Origin: an uncultured Planctomycetia bacterium
GTDB taxonomy: Bacteria; Omnitrophota; Gorgyraeia; CAYWPX01
Assembly (NCBI GenBank): GCA_964460615.1
Contig: CAYWPX010000002.1
Coordinates: forward strand, 7,220 to 71,219
DNA length: 64,000 nt
Reading direction: 5' to 3'
Part shown: positions 1 to 64,000 of the stretch, in pieces
Layout of the letters: the number at the start of each line of letters is the position of its first letter
Numbering within the stretch: the stretch's first letter is position 1
Program-made: the position numbers and the translations under genes
Notes under the pieces: model-generated
Databases searched by the model: none
What the model saw: the letters and a program-made list of their open reading frames with translations, nothing else
Told to the model about the DNA's origin: nothing

Positions 1-1125
1 ACTGAAAACTCCTCCAGGCTTATCCCTCTCATTGCAGGCTGTTTTGTCCAATATTCATACAAGTATTTGTCATAATTAACAGTGCCTATACCGAAAGGAT
101 GATCCATAGATACATCGTAAGCCAAATGAAAACGTGACAATCTTCCTAAAGCAGAGGTATCCTGGAGCAAAAACCATTTTTTGGAAAAGAAATTAGTGTT
201 GCCGCTTGTTTGAAATGTAAAATAGGCTACGAAAAACAGTAACCCCATAGCGCAAAGGACCAAGACTATCTTCAGCCTTGATAAAATTTTTTCGTGGAAT
301 ATTTTTCGATGCAATATTAGATAACCGATTAAGGCGAAAAAAACACCACCCATTGCCGAACGGGTGGCATTTATAAAGAGCGTTATAGTAACGACTATTA
401 AGCCCAGTTCCATAAATAGTTTGAATTTTTTCGGCTTCCCGAACAAATTGCCTGCAAACATAAAAAATCCCAGCAATAAGATATAAGAAAACTCTATTAT
501 ATTGCGCGATAGGCCTAATATTCTTCCTGCGGGGCTATAGATCTGCGATTTTGCAAGAAATTCCCTTATGCCGTACGCTTCCTGCACACCAAGATACTGA
601 AGGATCCCGATACCGGAATCGACCGTTACAATGATAAGAAAAATGAAAATTACATTTTTGAATTGCCGGATATTTCTTATGCCGAACCCCATCAATAACA
701 CTATCATCAGATTTGAACTAATAGTTACCAGCCAACGGGTATATTCATAAAATTTTGCCCCGGAGTAAATATTGGTAATGACACCGAGCGCAACTAATAA
801 TAACGGGATCTTTAAAAAATCAAGGGTCCTTCTTAGATTTGTACCCTTATAAGAAATGATTTCCCGTAATAGAAATATTGAGCCGATCACTAACGCTATG
901 ATAGTGCGCGGGTTGGCGCCCAATATTTGATAATTTCCAAAACATATTTCAGACACCAGCCAAAAAGTTACAGCCGCAACGGCATTCAGCGAAAGCAGGA
1001 ATAATGCCGGCAATGCGATCACAAAATAAGGCATGGCAAAAATTGAAACTCCGAACAAGTAACCGAATGCTGAGATCCATAATAACTGTAAGGATTTATA
1101 CACCGGCATATTGGATAAACGCATG
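1..1125 (-). CDS. O-antigen ligase / Wzy-like polymerase family membrane protein, 3' end beyond window edge
   Basis: Minus-strand ORF not in the track because it runs off the window. My translation starts MRLSNMPVYKSLQLLWISAFGYLFG and is polytopic. It contains NATRSAMGGVFFALIGY and TVDSGIGILQYLG, typical of the Wzy_C/O-antigen ligase domain, and ends near HPFGIGTVNY. Confidence 0.45.
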
Positions 1126-1128
1126 GAT

Positions 1129-2040
1129 TTAAACATAGGTAATCTTTTTTCTGTAATATGGTACACGCCTTCTTAGAAAACACATAAACGGGTCCTTTAT
1201 ACCCCAGACACAAAATGTCACTATCGGCCTCGGGAGAAAAGTTAAGAGATAATAAACAATATTACGGGTGGAATATAATTTTTTTTCTAACAGCGTTCTG
1301 CATTTCTTAAGCTCTCCCTGCTGCAATAATAAAGAAGATATGATGCGGGCTCGCCTTTGTTCCAGAAAATCGCTCATATTGTTCACTTTTAATTTGCTCG
1401 AATGGCGTATATGGGTAATATTATCGTTGCACCACCTGTATTTCAATAAAGACTCGGGCAATACTTTGATAGAATCCATTTTCAGCCACAAAAACCAGTC
1501 CTGTCCATATCTGTATCTTTCATCATAGCCGCCTGCCCTCAAAAAAGATGACTTGCGGAATAAAACCGAAGAATGAGCGAGCAAATTCTGCCGTTTGATA
1601 ATTTTATTCATTTGGCGGGAGTCCGGAAGTTTCCTTTCCAGAAGCATTTCCCCTGATTCATCTATAATATAGTACCAGGTGCATACCAGATCGGTTTCAT
1701 CGCTCGATGACAAAGCCTCAAACTCTTTGGCGAGGCGTTCGGGAAGAGAAATATCATCAACATCCTGCCGGGCGATATACTCGCCTTTGCTTAGATGAAT
1801 ACCTTTATTCAAAGACTTTGTGAGCCCCATATTTTCCTGATCAATTACTTTTATGCGCTGATCTTTTTGGCTATAGTTATGTAAAATATCCTTTGAACTA
1901 TCCGTTGACCCGTCATTTATAATGATAAATTCAAAATCCCTGAAAGTCTGGCTTAATATGCTCTCGACGGACTCTTTTATATACTTTTCACCGTTATAAA
2001 CAGACATCACTACGCTGATCTTTGGCATAATTAGGCTCAC
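1129..2040 (-). CDS. family 2 glycosyltransferase
   Basis: N-terminus ISVVMSVYNGEKYIKESVESILSQTFRDFEFIIINDGSTD is the GT2 (GT-A) signature with a DxD-type region. Sits inside the polysaccharide locus. Confidence 0.8.
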   Translation of the reverse strand: MSLIMPKISVVMSVYNGEKYIKESVESILSQTFRDFEFIIINDGSTDSSKDILHNYSQKDQRIKVIDQENMGLTKSLNKGIHLSKGEYIARQDVDDISLPERLAKEFEALSSSDETDLVCTWYYIIDESGEMLLERKLPDSRQMNKIIKRQNLLAHSSVLFRKSSFLRAGGYDERYRYGQDWFLWLKMDSIKVLPESLLKYRWCNDNITHIRHSSKLKVNNMSDFLEQRRARIISSLLLQQGELKKCRTLLEKKLYSTRNIVYYLLTFLPRPIVTFCVWGIKDPFMCFLRRRVPYYRKKITYV

Positions 2041-3047
2041 ACTATTGTTAAGATCTCTTGGGTATCTACCCTGTTGGACACAGGAACTGTGAACTTATCG
2101 GCTAGATGCCCCACCGCAACCAATGCTACGATATTCTCATCGCGTTCAATGCCCGCTATTTTCCTTAAGATCATGTCTCTATTCATTTCAACTGACCAAT
2201 TAAGGGTACAGGCAGCCAAACCTTTGAACTGGAGTGCAAATAATAATGACATTAAAAATATGCCTCCATCAATATAACATTGGTTCCTTTCGCCCAGATT
2301 TACAAAACGGGACAGGTCTGATGTAACTATCACTAACTTGCCTATTGAATTTTCAAATCCTCTGACACCGCTAAGGTTATTGATAATGTTCTCTATATCG
2401 TCTTTATCCTTAACTATATATATCCGTACCGGCTGGCGGTTACAGACCGAGGGGGCCTTTTGTGCGATCTTAACCGCTTCGATAATAAGATTTATATCTA
2501 CCTCATCACCGCTGAAATCCCTGACACTGAACCTGCTTGAAGCAAGCGTATGGAAATCTGACTTACTGTTTTTTAGAAGATTTTGTTTAGTAAACTCTAT
2601 GGTACCGCCTCTTTTTTTGATATTCTGGGGAAGAAGATTCCTTAAATAGAGTATGTCTTCGGCGTTTATATCGATCTTGAAATTATTTTTATCATGAAAT
2701 GACAGATAGCTGTCGAGCACTGTCACGCCAAGGATAAAAACATTATTAAAAATATCGAAACCGGCTTTTTCATATCTTTTTAGAAGGTCGATCAAAAGAA
2801 CGATACGCGCTTTACCAAAACCTAGACGGACATTCTTCAAAGCAAGCGCCCTTTCGATAGAATGGGTTAAGAGCATGATATGCGTTGTAAGGTATTTGCG
2901 GTTATTCTTTCTTTTAAACATAGATGAATATTTGATGAACCTTACAAGATCATACAGATAATTTGAAAAAATACCCGGCAAGCTTAGTAAGATCTTGATA
3001 AAAATTTTCAGTTTTTCAGGCAAAATGTTCTTAATAAGGCTCTTCAT
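2037..3047 (-). CDS. nitroreductase-family domain protein with N-terminal extension
   Basis: C-terminal half RFSVRDFSGDEVDINLIIEAVKIAQKAPSVCNRQPVRIYIV...LGERNQCYIDGGIFLMSLLFALQFKGLAACT resembles the nitroreductase fold. Overlaps the GT2 gene by 4 bp, so it is in the same operon. Confidence 0.5.
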   Translation of the reverse strand: MKSLIKNILPEKLKIFIKILLSLPGIFSNYLYDLVRFIKYSSMFKRKNNRKYLTTHIMLLTHSIERALALKNVRLGFGKARIVLLIDLLKRYEKAGFDIFNNVFILGVTVLDSYLSFHDKNNFKIDINAEDILYLRNLLPQNIKKRGGTIEFTKQNLLKNSKSDFHTLASSRFSVRDFSGDEVDINLIIEAVKIAQKAPSVCNRQPVRIYIVKDKDDIENIINNLSGVRGFENSIGKLVIVTSDLSRFVNLGERNQCYIDGGIFLMSLLFALQFKGLAACTLNWSVEMNRDMILRKIAGIERDENIVALVAVGHLADKFTVPVSNRVDTQEILTIV

Positions 3048-3056
3048 CTATGCCCC

Positions 3057-4217
3057 CTATCTGATCCTGTTGAACTTATCTATAAACGATAAGCCTTCGT
3101 TCTTTTTTTCAATTAGTTTTTTACTGATCATATCCGGATCAAAAGATTCCTTGGAAGACTTGAACATTTTTATAAAACTCAGGATATTAAAACCGTCATC
3201 CATAATGTCGTAGTAGAAGTTCGAAAGCCTGAATTCTTCCATTAGGCAGGCAATTTTACTGTCATAGTTTGCGTAATCATAAATATCATCTATCGCAACA
3301 AAAGGGATACTGTTTTTAAGGCAGAAGATCGCGCCATGGAATCTGTCTGTAACGCAAAAATCAAAGTATTTGAACGATCGGGCCCATTCTAAAGGGTTAA
3401 GCCTGTTAAATAAATTAACATCGGCATTTTCATTAAAATAACTCAGCGCGATCACCTGATAGCCGTTATTTTTTAAATAGTCACCTATCTCTTTACGGGC
3501 TTTTTTCTCTGTAAGCAAAACGCCTGCTCTTGGTTTATTAAAATCAACTCCGAACCTTTCAAGATTTTGCTTGAACGAATCCTCATGGTCCAATTCTAAT
3601 AAAAATGTCGGATCAGGGATCTTCGTAATATTGGACAGGTTGGAAAAGTTGAGCGTTCTTATTAAGTCCAAAGTATGAGTATCGCGCACACCGATCAATG
3701 AGAAATTTATTAAACACGTCTTGATCCAATCCTTATGATTTTCACTAAGATCCTCTAAAAATAATTTATTTGCGGATGCTGCAAAAGCGATTTTCTTAGC
3801 CCCCAGATTCCCCGGCAGCCAGTATATATTCGGGAAGGGGCGCGCAAAACGGCCCTTTTCAAGTTTCCAGATCTCATCGCTTCCCACTACTATAATGTCA
3901 TAACGCCCTTTTAAATATTGCCTGACTTTCCTGTAGTCGTTGGAAACGATCCTTTCTTTGCTCAAGGGAAGATTGCTTTTAACAAATTCATTGAATTTAA
4001 GGTACCTTGAAATTTTCGGTATAAGCGTCTTTGGCTTCTTTGTGATCAAAGTTTCTTTGATGTTTTTCATTTCAACGCTCAACGGACGGTAATCGATTAT
4101 TTCTACTTCATAATCTGGCAAATAACTGCTTAAGGCTTTTGAAAGCGCATAAGCTTGAAGCACTGCTCCATCATTTATAGCGTAGTGATACGTCAGAATA
4201 CCGATTTTTTTTGACAT
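3057..4217 (-). CDS. polysaccharide pyruvyl transferase family protein (CsaB/WcaK-like)
   Basis: KIGILTYHYAINDGAVLQAYAL start and a GSDEIW motif; size and context fit the PS_pyruv_trans family. Confidence 0.45.
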   Translation of the reverse strand: MSKKIGILTYHYAINDGAVLQAYALSKALSSYLPDYEVEIIDYRPLSVEMKNIKETLITKKPKTLIPKISRYLKFNEFVKSNLPLSKERIVSNDYRKVRQYLKGRYDIIVVGSDEIWKLEKGRFARPFPNIYWLPGNLGAKKIAFAASANKLFLEDLSENHKDWIKTCLINFSLIGVRDTHTLDLIRTLNFSNLSNITKIPDPTFLLELDHEDSFKQNLERFGVDFNKPRAGVLLTEKKARKEIGDYLKNNGYQVIALSYFNENADVNLFNRLNPLEWARSFKYFDFCVTDRFHGAIFCLKNSIPFVAIDDIYDYANYDSKIACLMEEFRLSNFYYDIMDDGFNILSFIKMFKSSKESFDPDMISKKLIEKKNEGLSFIDKFNRIR

Positions 4218-4218
4218 T

Positions 4219-5652
4219 TTATGCCCTCATATAACTTCTGGAAATTAACTCCCCGACTTCTTTCCTCGCGAAAAAAAACAACAAGGCTAAATAGATAGAT
4301 ACACCAAGAAAAACACATATGGTTAAACTAAATAGCCCTATATTGTTCATGAAAATTCTTGCTATAATAACAATGACGAACATTACAAATGTAACAACAG
4401 AGCTTAATTTGATACCTTGGAAATATGAAAATAGATTAAGACTGATCAATGAATTTGTTATATGCTGGATAAATATAGTCCAGGCAATCTGTTCAATTGT
4501 ATAGCTTATTGCCACTCCGACTAACCCCCAATTCAAACCTATGAAGATAGCCAAGCTGGTGCAGATCACATTTAAGATGCTGAGCTTAAAAAGCCAATCC
4601 GCCTTACCTTGGGATAAAATAATGCTTGTAGTGGTAGTGTAAAGAGAATGGAATATACTGCAAATGCATAATATCCTTATCAGAATTATTGCCCCTGCCC
4701 ACTTCGGCCCAAAGACAACATTGACGAATTCCGGGGCTACTATAAACAAACCTGCCATAAGCGGGAAAGAAATATATGAAATGGACCTGATTATTACCAG
4801 ATAGACTCTCTTGAGGCGCTCCAGATCGTTATGGATTTTTGAAAAAGCAGGGAATAACACCTTTGTGATAACCCAGGATATATTCTGAAGCGGGAACATC
4901 ATTAGTTTGTGCGCAATAGTATAAAGTCCGAGTGCCTGCGGGCCTAAGAATTTTCCTATCAAAAGATAATCCATATTCCTTGCAAGATAATTGACAATAT
5001 TAAAACCTGTGAAATTAATACTGAAATGCAGCATGTCCTTTATCGCAGAATAAGAAAAAAATATTTTTGGCCGCCACTCGGAAAGCTTCCACAGTAAAAA
5101 GCTGTTTAAAATAGTATAGGATAGCATCTGGAAAACTAGGCTCCAAACTCCGAAACCTTTATATGCAAGGATTATCCCGACCGCTCCTGAGCCCGCTATT
5201 GCGACAATATCCCGTATAGTTAAGCTTCTGAAGTCCATTTCCTTCGTTAAAATAGTCTGATGAATTATGGTAAGAGAAGAGATAATGAAATTGAACGACA
5301 GAACGATCAAGATCGGCTTGAGCTCCGGCTTATTATAAAATAATGCAATAAGGGGTGATATCAATATAATGACCGAGGTAAGCAATAACCCGAATCCTAT
5401 ATTGATCCAGAAAGCCGAATATAAATGGCTATTATCTATGTCCTGTTTTTGTATAAGAGCTTTGCTTAGCCCCAGGTCCTTAAAAACATCCCCGAAACCC
5501 GTGAACACTACCGCCATCCCGACAATACCAAAATCACTTGGCGAAAGTAAACGCGCCAATACCGCTGTAATGATCAAACTGCTGACCTGCTTGCCGCCCT
5601 GAGAAACAAAAGACCAGAACAGCCCTTTTATAGTTTTCTGCTTAAGACTCAT
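4219..5652 (-). CDS. Wzx-like oligosaccharide flippase (polysaccharide biosynthesis protein, MOP superfamily)
   Basis: 477 aa with about 12-14 predicted TM helices. Start LKQKTIKGLFWSFVSQGGKQVSSLIITAVLARLLSPSDFGIVGMA is typical of Wzx/RfbX. Confidence 0.7.
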   Translation of the reverse strand: MSLKQKTIKGLFWSFVSQGGKQVSSLIITAVLARLLSPSDFGIVGMAVVFTGFGDVFKDLGLSKALIQKQDIDNSHLYSAFWINIGFGLLLTSVIILISPLIALFYNKPELKPILIVLSFNFIISSLTIIHQTILTKEMDFRSLTIRDIVAIAGSGAVGIILAYKGFGVWSLVFQMLSYTILNSFLLWKLSEWRPKIFFSYSAIKDMLHFSINFTGFNIVNYLARNMDYLLIGKFLGPQALGLYTIAHKLMMFPLQNISWVITKVLFPAFSKIHNDLERLKRVYLVIIRSISYISFPLMAGLFIVAPEFVNVVFGPKWAGAIILIRILCICSIFHSLYTTTTSIILSQGKADWLFKLSILNVICTSLAIFIGLNWGLVGVAISYTIEQIAWTIFIQHITNSLISLNLFSYFQGIKLSSVVTFVMFVIVIIARIFMNNIGLFSLTICVFLGVSIYLALLFFFARKEVGELISRSYMRA

Positions 5653-5713
5653 ATCGCCTGCATTCCCTTTTCATACATTTATCCCTTAAACCTTGGCTAA
5701 GCCGGTTATTTTT

Positions 5714-7117
5714 TCACTTAGCGCCTATACCAAATACCACTACCGGTATCGTCCTTAACAGTATATTCACATCCAGCCATAACGACCAATTATCAATATA
5801 TTCGAGATCCAATTTCATCCATTCCTCAAAATCGCGTATTTTATTGCGGCCCTTGATCTGCCATATGCAACTCAAGCCGGGCTTCATGCTAAGACGCCGC
5901 CTTTGCCAATAATCATATTCTTTGACCTCTTTCGGAAGCGGCGGCCTGGGCCCTATAAGGCTCATGTCGTTCTTTATAACATTCCACAGTTGGGGCAACT
6001 CATCCAGGCTGAATTTTCTTAGGAATCTGCCTATCGGCGTGATCCTGGGGTCATTTTCCATCTTAAACACAGGGCCATCCATTTCATTAAATTTCTTTAA
6101 GCTATCAAGCATAGCTTCTGCGCCTTCAAACATGGTCCTGAATTTATAAAATACGAACTTCCTGCCATTGAGCCCGCACCTTTCCTGCTTAAAGAATACA
6201 GGGCCGCTTGATGTAAGTTTGATAATAACCGCGATGATCGTCAAAAGCGGCGACAATATGACGAGAGCAATAGATGAAAAAATGATATCAATAAGACGCT
6301 TTATTAAAAGAGACCACACTTTATTCGGCGTGCACTCAAAGGTTAGTAAGGGAAAACCATGAAAATCGGCCTGTCTGGGCCGTGAAAGTTTGAGGTTAAA
6401 ATAGTCAAGTGCTACATGCACTTTAAGCCCCTCGGTCTCACAAAAACGCATGATATCCTCTATATCGTAAATCCAGGAACGCGGCACAACGAATATGACC
6501 TCATCCACAACATTATTATTTACGATATCTGGGATATCATCAAAAGACCCGAGTACTTTATAATTATTTATGGATTGATTTTTTCTTGAAGGGTCCTTGT
6601 CAACCATGCCGATTATCCTGAACCCGCATTCATTGTGATTTTCGATCAATGAAACCAGGTTTTCTGCCCTTTTACCCGTACCAACAATAAGAAGGTTCCG
6701 GTAATTATGCCCTTTTTCACGCATGATCCTTACTATGGTTATCAGTATGATCTTCTCAGCCAATATCAAGAGCGCTGACAGCGAAATAGAAAAAACTATT
6801 ATGTCTCTTCCTATATATGTCATATTGAACATGAAAATAAAACTGATAAAAAATAAGAGAGTGAATATACCTGCTTTCGGTATAATATATATTATTTCAT
6901 TGATAGACTTTATCCTGAAAGACTCATACATTTCGAAGAAATAGAGCATTGCAACCCAGATAACAGCGAACACAACCGGGAGGCCCTTAAAACTCGTATA
7001 CATATATATATCACCCTTGGTCTCCAGGTAATATATGAGGTAAAAAGCAAGAAGAGTTATGCCGAAGTCGGCCAGTATCGTAAGCCTTCTGAATACGGTA
7101 GAATACTGCTTAAGCAT
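5714..7117 (-). CDS. undecaprenyl-phosphate sugar phosphotransferase (bacterial sugar transferase, WbaP/WcaJ/EpsL-like priming enzyme)
   Basis: N-terminal TM helices and a C-terminal domain KRLIDIIFSSIALVILSPLL...GPVFFKQERCGLNGRKFVFYKFRTM...DELPQLWNVIKNDMSLIGPRPPLP, the Bac_transf signature. Confidence 0.8.
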   Translation of the reverse strand: MLKQYSTVFRRLTILADFGITLLAFYLIYYLETKGDIYMYTSFKGLPVVFAVIWVAMLYFFEMYESFRIKSINEIIYIIPKAGIFTLLFFISFIFMFNMTYIGRDIIVFSISLSALLILAEKIILITIVRIMREKGHNYRNLLIVGTGKRAENLVSLIENHNECGFRIIGMVDKDPSRKNQSINNYKVLGSFDDIPDIVNNNVVDEVIFVVPRSWIYDIEDIMRFCETEGLKVHVALDYFNLKLSRPRQADFHGFPLLTFECTPNKVWSLLIKRLIDIIFSSIALVILSPLLTIIAVIIKLTSSGPVFFKQERCGLNGRKFVFYKFRTMFEGAEAMLDSLKKFNEMDGPVFKMENDPRITPIGRFLRKFSLDELPQLWNVIKNDMSLIGPRPPLPKEVKEYDYWQRRRLSMKPGLSCIWQIKGRNKIRDFEEWMKLDLEYIDNWSLWLDVNILLRTIPVVVFGIGAK

Positions 7118-7227
7118 CTTTTTTGCTCCCTCCTATACGCGGCTTAATCATATATTTTAAATAGTCATTGCAGTTATAAATTAAAACTTTGTAACAATTA
7201 CCAGAAAAGACATAGATATCAAAAAAA

Positions 7228-7425
7228 TTAAATGCCACACGACTTTTGCCGCATGGCAATATAATTTTCTATCTCTTGATCTGAGATCCTGTAGCCGCCG
7301 CGCCGCCCCTCTTTGTATGCGGCGATTTTTTTCTGCCTTACCAAAAGGCGTAAATGCCCCTCGCTAATACGTAAGATCTCGGCCGCCTCTTTTGTAACAA
7401 GCAATTTTTCTGGTTTCATATGCAT
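7228..7425 (-). CDS. small helix-turn-helix DNA-binding protein (excisionase/MerR-like HTH_17)
   Basis: 65 aa; LVTKEAAEILRISEGHLRLLVRQKKI is an HTH motif. Confidence 0.5.
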   Translation of the reverse strand: MHMKPEKLLVTKEAAEILRISEGHLRLLVRQKKIAAYKEGRRGGYRISDQEIENYIAMRQKSCGI

Positions 7426-7457
7426 TTCAATCCAATATAATATTTTTTAATATCATT

Positions 7458-7768
7458 TATAATTATAAAACAATCCGTGATTTAGAAAAGTGTCGGTTTC
7501 TACTTTTTCTTGACTTTTTTCTACCCATTTTCATTACTTATACCCTCAACAAAAAAATCGGCAATACCGATCGAGCCCCCGATATCTCCCGCCAATAATT
7601 AAAATGCTATTCAGTAGTTTCTTTGTTTTCATATGTATTCCAATTCAGCATAAGATTTTCTAATAGAATTTAATATGGTATGACAATTATAAAAAAATCC
7701 GCAATTAAGAAAAGCGGCGCATTATACTTATTTTTGACTTTTTTCTACCTATTCTTACTACTTATTCT
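7458..7768. repeat. tandemly duplicated ~85-bp promoter/regulatory module (copies ~7458-7545 and ~7684-7768)
   Basis: AATTATAAAA[C/A]AATCCG..A..AAAAG..TCGG....TTGACTTTTTTCTACC is about 80% identical between the two copies. Each copy ends in the TTGACTTTTTTCTACC motif. Confidence 0.6.
7510..7525 (-). promoter_or_regulatory. conserved motif instance 1 (plus TTGACTTTTTTCTACC; gene-sense GGTAGAAAAAAGTCAA), 85-100 bp upstream of the HTH gene
   Basis: Exact 16-mer shared with instances at 7734-7749 and 9632-9647; variants at 11141-11157, 13648-13663 and 15168-15183. Confidence 0.5.
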
Positions 7769-7821
7769 TTTTAGAAGTAAGATAGTGTCATATAAGTATC
7801 GCGGTAAGCGAGATAAAATAC

Positions 7822-9576
7822 CTACATCTCTGATTGAAAAGTAAAGTAAAATGTGGAAGGTCCTGCCCCTGGGGTAGGTTTATCACCAACACTACCTGCC
7901 CAATAGAGGCGCATTGACAAATGTTTAAAATGCAGTAAAAGTCCTCCTCCTACTCCGGCAAGAAATTTACTTTTTTTCTCCCCTGAAAAGGCCTTGCTTA
8001 ACCCTCCTCCTCCTATATCAACGAAAAATACCGGTTGTATCTGATTGCGCAACGGAGTATCCTGGCCAGGAAGCTTCAAGTCATTGGGTATGAAGTATGT
8101 AGGGAATACCCAATCAAAATTCACTACTGCCCCTGTATCCGCAAGGTAATCACCTTCAGGGTAACCTCGTACGGAATCCGCTCCGCCCAATTGGAACTGT
8201 TCGGTGGGCGCAAGAGTATGTGTAGCAGTTTGGAAGCGGCTTCGGATCGTCATGTAACTTTCTAGGAACATCTTCTGCAGCCGATTCAATGAATGCTCAT
8301 ATTTGAAGAAAAAACCTCCCGAGTTCGGCCTGCTCAGTTTGGAATAATCCCGCGAATACGCTCCAAGAAACCTTGCCGTACCAAAACTAAACCTGGGAGA
8401 AAATGACGATTGGCCGGTCATATCTATTTTTGATACATCAAAACCAATATAAGGTATACGAAGCTGGTCATTCGAGGAAGTGGTGCTGCCTACATTATTT
8501 ATCACGGACTTAATGTCAATACCAAGATTCGCATAAGTCTCGGAACTTTCTGATAATTCGAGCTCCCAGGCCAGATAAGGTGAGTAGATCTGCGTATTAC
8601 CCGTGATCTTAAAAGGCTTTAATTCCTTACCCAACTTTGACCAAAAATATGTCGCATTTACGCCCAGCTTTGTCCCATAGGTCCCTACCGGAATACTATA
8701 ACTTACTGATTCGCCAAATGATTTGCCGCTATAGATCGTGCTTAAGAAAATATTATCTCCGAGACCGGAAACGTTTGAACTGCGGATAGTCCACATAGAG
8801 CGGTACTTCCCTGAGAGGCGTGACCCGCGGTTATCCTCCAGGAACCCTATATGCCAGGGGAATTTGTCGTCCACTTTCAGGTATATATCGGATGTTTGCG
8901 GCTCTTTGCCGGTTGAAATCACTGCTTTTATATCAAGGTCAGAGTTTTTGTTGAGGCGCAGGATATCCCTTGCCAAAGTCCTTATGTTCAAAATCTCATT
9001 TTTTTTTAAGTGAATGAATTTTTTTATAAAATCGGTTGAAAACCACTTATTATTTTCAATATTCAGATACCCCATTCTGCCTTCGGCAATACGTAACTCC
9101 ACAGCACCATCCCTGATCTCCTGTTCGGGGATATACACTATGGAAGTTAGATACCCTTTTTTCTTATATTCCAACTCTATCATATTGGCAATTGTCTCAA
9201 TATCGGTAAAGGTAACGGATTTACCGATGTAAGGCTTGTAAATAAATTCAAAATCCTGCCTTTTAAATTCAGTGGATCCCGTGACATTAACTTCTTTTAA
9301 TATAAAGGATGGGCCTTCAATTTCCGGCCGAACTTTCTCTTTTTCAATTTCTATCTTGGGGGCTTTTGGCGTTTTATATTCAAGGTACTTTTTTGCTCTC
9401 TCGCTATCATACTTATAACGCTCTGCCTGCGCGCCCGGTTCCTGCCCAGAAGGTAATCGTGGAGTTTCTTGAGCCAGCGCCCAAATTTCGCAAAAAAAGA
9501 TAAATAAAATCAAAAAAGCCGCTTTACATGCGACCTTCTCGATGATATTGCTACATACCAGATTATCTTTTTTCAT
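7822..9576 (-). CDS. ShlB/FhaC/HecB-family outer-membrane transporter (TpsB-like, POTRA plus beta-barrel)
   Basis: Signal/TM start AAFLILFIFFCEIWALAQE. POTRA-like FILKEVNVTGSTEFKRQDFEFIYKPYIGKSVTFTDIETIANMIELEYKKKGYLTSIVYIPEQEIRDGAVELRIAEGRMGYL. The long C-terminal region is rich in beta-strand pattern. No TpsA partner is present in the window. Confidence 0.55.
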   Translation of the reverse strand: MKKDNLVCSNIIEKVACKAAFLILFIFFCEIWALAQETPRLPSGQEPGAQAERYKYDSERAKKYLEYKTPKAPKIEIEKEKVRPEIEGPSFILKEVNVTGSTEFKRQDFEFIYKPYIGKSVTFTDIETIANMIELEYKKKGYLTSIVYIPEQEIRDGAVELRIAEGRMGYLNIENNKWFSTDFIKKFIHLKKNEILNIRTLARDILRLNKNSDLDIKAVISTGKEPQTSDIYLKVDDKFPWHIGFLEDNRGSRLSGKYRSMWTIRSSNVSGLGDNIFLSTIYSGKSFGESVSYSIPVGTYGTKLGVNATYFWSKLGKELKPFKITGNTQIYSPYLAWELELSESSETYANLGIDIKSVINNVGSTTSSNDQLRIPYIGFDVSKIDMTGQSSFSPRFSFGTARFLGAYSRDYSKLSRPNSGGFFFKYEHSLNRLQKMFLESYMTIRSRFQTATHTLAPTEQFQLGGADSVRGYPEGDYLADTGAVVNFDWVFPTYFIPNDLKLPGQDTPLRNQIQPVFFVDIGGGGLSKAFSGEKKSKFLAGVGGGLLLHFKHLSMRLYWAGSVGDKPTPGAGPSTFYFTFQSEM

Positions 9577-9631
9577 GTGAGCTATCTTATTTTATATAGA
9601 AAATTTGTGAATGACCCAATTATTCTTTTTA

Positions 9632-9647
9632 TTGACTTTTTTCTACC
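9632..9647 (-). promoter_or_regulatory. conserved motif instance 3, 56-71 bp upstream of the TpsB-like gene
   Basis: TTGACTTTTTTCTACC exact. Confidence 0.5.
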
Positions 9648-9739
9648 AAAAATAAAAAACCCCTATTCCATTTTGAATTTGCTGAACAAGTTGTACTAAA
9701 AGGCTTCGGGATTTATACTTTGCCGAAAAATAGACTTTT

Positions 9740-10597
9740 TTAGTTTTTTTTTGCGTAAAATTGGGACAACTTTGTCCTCCTTAGGATCTTATAATTATCC
9801 TTATTACCTCCGCGATAGATCTTTGATTCTCCTGGCTTTAACAATAATAATTTGAGATAATATCTCGCTTTGCCTACCAGAGACACCCTTCTCGCCATGC
9901 CCTCTTCCATCGCATAAGTACAGGTATTACATGTTCCGCACGATAAGCCCATTATTAGGGGCCTATGGCAAAACCAGGTTTTGTCTAATATATAAAGAAA
10001 GCCTAATTTTCTGGCAATAGTCTCCATTTCGATCTTGCTGACATCAAAAAGCGGAAATTTAAAATATTTGAATAACAAAAGATCTTTATCCTGAACCAAA
10101 GGACTTAACTTATAATAGTGCTCATCACCATTAACTATCTTATCTATAGATCCTTTGAGTAATTTGTGTATCGACGTCTCTTTTTCTACGGTAAGCTCGA
10201 TATCCTTGACACCGCTCTGTTCAGCAAACCTGGACAACAATCCATATTGCGTCCCGTACCAGGCTCGTGCACGGAGATTTTTATAGTACGTATTAAGCGC
10301 TTCATTAGATTCTATATCCTCGACATTTATATATTCGGTCGGCAATAAATTGGTACCGGCCCATGGATATTTTCTATATACGATCTTTCTGATTCTATCC
10401 ATGCACTTTATTTCTACCCGGGTAGAGGCCCTATCCTTATAATTGATTATATAATAAGGCTGAATTTCGCCTTTATTGGCAAGTATTAAGCTTATAAGTC
10501 TGAACGTGGAATCCCACCCGCCTGTCCAGAATATATTTGTCTTTTGATCATTAGCCATATCTCGATTAAGCCCCGGATGATTTTGGTTCCTATCCAT
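9740..10597 (-). CDS. QueC/ExsB-like PP-loop ATPase
   Basis: FWTGGWDSTFRL is a PP-loop SGGxDS variant. C-terminal C-x9-C-G-T-C-N-T-C zinc motif as in QueC. An ExsB-type homolog in an EPS locus has precedent. Confidence 0.45.
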   Translation of the reverse strand: MDRNQNHPGLNRDMANDQKTNIFWTGGWDSTFRLISLILANKGEIQPYYIINYKDRASTRVEIKCMDRIRKIVYRKYPWAGTNLLPTEYINVEDIESNEALNTYYKNLRARAWYGTQYGLLSRFAEQSGVKDIELTVEKETSIHKLLKGSIDKIVNGDEHYYKLSPLVQDKDLLLFKYFKFPLFDVSKIEMETIARKLGFLYILDKTWFCHRPLIMGLSCGTCNTCTYAMEEGMARRVSLVGKARYYLKLLLLKPGESKIYRGGNKDNYKILRRTKLSQFYAKKN

Positions 10598-10645
10598 AAC
10601 TTAGGCCGGTTTCTTCATTATCAACATCTTTAAAAATCAGTGCTA

Positions 10646-11071
10646 TTAAGATCCATTCTTATAGCGCTTCATCATTCCTAAAACACCTGCGCCGATCGCA
10701 AACAATGCCGCACTTACAGGCTCCGGGGTCACGCAGGCATGAAGAGTCCCGTAACCGTTAATGTGTACATTATATGAATTTTCCTTCTGCAAAATAGGCC
10801 AATTCCAATTCTTAAGATCACGGCTGACAGTAGACTTCCTCGGAAAACCTTCTTCAAATATTGTATTTTTGTTACCCCCGTATCCCCACCATCCGAGTAT
10901 TGATGTATCATTATTCTTTAATTCAACATGTATCCACGGGATTTCGTTTTTCTTAAATATGTATTTCTCATTCCCCGAACTATCACTTAACCAAAAATCC
11001 TTCGCAAAAGCGCGATCTGAGACAGCTAAAAATAATACTACCGACATGAACACAACAATTATGTTTTTCAT
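10646..11071 (-). CDS. PEP-CTERM sorting-domain secreted protein
   Basis: Signal peptide MKNIIVVFMSVVLFLAVS (start chosen at the internal Met; the track ORF extends to 11122). C-terminus VTPEPVSAALFAIGAGVLGMMKRYKNGS has PEP, a TM helix and a basic tail. Confidence 0.6.
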   Translation of the reverse strand: MKNIIVVFMSVVLFLAVSDRAFAKDFWLSDSSGNEKYIFKKNEIPWIHVELKNNDTSILGWWGYGGNKNTIFEEGFPRKSTVSRDLKNWNWPILQKENSYNVHINGYGTLHACVTPEPVSAALFAIGAGVLGMMKRYKNGS

Positions 11072-11422
11072 ACAACACTCCTTTTTGTAGACTATTTTAC
11101 AAAAAGGTATATGAAAAACCATATGCCAAATCCACTTTTACCATACTTTTTTCTACCAATTATATCTTATAACATTTTTAAGATATGCTTTTACAAGAAC
11201 TTTAACAACAAATCAATGACCATTTGGTTATATAATTTAGTAAATAAGTGAAGTAGTTTATTTTTACTTTTTAAGAATGCGAATACCTGCACAAGTTATG
11301 CTGCCGAGGAAAGGTTAGCCATCAGTTGCTAATAACGGATAAATACCTGCAACATAGCCGTAATAATGCTTTTGTAACAAGTTTTGTTTTATTAATTTAA
11401 TAAATCCGGATAACAAAACCGA

Positions 11423-13552
11423 TTATTGCTGCTCTGACGGCTTTTTATTAAAATCATAATAATCAAAACCCGGACGGACTGCCTGCATCTTCTGCCATAT
11501 AAATGCGTCGGTATTGCCCTCCAGATAATATTTGAGGTAAACGGTTACCATCATTTCGGAGGTTTCAGTCAAAGCATAGAACACTTTACCCCTGTTGAAC
11601 GCATCAATAAAGCAGATCCCGGTTAAACATCCCAGGTTAAACAGTCTTGAATATTTAAATTTGTCCGGTGAAATAGCCAGGTCCCTGCGGGAAATAGCTA
11701 CAAGCCCTTTATAGTGTGTTTTTGGATAACAGATATTATCAACAATTTTTGATACTGTAAGATCTGCTGACCTTATCCTGATTGCGTCAGCGATCACGTT
11801 GCCGCTGGGTGTATTATTATCCAACGATACCCAATAACGCCCGCTCTGAAAATAATATTGCCCCAGGGTATTCCATTGTTTGCCCTTAATTGTCTGGTCG
11901 GCGTAAACTACTACATTAACCGAATTATTATTGATCGTATAGCGGGCAGATCTGGTATTTTTTTCCAAAACCGGCCACCATGAATAGACGTTATAATTTC
12001 CGGGCGTAGAGATCGTAAAATAAAATCTAAATTTATTTTCACCTGAACCGGGCCCTGACCAGTGATAGGTCTTGCCATAACTCGAATCTAGATCCAGGTC
12101 TTCAGCCCAGTTACCTGCGATCTCAACATCCGGTACGTATGATGCGGTATTAGTGATAAAATATTTTCGGTGGTCCAAATTCGACGGATCGGGCGCTTCG
12201 CCCGTAGCGGAATACCACGCCGGCTTCCCGCTTTCCGGGAACCTCTGGAGAGCGCTAGCGCGGGCGGTTTCAACCTTATAATAGGTCGAGTCTCCGGGTA
12301 CCTGATAAGTCAAATAATAGTTATACGGAGGAGCCCCTTTTGGGTCATTGAAGTTATACGGCATAATGGCGCTTGTCCCGTCTTTAAATGTTGGCCACCA
12401 CAGCGGAAAAGAATGGTTTTTTTTCACTACCTGCAGATTAACACGGAAAATTTTTGAACCGTAATTTTCCATTCTTTCATCATCCATATAACGCAGATCA
12501 TTCACTGATTTTTTCGCTATCTCATCTTCGGAAGAGAAAACAAGCCCCATGCCAAAATTGGAGTGGCCGACAAAAATCACATGCGCATTTGAAGTAGTAA
12601 GAGAACGTTTGAACCCTATTGGGTCATCAATAAGGTGAATAAAATGGGTCCTGCCTTTAGCATTTCTGTATACCCATACCTGCCCGCTCTTGGTTGCGCC
12701 AATGGTCTTAAAAAAATATTCCAGATCAGGCTTCATAATAGAAGGAGAATATCCTAGACTGATATATATATGTTCCGTGCTTGTCATAGAGGGATCTATA
12801 TTAACCTCCGTAGACGCTTCTTCCGACCAATTACCGCTATTGTCCTGTACCTTAAAATAGATAGTGTGCTTGCCTGTTGAAAGATTTGTTTTCGTCAGCC
12901 CGGCAGCCGAACCGTCAAAGGTCCCGTCTAAGCTTGAACGCCAGCTATAACCTGTTATCTTTCCGTTCAGATCGGTACCGTGCCCGGAAAACCTGACCTT
13001 GCTTGAAGGCGCTGCGGGATTAGGAGTTATAGAATCTATATAAGCCACAGGGGGGGTGCCGGCAGGGACATAAACAAATTTTATGGCATCTGCGCATGTT
13101 GTATAAATATTATAGCTGAGCGATTTGACGCTGACTGTCCCGCCTCTAATTTTATCAAAGTCATAGATACCGAGAAGGTTCCACCTGCCTCCATTCATTG
13201 TCTGATCCACATATACTATATTGTCTATGCCGGAATGTGTTATGGTAACCGGTGCATAGGTCATGTTATTTGGCGATCGGCTCCACCACATATATACCTT
13301 ATAACGGCCCGATTGCGGCAGATTTGCATGCCACGCATACCTTGAATCGTAATAGCCCAAAAGCGAACCAGAGCCATAAGAATCAGAGGCAGACGTAGGT
13401 ATCCATGTTCCGTGATTGGTTGTTCCGCTAAAACCGTTATCAACGATTATTTCCGTTGGTACTTCTTGCGCTTTTGCCGCAATACCGGCACAAAATTCAA
13501 AAAATAATGATATTACTATCCAAAAAATAATTTTCCTTTTGGTATTTTTCAT
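11423..13552 (-). CDS. large secreted multi-domain repeat protein (two homologous ~130-aa terminal repeats flanking a PKD/Ig-like segment)
   Basis: Signal peptide MKNTKRKIIFWIVISLFFEFCAG. N-terminal repeat YKVYMWW...TITHSGIDNIVYVDQTMNGGRWNLLGIYDF and C-terminal repeat YNVYSWW...VVVYADQTIKGKQWNTLGQYYF are homologous. The central segment has a TPNPAAPSSKVRFSGHGTDLNGKITGYSW PKD-like stretch. Confidence 0.5.
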   Translation of the reverse strand: MKNTKRKIIFWIVISLFFEFCAGIAAKAQEVPTEIIVDNGFSGTTNHGTWIPTSASDSYGSGSLLGYYDSRYAWHANLPQSGRYKVYMWWSRSPNNMTYAPVTITHSGIDNIVYVDQTMNGGRWNLLGIYDFDKIRGGTVSVKSLSYNIYTTCADAIKFVYVPAGTPPVAYIDSITPNPAAPSSKVRFSGHGTDLNGKITGYSWRSSLDGTFDGSAAGLTKTNLSTGKHTIYFKVQDNSGNWSEEASTEVNIDPSMTSTEHIYISLGYSPSIMKPDLEYFFKTIGATKSGQVWVYRNAKGRTHFIHLIDDPIGFKRSLTTSNAHVIFVGHSNFGMGLVFSSEDEIAKKSVNDLRYMDDERMENYGSKIFRVNLQVVKKNHSFPLWWPTFKDGTSAIMPYNFNDPKGAPPYNYYLTYQVPGDSTYYKVETARASALQRFPESGKPAWYSATGEAPDPSNLDHRKYFITNTASYVPDVEIAGNWAEDLDLDSSYGKTYHWSGPGSGENKFRFYFTISTPGNYNVYSWWPVLEKNTRSARYTINNNSVNVVVYADQTIKGKQWNTLGQYYFQSGRYWVSLDNNTPSGNVIADAIRIRSADLTVSKIVDNICYPKTHYKGLVAISRRDLAISPDKFKYSRLFNLGCLTGICFIDAFNRGKVFYALTETSEMMVTVYLKYYLEGNTDAFIWQKMQAVRPGFDYYDFNKKPSEQQ

Positions 13553-13692
13553 AAAAATAACTCCTCACGGCATTTTTACATGATTTAATAAGCACTATAT
13601 TCTAAACCCTTTGAAAAAATATAGCATTGATTCGAATACACCTTTTATTGACCTTTTTCCACTAAGGAATTTTAAACAGGCTTTTCTTTTCT

Positions 13693-13735
13693 GAAAAAGA
13701 AAAACCCTGATCGCATTAAGCAAACAGGGCTAAAG
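13693..13735 (-). terminator. Rho-independent terminator hairpin (CCCTGATCGCATTAAGCAAACAGGG followed by a T-run on the minus strand); near-identical copy at 57533-57575
   Basis: Inverted repeat CCCTG...CAGGG followed on the minus strand by TTTTTCTTTTTC; about 85% identical to the element 3' of tRNA-His. Confidence 0.5.
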
Positions 13736-13971
13736 ATTTTACCTTCAAAACAATTATTAAATAATCCGCCTTTTTATACCTTATTTTTTCTGAATAATTC
13801 CCTTGATACCATAAAGCTTAGGATGACTATTTAGGCCTATCCCTTCGGGTACAAAGAAAGGCGTACCAAATATAATCTTATATACATCTGTCCTCTCTTG
13901 TCCCCACTTAATGATAATAATAACACGTCTTTACTTATATCATCATATATCAATATCCTATTATTGAGCGA

Positions 13972-15096
13972 TCATTTCCATATCTTAATAAAAACTATTA
14001 CCGCGCCGCCAAGTCCGAAAAGAAATATTGATACTGGTTCAGGAATAATAACCTTAGGGGTCAGTAAAAATCCGTATAATATAGGCATCTCTTCTCCGTC
14101 TTCATAAATACGCGTATGTCCATCCCTTGTAAAACCACCTACTATCTGGCCGGAATCGTTAATGCCATCGGCCCACATAAGATTTAACCCTTCCTCATAT
14201 GGGATCAAATCCTGGAGTTTCCTCATCCCTTCCTTACTATCCCAGATAAAAGCAAAATTATTATAGTCTGAACTAGAATATTCTCCCACCACAACGCTAG
14301 AGCTATTTATGGATTTGGCTATGCTATTGACTCCCAATAGATGTATATCTTTTATGCCCTCATTTACATTCCAAATAAAAGCGTGCCTGGGACTTCTCCC
14401 ATCGACAGGAGTTGAGCCTACAACTTCATTCAGTTCATTGATATCATAAACAATTGTAAATTGAATTTCACTTTGGCTAAGAGAACCTATTTCTCTCATC
14501 CCGTCAGGTTCGTCCCATATGGCAGCTCTATTGGCAACACGACCATATTTATCAAGGCTATACATTCCTGCAATCGACCCGCGGTTATTAATACACCTCG
14601 CGTCACTCGTGCCTCCCATGGACCTAAACTCTGTTACACCCTTATCCTGGCTCCACGTGGCAGCGCAAACCGGCTTAAAGTCTTCGCCTCCTAAAGGGCT
14701 ATATTCCCTCGCTACCACACAAGAATCATTTATACTCGAGGGATAAAAACCATAACCGGGAACGTAATCGAGGATCTTTTTCATGCCTGAAGCTTTATTC
14801 CAGATAAAAATATATTTGTTGTTGTAGCCAAGGACATCTCCTTTATTATTAAGGCCCCTGATAAGAAAACTTTGATTTATTTTTGTTATGCCTGAACCTT
14901 CGTCCCAAAAAAAAGCGGTTTTATCTGTAAGCTGCCCCGCCACATTCCCATTGTTGTTCAGATAGAAAGCGTGTTCACTATCGCGAAACCACATTTCAAT
15001 CCCAATGTCTTTGAAATCATACATTGGAAATTCTTTAGCATGAACTAACGGGGCTGACAAAATAAGCGTGATAATAAAAAATAGAATCTTATTCAT
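13972..15096 (-). CDS. PEP-CTERM sorting-domain secreted protein
   Basis: Signal peptide MNKILFFIITLILSAPLVHA. C-terminus IIPEPVSIFLFGLGGAVIVFIKIWK has PEP, a TM helix and a basic end. Confidence 0.6.
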   Translation of the reverse strand: MNKILFFIITLILSAPLVHAKEFPMYDFKDIGIEMWFRDSEHAFYLNNNGNVAGQLTDKTAFFWDEGSGITKINQSFLIRGLNNKGDVLGYNNKYIFIWNKASGMKKILDYVPGYGFYPSSINDSCVVAREYSPLGGEDFKPVCAATWSQDKGVTEFRSMGGTSDARCINNRGSIAGMYSLDKYGRVANRAAIWDEPDGMREIGSLSQSEIQFTIVYDINELNEVVGSTPVDGRSPRHAFIWNVNEGIKDIHLLGVNSIAKSINSSSVVVGEYSSSDYNNFAFIWDSKEGMRKLQDLIPYEEGLNLMWADGINDSGQIVGGFTRDGHTRIYEDGEEMPILYGFLLTPKVIIPEPVSIFLFGLGGAVIVFIKIWK

Positions 15097-15473
15097 ATTT
15101 CCCCTTTTTTACTGATATCAGTTTAAATGAATACATAAAAAAGGCAATGGGGGGTTTCTCTTTTTTTTTGACTAATTTCTATTGTATCAATTACCCTAAA
15201 ATTGGTTTTTATGCAAATATGCCGATAAAATCAAATCTTCAAAAAGAGACAGGCATGATCTGACGGTTTTTTTAAGTTTATTTACTTGTTAAGTTAATTT
15301 TTGATATAATATCTTTTGAAAAAGAACTCGAACCAAATGAAGCTCTAGAACTGCGGACTATTTGTTATATAATAGATAGGATAAAAAAAATTATTACCCA
15401 AAACTATAAGTCTATTAATATAAATAATATAAACATCGCATACCGCGAAAAAGGCCGCGGACAACCCGTAATA

Positions 15474-16193
15474 TTGGTTCACGGGTTTGCCTCATCTTCG
15501 CATACATGGCTTGCCCTGATAAAACTACTTCCCGGCAGATTCAGATATATAACCATAGACCTCAAAGGCTTTGGCCGCTCCGATAAGCCCCGCGACAGGA
15601 ATTATTCGGCTTATGACCAGGCAAAAATATTGTCGGAATTCATCAATCGGCTAAATCTGGATAATGTAATAATAGTAGGGCATTCTTTCGGAGGGATAGT
15701 CAGCCTTGTCTTACTCATATCGAAAAACATAAAGAAGCGGATAGCCGGCCTTATCTTAATAGATACGGTAGCATATTTTAAACATATACCTGATTTTATA
15801 GCAAAATTAAGGATACCTATCGGCAATATATTAGGGCTCAGCATCTTTCCATCGCGCGAACTGGTAATAAATGTCCTTCGGGAAGTCTTTTATGATCGTT
15901 CAAAGATAACTGAAGACCTCATAAGCGCATACACCAAAAACCTGGATTCCCCTGAAGCAAAAAGAAGCCTAGTAAGAAGCGCTGAGCAATTTGTATCTAA
16001 AGATATGCTCCATATACACGAAAAATTCAGTCAGATACACGTCCCGGCACTCATCGTAAGCGGCGAAAAAGACCGCCTTATCCCTGTTGAAGAATCATAT
16101 GCCTTAAAACAAGAGCTTCCTAACGTAAATTTAAAAATTATCCCTATGTGCGGACATTCCCCCCCAGGAAGAATGTCCGGAGGAACTGGCTAA
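15474..16193 (+). CDS. alpha/beta-fold hydrolase (true start probably upstream of the listed TTG)
   Basis: GHSFGG nucleophile elbow, HG oxyanion motif and a C-terminal His motif (MCGHSP). The frame is open back to 15297 and encodes ININNINIAYREKGRGQPVILVHGF, but has no ATG/GTG/TTG before 15474. Confidence 0.7.
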   Translation: MVHGFASSSHTWLALIKLLPGRFRYITIDLKGFGRSDKPRDRNYSAYDQAKILSEFINRLNLDNVIIVGHSFGGIVSLVLLISKNIKKRIAGLILIDTVAYFKHIPDFIAKLRIPIGNILGLSIFPSRELVINVLREVFYDRSKITEDLISAYTKNLDSPEAKRSLVRSAEQFVSKDMLHIHEKFSQIHVPALIVSGEKDRLIPVEESYALKQELPNVNLKIIPMCGHSPPGRMSGGTG

Positions 16194-16209
16194 GATCATC
16201 TCGGAATTT

Positions 16210-17838
16210 TTGGCCAAAATAAAACAGCCGTCTCTATTCTTATTGATAAGGCAGTTAAAGATACGAAAACTTTTTGACCGATTAATGTCTTCTATCTTTG
16301 AGCTATGCTCTTTTGCAAGGATTTCTGAATGCATTAAACACCTTAAACTCAAGCCAAAAGAAGACGGTTGGCGCACTGCGGCACAGGTGTATCTAAGAAC
16401 CGAGCATACTAAATTTATTCTGGCTGCTTTCAGATTGGACCTCTGGTCCGATTTTCCCGCTAAAGAAAATGTATCCGTTGGCATCGCAAAAAAACATCTT
16501 ATTAAAAGACTTGCTTTGTTTTTGTTAGATTATCCGATAACACATCGCCAGCTCAGTTGGGGAAAATTTTCAACTAAGCATGAGAAAAAAGACCCTATAG
16601 ATATTGTCTGTGCCGTTTTTAAGGCCGACGGGACACTCGACAGCATTGAACCATATCTTGATCAGTCCCATGGCTCATTCAGATCTATTAGTGAAGATTA
16701 CATGAACTTATTAGATAGAACAATGGTTAATAAATATAATGAGTTAAATAATTTTAAAGATGAATACCGCCCACGGAGGTTAAAGAAAGATCTGCTAAAG
16801 TGGTTAAAGTCACATCCGCCCGTTCCAAAAAATAGATCTAAGGATGCTTCGCGGTATTTAAAAAGAATCTTGAACAGCACATTTATACATTTTGAAATAC
16901 TAACGGCTAATGACACACATAATGATGTATCGCGTTTTAAATACCCTGATTTTATAAAACGCAAACATCCGGGTTTTGGAATATTAAATATTTGCTGCAG
17001 ATTGACAGGCGATTTAAAAGAGGCTGACCTTTGGTTCCAGATTGCTCATGTTTCAATTGACGGAGTTCCTATGCAGGAAATCCTGAACTCTCTTAAAGCG
17101 CGTTGGAAGACATGCGGTGAACTGATCCTACCTTCAATGTCTTATAAAAAAAATCCGATCATTCCTGAACTGTGCTCAACGACAAGCGGACCTAGCGGGA
17201 AGTACCATGCAGAAAAACTTGTAGATTTCCGTCCATTACTAAAAATAAGAGAAGAGCTTAATCAAAAATATGCGGATAAATTATCATCTCCCATTACAGT
17301 TATCAGTATGCTAGGCTGGGGCCTTGGGCAACATTATATATTTTCAAAACGTCGATTTCTTTTCCCGGTCGACCTGGCAAAATCCGATAATAGGGAACGG
17401 ACTCTCGGATTTGTAAGCATAAGGCCCTCTAAATACATCGACAATCCCGGGCTTGTTGACAGCTTTTTGGAATATCAGCTGGCATTTAACCGCAAACTTT
17501 CAAGGGCGCACGCGAGGATCAATGGAATATATAAACTATTTGAGATATTTGCTTTATTGCCGGCGCCGGTATATTGGTTTATGCAGAGGTTTATGATAAA
17601 ACTTTTTTCAAACGTACTGGGATCAATAGTTATAACAACCATTAAAGATGCTGACTTCTTTGTTGCGCCTTCAAGTGATGTTATCCTGGAGGGATTCATC
17701 GCTTTCGGAAATTTTTCGATACCGACAAAGGATGGGAAAATCGCCGGAATAGTAAGCGTAAAAACAACCAAAGACAATGTTGGGCTTTATTTAAACGCGA
17801 TTGAGGAAATAGCCGGGGATTTCGGAAAATATCTGTGA
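16210..17838 (+). CDS. hypothetical protein with HxxxDG acyltransferase-like motif (possible WS/DGAT or condensation-type CoA-dependent acyltransferase)
   Basis: FQIAHVSIDGVPMQEI at about residue 277 resembles the HHxxxDG catalytic motif; no other firm homology is recognisable by eye. Confidence 0.3.
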   Translation: MAKIKQPSLFLLIRQLKIRKLFDRLMSSIFELCSFARISECIKHLKLKPKEDGWRTAAQVYLRTEHTKFILAAFRLDLWSDFPAKENVSVGIAKKHLIKRLALFLLDYPITHRQLSWGKFSTKHEKKDPIDIVCAVFKADGTLDSIEPYLDQSHGSFRSISEDYMNLLDRTMVNKYNELNNFKDEYRPRRLKKDLLKWLKSHPPVPKNRSKDASRYLKRILNSTFIHFEILTANDTHNDVSRFKYPDFIKRKHPGFGILNICCRLTGDLKEADLWFQIAHVSIDGVPMQEILNSLKARWKTCGELILPSMSYKKNPIIPELCSTTSGPSGKYHAEKLVDFRPLLKIREELNQKYADKLSSPITVISMLGWGLGQHYIFSKRRFLFPVDLAKSDNRERTLGFVSIRPSKYIDNPGLVDSFLEYQLAFNRKLSRAHARINGIYKLFEIFALLPAPVYWFMQRFMIKLFSNVLGSIVITTIKDADFFVAPSSDVILEGFIAFGNFSIPTKDGKIAGIVSVKTTKDNVGLYLNAIEEIAGDFGKYL

Positions 17839-17854
17839 AATGACGAAATACTGC

Positions 17855-19024
17855 CTAAGCAATAGCTGCCTTTTGACGACCTCGTGACATCTCTTTTCGA
17901 AGCATCTCTTTCTGGATAGATTTCTTTTGGACGAACCCGACCATCTGTGTCACTAACTCTTCGGACAAAGCTCTCGGTTTAGGCAAGTTTGCTCCAAGTA
18001 CAGCTTTTAGCTGATCCTGATTGAAAGTCGGTTCCTGCCAAAAATATCTTTCGTATATCTGTATCGAACGGAAAAATCTACGTTCAAGCACTGACAGCTC
18101 TTCAGTATCTTCCTTTTTACACCATGACAATTCCGGCCATGACAAAAACCCTTGAACATATTTCATAAGATTTTTTAGAGATATCGGCTCAGGATGAGTC
18201 AAGTGAAACGTCCCTCCCCATGCCGCTTCACTAGATACCAGCATTGCTATTAATTTTGCTACATAATCGACAGGGATAAAATTTTTCGTGGTTTTAGGGT
18301 CTCCGAGGATCCTAAAGCGGCGATCGCCGGAAAGCTCACCGGAGCCTGCCCTGTTAAGTATCAGCCTATGTATCCATGATAAACGACGTATGAAATCAAA
18401 AAAATGGTGCTCTTCACACATCCATCCGTTCTTGGAATCTCCTACTATTATACTTGGACGAAGGATCATCGCTTTGATCCTCCCCGAAGCCTGCGCTTTA
18501 CGGACCTCATTTTCAGCTGTAGCTTTGCTTCGTTCATAGCTATTCCTGAAACTTCCATTCACATCAAGTTCGTTCTCATATACTAAGCCGGTCCTTGCTC
18601 CGGCAACATAAGCAGAGCTAACATAAGCCATAGCCTTATTCTTGGTAAGGGACGCAAATTCAATAGCCTTGAGAGTACCTCCTATATTGACCTCTTCATA
18701 TATGTTCCAGTCGGTCTCTAAAGCAGTGCAGGCTAAGTTATGAAGTAAGATATCTGCATTTTTAGTATACAAGGAATAAGACTTTTCATCCAGGCCGAAA
18801 TTTGGCTGAGTAGCATTCCCTTCTACTACAAACAGAGTATTACCGAGAGTTTTATCGTATGGAAACAACGGATCGTAATCAAATAAGGATTCTTTAAGGC
18901 GGGTATTGGCATCACTTCCGCGCTTTTGGCGCACAAGCGCTGTTACAGTATGCCCCTTCATAAGTAATTCCCGTAAAAGAACGGTTCCCAAAAAACCATT
19001 CGCCCCGGTCAAAAATATTTTCAT
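17855..19024 (-). CDS. thioester-reductase-family SDR (NAD_binding_4; fatty acyl-CoA/ACP reductase-like)
   Basis: MKIFLTGANGFLGTVLLRELLMKGHTVTALVRQKRGSDANTRLKESL matches the TIGR01746-type N-terminus. YERSK supplies the catalytic Y-x3-K. Confidence 0.65.
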   Translation of the reverse strand: MKIFLTGANGFLGTVLLRELLMKGHTVTALVRQKRGSDANTRLKESLFDYDPLFPYDKTLGNTLFVVEGNATQPNFGLDEKSYSLYTKNADILLHNLACTALETDWNIYEEVNIGGTLKAIEFASLTKNKAMAYVSSAYVAGARTGLVYENELDVNGSFRNSYERSKATAENEVRKAQASGRIKAMILRPSIIVGDSKNGWMCEEHHFFDFIRRLSWIHRLILNRAGSGELSGDRRFRILGDPKTTKNFIPVDYVAKLIAMLVSSEAAWGGTFHLTHPEPISLKNLMKYVQGFLSWPELSWCKKEDTEELSVLERRFFRSIQIYERYFWQEPTFNQDQLKAVLGANLPKPRALSEELVTQMVGFVQKKSIQKEMLRKEMSRGRQKAAIA

Positions 19025-19254
19025 GTATAATGTCTCATTTCAGGAATTTTAGCATTTGTCATTATGTTTGGCATTTTACAGCATCGGCGCCTTAATAGCA
19101 ACTTTTTATTTTTAATATATTTTATACTGTCAAGGCACAGCATTTTTCTCTGTGATTCCCGCCAATATCATAGTAAGCCATTAAGGCGCCCTGAACCAAT
19201 ATCTCTATGCCGGGAAACAAAAACTATAACTGCACCTAAACTTTATAAGTCCGA

Positions 19255-20070
19255 TTATGTATTCTTCCCTAAGATCGGACATCTCCAGACAAACAACCGA
19301 TTGATCAAATCAGGTTTTTTGACCCCCAGAAATGTCCTCTTAATAATGCTATACCCTATTGGTAAGCTTGTATAAATAACCGCTGAAGAGACACCATTTG
19401 CATACAGCTTCTTATCTCCGAATACGCCAAAATTAGTATTTCCAAGGGTCCGGCAAACAACGATATTAGCTTTGCCTACAATCTCTTTTACTCCTTTGAC
19501 AGTCTGAGCCTCTTGGCCCATAGCAGGAATCAAAAGCACGAGTTTCGGCGCACGCGTATTATTGCCAGCGCTTTTGACCGCTTTTTGGATAGCCTCTTTT
19601 CCAGCATGGCACGCTGAAGACGAGCTTGATACCTCTGCCGAGCCTACGCCGAATTTTATATCACTTGATGTAATAGTTATCACAACAACAGAGTTAGTAA
19701 GCTCCTCATTCCCTGACATTTCACCGTATATCTTAGTCCTATCCCCCATAATTTCGCGCGCTTTTTTTAGTACGCCTTCTCCGTTCTTTTTGGCCGCGCC
19801 AAGGATAATGGCAAAAGTAGGGTTCCTGTATTTCTTACCATCGAGCGCCATACTGATAGCATCTTTTATGGCTAGATCCATGTCGGTTTCGGTTGACCAT
19901 CCTATCCCAAGCTCGGTGGAAGTTACTGGTTCCTCATTTGGTTTGATATTGCATACTTTATTATCAGGTCTGGGCAATGATTTCATACCCTCTAAAACTG
20001 CAAAGGTCCCTATAATAAGGACCATGATAATCATTAAAGCAGATCTGCGTCTTTTTCTAACCATAGTCAC
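19255..20070 (-). CDS. hypothetical membrane-anchored protein
   Basis: N-terminal anchor RRRSALMIIMVLIIGTFAVL; no recognisable family. Confidence 0.3.
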   Translation of the reverse strand: MTMVRKRRRSALMIIMVLIIGTFAVLEGMKSLPRPDNKVCNIKPNEEPVTSTELGIGWSTETDMDLAIKDAISMALDGKKYRNPTFAIILGAAKKNGEGVLKKAREIMGDRTKIYGEMSGNEELTNSVVVITITSSDIKFGVGSAEVSSSSSACHAGKEAIQKAVKSAGNNTRAPKLVLLIPAMGQEAQTVKGVKEIVGKANIVVCRTLGNTNFGVFGDKKLYANGVSSAVIYTSLPIGYSIIKRTFLGVKKPDLINRLFVWRCPILGKNT

Positions 20071-20077
20071 CCTCCTA

Positions 20078-20380
20078 TCATATGTCGGGGATCGACTTTA
20101 TGCTCCAAAGCTCCTCTACCAATTTCACAGCACTTTGATTTACCTTATAGCGGAAAGTCCTCCCGACCCTTTCTGAACTGATAAGACCTGCATTACGCAA
20201 TTCCTTAAAGTGATGAGAAATAGTAGAACGTGAGATCTTCACCTGATCGCATGTCTTTGTAAAAGCCATTTCCATACATTCATTGCCAGAGCAGCATTCT
20301 ACATATAAAGCCAGAAAGATCCTTAACCTTTCTTCGCTCGACAGTGCCTTGAATATCCTGCAATAGTTCGATAGTTTCAT
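20078..20380 (-). CDS. ArsR/SmtB-family metalloregulatory transcription factor
   Basis: 100 aa with an HTH STISHHFKELRNAGLI and a cysteine cluster ECCSGNEC. Confidence 0.75.
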   Translation of the reverse strand: MKLSNYCRIFKALSSEERLRIFLALYVECCSGNECMEMAFTKTCDQVKISRSTISHHFKELRNAGLISSERVGRTFRYKVNQSAVKLVEELWSIKSIPDI

Positions 20381-20464
20381 AACAATAGAAGTATATCATA
20401 TTTTAGCCATTTGTCAAGAGTCAATGTATAAATATCTAAAGTGGATGCTCTTGGACAAAAAAAC

Positions 20465-20497
20465 TCAAGCCGTTTTTAAGGCTTGAGTCTGATCTTC
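20465..20497 (-). terminator. Rho-independent terminator downstream of the helicase gene
   Basis: Minus strand CTCAAGCCTTAAAAACGGCTTGAG followed by TTTTTTT. Confidence 0.55.
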
Positions 20498-20554
20498 CAT
20501 AACCGGCATACTTTTAAATTTATGCTCCGGCGAGAGTGTCCTATCTATTGCCGA

Positions 20555-21880
20555 TTAAAAGAGGCTGGCGAATTTATCCTTAAACTCATAAATACGCCGG
20601 TCAAATATTATGTCTTTTGCGGTTACCGGCCGCCGGAGCCTTATGCCGCCAAGCTCCGTGCACCTAGATAATGCCACATAAAGTTGTCCGTGGGTAAACG
20701 CACCGTATCCCAGGTCTATTATAACCTTGTCAAAGGTTTGACCCTGGCTCTTATGAATCGTTATGGCCCATGCCAGCTTAAGAGGGTACTGCGCAAAATC
20801 CCCCACAACCTCGTCCTCTATCTTATCCTCATCTTCGTTGTAGCTATATTCGATCTTCTGCCATCTGGCTATAGGGACATCGCATCTATTTCCATTGATA
20901 TTTACGACTATCGAATCTTCAGAGAGGGCGACGACTTTGGCTAAAGTACCGTTTACCCATTGCTTTGCAGGATCGTTTTTTATCAGTATGACCTGCGCGC
21001 CTTTTTTTAACCTCAATGCGGTATCTGTCGGGTAAGCCGACTCTTCAAATTTTCCGGAAGCCAAAGCCTTATATGTTATTTCTTTTCCGGGAAGACGCGA
21101 TAAGCGATCCTGATTTATTGTATTTGCCAGGCTATTCGTCGTTGTCAGGATTACTGTCTCGTCTTTTTTCTTAAAAACTGCGGCGTCTTCGTGGACCCTT
21201 TTGTTTAATATATCCAGATCCTCTTCGGTATATTCTTTATTCCTCACCCTATTCAAGAGTTCCATAAACGAACTATCTTTTTGTCTATATATGGTCGATA
21301 ACTCAACGGATCTAAGATTGCAATCGTTAAACACTTTGGCGCTGAAAAAATAAGGGCTTGGATATCGCTCTGCCAAGAGCTCTTTTGCTTCATTTTCGAC
21401 CACAGGAGATAACTGGAAAAGATCGCCAAAAAATACCATTTGAACTCCCCCAAACGGCGTCTTCATTTTACCGCGGTTAAGGCGTAGCGCATAATCAATC
21501 CCGTCCATAATATCCGCGCGGACCATCGATACCTCGTCTATTATTACCATGTCGAGATTCTCGACTAACTTCTTGTCCCGAAGCGGCTTTATCGAATCTT
21601 TGTGAATAATCTTTGGAGGCAATCTAAAAAAAGAATGTATTGTCTGTCCGCCGACATTGACCGCCGCGACACCTGTCGGAGCTAAAACAATTATTTTTTT
21701 ACCCGTATTGGCCTTAAAATATTTTAGAAGGGTCGACTTGCCGGTGCCCGCCTTACCTGTGATAAAAAGGCATTCCTTGGTATATTCCATAAGATCAAAT
21801 GCTGATTTAAATTCATCATTTATGTCGAGATGCTCCGGGAGAAAATCCTGTGGTATAGTTTTATCGGTAAAAATTTTCAT
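20555..21880 (-). CDS. Pif1/RecD-family ATP-dependent DNA helicase
   Basis: Walker A FITGKAGTGKST, Walker B MVIIDEVSM, and a Pif1-like C-terminal region WAITIHKSQGQTFD. Confidence 0.7.
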   Translation of the reverse strand: MKIFTDKTIPQDFLPEHLDINDEFKSAFDLMEYTKECLFITGKAGTGKSTLLKYFKANTGKKIIVLAPTGVAAVNVGGQTIHSFFRLPPKIIHKDSIKPLRDKKLVENLDMVIIDEVSMVRADIMDGIDYALRLNRGKMKTPFGGVQMVFFGDLFQLSPVVENEAKELLAERYPSPYFFSAKVFNDCNLRSVELSTIYRQKDSSFMELLNRVRNKEYTEEDLDILNKRVHEDAAVFKKKDETVILTTTNSLANTINQDRLSRLPGKEITYKALASGKFEESAYPTDTALRLKKGAQVILIKNDPAKQWVNGTLAKVVALSEDSIVVNINGNRCDVPIARWQKIEYSYNEDEDKIEDEVVGDFAQYPLKLAWAITIHKSQGQTFDKVIIDLGYGAFTHGQLYVALSRCTELGGIRLRRPVTAKDIIFDRRIYEFKDKFASLF

Positions 21881-22692
21881 ATTATAACTTTCACTTGTGT
21901 CCTTTTTTTACGATAGGTTAGCATAAGGCTGCAATCAGTGATATTTTCCCTACGCATATCGGTTGATATCCGGCTGATAAGCGTCTTAGCCTTATTATGC
22001 CTTTCGCTGATATGAGCAAGAAAAACATGTTTTAAAGCCGCTCTATCGGTAGATCCATTTTTGATCTTTACAAGCGCCCAAGCCGCAGCTTCATTATTAA
22101 GGTGCTCTTTCCAGGTCGACTGATTTGGCGATTTTTTCCAAGCTAACTGGGCGTCATGATTACATTCAAGTATCAGACACTTACAATCATAAAGCATCCT
22201 AACCATACTATCGGTTACTTTGTTTGTATCTGTTAAAAAGCCAACCTTGCAGCGCGAGTTACTATTTTTATACTCTATACAAAAACCAAAGGGCCTCCCT
22301 ACATAACCGCCGTTATGGAAAGTTTTAAAAGGCGCAATCTTCAGATCATTTATTATAAATGGCTTTTCAGTATGATACACTATTTTCAATCGATGATCTT
22401 TGGCGCAATATCGCTCCTTAATGACTTGATATGTTTCATTATGTATATAAATCGGTATTTCGTAGTGATCTGCAATTTTGAAAGTATTTTTAGAAATATG
22501 ATCGACATGCCCATGAGTTATAACAATGCCACTAATAAGCGAAGGGTCTAATTCAATATCTTCCAGGTCTTTTCCGATGTCCTTTAGGCTGATACCGGAG
22601 CAATCAATCAAAATACCGGATTTCTCCGTCCAAATAGCGGTGCAATTACCTTTAGAACTACTTCTAAGCACGCATACTTTTAAATACGACAC
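21877..22692 (-). CDS. MBL-fold metallo-hydrolase
   Basis: ITHGHVDH is the HxHxDH motif. The 4-bp overlap with the helicase start indicates an operon. Confidence 0.7.
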   Translation of the reverse strand: MSYLKVCVLRSSSKGNCTAIWTEKSGILIDCSGISLKDIGKDLEDIELDPSLISGIVITHGHVDHISKNTFKIADHYEIPIYIHNETYQVIKERYCAKDHRLKIVYHTEKPFIINDLKIAPFKTFHNGGYVGRPFGFCIEYKNSNSRCKVGFLTDTNKVTDSMVRMLYDCKCLILECNHDAQLAWKKSPNQSTWKEHLNNEAAAWALVKIKNGSTDRAALKHVFLAHISERHNKAKTLISRISTDMRRENITDCSLMLTYRKKRTQVKVII

Positions 22693-22892
22693 TTTATTCT
22701 TATCCTTTTTTATATATTATAACACGATGTCTTGCTTATAGATATACCCCGCGGAGAAAATTAAAAATAACGACCTATTATTTTTAACTATTTTTATTCA
22801 AACAAAAAATCCTAAGCTTTAATGGCTTAGGATTTGAAATTTGGTTTTGAATCTTTAATAGGGACGGACATCTATTTATTTTTTTACAAACA

Positions 22893-23471
22893 TCATTTTC
22901 CATATACCTTTTTTATAAGCCAAGACATATTTTTACCCAATACGCTCATCGTCAACAATCCCTCTTCATCTTTTTCGACTTCTCCTATTTCGCGCCCTAT
23001 CCCTATATTCCAATACGAAGATCCGACAATTATCATCTGCCCTATCGTAAAAAAATGGTTCAGAGTATCAAATGCATGAATGGCTCCGGAGCGCCTGACC
23101 GAAACAACTGCAGCGCCGATCTTACGTTTAAACATTTCTCCGTTTGCCTTAGAAACAAATCCCGCGCGGTCAATTAAAGCTTTTATCTGCGCCGTGCAAT
23201 CGGCAAAATAAGTAGGCGAGCCTAAGATGATCCCTTCTGCGCGTTCCATTTTTTCAATACATTCATTTACTATGTCATCGGTTATTACACAACGCTTGTT
23301 TTTAGCGGAGAAACATTTATAACAGGCAGTACACCCCTGAATTTTTTCTCCGGCAAGCTGAACAAGTTCAGTCTTAATACCTTCTTTTTCAAGCTCCTTA
23401 AATACATGCCGTATCATTATAGCTGTATTTCCGTCTTTGCGCGCGCTTCCGTTAAAGGCAATAACTTTCAT
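22893..23471 (-). CDS. flavodoxin-like fold NAD(P)H-dependent FMN reductase / iron-sulfur flavoprotein-like
   Basis: MKVIAFNGSARKDGNT start, a cysteine cluster CTACYKC...C, and GSPTYF. Confidence 0.6.
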   Translation of the reverse strand: MKVIAFNGSARKDGNTAIMIRHVFKELEKEGIKTELVQLAGEKIQGCTACYKCFSAKNKRCVITDDIVNECIEKMERAEGIILGSPTYFADCTAQIKALIDRAGFVSKANGEMFKRKIGAAVVSVRRSGAIHAFDTLNHFFTIGQMIIVGSSYWNIGIGREIGEVEKDEEGLLTMSVLGKNMSWLIKKVYGK

Positions 23472-23516
23472 TGCATAACCTACTTTAAAATATTAGAGAA
23501 GTAATTTTCCCGCGGG

Positions 23517-26453
23517 TTAAAAACTATACCTTACCGCTACCGAACCATAAATACCGAAGAATTGATCTTTTATTTCCGTATCGCATGTTCCGACTAAAGA
23601 TACGTTATTGTCCATATCGAAAGAGAGCTTGCCTCCTGCGTTAAAACTGCTTTGGGCGGGTTTGCAGCCATTGGAATTAAACGATGCGCCGCCTCCGTTA
23701 AATGTCGATGTCATAGCCATATCATCTCCCATAAAATCATACAGCCATTTTCCGTGGGCTTCGGGAGTAAATACGCCGTATTTTGATTTCATAGAATAGC
23801 TTACTCCTGCTCCTACGCCTGACTGCAACAGGTTGTAATTTTGGCTCTTAGTAGTTAGGTTCATAGACCCGGCACCTCTTTCAGTATAACCTTCAAGACG
23901 AAGATGGCTGTATTGAAGTGAAGCAAGTGGTGTAAGTTTTACGTTATTGCCTAAATCGAAGTTGTAGCCGCCTCCTATGTAGGCGCCGTATTGCTGGCCG
24001 TCATATGCGGCGTTTGCTTGCCTATTTATAGCAGTCCCGACATTTACATCGCGTTTTCCGTCATACCAGTTCCATGCAAAAGAACCGGCTGCATCTATGA
24101 AGTAAGGATATTTTTTATCCTGGTATCCGCCGTATACTGTTCCTTGGCCGCTGTTGATAACAGTCCTTCCGCTATTAGCATCTGAAAAGACTTTTCCGTA
24201 AGCATAACCTCCGCTTAGGCCAAGTGTGATATTGTCATTAAATAGGTGGTCTATGCCTATTGCTGTTCCGGCATTCCACGCATCGTATCCGAGAACACCT
24301 TTACGCGTGCCTTGTGTAAGATAACTGCCGTAGCCTTTGCCCCATATGCCGTTTAGATTGATCTCGTCACCCGAAGAGATGCCTGTTTTAGCTAAGTCGC
24401 TTGAAGCAACATTTAAGACTTCATTAGCTCTATCAATAGAGGCTCCGACGAAGTTATATAACGAAGACGTAGTGTTATTAAAAACACCCGCATCGACTTC
24501 TGGGACCATGCTGTTGAGGGATTGAGCGATCTCATCTCCCGAAGTTAGCGAATCAAGATTGCCTAAAACTGTTTGCATATCTCCTGTTGCAGTATTATTG
24601 ATAGCAAGATTATTCAAGACTGCACCTGCTGCGCTAGCATCGGGATTAGATGCGTAGCTATTGTAGCTATTAGCGCGGGTTGCAGTTAAAATTAGATCGC
24701 CGGTTGTTTTATCTCCGGAAAAATTAAATATCGGGCTACTCGAACTAATTACGCTTGGCACAGCAGTTATACCCGTGGCCCCTGTATCTACAACTTTAAA
24801 AGTTGCATTATTTGGAATGTATCCGCCTATTGTAACGCCGACGCTGGTTGCCGCGTTTACTAAAGTGCCTGTTGTTGTAATCTTCCCAAAATTAGTTGCT
24901 GAATTAGCCGAAAGATTTAATGTGGAAACATAGCCGTTATTAATTGTCAGCGCACTATTTCCTACATCGAGGGTCGCCGTAGTAGCAGCATTTAAATCAA
25001 TATCTCCGGAAATCGTTCCGCGGTTTGTTATGCTGATTGTTCCGCCGGCCGTGGAACTATCTATAGCCGTGAGACCTGAAATTGTCCCACCGTGATAATT
25101 TGCAATGACTGAATTACCGCTTTCTATTTTTATCGCTGTGCCGGTTGCAGAAGTTGATATCTCGCCGTAATTATTTACTGTATTATTTCCGCTGGTCGGC
25201 ACCGGGACCAAGGCGGAATATACCGTTGTATCGCCTTTAAAAAGAATTGCGATATCATCTGTGCCGACTTCACCCCATTTTACGGTAGTCGCCCCGGATA
25301 TAGTGCCTCTATTCTCAATTTCATAATTTAACGACCAAACCAAAATTCCCTGCCCGCCGGATAAAGAACTTCCGTTAGCGATTTTTATTTTGTTATTATT
25401 AGTTAAATCCGTTTTAATTTTGGTCTGGAAACGATGCCCCGCCCAGATAGTATCGCAGGTACCATTGACATCGAAACTTGCAAAACCATTTCCGTATTCC
25501 GAGCCCGTAGTGGTGCTTAAATTGGTCCCATCATTCCTAGTATAGATATAAGACTGCGTCGGATATATGCCATAAACCGTAACGGTCCCGTAATTATTTC
25601 CTAAAACAGTTCCCGAAAAATTCTGATTTGGAAGAATAACAAATTCGCTCATCCCTTGTATCTCGGAAAGCGTCGAACCGCCGTTATCCCAAAAATAGGT
25701 ATAACCGAATTGCGTAAAAGGGAACTTAGAAGCTCCGCCGCTATAAGCATTATTCCTGAAATTTGTAAAAAAAGTTTTAAAGTCATCATATGTAGCCTGG
25801 AGCATATTGGCTGGCTTAGCAAGGAATGCGCCGCCATCCGTAAAATCGGAAGGATTATTTGAAATGTAAGTCGACATATCAACACGTTTTGTCGGCCGTA
25901 TAAGATTATCGTTTATATAACCTGTCGTAGCAGGTCCTACCGCATACTCAATAGTAGCGTTATGGCTTCCGTCGTTATTCATACCCAATCCTCTCTCAAG
26001 AAGCTTGGTAACATCGGAGCCTGTTAAAGAGCCCTTATTTGTATCAAGAAACTTTGTCATATCATTTCCGACAGTTACAAAAGCACCCGAAGCTGACGCA
26101 ATAGTTCCGACAATATTGTAATCCTCGCCCGGCGCTTTTGTCGTGGAACTGGTAGTTATCCAGAACTGTTGTTTGGATAAAGTTCTTGCAATAACTTTTG
26201 TATCCGTAGCGTCATATTTAATTCCATAACTTGAATTTTCGGAAGACTGCCCCCCTCCGACAATAGTAATAATAGAACTGCCGGGCGAACTCGGCGGAAG
26301 CCAAACGGAGCTAGGCGTAGTAGCATGCGCTATAGCACTAGTTATTGACTCATCATATGTTTCAGCTAGGGCGTTAAATGAAAAACTTAAATAAAATATT
26401 GAGAGGAAAATACTGAGGGGAAAAAATATACAGAGCTTAAAATGTTTCATCAA
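23517..26453 (-). CDS. type V autotransporter (beta-helical passenger plus C-terminal beta-barrel)
   Basis: Signal peptide. Passenger rich in GTISG / G-x-T repeats. The C-terminal ~280 aa has alternating aromatic beta-strands ending ...SVAVRYSF, the terminal Phe typical of autotransporter barrels. Confidence 0.7.
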   Translation of the reverse strand: MMKHFKLCIFFPLSIFLSIFYLSFSFNALAETYDESITSAIAHATTPSSVWLPPSSPGSSIITIVGGGQSSENSSYGIKYDATDTKVIARTLSKQQFWITTSSTTKAPGEDYNIVGTIASASGAFVTVGNDMTKFLDTNKGSLTGSDVTKLLERGLGMNNDGSHNATIEYAVGPATTGYINDNLIRPTKRVDMSTYISNNPSDFTDGGAFLAKPANMLQATYDDFKTFFTNFRNNAYSGGASKFPFTQFGYTYFWDNGGSTLSEIQGMSEFVILPNQNFSGTVLGNNYGTVTVYGIYPTQSYIYTRNDGTNLSTTTGSEYGNGFASFDVNGTCDTIWAGHRFQTKIKTDLTNNNKIKIANGSSLSGGQGILVWSLNYEIENRGTISGATTVKWGEVGTDDIAILFKGDTTVYSALVPVPTSGNNTVNNYGEISTSATGTAIKIESGNSVIANYHGGTISGLTAIDSSTAGGTISITNRGTISGDIDLNAATTATLDVGNSALTINNGYVSTLNLSANSATNFGKITTTGTLVNAATSVGVTIGGYIPNNATFKVVDTGATGITAVPSVISSSSPIFNFSGDKTTGDLILTATRANSYNSYASNPDASAAGAVLNNLAINNTATGDMQTVLGNLDSLTSGDEIAQSLNSMVPEVDAGVFNNTTSSLYNFVGASIDRANEVLNVASSDLAKTGISSGDEINLNGIWGKGYGSYLTQGTRKGVLGYDAWNAGTAIGIDHLFNDNITLGLSGGYAYGKVFSDANSGRTVINSGQGTVYGGYQDKKYPYFIDAAGSFAWNWYDGKRDVNVGTAINRQANAAYDGQQYGAYIGGGYNFDLGNNVKLTPLASLQYSHLRLEGYTERGAGSMNLTTKSQNYNLLQSGVGAGVSYSMKSKYGVFTPEAHGKWLYDFMGDDMAMTSTFNGGGASFNSNGCKPAQSSFNAGGKLSFDMDNNVSLVGTCDTEIKDQFFGIYGSVAVRYSF

Positions 26454-26621
26454 AAAATATATTTATCCATAAAAATTGGGGTCCCCCTATTATTCGCCCT
26501 AGGAAGAACTTCTTGGTATATCCTTTTATATATTATAGCCGAGTAACTGATAGAAACAAGCTAATTTTACTATATAGAGATTTATCCTAACCAAAATGTC
26601 TGTTTTAATACTTAAAGTTAT

Positions 26622-28007
26622 TTATTCCTTAGAAGATACTTTGGAAACAAGCGCTTCAGCAAGCTTTCTCCGGCGTAACTTTCTAACAGTAATGGAGATA
26701 TTATCAAAAGACAATATTTCCCCTGCCTCAATATCTCTGCCGAGTTTTTGTTTAATCCACTCTGCAAGAGTTAATTGTTGTTCGGGCATATTTTCAATTG
26801 GAACTTCGATGTTAAGCGTTGATAAGATAATTTTCATTGAAACTGCACCACCTGCGATCCAGCCCATGCCAAAGGATTGGATATTAGCGGGAAGCCGATC
26901 AAATTCATCTTCAATTTCACCAACCAGTTCTTCAATAATATCCTCCAAAGTAATCATCCCAACAACTTTCTGCTTTTGAGAAATTACAAGAGCGATGTGC
27001 ACCTTTTCGTGCATCATTTCCGATAGAGCCTTCGAAAGCGGCGTTTCTTTAATAATTTTTTTAATTGGTCGTGTTATCCCTTTAACAGAAGGATTATTAG
27101 GGCTAATTTTTAAAGCATTCACAATATCCTTAAAATTAAGGTACCCAATAATTATTTTAGGGTCTCCAGCTTTTTCACACACAGGAAACCGCGTATGCAT
27201 ATCAAGATGCGCTTTTATCAAAGCATCGGAAAGGGTATCGGTCACCGGGATCATTGAAACATAATCAATATCAAGCATAATATCAGCTACTTTTCTTTGG
27301 GACAACTGAGCTGCTGAAAGAACAATCTTTTCTTCATGGGCTCCAATAAGTCGGGATGCCCTGGCAAGAGCAGCTGCAGCCTTTAGCTCATACAAGCTCT
27401 CTATGTCAACAGCAGATTTTCCTTTTGTTTCCTTTGGCCCTAAAATCATGATTTTCTTCACTATCGCCTCAAAAAAAGAGACAGCTGGATTCGCAATACG
27501 GGCAATTGCCTTCATTATCGGTGACAAAGCGAGGCAAACAGATTCTCTGTTATTTAAAGCAAACATTTTCGGAACTAATTCAGCAAAAATAATAGTAAAT
27601 GCGCTTAATGGTATAACAAGAGATATAAGCGCCAATATTTCCGCATACAAATATGGAATCCCTATCGTGGCAAGAAATGGCGTAAAAAATTCCTGCACGC
27701 CAACTCCTCCTATAGCCGCGGCTATAGCGCCTGCCAAGGTTATACCAAGCTGTACCACTGCAAGACTAGCTTCCATTCTGTCTTTCATATAGGCTGCTTC
27801 TTGGGCGCCCTTTTTTTTCTGTTGACAAAGAGTTGAAAGCCTTGCCCGAGAAATTGATGCAAGAGCCATCTCATAAGCGGCAAAAACAGCGTTAACAAAT
27901 AGCATTAAAAAAATAATGAGCATTTTGTAGCCAAAGTTCATATTTTTAACCTCTTTAAAATAAATAAAATCCTGCTTATATTTGCTGATTTTTTCGAAAA
28001 TTACCAA
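26622..28007 (-). CDS. HlyC/CorC-family transporter (CNNM/DUF21 TM domain, CBS pair, CorC_HlyC domain)
   Basis: DUF21-like TM N-terminus (likely start MNFGYKMLIIFL at about 27941), a central CBS pair and the C-terminal transporter-associated domain. Confidence 0.75.
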   Translation of the reverse strand: MVIFEKISKYKQDFIYFKEVKNMNFGYKMLIIFLMLFVNAVFAAYEMALASISRARLSTLCQQKKKGAQEAAYMKDRMEASLAVVQLGITLAGAIAAAIGGVGVQEFFTPFLATIGIPYLYAEILALISLVIPLSAFTIIFAELVPKMFALNNRESVCLALSPIMKAIARIANPAVSFFEAIVKKIMILGPKETKGKSAVDIESLYELKAAAALARASRLIGAHEEKIVLSAAQLSQRKVADIMLDIDYVSMIPVTDTLSDALIKAHLDMHTRFPVCEKAGDPKIIIGYLNFKDIVNALKISPNNPSVKGITRPIKKIIKETPLSKALSEMMHEKVHIALVISQKQKVVGMITLEDIIEELVGEIEDEFDRLPANIQSFGMGWIAGGAVSMKIILSTLNIEVPIENMPEQQLTLAEWIKQKLGRDIEAGEILSFDNISITVRKLRRRKLAEALVSKVSSKE

Positions 28008-28018
28008 TCTATCTTCTA

Positions 28019-29482
28019 CTAATTAATTTTAATCCGTGCCAGTAACTGCTGAAGAGTTGAAAAATCCGTAATATTAGCTAGTATCAGCAAAACATCGCCG
28101 CCTTCTATGACTGTAGATCCAGAAGGAATAATAAATTTGTCATTCCGAGAAATAAGCAAGATAAGGCACTTCTCAGGGATGTTCAAATCGCTGATTCTTT
28201 TACCTACCGCCGCTGAAATGTACGGCACAATAGCTTCCGTTAATTCCGCGTCAATACCTTCTGTTTTTTCAAATTCTATAGGATATTTCTTCCTATAGGT
28301 CAGTGGGACATCCAGTTTCAATAATTTAGAAATAAACGGAATGGATGTCCCTTGAATAAAGACCGACGCGATAACAACAAAGAATACGATATTAAAATAA
28401 ACGTCCGCCTGTGGAATGCCCGCCATAAAAGGGAACGTCGCGAGAATAATCGGAACCGATCCTCTTAGACCAACCCATCCGATCATAATTTTTTTCCGTA
28501 TACTCATCTTAAATGGCAATAGACACAGTATTACGCTGACCGGACGGGCCACTACCATCAAGAGAAATGTAAGCAATAGTCCCGCCCCTATCAACGGAAC
28601 TATATGTGAGGGAAAAACGAGCAGCCCCAGCGTAACAAACATAACGATTTGCATGAGCCAGGCCAAGCCATCATGAAATTTCATAATCATCTTTTTATTG
28701 GGAAACTCCGCATGACCCAACATTAGACCCGCTATATATACCGCCAGAAAACCGTTGCCCTTCAAAAATACGGCAATCACATACGTTAAAAGAACAAGAG
28801 AGATCATCAGCGCTAAATATAGCCCTTCGTATTCCAATTTCAAACGATTGATAAAAAATATGATAAATCTTGCCGATAGATACCCTGTGAGGGCGCCCAC
28901 GCCCATATCGATGACAAATTTTGGGATGAGGAGAGCGATATTTGACCCATTTGCTGCAATGATGCCTATAAATCCTATGGTCAAGAAAACAGCCATAGGG
29001 TCATTGCTGCCGGATTCAAATTCGAGTAGAGGCTTAAGGGGGCTTCTTAGACTTATACGTTTGGATCTCAGTATACTGAACACAGCGGCGGCATCTGTTG
29101 AGGAAACTATAGAACCCAGGAGCATTCCTTCAAGAAAAGAAAACCTCAGGATATATACGGCGAAAATCCCGGTTATAATAGCGGTCAGTAGCACTCCGGC
29201 TGTCGATAGAATAATTCCCGGCAAGACAACAGATTTAGTTTCCTTCCAATTTGTATCCAATCCGCCTGAAAAAATAATGAACATTAAAGCTATTACGCCT
29301 ATCGATTTCGCTAATTGCGCGTTGTCAAAATAAATACCGCCGATGCCTTCCGAGCCGGCAAACATACCAATCGCTAAAAATAGCAATAAAGCAGGAATGG
29401 CGAATTTATCGGAGAGTTTACTTGAAACAACGCTCGCGAATATCAACACCGCTACCCATAACAAAATATATTCAATTTGCAT
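28019..29482 (-). CDS. NhaP-type K+(Na+)/H+ antiporter (CPA1) with C-terminal TrkA_C/RCK_C domain; paralog of 40752..42236
   Basis: Polytopic N-terminal domain with ...GLRGSVPIILATFP... and a C-terminal regulatory domain; more than 75% identical to the second copy. Confidence 0.8.
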   Translation of the reverse strand: MQIEYILLWVAVLIFASVVSSKLSDKFAIPALLLFLAIGMFAGSEGIGGIYFDNAQLAKSIGVIALMFIIFSGGLDTNWKETKSVVLPGIILSTAGVLLTAIITGIFAVYILRFSFLEGMLLGSIVSSTDAAAVFSILRSKRISLRSPLKPLLEFESGSNDPMAVFLTIGFIGIIAANGSNIALLIPKFVIDMGVGALTGYLSARFIIFFINRLKLEYEGLYLALMISLVLLTYVIAVFLKGNGFLAVYIAGLMLGHAEFPNKKMIMKFHDGLAWLMQIVMFVTLGLLVFPSHIVPLIGAGLLLTFLLMVVARPVSVILCLLPFKMSIRKKIMIGWVGLRGSVPIILATFPFMAGIPQADVYFNIVFFVVIASVFIQGTSIPFISKLLKLDVPLTYRKKYPIEFEKTEGIDAELTEAIVPYISAAVGKRISDLNIPEKCLILLISRNDKFIIPSGSTVIEGGDVLLILANITDFSTLQQLLARIKIN

Positions 29483-29559
29483 AGCACTTAGCTCTTTTCC
29501 TAATCGCTATATATTATACATCCGCAGAATTTAATGGCAACAGAGGAAGCTCCTGTTCC

Positions 29560-29694
29560 TTATATGCTCTTATCGTCATTTTTCGGCGGATCATTCTTCT
29601 TTTTTCTACCTGCAAAAAGCATAAAACCAACCCATATTATTGCTCCAGCAAATAACACGTACACAATCCAATCCTGAGATAAATTACCAGTCAT
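29560..29694 (-). CDS. unannotated 44-aa single-TM small membrane protein upstream of NhaP copy 1
   Basis: My translation: MTGNLSQDWIVYVLFAGAIIWVGFMLFAGRKKKNDPPKNDDKSI. A near-identical paralog lies at 43495-43635; both are missed by the track because they are under 60 aa. Confidence 0.5.
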   Translation of the reverse strand: MTGNLSQDWIVYVLFAGAIIWVGFMLFAGRKKKNDPPKNDDKSI

Positions 29695-29775
29695 GTTTTC
29701 AGTCCCTTCTTTTTACTTAAGGCTAATATGACAAAGAATCCGTATGCAACTAACTGTTTTGAGGATATTATGAAG

Positions 29776-30141
29776 TTACGCTATGGGAGGAGCCAGCGAA
29801 TGGCAGGGTATTATTTTCGATAGATTTAAAGTTACGCGCCCACCAGTGGTTATGCGATAAATAAACAAATCCGACAATGCATATACTATAGCCGCTTCTC
29901 TAAAAAGTATTAATTTCGCAAACTTACATAGAGAGTAACCGCTAATGCCAATGCGTGGCGGCGCAGAGAATAAGTCTTCCGAAGCATTAAATATCTTCGA
30001 AACTACCGAGTTACTTCTATCACAATTAGCCAGGTTGGGATAAAAAATTGGATTTGGAAGAAAGAATAGGCAGCAATAGATAAACGATATGAATATTGCG
30101 AGCTCTTTTAGAGCACTTTTCCTTAGATAATTATTGACCAT
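29776..30141 (-). CDS. hypothetical membrane protein (SLAPP-terminal family); paralog of 43721..44092
   Basis: Both copies have an N-terminal TM, conserved FREAAIV/FKESAIV and a C-terminal C-x-SLAPP-x-A. Confidence 0.35.
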   Translation of the reverse strand: MVNNYLRKSALKELAIFISFIYCCLFFLPNPIFYPNLANCDRSNSVVSKIFNASEDLFSAPPRIGISGYSLCKFAKLILFREAAIVYALSDLFIYRITTGGRVTLNLSKIIPCHSLAPPIA

Positions 30142-30278
30142 ATCGATTTATCGCTTTTATTTAATTATTCCGCCTTTCCCCAAAGGCATCATAATTATAC
30201 TTCATTATATGAATGCGGGCAATGGGCTTGCCCATTTCGCCATTCTTATTCAATCCTTAATCGCAAAACAAGAAATTC

Positions 30279-30854
30279 TTAAATGACCATACCGATTATC
30301 TCCTCATTGGGAACCCACGACCGCACCCATGTATTCATTCCCATCTGGGACAGAAATATTTGATTTTTACTATTTGCGGGCGGGAATGTTGAGAATAAAG
30401 GTATGTCCGTCTCGTGGGTACCCCACCCCATTTCCGCGGGAGCGATACCTTCCTCCCTCAATCCTTCGATACTCCATGTCCCCACAAATTCATTATATCT
30501 CTTGGGTCTATTTGTAATCTGAGTATCGTGCTCACTTATATGGATAACCTTGACACCCAGTTCCCTCGCTAAGCAGGAGAATATCTTTGCCTTAAGGCAT
30601 TCTTTGATTTTGTGTTTTATCTTGGGCGAAAGATTGTCCTCACTTATTAATTTCTGAGCGATATCGGCTATGCCTTTCTTTGTGAAATGAGATATAAGCC
30701 CAGGATTGGCGCCATGGTCTAAGATCGCCGTTGTTTTTGGGTCTTTCCACCGGGATGCAATCTTCTGTATTTCTTTCTGACGATAGTAGAGAGACTTTTG
30801 GAATGGGGTTTTATTGTGTATGTCCGCGTAAGGATCCCACTGCTCTACAGACAT
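30279..30854 (-). pseudogene. truncated duplicate (fragment) of homospermidine synthase
   Basis: 191 aa align to residues ~107-300 of the full-length Hss at 36432..37877 (e.g. VEQWDPYADIHNKTPFQKSLYYR vs VEEWDPYAGIHNKTPLQKSLYYR; NEFVGTWSIEGLREEGI identical). It lacks the N-terminal Rossmann domain and the C-terminus. Confidence 0.6.
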
Positions 30855-31054
30855 ATTAATGTATAAAACTTTATTCTCGCGGCATATACGTTATAGCTTT
30901 ATGTTATCTATTTCTTTTCAAATTTTTGCTGTTGCCTCAGCCGCTCCTGCTCCTGTTTTAATAACTTCTGCTTATCATGTTTATTTTTATCTTTTTTGCC
31001 TTTATCTCCCATGACGTTGCCCCCTTTATGTTCAAATCAACTTCGGATTTTTAA

Positions 31055-31624
31055 TTAAAATAGGAACACAGCAGCGGCTACTACGGTAGAATAGTTTCCT
31101 TCCGTATCCACTATTGCGGATTGCGTAATGTTAGACGTGCTTATTATTTTGTCTTTTAGCTGATATATCTCTTTATTCTCATCCCATGATTTATCTTCAT
31201 CGTATTCCACACCAATCGTGGATGCCAGCATTTCGACAGCCAAATCTTCCGCAAAATCACCGGCAACGCGTTCGTTTTCGCCGAAGGCATGGTGTTCGCT
31301 TAAATACCCATATGCGTTCGGATCTGCCGGTACCGCACACCCCACACTGGCCGCTATCAAACGATGTGGCTCGTTTGAGCAACACCTCGACATAACGGTA
31401 AAGGTTATCATTCCCGAGACAAGTTCTTTCAATCCTTCGGCCCTGGGTACTATTTTACATTCTGGCGGCAAAATGCTTGAAACATGCACAAGATTGCACC
31501 TTTCTATCCCCGCATCTCTAAGAGCTAATTCGAAGCTCCTGAGTTCGGCCTTGTGGGTACCAACACCCTTTGTAAAAAACATCTTTTTAGGAACCAGTAG
31601 GTTTTTTCTGGGAACGAGTATCAT
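31055..31624 (-). CDS. pdaD: pyruvoyl-dependent arginine decarboxylase
   Basis: Size and sequence fit PdaD; NLVHVSSILPP holds the Ser-Ser self-cleavage site. Confidence 0.7.
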   Translation of the reverse strand: MILVPRKNLLVPKKMFFTKGVGTHKAELRSFELALRDAGIERCNLVHVSSILPPECKIVPRAEGLKELVSGMITFTVMSRCCSNEPHRLIAASVGCAVPADPNAYGYLSEHHAFGENERVAGDFAEDLAVEMLASTIGVEYDEDKSWDENKEIYQLKDKIISTSNITQSAIVDTEGNYSTVVAAAVFLF

Positions 31625-31642
31625 TTGTTATCCTCCTATAAA

Positions 31643-32563
31643 TTATTTTTTATTAGAAAGCGTAAAAATATAACCCAGCAATCTATATATAAGTTTCGCC
31701 GCTAGAAAGTCTGGCATAATCTGGCCCTGTATTGGACAAAGTTCTACCACATCAAATCCCACCACTTTCTTATCTTTGGCTATCTCTTTTAACAAATCTA
31801 TCGTCTCATACCACCCTATTCCACCCGGTTCTGGCGTTCCTACGGACGGCATGAGCGATGGATCAAAAACATCAAGATCAATTGTTATATACACATTATT
31901 GGATAGACTACTTGAAATATGATCTTTCCATAAAGGTTTTTCTAAAATATCATATACGCTTATAGTCTTAATGTTACCGTTAGGTTGAGTATTTAAAAAA
32001 TCTTTTTCTTCTTTTGATAGGCTGCGCACACCTGCTTGTATAATCGGGCACAATTCAGAGATGCGTCTTGCGGCACAGGCATGATTAAATTTTGACCCTA
32101 AATACTCGTCTCTTAAATCATAATGCGCATCCAGTTGCAATACTGATAGATCCGAATAATATTCTTTAAGCGCTTTAACAACCCCTACGGATACAGAATG
32201 TTCCCCTCCGAGAATTACTGGAAACTTGTTGTTTTTCATGATCTCGTTAACAGCGGCGTAAACTTTTTCTGTCATATCCTCCGGCGCACTATCCGATATA
32301 TCCGGGATTTCCGCGGTATATATTCCCGCCTTAAATGTTTCGTAATTCAATTCGTCGTCAAAAAGCTCCATATTGTGAGACGCGCTTATTATGGCGGCGG
32401 GACCATTTTTCGTTCCTTTAATATACGTTGTTGTTTTTTCATAAGGAATCTGCAATACGGCAATCTTGGACTTTTTGAAATTTGAATAGTCCTCATCTAT
32501 ATCGCCGAACCTCTTATCCGAACAACGATAAAAAACCGGCTCTGTTGTTTGTATACCGTTCAT
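31643..32563 (-). CDS. speB: agmatinase (ureohydrolase family)
   Basis: GGEHSVS, LQLDAHYDLRD and ITIDLDVFDPS are arginase-family Mn-binding motifs. Confidence 0.8.
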   Translation of the reverse strand: MNGIQTTEPVFYRCSDKRFGDIDEDYSNFKKSKIAVLQIPYEKTTTYIKGTKNGPAAIISASHNMELFDDELNYETFKAGIYTAEIPDISDSAPEDMTEKVYAAVNEIMKNNKFPVILGGEHSVSVGVVKALKEYYSDLSVLQLDAHYDLRDEYLGSKFNHACAARRISELCPIIQAGVRSLSKEEKDFLNTQPNGNIKTISVYDILEKPLWKDHISSSLSNNVYITIDLDVFDPSLMPSVGTPEPGGIGWYETIDLLKEIAKDKKVVGFDVVELCPIQGQIMPDFLAAKLIYRLLGYIFTLSNKK

Positions 32564-32579
32564 ATGTTTTAATCTTATA

Positions 32580-32771
32580 TTATTTGAAATTTTCTAATAC
32601 TGTCCTTTCGGCTTCTAACCAATTGTCCAGATCTCGGCCTGATACCTTACCTTTCTTTTCATAAATCTCATATGCTTTCTTTCTGATCATTTCTGTTGCG
32701 TTCTCCGATCCTTGGGGTTTCCTTGAAGCAACAGAAATCTTCCTTATATCTTTTCTCGCCATTTTAATCAC
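32580..32771 (-). CDS. DUF2934-family small protein
   Basis: IRKKAYEIYEKKGKVSGRDLDNWLEAE matches the DUF2934 core. Confidence 0.45.
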   Translation of the reverse strand: MIKMARKDIRKISVASRKPQGSENATEMIRKKAYEIYEKKGKVSGRDLDNWLEAERTVLENFK

Positions 32772-33064
32772 CCCTTTAATTCCGCATTTAATGAATTGTT
32801 CACTAACTCGATTAATTGTGAAATTTTTGCGTGCATCTCTACTTTATCCGCTCCCAGCTCCATCGATTCTGTTATCTTGCTTGCTTCTACTTCCCCTACA
32901 TGCTTCACTTTATCGCCTAAAAGAAGCCTCGCTTCCCTTATTAATTGATTACATCTCTCAGCCGTTACTTTTTTAGCAAAATTCCCTTCGATTTTCTCGA
33001 GTCTGATTTTAAAAAATTCCAGTTCGCTCAAAAGATTCATTCTGAACACCAATTCATTCCTCAT
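32768..33064 (-). CDS. hypothetical coiled-coil protein
   Basis: 98 aa, no recognisable family. Confidence 0.3.
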   Translation of the reverse strand: MRNELVFRMNLLSELEFFKIRLEKIEGNFAKKVTAERCNQLIREARLLLGDKVKHVGEVEASKITESMELGADKVEMHAKISQLIELVNNSLNAELKG

Positions 33065-33067
33065 TTC

Positions 33068-33505
33068 TCATTTTATTCTCTGCGTTGTGTCGCTCTTGCC
33101 GTTTTCCGCTGCTTCCGGCTGATATAGAATCTTCTTAATTTTTAATTTTCTGATACCGCCGGGGACTTTCCATTCAATATCATCTCCGACTCTATAACCA
33201 AGCAGTGCCGTTCCCACAGGCGATAGAACCGATATTCTATTTTGCTTGATGTCGGAATATGCCGGGAAAACTATCGTATACACAATCTCTTCTTGTGTAT
33301 CTAAATCTTTGATGCAAACCTGCGAATCCATGGTAACGATATCTTTGGGAATATCTTTGGATTGAACTATAATCGCTTTCTCAAGCTCGGCCTCAAGATC
33401 TCTCAGATGGATTTCGCTTTCAGCGGCATTTTTTCTCGTTGATATTATTAATTCATGGAGACGCTCTTTATCTATAGCGGTTATGTATAGTGTTCGTTCC
33501 GGCAT
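33068..33505 (-). CDS. GreA/GreB-family regulator (Rnk-like, regulator of nucleoside diphosphate kinase)
   Basis: C-terminal FKBP-like domain ISVLSPVGTALLGYRVGDDIEWKVPGG. Start moved to the internal Met (MPERTLY) because the track ORF overlaps the malic enzyme gene. Confidence 0.55.
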   Translation of the reverse strand: MPERTLYITAIDKERLHELIISTRKNAAESEIHLRDLEAELEKAIIVQSKDIPKDIVTMDSQVCIKDLDTQEEIVYTIVFPAYSDIKQNRISVLSPVGTALLGYRVGDDIEWKVPGGIRKLKIKKILYQPEAAENGKSDTTQRIK

Positions 33506-33521
33506 GATCGCTTTTTCCTCT

Positions 33522-34883
33522 TTAAGCAGCAAGCTTAACTGCATTCGCTATCTTTCTATGAACAGACATATTCATGAAATTAGGTACTATTTCGTTTTTA
33601 TTACAGATATCGGCCAATTTTTCGGCAGCGGCAAATTTCATCGAATACGTAATCTTCGAAGCCTGTGCATCAAGCGCGCCTCGCATAATTCCCGGAAATG
33701 CTAGCGCGTTATTTATAGTCCTGCCGTCTAAGGCAATGCTTGCTCCGGCTTCCAAAGCCTCTTTGGGCCATATCTCCGGTATGGGATTGGCCAAAGCAAA
33801 GACTATCGGATTTTTATTCATAGTTCGTATCATATCTTTAGTGACTATACCGCCGCTAGATAACCCTATAAATATATCCTTCGCGCTTATAACATCTGAT
33901 AGCGCACCTTTTTCTCTTTTCTTATTTGTCATATTGGCAAGGCTACGCTTGTACGAGTTCATGTTTTTTCTTCTTCCTTTATATATGGCACCGGTGGTAT
34001 CGCAGATGACTATATTCTTGACCCCGTATTTAAGCATCATTTTACAGGTTGCCATACCCGCGGCGCCGGCGCCGTTTATAACAACTTTGACTTTTTGCTT
34101 TTTTCTGCCCGTGATTTTAAGCGCACTTATAAGAGCCGCCAAAATAACGACCGCTGTGCCATGTTGGTCATCGTGAAAAACAGGAATGTTTAAATTCCTC
34201 TGTAATTTTTCTTCTATTTCAAAACACAGCGGAGCCTTGATATCTTCTATCATTATCGCGCTGAATGTTTTCGCTATGCCTGTTAATATAGCAACTATCT
34301 CGTCGGCGTTACTGCTTTCTATCAAAAGAGGAACACAGCTGATACCCGCCATCTTATTAAGAATGGCCGATTTGCCCTCCATGACGGGCATCGATGCCAA
34401 TACTCCGATATCGCCCAATCCCAGCACCGCTGAACCGTTTGTGGCGATACAAACGGTATTCCCTATGGATGTATATTCTCTCGCGAGCGATGGTTTATTA
34501 AGGATGTGGTTGCAGACTTGTGCAACGCCGGGAGTATATATCATCCTTAAATCATTTAAATTATCTATTTCAACGAGTGATTTTACCGCTATCTTGCCGC
34601 CTTTATGTATTCTCAAAACTTCGTCTTCTATTGATAATATCTTGTATCCTTTAAGCTTTTTTACCGCCAAGATCGTCTTAAAAAATTGATGTTTGTCGTC
34701 AAAAAATATTATAAACTCTCTTATAACATAATTTGAAGTCAGGTGAATCTTTGTGATATCACCCAGCACGGCTCCATTGGCGCCTAACTCAGATGTCAGC
34801 TTACCCAGCGCCCCGGCCATATCAGGAATCCTGAACCTGATCTTTTTGACTATTTTATTGCTATGTTTTTCTATAAGTTTCAT
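33522..34883 (-). CDS. NAD(P)-dependent malic enzyme with N-terminal ACT domain
   Basis: IYTPGVA, NGAGAAG and ALANP motifs, plus an N-terminal ACT-like regulatory domain. Confidence 0.8.
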   Translation of the reverse strand: MKLIEKHSNKIVKKIRFRIPDMAGALGKLTSELGANGAVLGDITKIHLTSNYVIREFIIFFDDKHQFFKTILAVKKLKGYKILSIEDEVLRIHKGGKIAVKSLVEIDNLNDLRMIYTPGVAQVCNHILNKPSLAREYTSIGNTVCIATNGSAVLGLGDIGVLASMPVMEGKSAILNKMAGISCVPLLIESSNADEIVAILTGIAKTFSAIMIEDIKAPLCFEIEEKLQRNLNIPVFHDDQHGTAVVILAALISALKITGRKKQKVKVVINGAGAAGMATCKMMLKYGVKNIVICDTTGAIYKGRRKNMNSYKRSLANMTNKKREKGALSDVISAKDIFIGLSSGGIVTKDMIRTMNKNPIVFALANPIPEIWPKEALEAGASIALDGRTINNALAFPGIMRGALDAQASKITYSMKFAAAEKLADICNKNEIVPNFMNMSVHRKIANAVKLAA

Positions 34884-34900
34884 GGTTAATATTTCACTAT

Positions 34901-35428
34901 TTATGCCTCATAATTAAACTGGTACTTTGCGGTTGAAAGTTTTCGGAAAAGCGTCTCTTCCTGCGAAAATGCCGGAGATGCGTTGACTATCTTGGAAAAT
35001 CCTTCCCAGATGCCAAACCAGCCAAGAGGCACTAGCAATATTTCGAGTATTTTAATGTAAAGTGTCGAATAAATATTAAAATAAGCCATAAGTGTGATGG
35101 AACTTAAAAAGCAGATGCCTATTAAAATAAAGACAACGCCCTTTTTTCTCATGGTATATATTTCCCGCCTATCCTGCAGCGCCCTGTACTTGAAATACTT
35201 CTTAAGTCTATTGACAACCACCTGTTCCGACTTTTCATCTTTTAATCCTTTTGGCGCGAAAAAAGATATTAGAAGATTTCCCTTCGCCGTTTCCCTGTAT
35301 CTTTTTTTAAGTTCGGATATAAAATCTTCCGACAGGGCCCTCTCATCAAGCGGTCTGGGATCAAAGTCGGAAAAAATATCATCCCATACATCGAGGATTA
35401 TAGAAATTTCTTTAAGTTTTTCACTCAT
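34901..35428 (-). CDS. hypothetical membrane protein
   Basis: Soluble N-terminal half and two C-terminal TM helices. Confidence 0.3.
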   Translation of the reverse strand: MSEKLKEISIILDVWDDIFSDFDPRPLDERALSEDFISELKKRYRETAKGNLLISFFAPKGLKDEKSEQVVVNRLKKYFKYRALQDRREIYTMRKKGVVFILIGICFLSSITLMAYFNIYSTLYIKILEILLVPLGWFGIWEGFSKIVNASPAFSQEETLFRKLSTAKYQFNYEA

Positions 35429-35443
35429 ATGCCCCCGGACGTT

Positions 35444-36412
35444 TTATTTATTTAATATATAATAAAACATAAGCGGCGCCACGATTGTCGCGTCTGATTC
35501 GATTACAAATCTTGGAGTATCAATTCCAAGTTTGCCCCATGTAATCTTCTCATTCGGGACAGCGCCGCTATATGATCCAAATGACGTTATACTGTCGGAT
35601 ATTTGACAAAAATAACCCCACAACCTGCACTTTTTCTTCAAATCAAAGTTAATCAAAGGAACGGTGCATATCGAAAAATCACCCGCGATGCCACCTCCTA
35701 TTTGGAAAAATCCTATTGGTTTATCCTTAGAAATTTTCAAATACCAATCGATAAGCGAGGTCATTTGCTCTATACCGGTTTTAACCGTTGTAACATTGCG
35801 TATCGTTTTTTTGATGATTTGCGCGGCAAAAACATTTCCCAGTGTCGAATCTTCCCAGCCGGGCGTAAAGATCGGCAAGCCTTTCTTATGTGCGGCCAGA
35901 ACCCATGAATTCTTGGGATCGATCTGATACCGGTGCCTTAACTGCCCTTCCTGTATTAATTGATAAATATACTCGTAGGGAAAATACCTTTTTCCTTCTC
36001 TTTCCGCGCGCTGCCATAAAATAATGATCTTGCGCTCGATAAACCTCATGGCTTTCTCTTCGGGTATGCATGTGTCCGTAACACGGTTGTAGCCGCTCTT
36101 TATGATAGATAACTCGTCCTTATCGGATAAATTCCTGTAATGCGGGACTCTTTTATAATATTTATGCGCGACAAGATTAAAGATGTCTTCTTCGAGGTTG
36201 GCTCCGGTGCAACAAATAGCGTGAACCTTATTCTTCCTTATCATTTCGGCCAGCGTAATACCGAGTTCTGCCGTGCTCATAGCGCCCGCCATCGCGACAA
36301 GCATTTTTCCACCCTTGTTGATAAATTTCGCATATGCTTCGGACGCATCTTTTAATGAAGCGGCATTAAAATGGCGGTAATTATCCTGTATGAACTTTTT
36401 TATATTGCCCAT
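35444..36412 (-). CDS. deoxyhypusine synthase-like protein (bacterial DHS-like homospermidine synthase family)
   Basis: AGAMSTAELG and CTGANLEEDIFNL match DHS. Start set at the internal MGNIKKFIQDNY because the track ORF (to 36481) would overlap the hss 3' end. Confidence 0.7.
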   Translation of the reverse strand: MGNIKKFIQDNYRHFNAASLKDASEAYAKFINKGGKMLVAMAGAMSTAELGITLAEMIRKNKVHAICCTGANLEEDIFNLVAHKYYKRVPHYRNLSDKDELSIIKSGYNRVTDTCIPEEKAMRFIERKIIILWQRAEREGKRYFPYEYIYQLIQEGQLRHRYQIDPKNSWVLAAHKKGLPIFTPGWEDSTLGNVFAAQIIKKTIRNVTTVKTGIEQMTSLIDWYLKISKDKPIGFFQIGGGIAGDFSICTVPLINFDLKKKCRLWGYFCQISDSITSFGSYSGAVPNEKITWGKLGIDTPRFVIESDATIVAPLMFYYILNK

Positions 36413-36431
36413 GGAGTACCTCCTGTTATTT

Positions 36432-37877
36432 TTAATCCTTAAAAAGAAAATTTTTGAAGCACCAGGGGTTCTCTTTATCAAGATGCGCCGCCGGATTTTC
36501 TTTGAAAAATATCTGGTAATTTTTGAATGGAGTCCAATCGGACGGTTCCGATATGAATTTTCCGAGATACGGCTCGGCTATTTTAAGCACATAATCATAC
36601 GGGAGGTCCTCCGGAACGCAGACGCCCTTATTCGGGTTTTCTATCATCCACATAACGGCTGAAACTACCCCTATCGCTACCTGTATAGTAGTGGCATTTT
36701 GATGGGGTACGAGTTTTCTCGCCTGGTCTATGCTTAAAATGCTTCCTATCCACCATGAGTTATATCTATGCCCCATCAGGAGCGCGCCGAGTATGTCTTC
36801 GCCCTCGACAATATCGTCGCTCATGATCCTCTGCTTCGGTTGGAGTTCATAATTACGGCAGCGGAGCTCATATAATGAAGATAATGTCTCGCAAGACGGC
36901 ATATAGGCGTAGTGAACTGTGGGCCTATAAATAGGTTTGTCGTTTTCCATAACAGTAAGCCTGTCGGATATGGTAAACGCTTCGCCATGCCTGATGGCCA
37001 TGCCTATGATCTCGTGATGCGGCACCCATGACCTTACCCACGTATTCATTCCCATCTGCGAAAGGAATATCTGGTTTTTCGGGCCGTGATCCGGCACATT
37101 GGCCAAATTGGGCAGTTCTTTTTCATGAGTACCCCAACCCATTTCGGCAGGCGATATTCCCTCTTCTCTTAACCCCTCAATGCTCCATGTTCCCACAAAC
37201 TCATTTAACGCTTTCGGCACATTGGTAACCTGCGTATCCCGTTCGCTTATATGTATCACTTTTATACCGAGATCCATCGCCAAGTGGGCAAAATCTTTTT
37301 TATTTAGATGCCTCTCCAAAATACTTACATCGTTCTTAGGCGTAGCTTTATCCTTTATCGACGCCTCCGCAATATCTAAAATCCCTTTTTTCGCAAAATG
37401 TGATATGAGGCCAGGATTGGCGCCGTGATCTACCACGGCAGTCGTTGAATTATTCCATTTAGCGATTACGCTGCGTAACTGCATATGTCTGTAATATAAC
37501 GATTTTTGAAGGGGCGTCTTATTATGTATTCCGGCGTATGGATCCCATTCCTCTACGGAAGCATTGACATACAAAACTTTATTTTCATAGCACCAGGTAA
37601 GCATGTCTTCACAGCCGATATTCCAAGCGAGATCTATGATAAGCCCCCCGGAGGAAACGTATTTGCCTAATTCCTGCGCCATATTTATCGGGGTAATTCT
37701 TTCCTGATAGAATGTTATCCCTTTTTCCAGCCATTTTTTCAAATGTTCACGCTGATCTACAAAATCCATGATCGTGATATTATGATACGGGATTTTGATG
37801 TGCTTCAATAATATAGGTAAGGTGCATTTCGCTACCGCGCCGTAACCTATGATCAAAACCTTATTCTTAAATTCCAA
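36432..37877 (-). CDS. hss: homospermidine synthase (saccharopine dehydrogenase-like NAD-binding fold)
   Basis: 481 aa with N-terminal Rossmann KVLIIGYGAVAK; length and sequence fit the bacterial Hss family. Confidence 0.7.
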   Translation of the reverse strand: MEFKNKVLIIGYGAVAKCTLPILLKHIKIPYHNITIMDFVDQREHLKKWLEKGITFYQERITPINMAQELGKYVSSGGLIIDLAWNIGCEDMLTWCYENKVLYVNASVEEWDPYAGIHNKTPLQKSLYYRHMQLRSVIAKWNNSTTAVVDHGANPGLISHFAKKGILDIAEASIKDKATPKNDVSILERHLNKKDFAHLAMDLGIKVIHISERDTQVTNVPKALNEFVGTWSIEGLREEGISPAEMGWGTHEKELPNLANVPDHGPKNQIFLSQMGMNTWVRSWVPHHEIIGMAIRHGEAFTISDRLTVMENDKPIYRPTVHYAYMPSCETLSSLYELRCRNYELQPKQRIMSDDIVEGEDILGALLMGHRYNSWWIGSILSIDQARKLVPHQNATTIQVAIGVVSAVMWMIENPNKGVCVPEDLPYDYVLKIAEPYLGKFISEPSDWTPFKNYQIFFKENPAAHLDKENPWCFKNFLFKD

Positions 37878-37907
37878 AATAGCCCTCCTTTTGCACTGAC
37901 TTTTTTA

Positions 37908-38459
37908 TTATTCCACATCGAGATATCTGATATCCTGCTCCGCCGTATCTCGAACATCTTCTATAGTATAAAAAATACCCGGGTCGAATTTTTTGATTAT
38001 CCGCATAACATTGTCAAGTGCTTTATTATTTATAATTGCGTAAACGACCTTTACCTTGCCTTTCGTTCCCTCCGCATTAATAATGGTAGTGCGGTACCCT
38101 GCAGCATATAATACACTTGCCAGTCTTTTATGGTCTTTGCGTGTTATTACTCTGACTTTGAGGTAATGACTCGAGATTTTCCTGGCTATTGACATTCCTG
38201 TAAAAGTCCCCATACTATAACCGGCCGCAAACGCGATATAATTGGCCGGATTATTTAGATGCTGCATTATTTGCGTTATCGCTAAGAGCCATATTAACTT
38301 TTCAAAGAAGCCTATTAGGGCGGCCGTTTTTCTTACGCCCCGCGATACAAACACAATCCTGATCGTTTCCATGCTTACATCTATGACGCGGGCAGAAAAT
38401 ATCAATATCGGGATTATTATCTGCGAGGCTTGTATATTCATGATATATTCTGTGTTCAT
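37908..38459 (-). CDS. DUF2179-domain membrane protein (UPF0316/YitT-related)
   Basis: N-terminal TM helices and a C-terminal DUF2179-like domain. Confidence 0.4.
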   Translation of the reverse strand: MNTEYIMNIQASQIIIPILIFSARVIDVSMETIRIVFVSRGVRKTAALIGFFEKLIWLLAITQIMQHLNNPANYIAFAAGYSMGTFTGMSIARKISSHYLKVRVITRKDHKRLASVLYAAGYRTTIINAEGTKGKVKVVYAIINNKALDNVMRIIKKFDPGIFYTIEDVRDTAEQDIRYLDVE

Positions 38460-38469
38460 AATTCATTTT

Positions 38470-38829
38470 TTAGTTATTTTCCGCGAGCGCTTTTTTCACC
38501 TTTTCGAGCAATAGTTGCGTCCCGTGTGATTTATCGTGATAATCTATAGCGCCTTTAACGATGCTCTTTTGCTCATCAAGGGGATAAACGCTCGCTACTA
38601 TAACTTTCACTTTATTGTGAAATGACTTCATAACTTCATATAAAACACTTCCGAATACCACCGGCATTTTTATGTCGAGCAGCACGAGATCTATCCCGCC
38701 TTTATTCAATGCGTCGTATGCCTCGGATGCGTCGGAACTTTCGATCACTTCGAAGCCTTCATCCGTAAGCAACTGAGTGTATATTTTGCGAACACGATCC
38801 TCGTCTTCAATGATAAGTATTCTTTTCAT
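38470..38829 (-). CDS. single-domain response regulator (CheY-like receiver)
   Basis: ILIIEDE...D-x-K-M-P receiver signature. Confidence 0.75.
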   Translation of the reverse strand: MKRILIIEDEDRVRKIYTQLLTDEGFEVIESSDASEAYDALNKGGIDLVLLDIKMPVVFGSVLYEVMKSFHNKVKVIVASVYPLDEQKSIVKGAIDYHDKSHGTQLLLEKVKKALAENN

Positions 38830-38886
38830 TAATCAAAGTCCTTGGATTAATAATTTTAAGCACAACACGAGTATATCAAATTGCTC

Positions 38887-38914
38887 ATTAATAAATCGTT
38901 AACGATTTATTAAT
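38887..38914. promoter_or_regulatory. 28-bp perfect palindrome ATTAATAAATCGTTAACGATTTATTAAT (candidate operator or bidirectional terminator) between the HK and receiver genes
   Basis: ATTAATAAATCGTT is exactly reverse-complementary to AACGATTTATTAAT. A T7 run follows on the plus strand. Confidence 0.5.
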
Positions 38915-38990
38915 TTTTTTAATAAGTGGGAATAGGGTCGCGATTGGAAATTTCGGGAAGAAATATTATTTGGATACTTTTAGAAGAGCA

Positions 38991-40043
38991 CTAATGAGGC
39001 AAGATTGGCAGAGCCACGATAAATGTGGAGCCCTTGCCAAGCGTACTGTTAACTGTAATATTGGCTTTGTGAAGTTCTGCTATTGACTGGGCAATCGGTA
39101 AACCAAGGCCGGAGCCTGAGGTATATCGATTTTTTTCTTTATTTGCCCGGAAAAATTTATCGAATAACTTCGGTATATCTTCTTCCGCTATGCCCATGCC
39201 GGTATCAGAAACGGATATAATAGCTTTTCTTTTCTTATATTTGATGTCTATTTTTATCTGGCCGTCTTGAGGGGTAAACTTGATGGCGTTATCAATAATA
39301 TTAAAAAATAACCTTCTCAAGCTCAGTTCGTCGCCCTTAACCTGTTCCGATATTTCCGGAATATTAATATCTACGCTTATGTTTTTTTCTGTGGTAAGGA
39401 TTTTGCTCTGTTCATGAATATCTCTAAGAAATTGGTTTAAATCGATTTTTTCAAAATTCAAGAACTCCGGCCTGTATGTCATTTTTGTGAGAAGCAGCAG
39501 GTCTTCTATGGTTTTAAGCATTTTTTTTGATTCGTCCAAAGCAATGCCAATTACTTTTTTATACTCTTCATTATCGCGTTCCTTTTTTAAAGCAATTTCC
39601 GCCTCTCCCCTTATGATGGCGATAGGTGTTTTTAATTCATGCGCTATATAAGAGTTGGATTCCACAATATATTTAAAAGAGCTTTCCAGACGTGATATCA
39701 TATCGTTGAAAGAAGAAATTAAATACTTTGTTTCCGCGCCTGAATGTTTAATATCAACTCTTGCGCTCAAATCTTCATGAGTAATCTGTTCCGCAATTTC
39801 CGCAATCTTTTTGACTGGTTTCATTATGTGTCTTACGATGGCCCGCCATACCAGATATAGGAGCGTAGCTGCTATTAAAATAGGAATAAAAAGTTTTACA
39901 AATATATATCCCTTAACCATATCATCGATTGCTTTTCTGATGTTGTCGCTTGTAAATATATAAATGAAGCAGCTATAAATAAAAAGGAAAGCGCTTAATA
40001 TGACGATATAAACCAAGTCTGTTTTAAATTTTAACTTCTTCAT
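38991..40043 (-). CDS. sensor histidine kinase (TM, HAMP, HisKA, HATPase_c)
   Basis: H-box HELKTPIAIIRGEAEIAL and a G-box GSGLGLPIAQSIAELHKANI. Confidence 0.8.
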   Translation of the reverse strand: MKKLKFKTDLVYIVILSAFLFIYSCFIYIFTSDNIRKAIDDMVKGYIFVKLFIPILIAATLLYLVWRAIVRHIMKPVKKIAEIAEQITHEDLSARVDIKHSGAETKYLISSFNDMISRLESSFKYIVESNSYIAHELKTPIAIIRGEAEIALKKERDNEEYKKVIGIALDESKKMLKTIEDLLLLTKMTYRPEFLNFEKIDLNQFLRDIHEQSKILTTEKNISVDINIPEISEQVKGDELSLRRLFFNIIDNAIKFTPQDGQIKIDIKYKKRKAIISVSDTGMGIAEEDIPKLFDKFFRANKEKNRYTSGSGLGLPIAQSIAELHKANITVNSTLGKGSTFIVALPILPH

Positions 40044-40045
40044 AT

Positions 40046-40714
40046 TTATTCTTTAAGGATATACCCTGTTCCATGGATGGTATGGATAAGCGGCTTGTCA
40101 AAATCTTTATCGATCTTGTTCCTTAGGTGATTTACAAACACATCTATTATATTTGAAAGACTGTCGAATTCCTCATTCCAGACATGCTCGGAAATCATCG
40201 TCCTCGTAATGACTTCATTCGCATTCATAATGAAATATTCCAAAAGCGCATATTCCTTGCTTGTCAGATCGATCTCCTTGCCGTCACGTTTGACTTTATG
40301 GGTAAGCTGGTTCAATTCTAAATCGGCAACCCTAAGTATCGACATCTTATCGGCTCGTTTTCTTCGAAGAAGCGCTCTTACCCGAGCTAAAAATTCATCG
40401 AACGAAAAGGGTTTTGTCAGGTAGTCATCCGCCCCAAAATCCAGCCCCTTCACCTTATCGCGCACACTGTCTTTAGCTGTAATAATCAATATGGGCGTGT
40501 CCATTTTTTTATTTCGTATATGTTTGCATATGGCAAGCCCGTTCGTATCCGGCAGCATAAGATCTAAAATTATCAGATCATAAGGATTGATATCGACCAA
40601 AAAAAGCGCGTCTTCACCATTATGGGCGATATCTATGACATAGCACTCTTCTTTTAGCCCTTTAGTGACAAAATCCGCCATTCTTTTTTCATCTTCTACC
40701 AGCAAGATTCTCAT
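40046..40714 (-). CDS. OmpR/PhoB-family response regulator
   Basis: Receiver domain plus winged-helix Trans_reg_C (LTSKEYALLEYF...GTGYIL). Confidence 0.85.
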   Translation of the reverse strand: MRILLVEDEKRMADFVTKGLKEECYVIDIAHNGEDALFLVDINPYDLIILDLMLPDTNGLAICKHIRNKKMDTPILIITAKDSVRDKVKGLDFGADDYLTKPFSFDEFLARVRALLRRKRADKMSILRVADLELNQLTHKVKRDGKEIDLTSKEYALLEYFIMNANEVITRTMISEHVWNEEFDSLSNIIDVFVNHLRNKIDKDFDKPLIHTIHGTGYILKE

Positions 40715-40751
40715 GCCTTAATTTTACCTCTTTTTCACGATAATCTGAAAC

Positions 40752-42236
40752 TTATTCATTCAACTGCGCCAATGTCTGTTGAAGGGCTGAAAAATCCGCC
40801 GTACTTGCTAAGACCAGCAAAACATCTCCGCCTTCTATAATTACAGATCCGGATGGTATGATAAATTTATCATTTCGGGAAATAAGCATGATGAGGCATT
40901 TCTCCGGAATATTTAAATCGTTTATCGTTTTACCCACTACATTTGAATTATACGGCACTATAATATCTGTCAATTCCGCATCGATACCGTCCGTTTTTTC
41001 AAATTCTATTGGATAGCTCTTCCTGTAAGCAAATGGAACATCCAACTTCAATATTTTAGAAACGAATGGAATGGACGTCCCTTGAATAAAAACCGACGCG
41101 ATAACGACAAAGAATACGATATTAAAATAAATATCCGCTCGCGGAATACCCGCCATAAAAGGAAATGTCGCGAGAATAATCGGAACTGATCCTCGCAATC
41201 CAACCCAGGCTATCATGATCTTTTTTCGAATACCCATTCTGAACGGCAAGAGGCATAACATCACGCTGAGCGGGCGTGCTATTACCATAAGAAGAACTGT
41301 CAACAGTACCCCTACTCCGATCAAAGGAACAATTCGCGAAGGGAAAACAAGCAAACCCAGCGTCACGAACATAACTATCTGCATGAGCCACGCTAACCCG
41401 TCATGAAATTTCAAAGTCATTTTTTTGCCCGGGAATTCCGCCCGGCCTAACATCAGGCCGGCAATGTATACCGCAAGAAAACCATTGCCCTTCAAAAGGA
41501 TAGTTATTGTGTAAATCAAAAGGACGAGCGAAATCATCAGCCCCAGGTAAAGGCCTTCATATTCCAATTTTAAATGGTTTATAAAAAATATTACAAATTT
41601 CGCCATAAGATACCCTATAATGGCCCCCATGCCCATATCGAGCATAAACTTTGGAATGAGATAAGCTATGTTTGTGTTTTTTTCTGCAATAAGACTTATG
41701 AATCCTATGGTCAGAAAAACCGCCATTGGGTCGTTGCTGCCGGATTCGAATTCAAGAAGCGGCTTTAACGGACTCCTGAGACTGATTCGTTTTGATCTAA
41801 GGATGGCAAAGACAGCTGCAGCATCGGTGGAGGAAACTATAGAGCCGAGAAGCATTCCTTCTAAAAAAGAGAATTTTAGAAGATATACTGCGAAGAATCC
41901 CGTAATTATCGCAGTAAGTAGCACTCCTAAAGTCGAAAGTACAACCCCTGGCCAAACAATAGGTTTAGTATCTTTCCAATTGGTATCAAGGCCTCCGGAA
42001 AAAATAATAAAAATTAGGGCCACAACGCCTATAGACTTGGCAAGCCATGGGTCGTCGAAATAAATACCGCCGAGACCTTCCGATCCGGCGAGCATTCCTA
42101 TCGCGAGAAATAGTAATAGGGCGGGAACTCCAAATCTATCGGATATTTTACTGGCGACGATGCTGAAAAGCAATAAAATGCTTCCACCTAACAACAGATA
42201 TTCGAACGATATGTTGACTGTATGTGCGGAATTCAT
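40752..42236 (-). CDS. NhaP-type K+(Na+)/H+ antiporter (CPA1) with TrkA_C domain; paralog of 28019..29482
   Basis: Near-identical in blocks to copy 1 (e.g. GLRGSVPIILATFPFMAGIP). Confidence 0.8.
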   Translation of the reverse strand: MNSAHTVNISFEYLLLGGSILLLFSIVASKISDRFGVPALLLFLAIGMLAGSEGLGGIYFDDPWLAKSIGVVALIFIIFSGGLDTNWKDTKPIVWPGVVLSTLGVLLTAIITGFFAVYLLKFSFLEGMLLGSIVSSTDAAAVFAILRSKRISLRSPLKPLLEFESGSNDPMAVFLTIGFISLIAEKNTNIAYLIPKFMLDMGMGAIIGYLMAKFVIFFINHLKLEYEGLYLGLMISLVLLIYTITILLKGNGFLAVYIAGLMLGRAEFPGKKMTLKFHDGLAWLMQIVMFVTLGLLVFPSRIVPLIGVGVLLTVLLMVIARPLSVMLCLLPFRMGIRKKIMIAWVGLRGSVPIILATFPFMAGIPRADIYFNIVFFVVIASVFIQGTSIPFVSKILKLDVPFAYRKSYPIEFEKTDGIDAELTDIIVPYNSNVVGKTINDLNIPEKCLIMLISRNDKFIIPSGSVIIEGGDVLLVLASTADFSALQQTLAQLNE

Positions 42237-42253
42237 TTCTCACATTGGTATAT

Positions 42254-43174
42254 TTACCATTTTTTGCGCCACCAGAAAACAGCGATTATCATAACCGACA
42301 ATGCCGCTAACGCGAAGATAAACCAGAATGACAAGAAACCCTCATGTTGAGGAATCGGCAACTTCACATTCATAGAAAATAGGCTGACAATAAACGTGGG
42401 AAGCATTATACAAATCGACAGGATCGTGAGGGTCTTCATGCGGATATTTAAATTATTGCTCACCATAGAAACCCACGCGTCCATCATATTGGATATCACC
42501 TGCAGGTATATGTTAGCCTCTTCATTGCATTGCGTCGCCTCTATAGTCATATCTTCCAGAAACTCATTCTGCTCCTGCGATAAAGATATTTTCGCTGAAT
42601 TCGATTTTATCTTTTCAATCACTCGTGAATTGGAGCTTATTGCCTTTAAATAATATACCAGACTTTTTTCTAAGCTGAACATATAGAGCAAGTCCTTGTT
42701 GGTCAAGGCTTGGTTAATCTCTGCCTCAAGCTCGTTAGACACTTTATGTATTACACCAAGGTGTTCCTCGAAATGCTGGACACAACGAAATATCGTTTTT
42801 AAAAATATATCGGAAACAGAATTTAATTTTTGGAATATCCTGCTGTCAAATATATCGGTATCCTCATTCGCCACAATAATTACCTTGTCTAAAAATAAAA
42901 ACAGCCCTAAAGATGATACCTTGAACAGGAAGTTATCCGTGGCGGTATACTTCTTTGGACATTTAATAATGGCCGCTGTATGATTAGGCTCAAATTCCAG
43001 CCGGCCGAGCTCATCCGGATCCAATGCTGAATTATACGTGTGCTCATCTAGTTTAAGCTCGTTGATAAGATAGCTCGTTTCGCGTTCATCGGGTTTGGTA
43101 TAAATATGAACGGCGCCGTGCCCGCCTTCTACTTCTAACAATCTGCTTTCAACTATATTGTAGGTTTTAAGCAT
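42254..43174 (-). CDS. CorA-family divalent cation (Mg2+/Co2+) transporter, GMN-motif variant (SMN)
   Basis: Two C-terminal TM helices with FSMNVKLP in the loop position of the CorA YGMNF signature. Confidence 0.6.
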   Translation of the reverse strand: MLKTYNIVESRLLEVEGGHGAVHIYTKPDERETSYLINELKLDEHTYNSALDPDELGRLEFEPNHTAAIIKCPKKYTATDNFLFKVSSLGLFLFLDKVIIVANEDTDIFDSRIFQKLNSVSDIFLKTIFRCVQHFEEHLGVIHKVSNELEAEINQALTNKDLLYMFSLEKSLVYYLKAISSNSRVIEKIKSNSAKISLSQEQNEFLEDMTIEATQCNEEANIYLQVISNMMDAWVSMVSNNLNIRMKTLTILSICIMLPTFIVSLFSMNVKLPIPQHEGFLSFWFIFALAALSVMIIAVFWWRKKW

Positions 43175-43230
43175 ATCACTGATATTATACTACATAAAAT
43201 GCAAAATGAAAACCCAATGAGGGATAAAAC

Positions 43231-43306
43231 AAAAAACCTTTCCGCTTGATCTCGGAAAGGGTATTTTTTTAATAAAAATAAAAGCCGATAAAGATATCAG
43301 CGGCTT
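43231..43306 (-). terminator. tandem (bidirectional) Rho-independent terminators
   Basis: Minus strand: AAGCCG-ctgatatctttat-CGGCTT + TTTTATTTTTATT (plus 43282-43306; minus-strand T-run 43271-43281, just outside the stated span), then CCTTTCCG-agatcaag-CGGAAAGG + TTTTTT (43231-43260). T-runs are also present on the plus strand. Confidence 0.7.
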
Positions 43307-43468
43307 TTTCTCCTCTTTTGTCTTTCCACCGCTGGTCTTCGGCAACCCAACTACCTTTCCAGCCTTAACACCTGGCTGACGAAGGCTTGTGGCTTTGCGC
43401 CCCACGATTTCTCGTGGTTTACCTTTATCGGCTATATATAGCTTACCATACTATCTTGCTTTTGTCAA
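43271..43468 (-). promoter_or_regulatory. structured leader/sRNA element upstream of corA: promoter plus antiterminator/terminator attenuator (M-box riboswitch-like)
   Basis: TTGACA (43468-43463 on the minus strand), a 17-nt spacer, then TAAGCT. Leader segment GCCGATAAAG (minus, 43433-43424) is exactly complementary to CTTTATCGGC inside the terminator hairpin (43293-43284). AGGTGTTAAGGCT and GGAAAGAC resemble M-box conserved blocks. Confidence 0.45.
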
Positions 43469-43494
43469 GATTAACAATGAATTCTTTCCAATAA

Positions 43495-43635
43495 TTACTT
43501 AGCTTTGTCATTCTTCTCTGCCGAAGGATTATCCTTTTTCTTCTTACCACCGGAAAATATCATAAAGCCAACCCATATTATCGCTCCAGCAAATAGTGCG
43601 TATACAATCCAGTCTTGAGATAAGTTGCCAGTCAT
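43495..43635 (-). CDS. unannotated 46-aa single-TM small membrane protein (paralog of 29560..29694)
   Basis: My translation: MTGNLSQDWIVYALFAGAIIWVGFMIFSGGKKKKDNPSAEKNDKAK. Confidence 0.5.
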   Translation of the reverse strand: MTGNLSQDWIVYALFAGAIIWVGFMIFSGGKKKKDNPSAEKNDKAK

Positions 43636-43720
43636 ATGTAATTTCCTTTCTTTGGCTTGTGCAGCCATTTTAGAAACACGTAATCCCCTTAATATCAGGG
43701 GGACGACGCTATTCAGGAAA

Positions 43721-44092
43721 TTACGCTCCGGGAGGCGCTAAGGAGTAGCAGGATGATATCTTGGCAAGATATAAAGTCGGGCGCTCGATCTGCATCACTA
43801 TTATGCAGAAGAGCGCCATTGATAACGAAGATACAATGGCAGATTCTTTAAAGAGAGTTAATTTTGATAGCTTGTTCAAAGAATGGCTACTAATACTTAG
43901 TCTTGCAGGTAATGAAACGAGGCATGTCGTAACACTAAACTCTCCCGATATTACAGAATTGTTCTCGTTGAAATGATGCGGCCATGAATGAGAAAGTGAA
44001 TTCGGAATAAAAAATACACAATAATATATGGATAAAACACATATCGCCAGTAGTTTTAGAGCTTTCTTGTCTATTTTAAGATAAACCCTCAT
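43721..44092 (-). CDS. hypothetical membrane protein (SLAPP-terminal family), paralog of 29776..30141
   Basis: See copy 1. Confidence 0.35.
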   Translation of the reverse strand: MRVYLKIDKKALKLLAICVLSIYYCVFFIPNSLSHSWPHHFNENNSVISGEFSVTTCLVSLPARLSISSHSLNKLSKLTLFKESAIVSSLSMALFCIIVMQIERPTLYLAKISSCYSLAPPGA

Positions 44093-44226
44093 TATGATAA
44101 CTTGTCCTTTGTCTATTCAATTATATCATTTTTCTTCCGTTTTTACTAAAAGTGCGTTTGAATTAAATATCGTTTTTTGAACATCGAATGCGGCTATTTC
44201 TTGTGCCCTGCTTTTTCTGACCAGCC

Positions 44227-44706
44227 TCATTTTAGAGATTTTTTAATACCTGATAGTTTTAAGAAATGGCTTCTTTCTTCTTCGACAATCTTTTCGATAA
44301 CCGTCTTTTGACAATCCGGCACGAAACCTTTAATCTCTTGGTAGTAGTTAATGGAATCGAGTTCGACTTCGATCCCAAACTGGATGGCCTCCTTTATGTC
44401 TTTTACCTTCCCTGCCATAAGCTGCCCTGTTTTTTCTTTGCTGAAGACATGTTCGTCGGCGAAAGCATGCAAATAGGCTTCGTATTCACCCGGATAACTA
44501 TCCACCATTTCATATTGTTCTGTTTTTGAAAGCATCTCTTCAAAAATCTTGCGGTGCCGTTCGTCTTCATCCGCTAAGAAGTTAAAGATATTCTGCAAAT
44601 CTCTTGCTTTGAATTTTTTCAGCATTTCTCGGTAAAAAATAATACCATTTTCCTCAATGCGTATAGCGGTCTTTAAGATTTCTGCGGCTTTAAATATCTC
44701 GGACAC
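44227..44706 (-). CDS. rubrerythrin-like ferritin-like di-iron protein
   Basis: Two E-x-x-H motifs (DEDERH, EEERSH) in a four-helix-bundle-sized protein. Confidence 0.55.
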   Translation of the reverse strand: MSEIFKAAEILKTAIRIEENGIIFYREMLKKFKARDLQNIFNFLADEDERHRKIFEEMLSKTEQYEMVDSYPGEYEAYLHAFADEHVFSKEKTGQLMAGKVKDIKEAIQFGIEVELDSINYYQEIKGFVPDCQKTVIEKIVEEERSHFLKLSGIKKSLK

Positions 44707-44720
44707 AATGAATTTCTTTC

Positions 44721-45065
44721 TTATTTTGCTCCAATATATTCTTTTAATGCCTGCGCATTATTGTGTTTATCATCTTTTGCCGCGTATAAAAGCGTTATGT
44801 TATTTTTAGCTTTTTTGGGAACTTGATTAATAAGGTCTTTCTTTTTATCGAGTTCTTTAAAATATTTGCGTTTGAATTCCATCCATTTTGCGGGGTCATG
44901 GGCAAACCATTTTCTTAACCGATCGCTCGGAGCAATATCTTTTAACCAAAGATCGATTTTTGCTTTATCCTTACTCACGCCTCTCGGCCATAGCCTGTCC
45001 ACAAGAATTCTAAAACCGTCGCCATCCAAAGGAGTCTCATAAATTCTTTTTATCTTTATCATCAT
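44721..45065 (-). CDS. DUF488-family protein
   Basis: [26 protein letters not shown]...[17 protein letters not shown] matches the DUF488 core. Confidence 0.55.
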
Positions 45066-45067
45066 TT

Positions 45068-45412
45068 TTAACCCTTAATCATGACTAAAAGCATCTTAAA
45101 CTTTTTTATAGCTTTTAAGCTGTGCGGTTTATCGGCCGGCATTATGATCATTCCGCCCTTTTTTACGAGATGCGATTTGCCGGAGATGAAAATTTTTGCT
45201 TCTCCATCCAAGATATAAACCAGGGCGTCAAAGGGTGCAATATGCTCGCTCAAACCCTGACCTTTATCGAAAGCAAAAAGAGTGATGGTGCCGGTGTCTT
45301 TCTTGATAATTTCTCTGCTTACAACCGCGTCATCCTGGTAATCAAGAAGGGCTGACAGCTTAAACGCTCTTCCTCTTAACTCTTTTATATGCTGTTTTAT
45401 AGACGGCGCCAT
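45068..45412 (-). CDS. cupin-domain protein
   Basis: Small beta-barrel-sized protein with a G-x5-H-x-H-like region ([22 protein letters not shown]). Confidence 0.5.
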
Positions 45413-45417
45413 AATAT

Positions 45418-45993
45418 TTATTCCTTTGTTTGCTCCGATTCCGAAACGAGCTTTTTATATCTTGCATGGTCAAAACTTTTGTCAAATTCGGCGAATTCTT
45501 CCAGCATTTCCTCTTGCTCCCGGCCGCTGAAATATTTCATGACAGGGATAAAGAAATGCTTGTCTTCTTTTTCGATGTGTTTCGGATAAAATACGGCTAA
45601 CTCATCCATCAACTTTACTATATCGAATAATGCTTGTCTATCTCCCTGGGCATATTTTTCTTTTGCGGAAACGAGACTTCTTGTCGTGCTGCGTGCATAA
45701 ATATGTTCTTGAACCAACTCATCCATAGTCTTCTTATGATCGGCTTGTAGTTTCTTTTTGGCAAGATCTCTAAATAAAATATCCTCTTCCTTGCCGTGAT
45801 GGCATTTATCGGCATATATCCTGATGAAATCCACCGCCTTATCTATGAAAGCGATATCCGCTTCCTCCCGAGCTTGGAAGTATTTTATTTTTTCTTTAAT
45901 CACCCTTATCATGCGTTCGATCAAACGATGTTCAATCATTAAAGGGCCTATAGGCATCATGATTGCTATCCTTCCGATGTATCTATTAAACAA
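45418..45993 (-). CDS. hemerythrin-like (HHE cation-binding) domain protein
   Basis: MPIGPLMIEHRLIERM N-terminus and histidine/glutamate-rich helices (CHHGKEED, H-x-x-x-E). Confidence 0.65.
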   Translation of the reverse strand: MFNRYIGRIAIMMPIGPLMIEHRLIERMIRVIKEKIKYFQAREEADIAFIDKAVDFIRIYADKCHHGKEEDILFRDLAKKKLQADHKKTMDELVQEHIYARSTTRSLVSAKEKYAQGDRQALFDIVKLMDELAVFYPKHIEKEDKHFFIPVMKYFSGREQEEMLEEFAEFDKSFDHARYKKLVSESEQTKE

Positions 45994-46190
45994 AAGCCTT
46001 CGCCGGGCGTATCACACCCAACAAAGGCTATAAAACGTCCGGAATCTACCCCTCACGGCACGAGACGATCTTCCAAATTTATGCCTCTAATTTATCATAC
46101 CTTTTTACTTTGTCAATGTTATTCGCCCCTCCGCGGGTTCCGGTCGAATTTGGTAACAAAAAGACTCTCTGTGTACAGGCCTATGTTATT

Positions 46191-46457
46191 TCACCACATC
46201 AGAAATGGGTCATATGAATACCCATCTGGTCCGCCTGCTATACACCTTTTCTGTGACAATAGATCATCGATGCTGTAAACTTCCGGAGTGGTGTAAATTC
46301 TTACTTTCCTGCTTTCGTCTTGAAGTCTACAAGTTATCCTCTCGATCTCTTGCACAACAGACCAATCAGACGTTTGTAGACCAGGATTAAATGTTTTTTT
46401 GTCATCATCGTAATAAAATAGAATCCAATATTTCTTAACTTTTAATCTATTTAGCAT
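46191..46457 (-). CDS. hypothetical protein (element-borne)
   Basis: 88 aa, no recognisable family. Confidence 0.3.
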   Translation of the reverse strand: MLNRLKVKKYWILFYYDDDKKTFNPGLQTSDWSVVQEIERITCRLQDESRKVRIYTTPEVYSIDDLLSQKRCIAGGPDGYSYDPFLMW

Positions 46458-46472
46458 ATAATTTTACCCCCT

Positions 46473-48155
46473 TTAATAATCGCTTGGATCCGGTACGAAG
46501 CGATCCTTCACTTCCCTGTGAACCTGCGGATGGTCTATATATCTTAAATCGGGTATACCTCTGAGTTCTCTGCTTTCCGTTATTCGCCGTGCAGTCGATA
46601 CTGGATGCTTCCATACGCGAGGGGTAATCTCGATATTGCTTACAATCATTTCAAGAGCATCCGGCCCGTCATCGTGCAATCCATTCGGGAAAAATCGGAA
46701 TTGATCTAATAAGGTCTTATGTGACAGAGAAAACTGGATAGTTCCTCTATGTATCAAGGAATCCAGTACGTGAATCCTCTTATTCTTATCCCCTCTATTA
46801 TCAACACCTATGATAGGCATATAGAGCCCCTCTGTATCAAGCTGTTGCTGTAGGTCATCCCTCATCAATTTCTGAAAATTATTTATTTCAATAATAAAGG
46901 ATGACGGCCTGTATAGCCTGCATAAATCCATTATCCGGGATACGGTTTCCTTGGGGCCTCTGCGATGGATATCGGCCTCTACAACATACAGTCGGCCATT
47001 CTCGCGGTCTCTTGCCACCATAATTATTGCCGCATAATCTCCTCGCGAGGTGTCGTCGCCCACACACGGGTCGCAGCTACCGATGAAGTCAAGCCAGTCT
47101 TTGCGCGCATCCAATAAATCATGCACGGAATCGTAGGTTTTCTCGATATAATGGAATTTAGCTACGTTAAAAACCGACGACTTGGGATCATAAGGCTCGT
47201 TTTGCAGTTCGCACGAGAATGACAGATGGTTTTCTTCGCGCAGAACCGCAAGATCGTAATAGCTCCATTTTTCAGGCCAAAGAAGCTCGACTCCTTCATC
47301 CATAGCCGCTTTATTTGCCTCATAGAGGGCCCTGGCGGCATCCGGGCCGTATTTGCCCTCGAAGTCCATCTTGTTATTATAGATTTCTGACCACTTCGAC
47401 CAGAGAGACATGTTTTTGGGGTCCGTTCGTATTGCTTTATATATTTTCTTTATCCATTCACGGTTATGATCCGGGCTCAAATATTCATTCAAAAGGCAAA
47501 GCGGATGATATAAAGTTCCCATGAAGATGAAATTCGTATTATCATCTCCGGCCATGAGGACCGACTTGGTAAACCATATTCTTAACTTTTCCATCGATGT
47601 TTCCGAAGCGGTGTCATCCGGTGTTTCTACGTCGTCAATGACTACAACGGTCGGACGGTCTTTGCCGTATTTCGTTCCGCGTATCTTCTGCCCCCGGCCA
47701 AGCGCATGCACCTTTATGCCGTTAAGCGTTTCTATTTGGGCTTTAGTCCAGCGTGGTGGTTTGGGCCTATCTTCTTTTTCAAATATCTCCGGGAAGTCGA
47801 TCCTGAATTTTTCATTCTCGGTCAACTCTTTCTTGACGTTATCGAGTATCTGTATTGCCTGATCCGCCGTATCGGAAAGAATCACTATGAATTTTTCCTT
47901 CTGATAGCAAATGGCATAGATTATATAAAATAATGATATAAGCGTGGATTTAGCAAAGCCTCGCGGCGCGGCTATGGCCACTCTTTTATTTCTGTCTTTC
48001 ATAATTGTTTCGAGAAGCTCATAAACCTCTTTATGCGCGGAAGACGGCTTGATCTTAAAGTAATGCGGCAAGTACATCTTGGCAAACGTATATAGGGATT
48101 TTTCCGAAGGCTTCTTACGCAGTGAACTGATTCCTTTTAATATATTATTTGTCAT
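46473..48155 (-). CDS. phage terminase large subunit
   Basis: Walker A VAIAAPRGFAKST, Walker B VVVIDDVETP, and a C-terminal RNase-H-like nuclease region with acidic residues. Confidence 0.8.
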   Translation of the reverse strand: MTNNILKGISSLRKKPSEKSLYTFAKMYLPHYFKIKPSSAHKEVYELLETIMKDRNKRVAIAAPRGFAKSTLISLFYIIYAICYQKEKFIVILSDTADQAIQILDNVKKELTENEKFRIDFPEIFEKEDRPKPPRWTKAQIETLNGIKVHALGRGQKIRGTKYGKDRPTVVVIDDVETPDDTASETSMEKLRIWFTKSVLMAGDDNTNFIFMGTLYHPLCLLNEYLSPDHNREWIKKIYKAIRTDPKNMSLWSKWSEIYNNKMDFEGKYGPDAARALYEANKAAMDEGVELLWPEKWSYYDLAVLREENHLSFSCELQNEPYDPKSSVFNVAKFHYIEKTYDSVHDLLDARKDWLDFIGSCDPCVGDDTSRGDYAAIIMVARDRENGRLYVVEADIHRRGPKETVSRIMDLCRLYRPSSFIIEINNFQKLMRDDLQQQLDTEGLYMPIIGVDNRGDKNKRIHVLDSLIHRGTIQFSLSHKTLLDQFRFFPNGLHDDGPDALEMIVSNIEITPRVWKHPVSTARRITESRELRGIPDLRYIDHPQVHREVKDRFVPDPSDY

Positions 48156-48156
48156 T

Positions 48157-48822
48157 TTATTCCTCCTTTTTGGGTTTTATCTGTTTAAGCACTCCTACCT
48201 CGAAGGCCATCTCAGCCTTTTCGATCTTGAGCGTCAACGATTTTGCCTCTTCCTGAAGTTCCGGCGTCAAAGTATCTGTTTCCTTCGCGGTATTTATAAC
48301 ATCTTCTATCATCTTTCTAAGCTCGGGAAATGACGCATCTTGGCCTATGCCGTCTATGTGGTGATAAATATCGCCGACGACGCCCACGGGGGCTTGCGGA
48401 AGAAATCCGAGCGCCTGGAGTTTCGTTATCGCATCAATAAATACCTTGGCGGCAAATAGCTCTGCCTGCGCCCTTTCGGAAACCGACGCATCCTTGGATC
48501 TGGCGAGCTTCATCAGATGATCTCTGTGGATACGACCATACATTATCGTTTCACTGGCGAGATTCTTTCGCGCATCCGCATCTAAAGTATCCGCGTTACG
48601 CCTTATCACCCATTCGATATCCCTTTTAATAGTTTTTTCCGAACGTTTAAAGAACTGCGCCATAGCAGGCACGGCCATGCCCTCTCGAAGTAACGTATCA
48701 ACGCAAGCTTGCCGCTCTTCTTTGGTCAGGTTATCTACAGAAAACTCTCCGTCCTTTATCCGCTGAATAAGTGAAAACGTCGGCTGATCATTCTTATCCC
48801 GCAAAGAATCGTTATTTTGCAT
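48157..48822 (-). CDS. HTH-containing protein, possible terminase small subunit
   Basis: Sits immediately upstream of TerL with a 1-bp gap; HTH-like AMAQFFKRSEKTIKRDIEWV. Confidence 0.35.
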   Translation of the reverse strand: MQNNDSLRDKNDQPTFSLIQRIKDGEFSVDNLTKEERQACVDTLLREGMAVPAMAQFFKRSEKTIKRDIEWVIRRNADTLDADARKNLASETIMYGRIHRDHLMKLARSKDASVSERAQAELFAAKVFIDAITKLQALGFLPQAPVGVVGDIYHHIDGIGQDASFPELRKMIEDVINTAKETDTLTPELQEEAKSLTLKIEKAEMAFEVGVLKQIKPKKEE

Positions 48823-50119
48823 CGGTAGGCTCCTTCAGATATTTATCCACGACATTCTGCGAAACATTCTGCCTGCCAACATAGGCTATATATCGGCGAA
48901 TGATCCCGTCTATGTACTTTGGCTCTATCTCCATGCCGTAGCAACGTCTGCCAAGACTTTCTGCAGCTATGAGACTGGACCCACTGCCAAGAAACCCATC
49001 GAATATAACGTCGCCCCTTACAGAGCTATTGCGGATTGCTCTGACCGGAAGCAAAGTGCTCTTCTGCGTCGGATGAATCAAGTCTGACGCCTTGTCCCTT
49101 GCCACTTCCCAGAGATTACTCTCATTCGTAGGGCCATACCACTTGTGTGGGGCGTTCTTAAGCCATGAAAAAATGCAGAACTCTGTTTGCTGGTTGTAGT
49201 CTCCATATGAAATCGCAAACGTAGGCTTAGCCCAAGTAATGATTGTTGAGATATGGAACCCAAGTTCTTTTAGTACTTGGTGAACAAAATAGAACTTGGC
49301 ATGCCCATTCCAAATATAGGCTGATGCCCCTTCTTTTAAATAGCGTCTTATATTGCTTAAGACGCTTTTAATCCATGCCTCATATTCTTCCTCGCTTAAA
49401 TTATCTTTATACAGCGCGTCCCATCGCTTGGATTTCTTGGGTCGTGCTGTAAGATCGGGGCGATCTTGGGCAAGATAGAAACAGCCGTACGGAGGGTCTG
49501 TATGGAGGAGATCTATTTTCGCATCTTGCATTAACATATCCATATCACTTTCTAATGCAGAGTCCCCACACATAATGCGATGGTTGCCTAACTGAATAAT
49601 ATCTCCTCTCTTGGTGATAGGCTCCTTAATGGCGGCAACTGCGGCTTCAAAATCGAAGTCATCCGGGTCCTTAGGCTCACGTAGCCCTTCTAAAAACTTG
49701 TCTACTTCAGAAGAGTCAAAGCCGGATAAACTTAAGTCTATATCCGGAAGCTTGCTTAACTCTTCAATTAGAAGTGGCAGCTTATCAAAATCCCATTCGC
49801 CTTGTATGCGATTTAATGCCAAATTTAAAAGCTTTTCCTTCTCTATGGAAAGGTCAACGATGACCACGTCTACCTCTTTATAGCCAAGCTCAATCAAGGC
49901 GCGTAGCCGCTGATTCCCTCCCACGACATGCCATGTTCGCGAGTTAACAATAAGCGGCTCGTAGCACTCGTAGGTCTTAATACTCTCCACGAGCTTCCTA
50001 AATTCATTTTTTCTCATCTTGCGCGTATTGTACGGCGCAAACTTTACCTGCTCAATAGGCAACTTGTCTCTTTTCATGGGTATTTTCCTTTTATTTTTTG
50101 TGTAAAAAATAGTCTGCAA
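48812..50119 (-). CDS. ParB-like nuclease domain fused to DNA N6-adenine/N4-cytosine methyltransferase (beta-class)
   Basis: N-terminal ParB/Srx motif HVVGGNQRLRAL; MTase motif IV LLHTDPPYG precedes motif I VIFDGFLGSGSS. Confidence 0.75.
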   Translation of the reverse strand: MQTIFYTKNKRKIPMKRDKLPIEQVKFAPYNTRKMRKNEFRKLVESIKTYECYEPLIVNSRTWHVVGGNQRLRALIELGYKEVDVVIVDLSIEKEKLLNLALNRIQGEWDFDKLPLLIEELSKLPDIDLSLSGFDSSEVDKFLEGLREPKDPDDFDFEAAVAAIKEPITKRGDIIQLGNHRIMCGDSALESDMDMLMQDAKIDLLHTDPPYGCFYLAQDRPDLTARPKKSKRWDALYKDNLSEEEYEAWIKSVLSNIRRYLKEGASAYIWNGHAKFYFVHQVLKELGFHISTIITWAKPTFAISYGDYNQQTEFCIFSWLKNAPHKWYGPTNESNLWEVARDKASDLIHPTQKSTLLPVRAIRNSSVRGDVIFDGFLGSGSSLIAAESLGRRCYGMEIEPKYIDGIIRRYIAYVGRQNVSQNVVDKYLKEPTDAK

Positions 50120-50414
50120 TCGCTCTCTCTGGTGTCACTGAATCCGGGAAGTTCACTACCCAGTGAATGCCAGTAAATCCACGTGTCAGTATTAGGTAGT
50201 TTTCATACACGACACATTCGTGCTTAGCTCGTGGAGGGCAACATCTTTTTGACTGTCTTTCTTCTGTAGTTTCTTTGTCGAAGAAGATCCTATTGCATCG
50301 TATGCAGATGACAAGCTTGCCTTGTTCTAGCGTCGCAAGTTTATCTTCAAGCGATACTCCACCCAACCACAGCTCCAGTTTCTTACATTTAATAATTTTG
50401 TTTTCGGGCTCCAT
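50091..50414 (-). CDS. hypothetical small zinc-ribbon-like protein
   Basis: CxxC...CC cysteines (ICIRCNRIF...KRCCPP). Confidence 0.3.
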   Translation of the reverse strand: MEPENKIIKCKKLELWLGGVSLEDKLATLEQGKLVICIRCNRIFFDKETTEERQSKRCCPPRAKHECVVYENYLILTRGFTGIHWVVNFPDSVTPERAIADYFLHKK

Positions 50415-50716
50415 TTTTTATCACCTCCTTTCCAATAGCCTTTCTTTTGGGCGGAGACAATAAAAAAAGGGCCCAAAAGAAGATAGAAATTCACATATTC
50501 AATTTCCATCCTCAATTGGGCCCCGATGCGTTGTTCTGGAATATGGCCCGGTACTTCTACGACTTATTACTTGTAAAAAAATAGCCCTAGCTCTCATTCA
50601 TTCTCATCATCAATTTTGAGCTAGGACTACAATATTCGACGTCAGCTTCACCGTCAAATTAAGTGTATCACAAAATGTTGAAATGTCAATGGCATATCAA
50701 GGAAGATGCATATTAA

Positions 50717-51826
50717 CTATTTTTGCCAAAGCGCCCATAAATCATATTCTTGAAATGCTTTTTTATTATCCGTTAAAAAATGCAAAGATTGTCGCCGACC
50801 CTTAGCAGCAGATCCTGCTTCATGAATTGTTAAAATCTTCCATCCCGTATCCTTCAAAGATTGTCTTAGTATATATACTGGATCGCTTTTCCTTGAATTG
50901 AGACTCCCGAAACGAACTATTAGCCGGGCGTTTTTCTCGCACTTGGTTCCCACATTTTCCCATACTTTTTTAAGCTCTGAACAAAAAATATCAACACTCG
51001 AATGATCAATTTGTCCACACGACGAATAATCAACTTCCGCCTTTCCACCAATAAACCATAACCTAAGCCATTGATCGGGTACATATGTACGCATGCCATA
51101 ATAAGGAGGCGATGTTATGACCCAATTAAATTTGTTCTGAATTTGAGAATATACCTTGGATTCACTACTATCTCCTAGAATAGCTTCCCCTTGTGCTTTA
51201 ATTTCATTACAATAATAACGTTCGGCTCTTCTTTTTATTATTTCAATCACATCTACTTTATTTGGCTGTAAATCCAATCTTTCCCAATATTTTATAGCAT
51301 AGTCGGGCTTGGGCGCATATGTTCTAGGACATTGATTCGATAAATAGCTGGGGAACGATTTAGTAACGGGCCCGTGAAGGGCGCCCATAATTATAGCGCG
51401 TAAAGCTCTTCGTGTTTCAGAAACGCAATTTTTCATTAGCCCTTCTCTTAAGCGGCACATAATTGGCAATACACTCTTATGATATGCTAAGCTCCAAAAT
51501 TCATTGTCTGGCATCTCAGCTGGTTTTTCAATTTCGTCCAGGATTCTTTTTGCAGAATTTACAATCATTGCCGGAGATGTATTAGCTAACTTTGCTTGAG
51601 TTATTGCAACTGCAGTAGGATTACTATCTATTCCTATTGATGATAATTTTAAAGAACGGCTGGCATAATTTGTTGTTCCTCGTCCGCAAAAAGGATCTAA
51701 AACCCATTGTCCTTCTTTTGCATATTTCTTTAATATAGAAAAAGGGAAAACTAGCGGAAACATTGTAAAGTAGGGACAAATCGCATTAAGCGTATAATCT
51801 TTTTTTTGTTTAATCAGCTTGCTCAA
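50717..51826 (-). CDS. DNA methyltransferase (motif I DPFCGRGTT near N-terminus, motif IV TSPPYYG about 190 aa later)
   Basis: An SAM-binding FxGxG-type motif and an SPPY catalytic motif (SPPY/F is common in N4-cytosine MTases). Its start overlaps the HerA-like gene stop by 4 bp (ATGA). Confidence 0.7.
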   Translation of the reverse strand: MSKLIKQKKDYTLNAICPYFTMFPLVFPFSILKKYAKEGQWVLDPFCGRGTTNYASRSLKLSSIGIDSNPTAVAITQAKLANTSPAMIVNSAKRILDEIEKPAEMPDNEFWSLAYHKSVLPIMCRLREGLMKNCVSETRRALRAIIMGALHGPVTKSFPSYLSNQCPRTYAPKPDYAIKYWERLDLQPNKVDVIEIIKRRAERYYCNEIKAQGEAILGDSSESKVYSQIQNKFNWVITSPPYYGMRTYVPDQWLRLWFIGGKAEVDYSSCGQIDHSSVDIFCSELKKVWENVGTKCEKNARLIVRFGSLNSRKSDPVYILRQSLKDTGWKILTIHEAGSAAKGRRQSLHFLTDNKKAFQEYDLWALWQK

Positions 51827-53946
51827 GATGACTTCTTTCCTGTTTTCACATAAGTTTTATTATCACGCTGAGAGTTTCTAAATGAATGCCATGCTTCATT
51901 TTGTGTTCCAAAAATGGTATTTAACGCCTTGGGAACAAGGGCATAAGCTATCTCATCTTTATTTTCAAGAGTATCGGGTAATTTTGAAAGGAGAAACGCC
52001 TTAATAGCCCCGTATGCTGCTCCATCGCCTTTTATTGCATCTATTAATTTCTTATCGTTCTTTAGCGCTTCGACAGCGCTGTTTTCATACACTTCTTTTG
52101 GGTCTGTTACCTTCTCGCTTTCAGCGGATGCAGAAATAGCATCAGTGCCTATTTCTGATGTCGATGCTTTCTTTTCAACCTTTATTGCCTTCTGAAGCAT
52201 TTCATCGAATTTCTTTTTTAATTCCTTCGCATATGTATCAACTGCTGCTTTATTATAGTGAGGATCTAACGTTTTAAATAAGTACTCAAAAGAAAGTACA
52301 CGAATTGGCAAAGGATAGGGTGTACCACCTTCTGAACTCCAAAACACACCTTGTCCTTTAATAGGCTCGTTTAAGAGTCCACTTAAAAGATCTTCACTAA
52401 AATGTGCATTGGCCTTTTTTGTTGCTGACAGATCCGCCATTGATAACAAGTGAAATATAAACCAATTGTCGCCCTGGCTTAAAATCTCCACGGGGATACT
52501 TCCTGGCTGTTGAGTAATCAATAAAGCTCCTAAATCATACTTTCTACCTTCCTTTACCCAAGTTATATACGGCTCCGCAGAGGTAGCGTTTTCATTTAAA
52601 ACTGACTGAGCTTCTTCAACAACTGCAATAGTAGGTATCGTTTTTGGTTCTGCTTCGGTAAACTCCTGTTGATTTCTATCGAATATTCTTCGTAAAATTA
52701 AACCAGATAGAATTAATGCTTGCCCTCCCCTCATCTGGGAGACATCCACAATGCACAATTTACCTTCACCAAGAGCATGTATTAATAGGTCCATCATCTG
52801 GCTAGTTCTATCATGGATCATTCTGATTATGGCAGTCATATTAGCGCGGGCAGCCAATGCTTCAGCTTCTTGGCTATCTTTAAGTTCTAGAATACGGCTA
52901 ACATCTTCTAATGCGGCAGAGTTGCCGTTATTATCAATCAGATTAACTAATTCTTCCCATCGATTCGAAGGTAGCCCTTTTAATTTTCTTACATTCTGCT
53001 GCTCCTGCTTATCTGGACTCAACGCGATCGCAACAACATCTGCTGGCTTTAATCTTCTGATGTCCAATTTAATCCCACCCGCTACAAAAGACTGATAGAA
53101 TTTACTTTTGTTTTGCCTTGAAGTAAATACAACGACTTTATCCTGCAATGCCGGGACATCGCATAATCCAGGCCTACCCTTATCATCTGGCCAAAAATAT
53201 TCTCCATCGGGATCAAAAATTACTGTGCCTACAGGGACTTTCTTATTTCCTTTTTTTGTAACTGTTGGGGTTGATTCATATAGTTTGCTAAAAAGCAATT
53301 TGTTAAGATTTGATTTACCAAAACCAGCCCTTGCAAAAACAAAGCTTCTACGCGAGACTAGTTTATCGATGGGAAATTTTATCAATACTTCGGGGGCTTT
53401 GAGTTGCATCCAATCTTTTACTTCTAATACTTTACTTTTCTCAGCGTAAATATATTCTCCTAAAGCAAAATGTCCAATACTCGCTCCGTCAATATTATGG
53501 CTGGCTATTTCCTTTAAAACGTCTTCGGATAAGAAAGCTACTTTGCTTCCAACATGCGGGAGACGCCTATGCGAAGGTACAAACGTAAGTTTACCATGAG
53601 AATTAGTTCGAACTACTCCTAAAACTCTTATATCAACTCGATACTTAAGATATTGCTCACGTAAATCTTCTGGCACATCACGTTTATCCCGGAGCGCCCT
53701 AATATTAAATTCTTCACCGGAGTCAGAAGAAAGCTTTCCTTCTGCGCAAAAAGACGTTATTCTTCCTAAGACAGCTTCCTCAGCAGTTTCAAGCTGAACT
53801 AGAAGAAATTGCCCATGCATAGGTAAATTTTGGAATTCATTCTTATAAGGAAGGATTAAATCCGCATGAAATTCCAATCCACCTTGTGTAAACCCCTTAA
53901 AGACACCCACAACTTGGTCGGTTGGGAACAATTCTATTTTTGACAT
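51823..53946 (-). CDS. HerA/FtsK-type ATPase (HerA-like helicase)
   Basis: Walker A FARAGFGKSN, Walker B IAVVEEAQ, and downstream LLITQQPGSI, a TQ(R)P-type motif characteristic of the HerA/FtsK clade. An N-terminal barrel-like region precedes the ATPase core. Confidence 0.55.
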   Translation of the reverse strand: MSKIELFPTDQVVGVFKGFTQGGLEFHADLILPYKNEFQNLPMHGQFLLVQLETAEEAVLGRITSFCAEGKLSSDSGEEFNIRALRDKRDVPEDLREQYLKYRVDIRVLGVVRTNSHGKLTFVPSHRRLPHVGSKVAFLSEDVLKEIASHNIDGASIGHFALGEYIYAEKSKVLEVKDWMQLKAPEVLIKFPIDKLVSRRSFVFARAGFGKSNLNKLLFSKLYESTPTVTKKGNKKVPVGTVIFDPDGEYFWPDDKGRPGLCDVPALQDKVVVFTSRQNKSKFYQSFVAGGIKLDIRRLKPADVVAIALSPDKQEQQNVRKLKGLPSNRWEELVNLIDNNGNSAALEDVSRILELKDSQEAEALAARANMTAIIRMIHDRTSQMMDLLIHALGEGKLCIVDVSQMRGGQALILSGLILRRIFDRNQQEFTEAEPKTIPTIAVVEEAQSVLNENATSAEPYITWVKEGRKYDLGALLITQQPGSIPVEILSQGDNWFIFHLLSMADLSATKKANAHFSEDLLSGLLNEPIKGQGVFWSSEGGTPYPLPIRVLSFEYLFKTLDPHYNKAAVDTYAKELKKKFDEMLQKAIKVEKKASTSEIGTDAISASAESEKVTDPKEVYENSAVEALKNDKKLIDAIKGDGAAYGAIKAFLLSKLPDTLENKDEIAYALVPKALNTIFGTQNEAWHSFRNSQRDNKTYVKTGKKSS

Positions 53947-53957
53947 AAATAACTCCT

Positions 53958-55088
53958 TTAGTATCGCTTTTGCGACGGGTCGGTATCTTGAAGATGAAAT
54001 GTATCTAATTTAGGTGATTCCTTACCTAACACATTACGGATAGCATCAAAAATTTGATCTTGCAATATATCAAAATCGAAATCAACTAATGCAGCGTTTT
54101 CATGTGCTTTTTGAAGGCACAGAGGATAGAATGGTATAGGAAAACCATTAATCGCATCTGCGAGTAGATGCCCAAGAATTGTTTGAGCCTGTGGAGTTTG
54201 AGGCATAAAAATATCCACTGGCCAAATCGGATCTCTGGGACTATTCCCAAATTTAACAAAATACATTTTACCCGCAACAAATTTATTTACTTCTCCTTCG
54301 GTGTCTTCACCACGGGCATATTCGGACCACACATATGCCTTCTCTTCAATCTCCTGTGGTATTTCAACATAGGCAGGATAATCACAGTCAAGTATATTCT
54401 CCAGTGCCATTGTTAGACGATAGCGAGATAATACCTTGCTGTGTTTTGCGAGACCAACCAGAAATATCTTCCTGCGTTTTTCTTTTTGTTGTTTTTCAAT
54501 CATCTTACCTAGATTTTCTCTATATTTCTTAAAAAGGTCTTTTGCAAATACTTTGCTACGCAGCAATCCATCGAAAACAATCAATGTATCTGTGCCAAAG
54601 TCTTTTTTCATAACTGAATAAAGAATCGCCCACTCTACAAGCTCTCTATAAACCTGAACCCAACTAATGCTAACCGGCTGATCATTATCGTTACTTCTGA
54701 TCATATGACTTAATTCGGTTAACTGTTTTACTCCTAAATCATACATCATTTCACCAAGGGCTGTTTTAGGGGTACCATTTGCGTTGAACTGTCGAGCGGT
54801 TAACTGTGAAACCTTGGTAGTAGGCGTAATAGCCTCTAAGCAATATTCGTTGTTACTAGAGTCTACAACCCTAATAATCTGAACCAAAAAGGGATCGAAC
54901 TGGACTTGATTATTTCCACCATCGGTTCCTACGAGTGAAATGGATGTGGTGCTTCTTGATTGGATTTTGCGAACGTTGGCTTTTAAAGGCTGGATTTCTT
55001 TTCTTAATTGATCGAGTATTGCTTTATCTGATTTTATGCGCTCTGATATTTCACTTTTAAGTAGCTTTTGACTGTTTGGGTCTATCAT
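53958..55088 (-). CDS. NurA-like nuclease (candidate)
   Basis: SLVGTDGGNNQ and IVFDGLLRS resemble the two DG(S/L) catalytic-aspartate motifs of NurA. A 12-bp gap to the HerA-like gene with a GGAG RBS gives the canonical nurA-herA order. Confidence 0.4.
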   Translation of the reverse strand: MIDPNSQKLLKSEISERIKSDKAILDQLRKEIQPLKANVRKIQSRSTTSISLVGTDGGNNQVQFDPFLVQIIRVVDSSNNEYCLEAITPTTKVSQLTARQFNANGTPKTALGEMMYDLGVKQLTELSHMIRSNDNDQPVSISWVQVYRELVEWAILYSVMKKDFGTDTLIVFDGLLRSKVFAKDLFKKYRENLGKMIEKQQKEKRRKIFLVGLAKHSKVLSRYRLTMALENILDCDYPAYVEIPQEIEEKAYVWSEYARGEDTEGEVNKFVAGKMYFVKFGNSPRDPIWPVDIFMPQTPQAQTILGHLLADAINGFPIPFYPLCLQKAHENAALVDFDFDILQDQIFDAIRNVLGKESPKLDTFHLQDTDPSQKRY

Positions 55089-55226
55089 TGGCCAACCTGG
55101 TTATTTATCATAATTATCTTATATTATACAGCTTATAGCACCATTCGCAATCGAAAAATACCTCTCTATTTACCTTGCTATATCTCTGATTGTATGGCCC
55201 TATTGACCTAAGGAAAGGAGGCCAAA

Positions 55227-55670
55227 ATGAGCGAGATAAATGCACTTAAAAACGCGTCGGCCGAAGAGCTACTTAGGCAATATAAAGAGCTCTATGGCGA
55301 GGATGCTGCCAGTAGCCATAAGCTTTATTTATGGCGAAAGGTCGCCTATAAGCTGCAAGAGCGCGAACATGGCTGCCTATCAGCCAAGGCTAAGAATCGG
55401 CTAAAGAGCCTTATCGAGGAATACGATCCGATAAATAATAAGGCGCTAAGGCCTGACAACCCTGTAGTAAGCCAGACCGCTCCCGGCAAAGATAAACGTA
55501 TACCGATTCCGGGAACGGTGATAACAAAGGATTATAAAGGCTCAAACTACAAGGTCAAAGTCTTAGAAGCAGGCTTCGAGTATGACGGAAAGATCTATAA
55601 GACGCTATCAGCCATTGCTAAGGAAATAACCGGGGCACATTGGAACGGATATCTGTTCTTTAATTTGTAG
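55227..55670 (+). CDS. DUF2924-family protein (typical partner of large serine recombinases)
   Basis: 147 aa, AAGGAGG RBS, sits directly upstream of the recombinase with an 8-bp gap. Confidence 0.5.
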   Translation: MSEINALKNASAEELLRQYKELYGEDAASSHKLYLWRKVAYKLQEREHGCLSAKAKNRLKSLIEEYDPINNKALRPDNPVVSQTAPGKDKRIPIPGTVITKDYKGSNYKVKVLEAGFEYDGKIYKTLSAIAKEITGAHWNGYLFFNL

Positions 55671-55678
55671 GAGGTTTT

Positions 55679-57274
55679 ATGGAAAAGGTTGAAAAGAAAA
55701 AGGTACGCTGCGCTATTTATACACGTGTATCGACATCAGAAGGATTGGAACAAGAGTTTACTTCCCTAGACAATCAGCGCGAGTCCGCTGAAAGCTACAT
55801 CGCCAGCCAGAAGTCAGAAGGATGGACGGCTTTGCCAGAACGTTATGACGATCCTGGCTACACTGGCGCTAATACTGACCGCCCAGCCCTGCAAAAGCTC
55901 ATGGCTGATATCAAAGAAGGTAAGATTGACTCAGTGGTAACTTATAAAGTAGATAGGCTTTCGCGATCACTGCTCGATTTTAGCCAACTCCTAGAGTTCT
56001 TTGAGCAACATAGCGTAACATTCGTTTCTGTAACGCAGCATTTTAACACCAATACTTCAATGGGTCGGCTTACCTTGAATATACTCCTCTCCTTCGCACA
56101 GTTCGAGCGCGAGATCATCTCAGAGCGCACACGCGACAAGATGGGCGCAGCCAAGAAAAAAGGCAAATGGATCGGCGGCAGACCGCCTTTAGGCTATGAT
56201 TTAGATAAGGTTAACCATAAGCTGGTTATAAACCCGAAGGAAGCTAATCTTGTTAAAGAGATCTTCGGCCTTTACTTAGAAAAGCGCTCTCTTCTATCGG
56301 TAGCAATAGCGCTGAATAGCAAGAATCATACCACAAAAAGCTATACAGCTTCTGATGGCAAGAAGTTTGGCAGTGTAAAGTTTAAAAGCACAAGCGTTCA
56401 GCTAATAGTTAAAAATCCGCTATATATCGGCAAAGTAAGCTACCACGGACAGATTTATCCAGGCGAGCAGGAACGTATAATATCCGATGAGATATTCCAA
56501 AAAGCCCACCAAATACTGGCTGATAACCGACGAGAACGCAAAGTGGCTGGCATTACGAGCAACGTGGGCCTCCTTAACGGCATCTTGCGCTGTAAGGCCT
56601 GCAATAGCACCATGTACTACATCTACAGCATGAAAGGCAAAAACAAGTACTATTATTACCTTTGTATGAACGCGCAGAAACGAGGTTATAAAAGCTGCCC
56701 CACGCGCTTAGTCGCAGCCCAAGTAATGGAGAATAGATTTATGGAGTTCTTGAGGTCGATATCCAAAGACCCGAGGATCGAACCTAAAGCCTGGGAAAAG
56801 TTAACCCTCGAAGAAAAGATACCTATCCTTAAATCAATCGCCAAGGTTGCGCATTACGACGCTCATAACGAAACCTTAGAGATAGTGCTGCATAAGGGCG
56901 ATAGAAGCCACGAATTTGCGCTTAAACTGGCCGAGTTAAAGCATATACCGCATCATCGCAGACAGCTCGAGGTTAGCAAGGAACCGCTTGTACGCCAAAA
57001 CCTGATCCTAGGATACCAGATAGACGCGATTTCCAAAGAACGAGGCCGAAGCTTGCGAGAGATCGCAAATTGGCTCGGCATGAACCACCCAAGGCTCTGC
57101 CAGATCGTCAACATGCTGCTCCTCTCGCCTAAAATACAAGAGGAGATCCTCCTCTCCGATAACAAGGCGCTATTCAACATCCCCGAATACAAACTACGCG
57201 ATGTAATCGCAGAGGTCAGCTGGGATAAGCAGCAGGAAGTCTGGAATAAGCTCGTCAAATCCTGCCAAAACTGA
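55679..57274 (+). CDS. large serine recombinase (resolvase/invertase catalytic domain, recombinase domain, zinc ribbon)
   Basis: VRCAIYTRVSTSEGLEQEFTSLDNQRE...DRLSRSL carries the catalytic Ser; CKACNST...C zinc ribbon; 531 aa. Confidence 0.85.
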   Translation: MEKVEKKKVRCAIYTRVSTSEGLEQEFTSLDNQRESAESYIASQKSEGWTALPERYDDPGYTGANTDRPALQKLMADIKEGKIDSVVTYKVDRLSRSLLDFSQLLEFFEQHSVTFVSVTQHFNTNTSMGRLTLNILLSFAQFEREIISERTRDKMGAAKKKGKWIGGRPPLGYDLDKVNHKLVINPKEANLVKEIFGLYLEKRSLLSVAIALNSKNHTTKSYTASDGKKFGSVKFKSTSVQLIVKNPLYIGKVSYHGQIYPGEQERIISDEIFQKAHQILADNRRERKVAGITSNVGLLNGILRCKACNSTMYYIYSMKGKNKYYYYLCMNAQKRGYKSCPTRLVAAQVMENRFMEFLRSISKDPRIEPKAWEKLTLEEKIPILKSIAKVAHYDAHNETLEIVLHKGDRSHEFALKLAELKHIPHHRRQLEVSKEPLVRQNLILGYQIDAISKERGRSLREIANWLGMNHPRLCQIVNMLLLSPKIQEEILLSDNKALFNIPEYKLRDVIAEVSWDKQQEVWNKLVKSCQN

Positions 57275-57328
57275 GCCATTAACTAGAGATAAATCTAGCC
57301 AATAATTCGCCAATTCCTAGTTAATGGC
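57275..57328. repeat. 12-bp perfect inverted repeat GCCATTAACTAG / CTAGTTAATGGC (30-nt spacer) immediately after the recombinase stop; candidate att/recombinase-binding site or terminator
   Basis: Arms at 57275-57286 and 57317-57328. Confidence 0.5.
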
Positions 57329-57532
57329 ATTTCTGTCGCTATAATTTCGCGCAAATCTCGCCCATAAAGCATTAACTACGGGAGACTAAAATCAGGCCAC
57401 TTCAGAGATAAATCGCGCCTTTTGGGCGATCTGTGTGCGCTATCTGGAGAAATTTTACATGCATAAAAAGAAAAGCGCACTTCCGTCGGAAGATGCGTTA
57501 AAACTAATGCCCTAACTCTTTAACACGTAAAG

Positions 57533-57575
57533 ACAAAGGAAAAGCCCTGATCGCGTTAAGTAATCAGGGCTATAA
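57533..57575 (-). terminator. Rho-independent terminator 3' of tRNA-His (copy of the element at 13693-13735)
   Basis: GCCCTGAT-tacttaacgcg-ATCAGGGC followed on the minus strand by TTTTCCTTTGTCTTT. Confidence 0.5.
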
Positions 57576-57608
57576 ACCTCTCTCCTCTCTGAATCAGGAG
57601 ATAATTAT

Positions 57609-57686
57609 TGGGGTGGGTAACCGGATTTGAACCGGCGACGTCTTGAGCCACAGTCAAGTGCTCTGCCAGGCTGAGCTATACCCACC
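57609..57686 (-). tRNA. tRNA-His (GUG)
   Basis: Minus strand: G-1 then GUGGGUA acceptor; anticodon loop CUGUGGC (GUG); T-loop GGTTCAAATCC; discriminator C73; encoded CCA. Cloverleaf folds by hand. Confidence 0.85.
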
Positions 57687-57855
57687 TTATTAACTTACTA
57701 TGCGAAGTCCGCCATTTTTATGGCAGGCTGCCTGCCCGCCAATGTTTGTGGCGGGAGCTATACCCACCGTAAAACAGTTACCAGTATACAGTGGACAGTT
57801 AACAGTCAAAGCTTTTTTAAACTGTCAACTGTTGTCTGTGAACTGTAAACAAAAT

Positions 57856-57932
57856 TGGTCGGGGCGCTCAGATTCGAACTGAGGACCCCTTGCTCCCAAA
57901 GCAAGTGCGCTAGCCAGCTGCGCTACGCCCCG
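57856..57932 (-). tRNA. tRNA-Pro (UGG)
   Basis: CGGGGCG acceptor paired with CGCCCCG; anticodon stem CTTGC/GCAAG with loop TTTGGGA (UGG); T-loop TTCGAAT; ACCA end. Confidence 0.85.
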
Positions 57933-58062
57933 ACAAATAATTATTTCAGCGTGTCCCTTTAGGGACTACGCCCCTATAATGCAGTTTTAAGTCTTAAGTT
58001 CTAAGTTGTAAGTTTATATTTTGGTCTTACTACTTACAGCTAACAACTTAGAGCTGTATTTA

Positions 58063-58376
58063 TGGCGCGCCCGACCTGACTCGAACAGGTGACCCTCTGC
58101 TTAGCTTACCGCACCGAATTACTTCGGCTCCCAATAATACTTTGGGATTGTGGTCTGGACTTTCTCTTAGGCATTTCAGCCTCGCCGTGTAAAGTCTCTA
58201 CACTTCCCCACATTAATTAGGGGTAGCTCGGTATTGTCCTGAATCACAGGATGTTCACCGAATTAGCGGCGTCCACTTCATAAGTTCAATTCCCTATGAA
58301 GGCTCCCAACGTTGTCCCACGCTTACTTTTCATAAGCTTAGGCTCCTACTGAAGGCAGATGCTCTATCCAACTGAG
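58063..58376 (-). tRNA. tRNA-Arg (UCU) interrupted by a 237-nt intron in the anticodon loop
   Basis: 5' exon GCGCCCGTAGCTCAGTTGGATAGAGCATCTGCCTT (58376-58342) and 3' exon CTAAGCAGAGGGTCACCTGTTCGAGTCAGGTCGGGCGCGCCA (58104-58063) join to a perfect 77-nt cloverleaf with anticodon loop CU-UCU-AA. Confidence 0.65.
58105..58341 (-). ncRNA. group I (self-splicing) intron candidate inserted between tRNA positions 34 and 35
   Basis: The 5' exon ends in U and the intron ends in G (GGTAAG). R-like element GTAGAGACTTTACAC and S-like element AAAGTCCAGACC can form P7 (GACTT/AAGTC) with a P8-like hairpin AGGCTGAAATGCCT between them. No ORF inside. Confidence 0.5.
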
Positions 58377-58459
58377 CTACGGGCGCACAAAAACAGTACA
58401 CTGTTCTCAGTACACAGTATACAGTTCTTTCTGTGTACTTTGTACATTGTACAGTGTAC

Positions 58460-58981
58460 TTATTTATAATATCTCGCTGTCACTTCATCCCACTTATTCT
58501 GGGATTTAAGGATTATGTCAATGACTTCTCTGGCAGCACCTCTGCCGCCGGATTTTTCAGTCGTGTAATGGGTGATCTCTTTTACCTCATTAACTGAGTT
58601 TGGGACCGAAACCGCCAATCCGACCCTTTTTAAAATCGGTATATCTATAAGATCATCCCCGATAAAACAAACTTCATCAGGGGACAGTCTTAATTTCTTT
58701 ATAAGTTTTTCAAAAATCTTTAATTTATCATGATGATTCTGAAAAACATACTTAACTTTAAGTTCTTTGGCTCTGTTTCTTACTATCTTTGAAGCCTTGG
58801 CGGTAATAATGGCAACTTTTATTCCTGCCCTATGAAGCAGGATTATGCCAAGTCCGTCCTGTACATCGAAAAATTTTAATTCATCCCCGTAATTGCCGTG
58901 AATGATCCTGCCGTCAGTAAGAACTCCATCAATATCAAATATAACCAGTTTTATCTTCTTAGCTCTATCATCAATTGTCAT
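58460..58981 (-). CDS. kdsC: 3-deoxy-D-manno-octulosonate 8-phosphate phosphatase (HAD family)
   Basis: LVIFDIDGVLTDGRI HAD motif I; size and context fit. Confidence 0.75.
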   Translation of the reverse strand: MTIDDRAKKIKLVIFDIDGVLTDGRIIHGNYGDELKFFDVQDGLGIILLHRAGIKVAIITAKASKIVRNRAKELKVKYVFQNHHDKLKIFEKLIKKLRLSPDEVCFIGDDLIDIPILKRVGLAVSVPNSVNEVKEITHYTTEKSGGRGAAREVIDIILKSQNKWDEVTARYYK

Positions 58982-59029
58982 ATTTTCACCTGCTTTTACT
59001 TTTTAACTGTTAACTTATTTCACTGTCAA

Positions 59030-59986
59030 CTAAACAATTCCTGCTCTCAACAAATCCTGGACATCAAGTAAGCCTATCGGCCTGTGGTTCTTATCTACCA
59101 CGGGGACTTCGTCTATCTTTTTTGCCTGCATTATCTTAAGCGCTTCGGCTGCCAAGCAGTCCTTAGATATTGTAACCGGGTTTTTTGTCATCACATCCTT
59201 AATTTTTTTATTTACAATATCCGCGTTTTTCTCCAAATGCCTCCTTAGATCGCCGTCAGTGAATATCCCCAAAAGCTTCCCTTTTTTATCCACTACGCTT
59301 GCTGAGCCGGCGCGTGCGTTTGTAATCTCTAAAAGAACGTCCTTTACGACACTGTCTTCTCTCACAATGGGATTAAGCCCGTCTTTCCTCATTATATCAG
59401 ATACTAGTAATAAAAGTTTTTTTCCTAAACTCCCTCCGGGATGAAATAACGCAAAATCTTCCGCCTTAAAACCTTTTTTATCTAAAAGAGCTACTGCTAT
59501 AGCATCTCCCATGGCAAGCATCGCAGTAGTACTCGCAGTAGGCGCCAAGTTCATCGGGCAAGCTTCCTTTTTTACCTCTACATCAATAACACAGTCGCTA
59601 TTCTTTGCCAAAGTTGACTTAGTATTGCCGACCATTGATATCAACTTAGCACCAATTCTTTTAATTATAGGAAGAAGCTTGATTATCTCTTCGGTCTCGC
59701 CGCTATTTGAGATAGCTATCACACAATCTTCTTTCGTGACTCTTCCAAGATCCCCGTGAAGCGCTTCCGCAGGATGCAAAAATAAACTAGGGGTTCCCGT
59801 AGATGACAAAGTGGCGGAGATTTTTTGCGCAATAAAACCGGGTTTACCCATACCGGTGACAATGACTCTGCCTTTAGTGGCGTATAGTATATCAATTGAA
59901 CACTCAAAAGTCTTGTCAATTTTTTTGATAAGGCTCCCTACTGCGTCTCGCTCTATCTGTAGGACTTTTTTTGCTTTATTCTGCAT
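59030..59986 (-). CDS. kdsD: arabinose-5-phosphate isomerase (SIS plus CBS pair), KpsF/GutQ family
   Basis: SIS domain GRVIVTGMGKPGFIAQKISATLSSTGTPSLFLHPAEALHGDLG and a C-terminal CBS pair. Confidence 0.85.
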   Translation of the reverse strand: MQNKAKKVLQIERDAVGSLIKKIDKTFECSIDILYATKGRVIVTGMGKPGFIAQKISATLSSTGTPSLFLHPAEALHGDLGRVTKEDCVIAISNSGETEEIIKLLPIIKRIGAKLISMVGNTKSTLAKNSDCVIDVEVKKEACPMNLAPTASTTAMLAMGDAIAVALLDKKGFKAEDFALFHPGGSLGKKLLLLVSDIMRKDGLNPIVREDSVVKDVLLEITNARAGSASVVDKKGKLLGIFTDGDLRRHLEKNADIVNKKIKDVMTKNPVTISKDCLAAEALKIMQAKKIDEVPVVDKNHRPIGLLDVQDLLRAGIV

Positions 59987-60069
59987 TGTTCACCATTAAT
60001 TAAGAAGTCAGAGAACAGAAAAATCTTTTTTTTATCTGTTTTCTGTTATCTATTTTCTGTCTTCTCTTT

Positions 60070-60894
60070 TTATAAACTTCTAACAACATCCCCAAGCGTC
60101 TTCATTTTCACTAATAGCTCTTCCAGGTCCTTAAGCGCGATCGAATTCGGACCGTCACATAAAGCCTTTTTAGGATTTTCGTGTACCTCTATAAATATCG
60201 CATCGGCCCCCACCGAGATCGCCGCCATCACTAGCCCCGGGACAAATTTACTTTCTCCCCCGCTGGAACAACCCTCGCCTCCGGGAAGCTGCACAGAATG
60301 CGTAGCATCATAAACTATCGGATAGCCCAATTCTTTCATTATCATAATTGAGCGAAAATCGCTTACCAGATTATTATAGCCGAAGCTTACTCCCCGCTCA
60401 GTGATAGTAACTTTTTTATTGCCAGATTCGGTGATCTTATCAATGATATTTTTAATATCCCAAGGCGCTAAGAATTGTCCTTTTTTGATATTTATGATCT
60501 TTCCTGTTTTTGCAGCTGCGACGACAAGGTCTGTCTGCCTGCACAAGAAAGCGGGTATCTGGATTATATCTAAAACCTCTTTAGCGTCCTTTATCTGGTC
60601 TATGTTATGCACATCGCTAAGTATCGGAAGGTCAAATTTATCCTTAACCTCTTTTAATATTTTCAATCCCTCTTTAAGCCCGGGGCCCCTGAAAGATTTT
60701 ACCGATGACCTATTAGCTTTATCATAGCTAGCTTTGAAAATATAAGGGATATCAAGCCTGTCTGTCAGTTCTTTAACAAATTTAGCATGCCTAATGGCGC
60801 TTTCGCGGCTTTCAATAACACACGGGCCGGCGATCAACACAACAGGGTTATTTTTGCCGCCTATTTTCACTTTATCTATTTTTATCTCATTCAT
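60070..60894 (-). CDS. kdsA: 3-deoxy-8-phosphooctulonate synthase (KDO8P synthase)
   Basis: Classic KdsA blocks LIAGPCVIESRE...PYIFKASYDKANRSS...GLKIL...TDVH. Confidence 0.85.
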   Translation of the reverse strand: MNEIKIDKVKIGGKNNPVVLIAGPCVIESRESAIRHAKFVKELTDRLDIPYIFKASYDKANRSSVKSFRGPGLKEGLKILKEVKDKFDLPILSDVHNIDQIKDAKEVLDIIQIPAFLCRQTDLVVAAAKTGKIINIKKGQFLAPWDIKNIIDKITESGNKKVTITERGVSFGYNNLVSDFRSIMIMKELGYPIVYDATHSVQLPGGEGCSSGGESKFVPGLVMAAISVGADAIFIEVHENPKKALCDGPNSIALKDLEELLVKMKTLGDVVRSL

Positions 60895-60897
60895 GAT

Positions 60898-62433
60898 CTA
60901 CCTCAAAAAATATCCAGGAGAAGTAAGTGCCAGATCTGTCGTAACATTTATCCCGAGTTTCCTTAGTCCGCCCTCATCGCCTCGCGTCGGTATATGAGTG
61001 ATATGCATATCGCAATCTTTCAATTCCTTGAGCTTTTTTATACAGGCCTCTGCCGCCGGGTTAACGCTAGAGCTCATAGATAATACTACAAGAGTTTCCT
61101 CCAGGTCAAGGCTTTCTGAATTTAAGCCAAGTATATCTTTTTTAAAATACTTGAGATTCTCGATCAAATTCTTTGGTATCAAATGCATATCATCCGGTAT
61201 CTTGGCCATAAATTTAAGTGCGTTTATCACCGCACTCGATGCCGCGTGCATTAACGGCGAATTTTTCCCGATAATAATTTCTCCTGTTTTTAGCTCTATA
61301 GCCGCCCCGCAAAAAATACCTTTATTGCCCTTGCCGGTCTTCTCTGCGTCACTTGCCGCCAGGCGGGCATTTAAAACCGCTTTTCTGTCCTCCGGCTTTA
61401 ATCCCAGTTCCTGCATCAATAAAAAAGCTCTTTCGACCGTATCTTTTTTTTCTAGCCCTAAAAAATATTCTAAGTTATACCTAAAATACCTTCTTATTAT
61501 CTCTAATTTTGCAGCACACCTCACAGCCTCATCATCTACTATACCAAATCCTGCCCTATTAACACCCATATCTGTGGGAGAGTTATACATAGGGATATCT
61601 TTTGCGCCTTTTCCTACTATATGTTCAAGGATACTTCTTAATATCGGAAACGCCTCAACATCCCTGTTATAATTTATTGAAGTCTCGTTATAAGTCTTAA
61701 GATGGAATGGATCTACTAAATTAAAATCCTTCAGGTCCGCCGTTGCCGCCTCATAGGCCACATTAACCGGATGATCCAAAGGGATATTCCATATGGGAAA
61801 CGTCTCAAACTTAGCATATCCGGAATTTACCCCGTTTTTATGATCATGATAAAGCTGTGATAAACATGTGGATAACTTCCCGCTTCCGGGCCCCGGGGCA
61901 GTGACAACAACTATAGGCCTTTCAGTTTTTATATACTGATTTTTGCCATATCCATCAGGCCCGACTATCTTATCCACATCCGATGGGTAGCCTTCTATTT
62001 CAAAGTGCGTATATACTTTTATATTTCTTCTTTCAAGCTTGTTCTTTAATTTTATAGCTCCTGACTCATTCTTAAACCTCGTGAGCACTACTGCCGCTAC
62101 CTTAAGGTCCCAATCTTTCAGGTCATCCAAAGTCTTAAGCGCAGCAACATCATACGTCAATCCAAAGTCGCCTCGTATCCTGCCGGCTTCGATGTCATTT
62201 GAGTAGATACAGAAAATTATCTCAACTTTATCTTTAAGCCGCTGAAGAAGCTTTATCTTAACATTGGGATCGTATCCGGGTAAGACCCTCGCCGCGTGAT
62301 AATCAAAGCAGAGCTTGCCGCCAAACTCGAGATACAGCTTCTTATCAAATTTTGAAACACGTTCAAGTATGTACCGAGTCTGCTCGTCCAAATACTTTTC
62401 GTTATCAAATCCGCGATTTATTTTATTATACAT
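60898..62433 (-). CDS. DUF1846/UPF0371-family protein embedded in the KDO operon
   Basis: 511 aa; N-terminal GFDNEKYLDEQTRYILERVSKFDKKLYLEFGGKL recalled as characteristic of UPF0371. Overlaps kdsB by 8 bp. Confidence 0.4.
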   Translation of the reverse strand: MYNKINRGFDNEKYLDEQTRYILERVSKFDKKLYLEFGGKLCFDYHAARVLPGYDPNVKIKLLQRLKDKVEIIFCIYSNDIEAGRIRGDFGLTYDVAALKTLDDLKDWDLKVAAVVLTRFKNESGAIKLKNKLERRNIKVYTHFEIEGYPSDVDKIVGPDGYGKNQYIKTERPIVVVTAPGPGSGKLSTCLSQLYHDHKNGVNSGYAKFETFPIWNIPLDHPVNVAYEAATADLKDFNLVDPFHLKTYNETSINYNRDVEAFPILRSILEHIVGKGAKDIPMYNSPTDMGVNRAGFGIVDDEAVRCAAKLEIIRRYFRYNLEYFLGLEKKDTVERAFLLMQELGLKPEDRKAVLNARLAASDAEKTGKGNKGIFCGAAIELKTGEIIIGKNSPLMHAASSAVINALKFMAKIPDDMHLIPKNLIENLKYFKKDILGLNSESLDLEETLVVLSMSSSVNPAAEACIKKLKELKDCDMHITHIPTRGDEGGLRKLGINVTTDLALTSPGYFLR

Positions 62434-63160
62434 TAGCCTCTAATCTCGACTTGACCTTTTCAAGGTCATCGGGAGTATCCACCCCGATAGTATCAAATTT
62501 GGTCTCAACCATCTTTATCTTATAACCATTCTCTAAGACCCTCAGTTGCTCCAATGATTCGCATTTTTCGAGATATGACTTCGGAAGATTTGTATATTCA
62601 TAAAGAAAATCTTTTGTGTAGGCGTATATGCCCAGATGCTTATAATAAAGCTTTGCTTCTTCCTTTAATCTGGGGTATGGTATAGGACTGCGTGAAAAAT
62701 ATATCGCAAAACCATTCTTATCAACGATCACTTTTACGACATTGGGATTATTGATCTCATCAAGGTTTTCCATTTTCTTCATAAGGCTTGCCATGGAGAT
62801 ATTTTTATGATCAAGTATCGTCCTTACGAGGCTATCGACCATCTCCGCCTGGATCAAAGGCTCATCGCCCTGGATATTAACTATGACATTAACGTCTATT
62901 GCGTTAACGACCTCGGCGATCCTGTCTGTCCCGGTCATATGATCGGGAGAAGTGAACACCGCTTTACCGCCAAAACTTTTTATTACCTCCATAACTTCAT
63001 CATTATCAGTCGCTATAACCAGATCATCTAACATTTTGGCTTTTTTGCAATTTTCCCATATATGTTGAATGATCGGCTTCCCGTTCAAATCTGCAATAAC
63101 TTTTTTAGGGAATCTTGTCGAGCCAAACCTTGCGGGGATAACCCCGATCGCATTTTTCAT
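62426..63160 (-). CDS. kdsB: 3-deoxy-manno-octulosonate cytidylyltransferase (CMP-KDO synthetase)
   Basis: IPARFGSTRFPKK N-terminus and IVNIQGDEPLI motif. Confidence 0.85.
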   Translation of the reverse strand: MKNAIGVIPARFGSTRFPKKVIADLNGKPIIQHIWENCKKAKMLDDLVIATDNDEVMEVIKSFGGKAVFTSPDHMTGTDRIAEVVNAIDVNVIVNIQGDEPLIQAEMVDSLVRTILDHKNISMASLMKKMENLDEINNPNVVKVIVDKNGFAIYFSRSPIPYPRLKEEAKLYYKHLGIYAYTKDFLYEYTNLPKSYLEKCESLEQLRVLENGYKIKMVETKFDTIGVDTPDDLEKVKSRLEANV

Positions 63161-64000
63161 TTGGTCACTTCCTTTTCTATTCTTTCGATTAACTCATCGG
63201 GTGTCACGACAGCTATACCTACCTTGCCTACAACTATTCCGGCAGCGCAATTTGCTATGTGAGCAGCTTCAAGGGGCGTAGCACCGGCGCATAAAGCAAG
63301 AGTAAATGCGCTTATAACAGTATCCCCCGCTCCGCAGACATCAAAAACCTCCTGGGCTACTGTAGGGATCTTTGTCATATTGTTCTTTTCGAATAAACAC
63401 ATTCCATTTTCACCCAGTGTTATTAAAAGTGTCTGGGATTTTAACAGACCCATAAGTTTTTTCCCGGCCAAAGCCAGTGATTTGTCGTCCTTAATATCTA
63501 TATTTACCGCATTGCCTGCTTCAAAATGGTTGGGGGTAAGGCTCGTTACGCCTTTATAATACTCGAAATGCTCAATTTTAGGATCAACTGTAATGATCTT
63601 TTTGTGCGCCTTGCCAAGCTTGACTATCTCTTTGACCAATCTTGAAACTATCAGTCCTTTCCCGTAATCTTCAATTATTATGCCGTCTATAGAATCGATC
63701 TTCTTCTTGGCAAAATTAATTATGCCTGTGATTATATCCTCATCTATCGGGTCCGGTTTTTCTTTATCGATCCTTACCACCTGCTGATGATGGGCTATGA
63801 CCCTCGTCTTAAGCGTAGTAGGCCTTGATTTATCAATAAATACGCCTTCGGTATTAATCCCGAGCTTTTTAAGCTCCTTTGAAAGGATCCTTCCGCGCTC
63901 GTCTTTGCCAATGACGCTTGCTAAAGAAGAATTGCCATAAAGGGCTCTTATATTATTGGCTACGTTACTGGCACCGCCCGGCATGAAGCTCTCTCTATTC
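63157..64000 (-). CDS. PfkB-family carbohydrate kinase, likely D-glycero-beta-D-manno-heptose-7-phosphate kinase (HldE/RfaE domain I); 5' end beyond window
   Basis: GGASNVANN and the C-terminal DVCGAGDT(V) PfkB signature. The frame stays open upstream of the listed Met to the window edge. Confidence 0.6.
   Translation of the reverse strand, partial: NRESFMPGGASNVANNIRALYGNSSLASVIGKDERGRILSKELKKLGINTEGVFIDKSRPTTLKTRVIAHHQQVVRIDKEKPDPIDEDIITGIINFAKKKIDSIDGIIIEDYGKGLIVSRLVKEIVKLGKAHKKIITVDPKIEHFEYYKGVTSLTPNHFEAGNAVNIDIKDDKSLALAGKKLMGLLKSQTLLITLGENGMCLFEKNNMTKIPTVAQEVFDVCGAGDTVISAFTLALCAGATPLEAAHIANCAAGIVVGKVGIAVVTPDELIERIEKEVTK

What the first reader, a model, noticed from the sequence alone, without database searches (positions are those of the whole stretch)
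58063..58376. tRNA-Arg(UCU) split by a 237-nt group-I-like intron in the anticodon loop
The two exons reconstitute a perfect 77-nt tRNA with anticodon UCU. The insertion is exactly between positions 34 and 35, the classic site of bacterial tRNA group I introns such as cyanobacterial tRNA-Leu(UAA). The 5' exon ends in U and the intron ends in G. P7-like R/S elements (AGAGACTT ... AAGTCC) and a P8-like hairpin are present, and the intron has no ORF. Group I introns in bacterial tRNA-Arg(UCU) are uncommon, and this one sits directly beside an integrative element.
Basis: seen in the sequence. Interest (0 to 1): 0.7.

Follow-up and report, generated by a model that had tools for sequence, protein, structure and literature searches.

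The report
Group I intron in tRNA-Arg gene
An arginine transfer-RNA gene is interrupted in its anticodon loop by a 247-base self-splicing (group I) intron of a widespread, already catalogued bacterial type; its one unusual feature is a 40-base extra hairpin that repeats the intron's splice-site guide sequence.

Summary
On the minus strand, a 77-nt tRNA-Arg(UCU) gene (58386..58063) is split between anticodon positions 34 and 35 by an intron.

Rfam's Intron_gpI model does not detect it. That model does hit clear homologues in other bacteria at 24-50 bits.

A covariance model built only from 39 relatives hits the window core at 118.9 bits (E = 1e-29). A hand-drawn P1-P9 structure with the P3/P7 pseudoknot is 92.8% paired across 29 diverse family members, with compensatory changes in 34 of 54 pairs. 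The 5' splice-site U·G wobble, the terminal G, the bulged-A P7 and the GNRA L9 loop are all present.

This class (Arg-UCU, site 34/35, subgroup IC3) is already tabulated for Bacillota, Bacteroidota and Campylobacterota. I found it in at least 106 species genomes and 77 viral contigs.

The closest relatives are Omnitrophota MAGs. Only the window lineage carries a 40-nt insertion in the P1 loop, which starts with a second copy of the guide motif GGAGCCU.

The neighbouring integrative element is associated with tRNA-His, not with the intron. Splicing itself is inferred, not shown.

The parts
58352..58386 (-). 5' exon of tRNA-Arg(UCU): acceptor 5' strand, D arm, anticodon stem 5' strand, and loop C32 U33 U34. 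It ends in U(-1).
   Evidence: ARAGORN -i; coordinates.
58105..58351 (-). Group I intron, 247 nt, with no ORF. It begins with C and ends with the terminal G at 58105.
58063..58104 (-). 3' exon: C35 U36 A37 A38, anticodon stem 3' strand, variable loop, T arm, acceptor 3' strand, discriminator G, and encoded CCA.
58351..58354 (-). P1 5' strand: exon C(-3) U(-2) U(-1) plus intron C(+1). The 5' splice site lies after the U·G wobble.
   Evidence: The U·G pair is kept in 29/29 sequences.
58303..58306 (-). Distal guide sequence GGAG (intron 46-49). It sits directly 5' of P2, as in every relative, and is the canonical P1 3' strand.
   Evidence: GGAG is invariant in A1 and A6. Pairs are given.
58307..58346 (-). 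40-nt insertion in the P1 loop (intron 6-45): GGAGCCUAAGCUUAUGAAAAGUAAGCGUGGGACAACGUUG. It opens with a second copy of GGAGCCU (proximal guide at 58346..58343). It forms its own 10-bp hairpin, CCUAAGCUUA/UAAGCGUGGG, with one A·G mismatch.
   Evidence: It is absent from all 13 Omnitrophota-type relatives aligned in A6 and from the 26 other family members in A1. L221, an independent assembly, covers about the first 41 nt of the intron and carries the insertion sequence there.
58274..58302 (-). P2 hairpin: 10 bp with a bulged U and an 8-nt loop (GAAUUGAA).
   Evidence: All 10 pairs show compensatory changes across the family.
58266..58271 (-). P3 5' strand (CGCCGC).
   Evidence: It pairs with 58188..58183. 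Five of six pairs covary. The sixth is C·A in the whole Omnitrophota lineage.
58228..58261 (-). P4 (58261..58256 with 58233..58228) enclosing P5 (UCCUG/CAGGA, 58251..58237).
   Evidence: P4 is 99-100% paired, with U-A/A-U and G-C/U-A swaps. Coordinates.
58202..58227 (-). P6 hairpin: G·U, C-G and U-A at the base, then CCCC/GGGG.
   Evidence: The base pairs swap between C-G and G-C, and between U-A and A-U, among lineages.
58191..58198 (-). P7 5' strand, G[A]GACUUU, with a bulged A. This is the guanosine-binding helix.
   Evidence: It pairs with 58163..58157 (AAAGUCC). P7 is 96-100% paired, crosses P3 to form the pseudoknot, and has one A-U/U-A swap.
58183..58188 (-). P3 3' strand (ACGGCG).
58169..58182 (-). 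P8 hairpin AGGC-UGAAAU-GCCU.
   Evidence: It is 99% paired, and 3 of 4 pairs covary.
58157..58163 (-). P7 3' strand (AAAGUCC), preceded by J8/7 (AAGAG).
58108..58154 (-). P9.0 (ACCAC/GCGGU, with one A·C mismatch specific to the window) enclosing P9 (UCCCAA/UUGGGA) and P9a (GCCGAA-GUAA-UUCGGU, a GNRA loop).
   Evidence: All six P9a pairs covary.
58151..58277 (-). Span matched end to end by model R1, the core model built from relatives only.
   Evidence: 118.9 bits, E = 1.2e-29, model positions 1-132 of 132.

Best explanation
This is an intact tRNA-Arg(UCU) gene carrying a small, ORF-less group I intron of the IC3-like bacterial tRNA type, inserted between anticodon nucleotides 34 and 35. It belongs to a vertically maintained, widely distributed Arg(UCU)-34/35 intron family. 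Inferred mechanism: after transcription, the last three exon bases and the first intron base (CUU|c) pair with the intron's GGAG guide to form P1, with a U·G wobble at the splice site. Free guanosine bound in P7 attacks the 5' splice site. The terminal G (58105) then takes the same pocket. A short P10 (UUGG with CUAA) aligns the 3' exon, and exon ligation restores the anticodon loop CUUCUAA. This yields the tRNA that reads AGA and AGG. The 40-nt addition lies in the P1 loop, a position where other family members also carry extra hairpins, so it most likely sits outside the catalytic core as a tolerated peripheral extension. The anatomy, the homology and the covariation are shown. Splicing activity, and which of the two GGAG copies acts as guide, are inferred.
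For:: ARAGORN -i finds a 77-nt tRNA-Arg(tct) with a 247-nt intron, and the spliced product is a perfect cloverleaf; a covariance model of the core, built from 39 relatives without the window, hits 58151-58277(-) full length at 118.9 bits, E = 1.2e-29; on 29 diverse sequences the P1-P9 structure is 92.8% paired, against 35-41% when partners are slid. 34 of 54 pairs have compensatory changes, and 0 of 500 shuffles reach any of the five measures; within the Omnitrophota-type lineage (14 sequences) the structure is 97.6% paired with 21 covarying pairs, and the window's only private mismatch is one A·C in P9.0; the window keeps all 63 columns that are invariant across the family. These include GGAG, GUAGAGACU, AGUCCAGAC and the terminal G; a published table lists Arg(TCT) 34/35 introns, subgroup IC3 (one row IB3), with the same core motifs. 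Rfam Intron_gpI scores homologues at up to 50.2 bits (gathering score 50); the split gene is conserved in at least 106 species genomes and in about 13 distinct Omnitrophota-type relatives, next to tRNA-Pro in all seven relatives scanned for tRNAs. AGA makes up 27% of Arg codons in the window's long ORFs, so the tRNA is needed; there is no ORF in the intron.
Against: Rfam RF00028 gives no hit on the window even at E<=10. No transcript or splicing data exist. The 40-nt insertion adds a second GGAG that could compete for the 5' splice site. The two alternative P1 folds differ by only 1.2 kcal/mol. There is one A·C mismatch in P9.0. Whether the genome holds another, uninterrupted tRNA-Arg(UCU) gene is unknown, because only 64 kb is visible.
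Confidence: 0.88

Rival explanations
1. Same intron, different working architecture. P1 forms with the proximal GGAG (58346..58343), giving the 4-nt loop AGUA, the same P1 architecture as in relative L086 (4-nt loop AAUA). The inserted hairpin then acts as a new P2, and the old guide plus P2 becomes a P2.1-like element. Alternatively, the two guides alternate and splicing depends on which one wins.
For: The window's 5' end cagUAGGAGCC is almost identical to caaUAGGAGCC in L086. The proximal P1 fold is slightly more stable locally, -27.2 against -26.0 kcal/mol, and would form first during transcription. The insertion resembles a guide-P2 unit (GGAGCCU, hairpin, GUGGGAC). Its alignment to the real unit beats 96% of shuffles. 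An independent assembly carries the sequence over the part it covers.
Against: In all 41 other aligned family members (39 in A2, plus L122 and L128 read), GGAG is followed directly by P2 (GGAGCC, or GGAGCU/GGAGUG in a few), so the distal copy keeps the family's P1-P2 geometry. Other members (L003, L004, L011, L115) carry plain hairpins in the same P1 loop, which favours the loop-extension reading. The duplication signal is weak (p about 0.04). No second lineage with the insertion was found, so covariation cannot be tested.
Confidence: 0.3
2. The intron is a decaying, splicing-dead relic and the locus is a tRNA pseudogene. AGA decoding would then be supplied by another gene elsewhere in the genome.
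For: There is no Rfam hit. The window carries a lineage-specific 40-nt insertion and an A·C mismatch in P9.0. Copy number in the genome is unknown.
Against: All family-invariant positions are intact. Both exons are perfect. The structure is 97.6% paired in the lineage. The insertion sits in a loop that tolerates insertions in other members. The score of 118.9 bits against a model of presumably functional relatives is not what a decayed copy would give.
Confidence: 0.07
3. The insertion is not a group I intron but another kind of element: a group II intron fragment, a protein-spliced (bulge-helix-bulge) tRNA intron, or a miniature transposable element.
For: Only the absence of an Rfam hit.
Against: The full P1-P9 set with the P3/P7 pseudoknot, U·G, the terminal G and the G-binding P7 is supported by covariation. 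Homologues are recognised by RF00028. The site is 34/35, not the 37/38 typical of protein-spliced introns. The inserted sequence has no second copy in the window.
Confidence: 0.01

Closest known systems
tRNA-Arg(UCU) 34/35 group I introns catalogued in complete bacterial genomes (Nakagawa et al. 2026, mSystems, PMC13011429, Table S5). Williams 2020 (bioRxiv 10.1101/2020.01.27.920355) expanded tRNA intron types from 4 to 21.
   Same: The host tRNA, the insertion site, U(-1) and the terminal G are the same. So are the core motifs (uAGGAGCC guide, GUGGA, UCGGUG...ACCGAG, GUAGAGACU, CUGAAAUG, AGUCCAGACC, GGUAAG|CUAAG). It has the same P1-P9 layout and, like the short members, no ORF.
   Different: The published rows I read are from Bacillota, Bacteroidota and Campylobacterota. 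The table's only Omnitrophota entry is an fMet 33/34 intron. The window's lineage has shorter P5 and P6, UGUAGAGACUUUAC instead of CGUAGAGACUAUAC, and the private 40-nt P1-loop insertion with a duplicated guide.
Cyanobacterial and plastid tRNA-Leu(UAA) group I intron (site 34/35, subgroup IC3)
   Same: The insertion site is the same, between anticodon positions 34 and 35, after a U. The subgroup and small size are the same. The P7/P3/P8 core sequences are very similar (rows; text).
   Different: The host tRNA differs, so the guide sequence differs. In the tRNA-Leu rows read, P8 is much longer than the 4-bp P8 here. Self-splicing of that intron is demonstrated according to my background knowledge, but was not checked here.
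Azoarcus pre-tRNA-Ile(CAU) group I intron (IC3; structures reviewed in PMC13168695)
   Same: It is a compact ORF-less IC3 ribozyme in a bacterial anticodon loop. From my own knowledge of the Azoarcus intron, it also has a three-base exon part of P1 and an L9 GNRA tetraloop. I did not align the two sequences here.
   Different: In the classical Ile2 and Arg introns the site is 36/37, after the third anticodon base. The host tRNA differs, and I know of no P1-loop insertion in that intron.
tRNA-Arg(CCU) 36/37 group I introns of Cyanobacteriota and Alphaproteobacteria (the latter from my own knowledge)
   Same: They are arginine tRNA hosts with the IC3 subgroup.
   Different: The isoacceptor differs (CCU, not UCU). 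The insertion site (36/37) and the guide sequence differ too. This is a separate intron lineage.

Membership tests
Group I intron | P1 helix in which the last exon base is a U paired as a U·G wobble with the internal guide sequence | tested here: met
   The pairs are C-G, U-A, U·G and c-G (58354..58351 with 58306..58303). U·G is kept in 29/29 and 14/14 sequences.
Group I intron | Terminal guanosine as the last intron nucleotide | tested here: met
   G at 58105. This column is invariant in A1, A2 and A6.
Group I intron | Conserved core helices P3-P8 and P4-P6, with the P3/P7 pseudoknot, supported by covariation | tested here: met
   92.8% of cells are paired, against 35-41% when partners are slid. 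34 of 54 pairs show compensatory change. P3, P4, P6 and P8 all covary. The lineage-specific test gives 97.6%.
Group I intron | Guanosine-binding P7 with a G-C pair next to a bulged A | tested here: met
   G[A]GACUUU pairs with AAAGUCC. The sequence is invariant across the family apart from one A-U/U-A swap.
Group I intron | Match to Rfam RF00028 (Intron_gpI) at its gathering score of 50 bits | tested here: not met
   There is no hit on the window at the gathering score or at E<=10. The same model scores family members L082 at 50.2, L034 at 43.2, L036 at 39.3, L062 at 34.7 and L047 at 24.2 bits, and also misses the Omnitrophota relatives L086 and L117. This is a sensitivity limit of a model whose seed holds no bacterial sequences (Williams 2020).
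Group I intron | Guanosine-dependent self-splicing | not testable with these tools
   It needs in-vitro transcription and splicing, or RNA-seq.
Arg(UCU) 34/35 tRNA intron family | Significant match to a covariance model built from family members only | tested here: met
   Model R1 scores 118.9 bits, E = 1.2e-29, full length.
Arg(UCU) 34/35 tRNA intron family | Host gene tRNA-Arg with anticodon UCU, and an intron between positions 34 and 35 | tested here: met
   The same holds in 105 + 1 genome loci and 77 viral loci.
Subgroup IC3 | Assignment by subgroup-specific covariance models (GISSD-type), as used in PMC13011429 | not tested
   Those models are not available here. Homologues in Table S5 are labelled IC3, with one labelled IB3. 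The window shares their compact layout, with no P5abc and a GNRA L9.

The most novel reading that the evidence does not exclude
The 40-nt insertion is a diverged tandem duplication of the guide-plus-P2 module, giving the ribozyme two competing internal guide sequences. The promoter-proximal copy would form first during transcription. Exchange between the two P1 helices could then act as a folding checkpoint or a condition-dependent brake on maturation of the tRNA that reads AGA and AGG. In effect, the intron's 5' end would hold a built-in switch.
Probability: 0.1. Interest if true: 0.45.

Novelty: new member of a known kind. Interest (0 to 1): 0.22.

Why it matters
For annotation, default tRNA finders and Rfam both miss this gene. 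The genome would therefore appear to lack the tRNA for AGA, which makes up 27% of its arginine codons. The same blind spot affects Omnitrophota relatives.

For biology, it adds an Omnitrophota-type lineage to a known, broadly distributed tRNA-Arg(UCU) intron family. It also supplies a natural variant with a duplicated guide sequence, which could serve as a simple test case for how group I ribozymes choose their 5' splice site. Nothing here changes what is known about group I introns.

Tried and rejected
1. Rfam was run on the whole window at gathering score and on 57900-58550 at E<=10. Neither gave an Intron_gpI hit. I did not take this as evidence against the intron, because the same model scores homologues at up to 50.2 bits and misses other Omnitrophota-type members.

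It was replaced by a 132-position core model.

3. I looked for relatives with the 40-nt insertion, to test covariation in the new hairpin. None was found among 17 Omnitrophota-type metagenome loci, 120 genome loci or 80 viral loci. Only L221, probably the same population, carries it. There is no other copy of the inserted sequence in the window.

4. I tested whether the insertion is a duplication of the guide-P2 unit. Its alignment score exceeds 96% of shuffles, which is suggestive but not conclusive.

5. I considered the intron being mobile through a homing endonuclease. No ORF longer than 43 aa is present. The roughly 600-650-nt members of the family, said to carry PD-(D/E)XK genes, are a different size class.

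6. I looked for attachment sites of the neighbouring element. The 34-nt repeat at 57539-57572 and 13699-13732 is a terminator-like hairpin. The genes between look chromosomal, so I did not accept it as an att pair.

It is inferred from the nearest intron relatives, which are Omnitrophica MAGs.

Full report
**Observation**

The region was read on both strands. The minus strand carries GCGCCCGTAGCTCAGTTGGATAGAGCATCTGCCTT, then 247 nt, then CTAAGCAGAGGGTCACCTGTTCGAGTCAGGTCGGGCGCGCCA.

ARAGORN in default mode reports only tRNA-His (57609-57685) and tRNA-Pro (57856-57932). With introns allowed, it calls tRNA-Arg(tct), 77 nt, with a 247-nt intron between gcctt and ctaag. The joined exons fold into a perfect cloverleaf with A20, C35, discriminator G and an encoded CCA.

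Exact limits are as follows:
- 5' exon: 58386..58352
- Intron: 58351..58105
- 3' exon: 58104..58063

The upper one (58376) is 10 nt short, which explains the stated 237 nt instead of 247.

Only one junction places a U before the 5' splice site and a G at the intron's end. No ORF longer than 43 aa overlaps the intron.

**Is it a group I intron?**

Rfam 15 gives no Intron_gpI (RF00028) hit, either at the gathering score on the whole window or at E<=10 on 651 nt around the site.

A published catalogue (PMC13011429, Table S5) lists Arg(TCT) 34/35 introns in Bacillota, Bacteroidota and Campylobacterota, nearly all typed IC3. Their sequences share long motifs with the window.

A pattern taken from P7, P7' and the 3' junction was scanned over one genome per species. 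In 105 of them a script recovered a valid split tRNA-Arg(UCU) with the intron at 34/35, and L117 was added by hand. Intron lengths run from 191 to about 670 nt, with two longer outliers (1,695 and 2,230 nt).

RF00028 scores some of these homologues at 50.2, 43.2, 39.3, 34.7 and 24.2 bits. It misses the two Omnitrophica MAG copies, L086 and L117, just as it misses the window. Williams (bioRxiv 10.1101/2020.01.27.920355) notes that none of the Rfam seed sequences is bacterial, and that a bacterial tRNA-intron model raised the yield by 20%. The missing Rfam hit therefore reflects the model, not the sequence.

**Independent tests**

*Homology.* A covariance model of the core (P3 to P7', 132 positions, 22 pairs) was built from 39 relatives without the window. 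It matches window 58151-58277 (minus strand) end to end at 118.9 bits, E = 1.2e-29. The next hit in 64 kb scores 13 bits.

*Structure.* I drew P1, P2, P3, P4, P6, P7 (crossing P3), P8, P9.0 and P9a on a 29-sequence alignment spanning several phyla, then counted pairs:
- 92.8% of cells are standard pairs, against 35-41% when partners are slid by 1-3 columns.
- 34 of 54 pairs show changes on both sides.
- None of 500 shuffles reaches any of the five measures.
- P2, P3, P8 and P9a covary at nearly every pair. P7 is almost invariant in sequence, as expected for the guanosine site.

Within the window's own lineage (14 sequences), 97.6% of cells pair and 21 pairs covary. The C·A at the inner end of P3 is shared by all 14. 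That leaves one private mismatch in the window, an A·C in P9.0.

The window keeps all 63 columns that are invariant in the family alignment.

*Thermodynamics.* The minimum-free-energy fold of the precursor recovers P2, P4, P5, P6, P8, P9 and P9a on its own, with z = -4.9.

**Anatomy in window coordinates**

| Element | Position | Sequence or note |
|---|---|---|
| P1 | 58354..58351 with 58306..58303 | C-G, U-A, U·G, c-G |
| P2 | 58302..58274 | |
| P3 | 58271..58266 with 58188..58183 | |
| P4 | 58261..58256 with 58233..58228 | |
| P5 | 58251..58237 | |
| P6 | 58227..58202 | |
| P7 | 58198..58191 with 58163..58157 | G[A]GACUUU / AAAGUCC |
| P8 | 58182..58169 | |
| P9.0 | 58154..58150 with 58112..58108 | |
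| P9 | 58147..58129 | |
| P9a | 58128..58113 | GUAA loop |
| Terminal G | 58105 | |

A short P10 (UUGG with the 3' exon CUAA) is possible. The base before GGAG can pair with the second 3'-exon base in 24 of 29 sequences.

**What is unusual**

Relative to every relative examined, the window has 40 extra nucleotides in the P1 loop (intron 6-45, 58346..58307). Those relatives are 13 distinct Omnitrophota-type introns of 191-218 nt and the wider family.

The insertion begins with a second GGAGCCU, the guide plus the first bases of P2. It then forms a 10-bp hairpin and ends in GUGGGAC, which resembles the GUGGAC that follows P2. Its similarity to the genuine guide-P2 unit beats 96% of shuffles, so a diverged tandem duplication is plausible but not proven.

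Local folds with the proximal or the distal GGAG in P1 differ by only 1.2 kcal/mol. Other family members (L003, L004, L011, L115) carry unrelated hairpins at the same place, so the P1 loop is a tolerated expansion site.

I favour the distal copy as the working guide, at roughly 2:1, because it alone keeps the invariant GGAG-P2 junction.

The insertion is not an assembly artefact. An independent low-coverage assembly (L221, ENA ERZ4216102) contains it over the stretch it covers, about the first 41 nt of the intron.

**Function**

Splicing is inferred, not shown. The arguments for it are:
- The exons are intact.
- The core is conserved and covaries.
- The split gene persists next to tRNA-Pro in related contigs.
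- AGA makes up 27% of arginine codons in the window's long ORFs.

Whether a second tRNA-Arg(UCU) gene exists elsewhere in the genome cannot be seen from 64 kb.

**Context**

Upstream, on the minus strand, lie KDO-pathway genes: kdsB-, kdsA-, kdsD- and kdsC-like, plus a DUF1846 gene. Downstream lie tRNA-Pro and tRNA-His. Beyond them are a convergent large serine recombinase with a DUF2924 partner, then NurA- and HerA-like genes and a ParB-methylase gene.

However, 58%-identical DUF2924/recombinase pairs sit next to the 3' side of tRNA-His in two related contigs, L127 and L128. In L128 the recombinase lies about 7.5 kb from the tRNA-Arg gene. The element family is thus associated with tRNA-His, and its closeness to the intron here looks incidental.

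The nearest intron relatives are Omnitrophica MAGs, which suggests the window's origin.

**Comparison and novelty**

The feature works like the classical IC3 tRNA introns and passes every structural membership test I could run. The Rfam score threshold is the exception, and it fails for a documented reason. The class Arg(UCU) 34/35 is already in the literature. The catalogue's only Omnitrophota entry is an fMet 33/34 intron, so the lineage may be newly noted. That is a matter of sampling.

Verdict: a new member of a known kind, with a minor structural variant (the duplicated guide in the P1 loop) that a ribozyme specialist might find mildly interesting. Interest 0.22.

Noticed in passing
IMG/VR loci L138-L217 (for example L174:4432-4713, L147:6864-7147, L196:7055-7331): The same intron pattern occurs in 82 viral contigs. 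In 77 of the 80 loci checked it lies in a valid intron-split tRNA-Arg(UCU). Several of these sit inside phage-style tRNA arrays of 16-19 tRNA genes. Phage-encoded tRNA-Arg(UCU) genes therefore often carry this group I intron, which could be a route for its spread.
   Followed up: partly
window 48812-57274; L127:2768-4815; L128:1094-3150: A DUF2924 protein and a large serine recombinase, with NurA- and HerA-like genes and a ParB-domain DNA methylase, lie next to the 3' side of tRNA-His(GUG). 58%-identical DUF2924/recombinase pairs occupy the same position beside tRNA-His in two related metagenome contigs. This suggests an integrative element family linked to this site. Its limits were not found.
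   Followed up: partly
window 57539-57572 and 13699-13732: A 34-nt repeat, 88% identical, forms a terminator-like hairpin (GCCCTGAT...ATCAGGGC followed by a T-run on the minus strand). It occurs downstream of tRNA-His and again 44 kb away. The genes between look chromosomal, so it is probably a shared terminator or REP-like element rather than an att pair.
   Followed up: partly
window 58390-58465, 57995-58050, 57774-57846: Each spacer around the three tRNA genes holds a long imperfect palindrome with arms of 19-35 nt. Two of them are rich in ACAGT/GTACA repeats. One overlaps a terminator-like site at 58415..58396 just upstream of tRNA-Arg. Their function is unknown; processing or transcription signals are possible.
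   Followed up: no
window 57755-57771: A 17-nt copy, 94% identical, of the 5' end of tRNA-His (GAGCTATACCCACC..) lies 82 nt upstream of the gene on the same strand. It may be a remnant of a past rearrangement or integration.
   Followed up: no
window 43337-43432 (-): A c-di-GMP-I-GGC riboswitch aptamer (RF03167) scores 62.8 bits against a gathering score of 59.
   Followed up: no
L086, L117 and window 58105-58351: Rfam RF00028 fails on all three Omnitrophota-type Arg(UCU) introns, while it scores other members of the same family at 24-50 bits. Default ARAGORN also skips the split gene. Genomes of this lineage will therefore look as if they lack tRNA-Arg(UCU) in standard annotation.
   Followed up: yes
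L123:10232-10633 (-): ARAGORN calls a tmRNA gene (tag peptide AKPLTVLPTGWIRDLVG) on a related Omnitrophota-type contig, about 7 kb from its intron-bearing tRNA-Arg.
   Followed up: no
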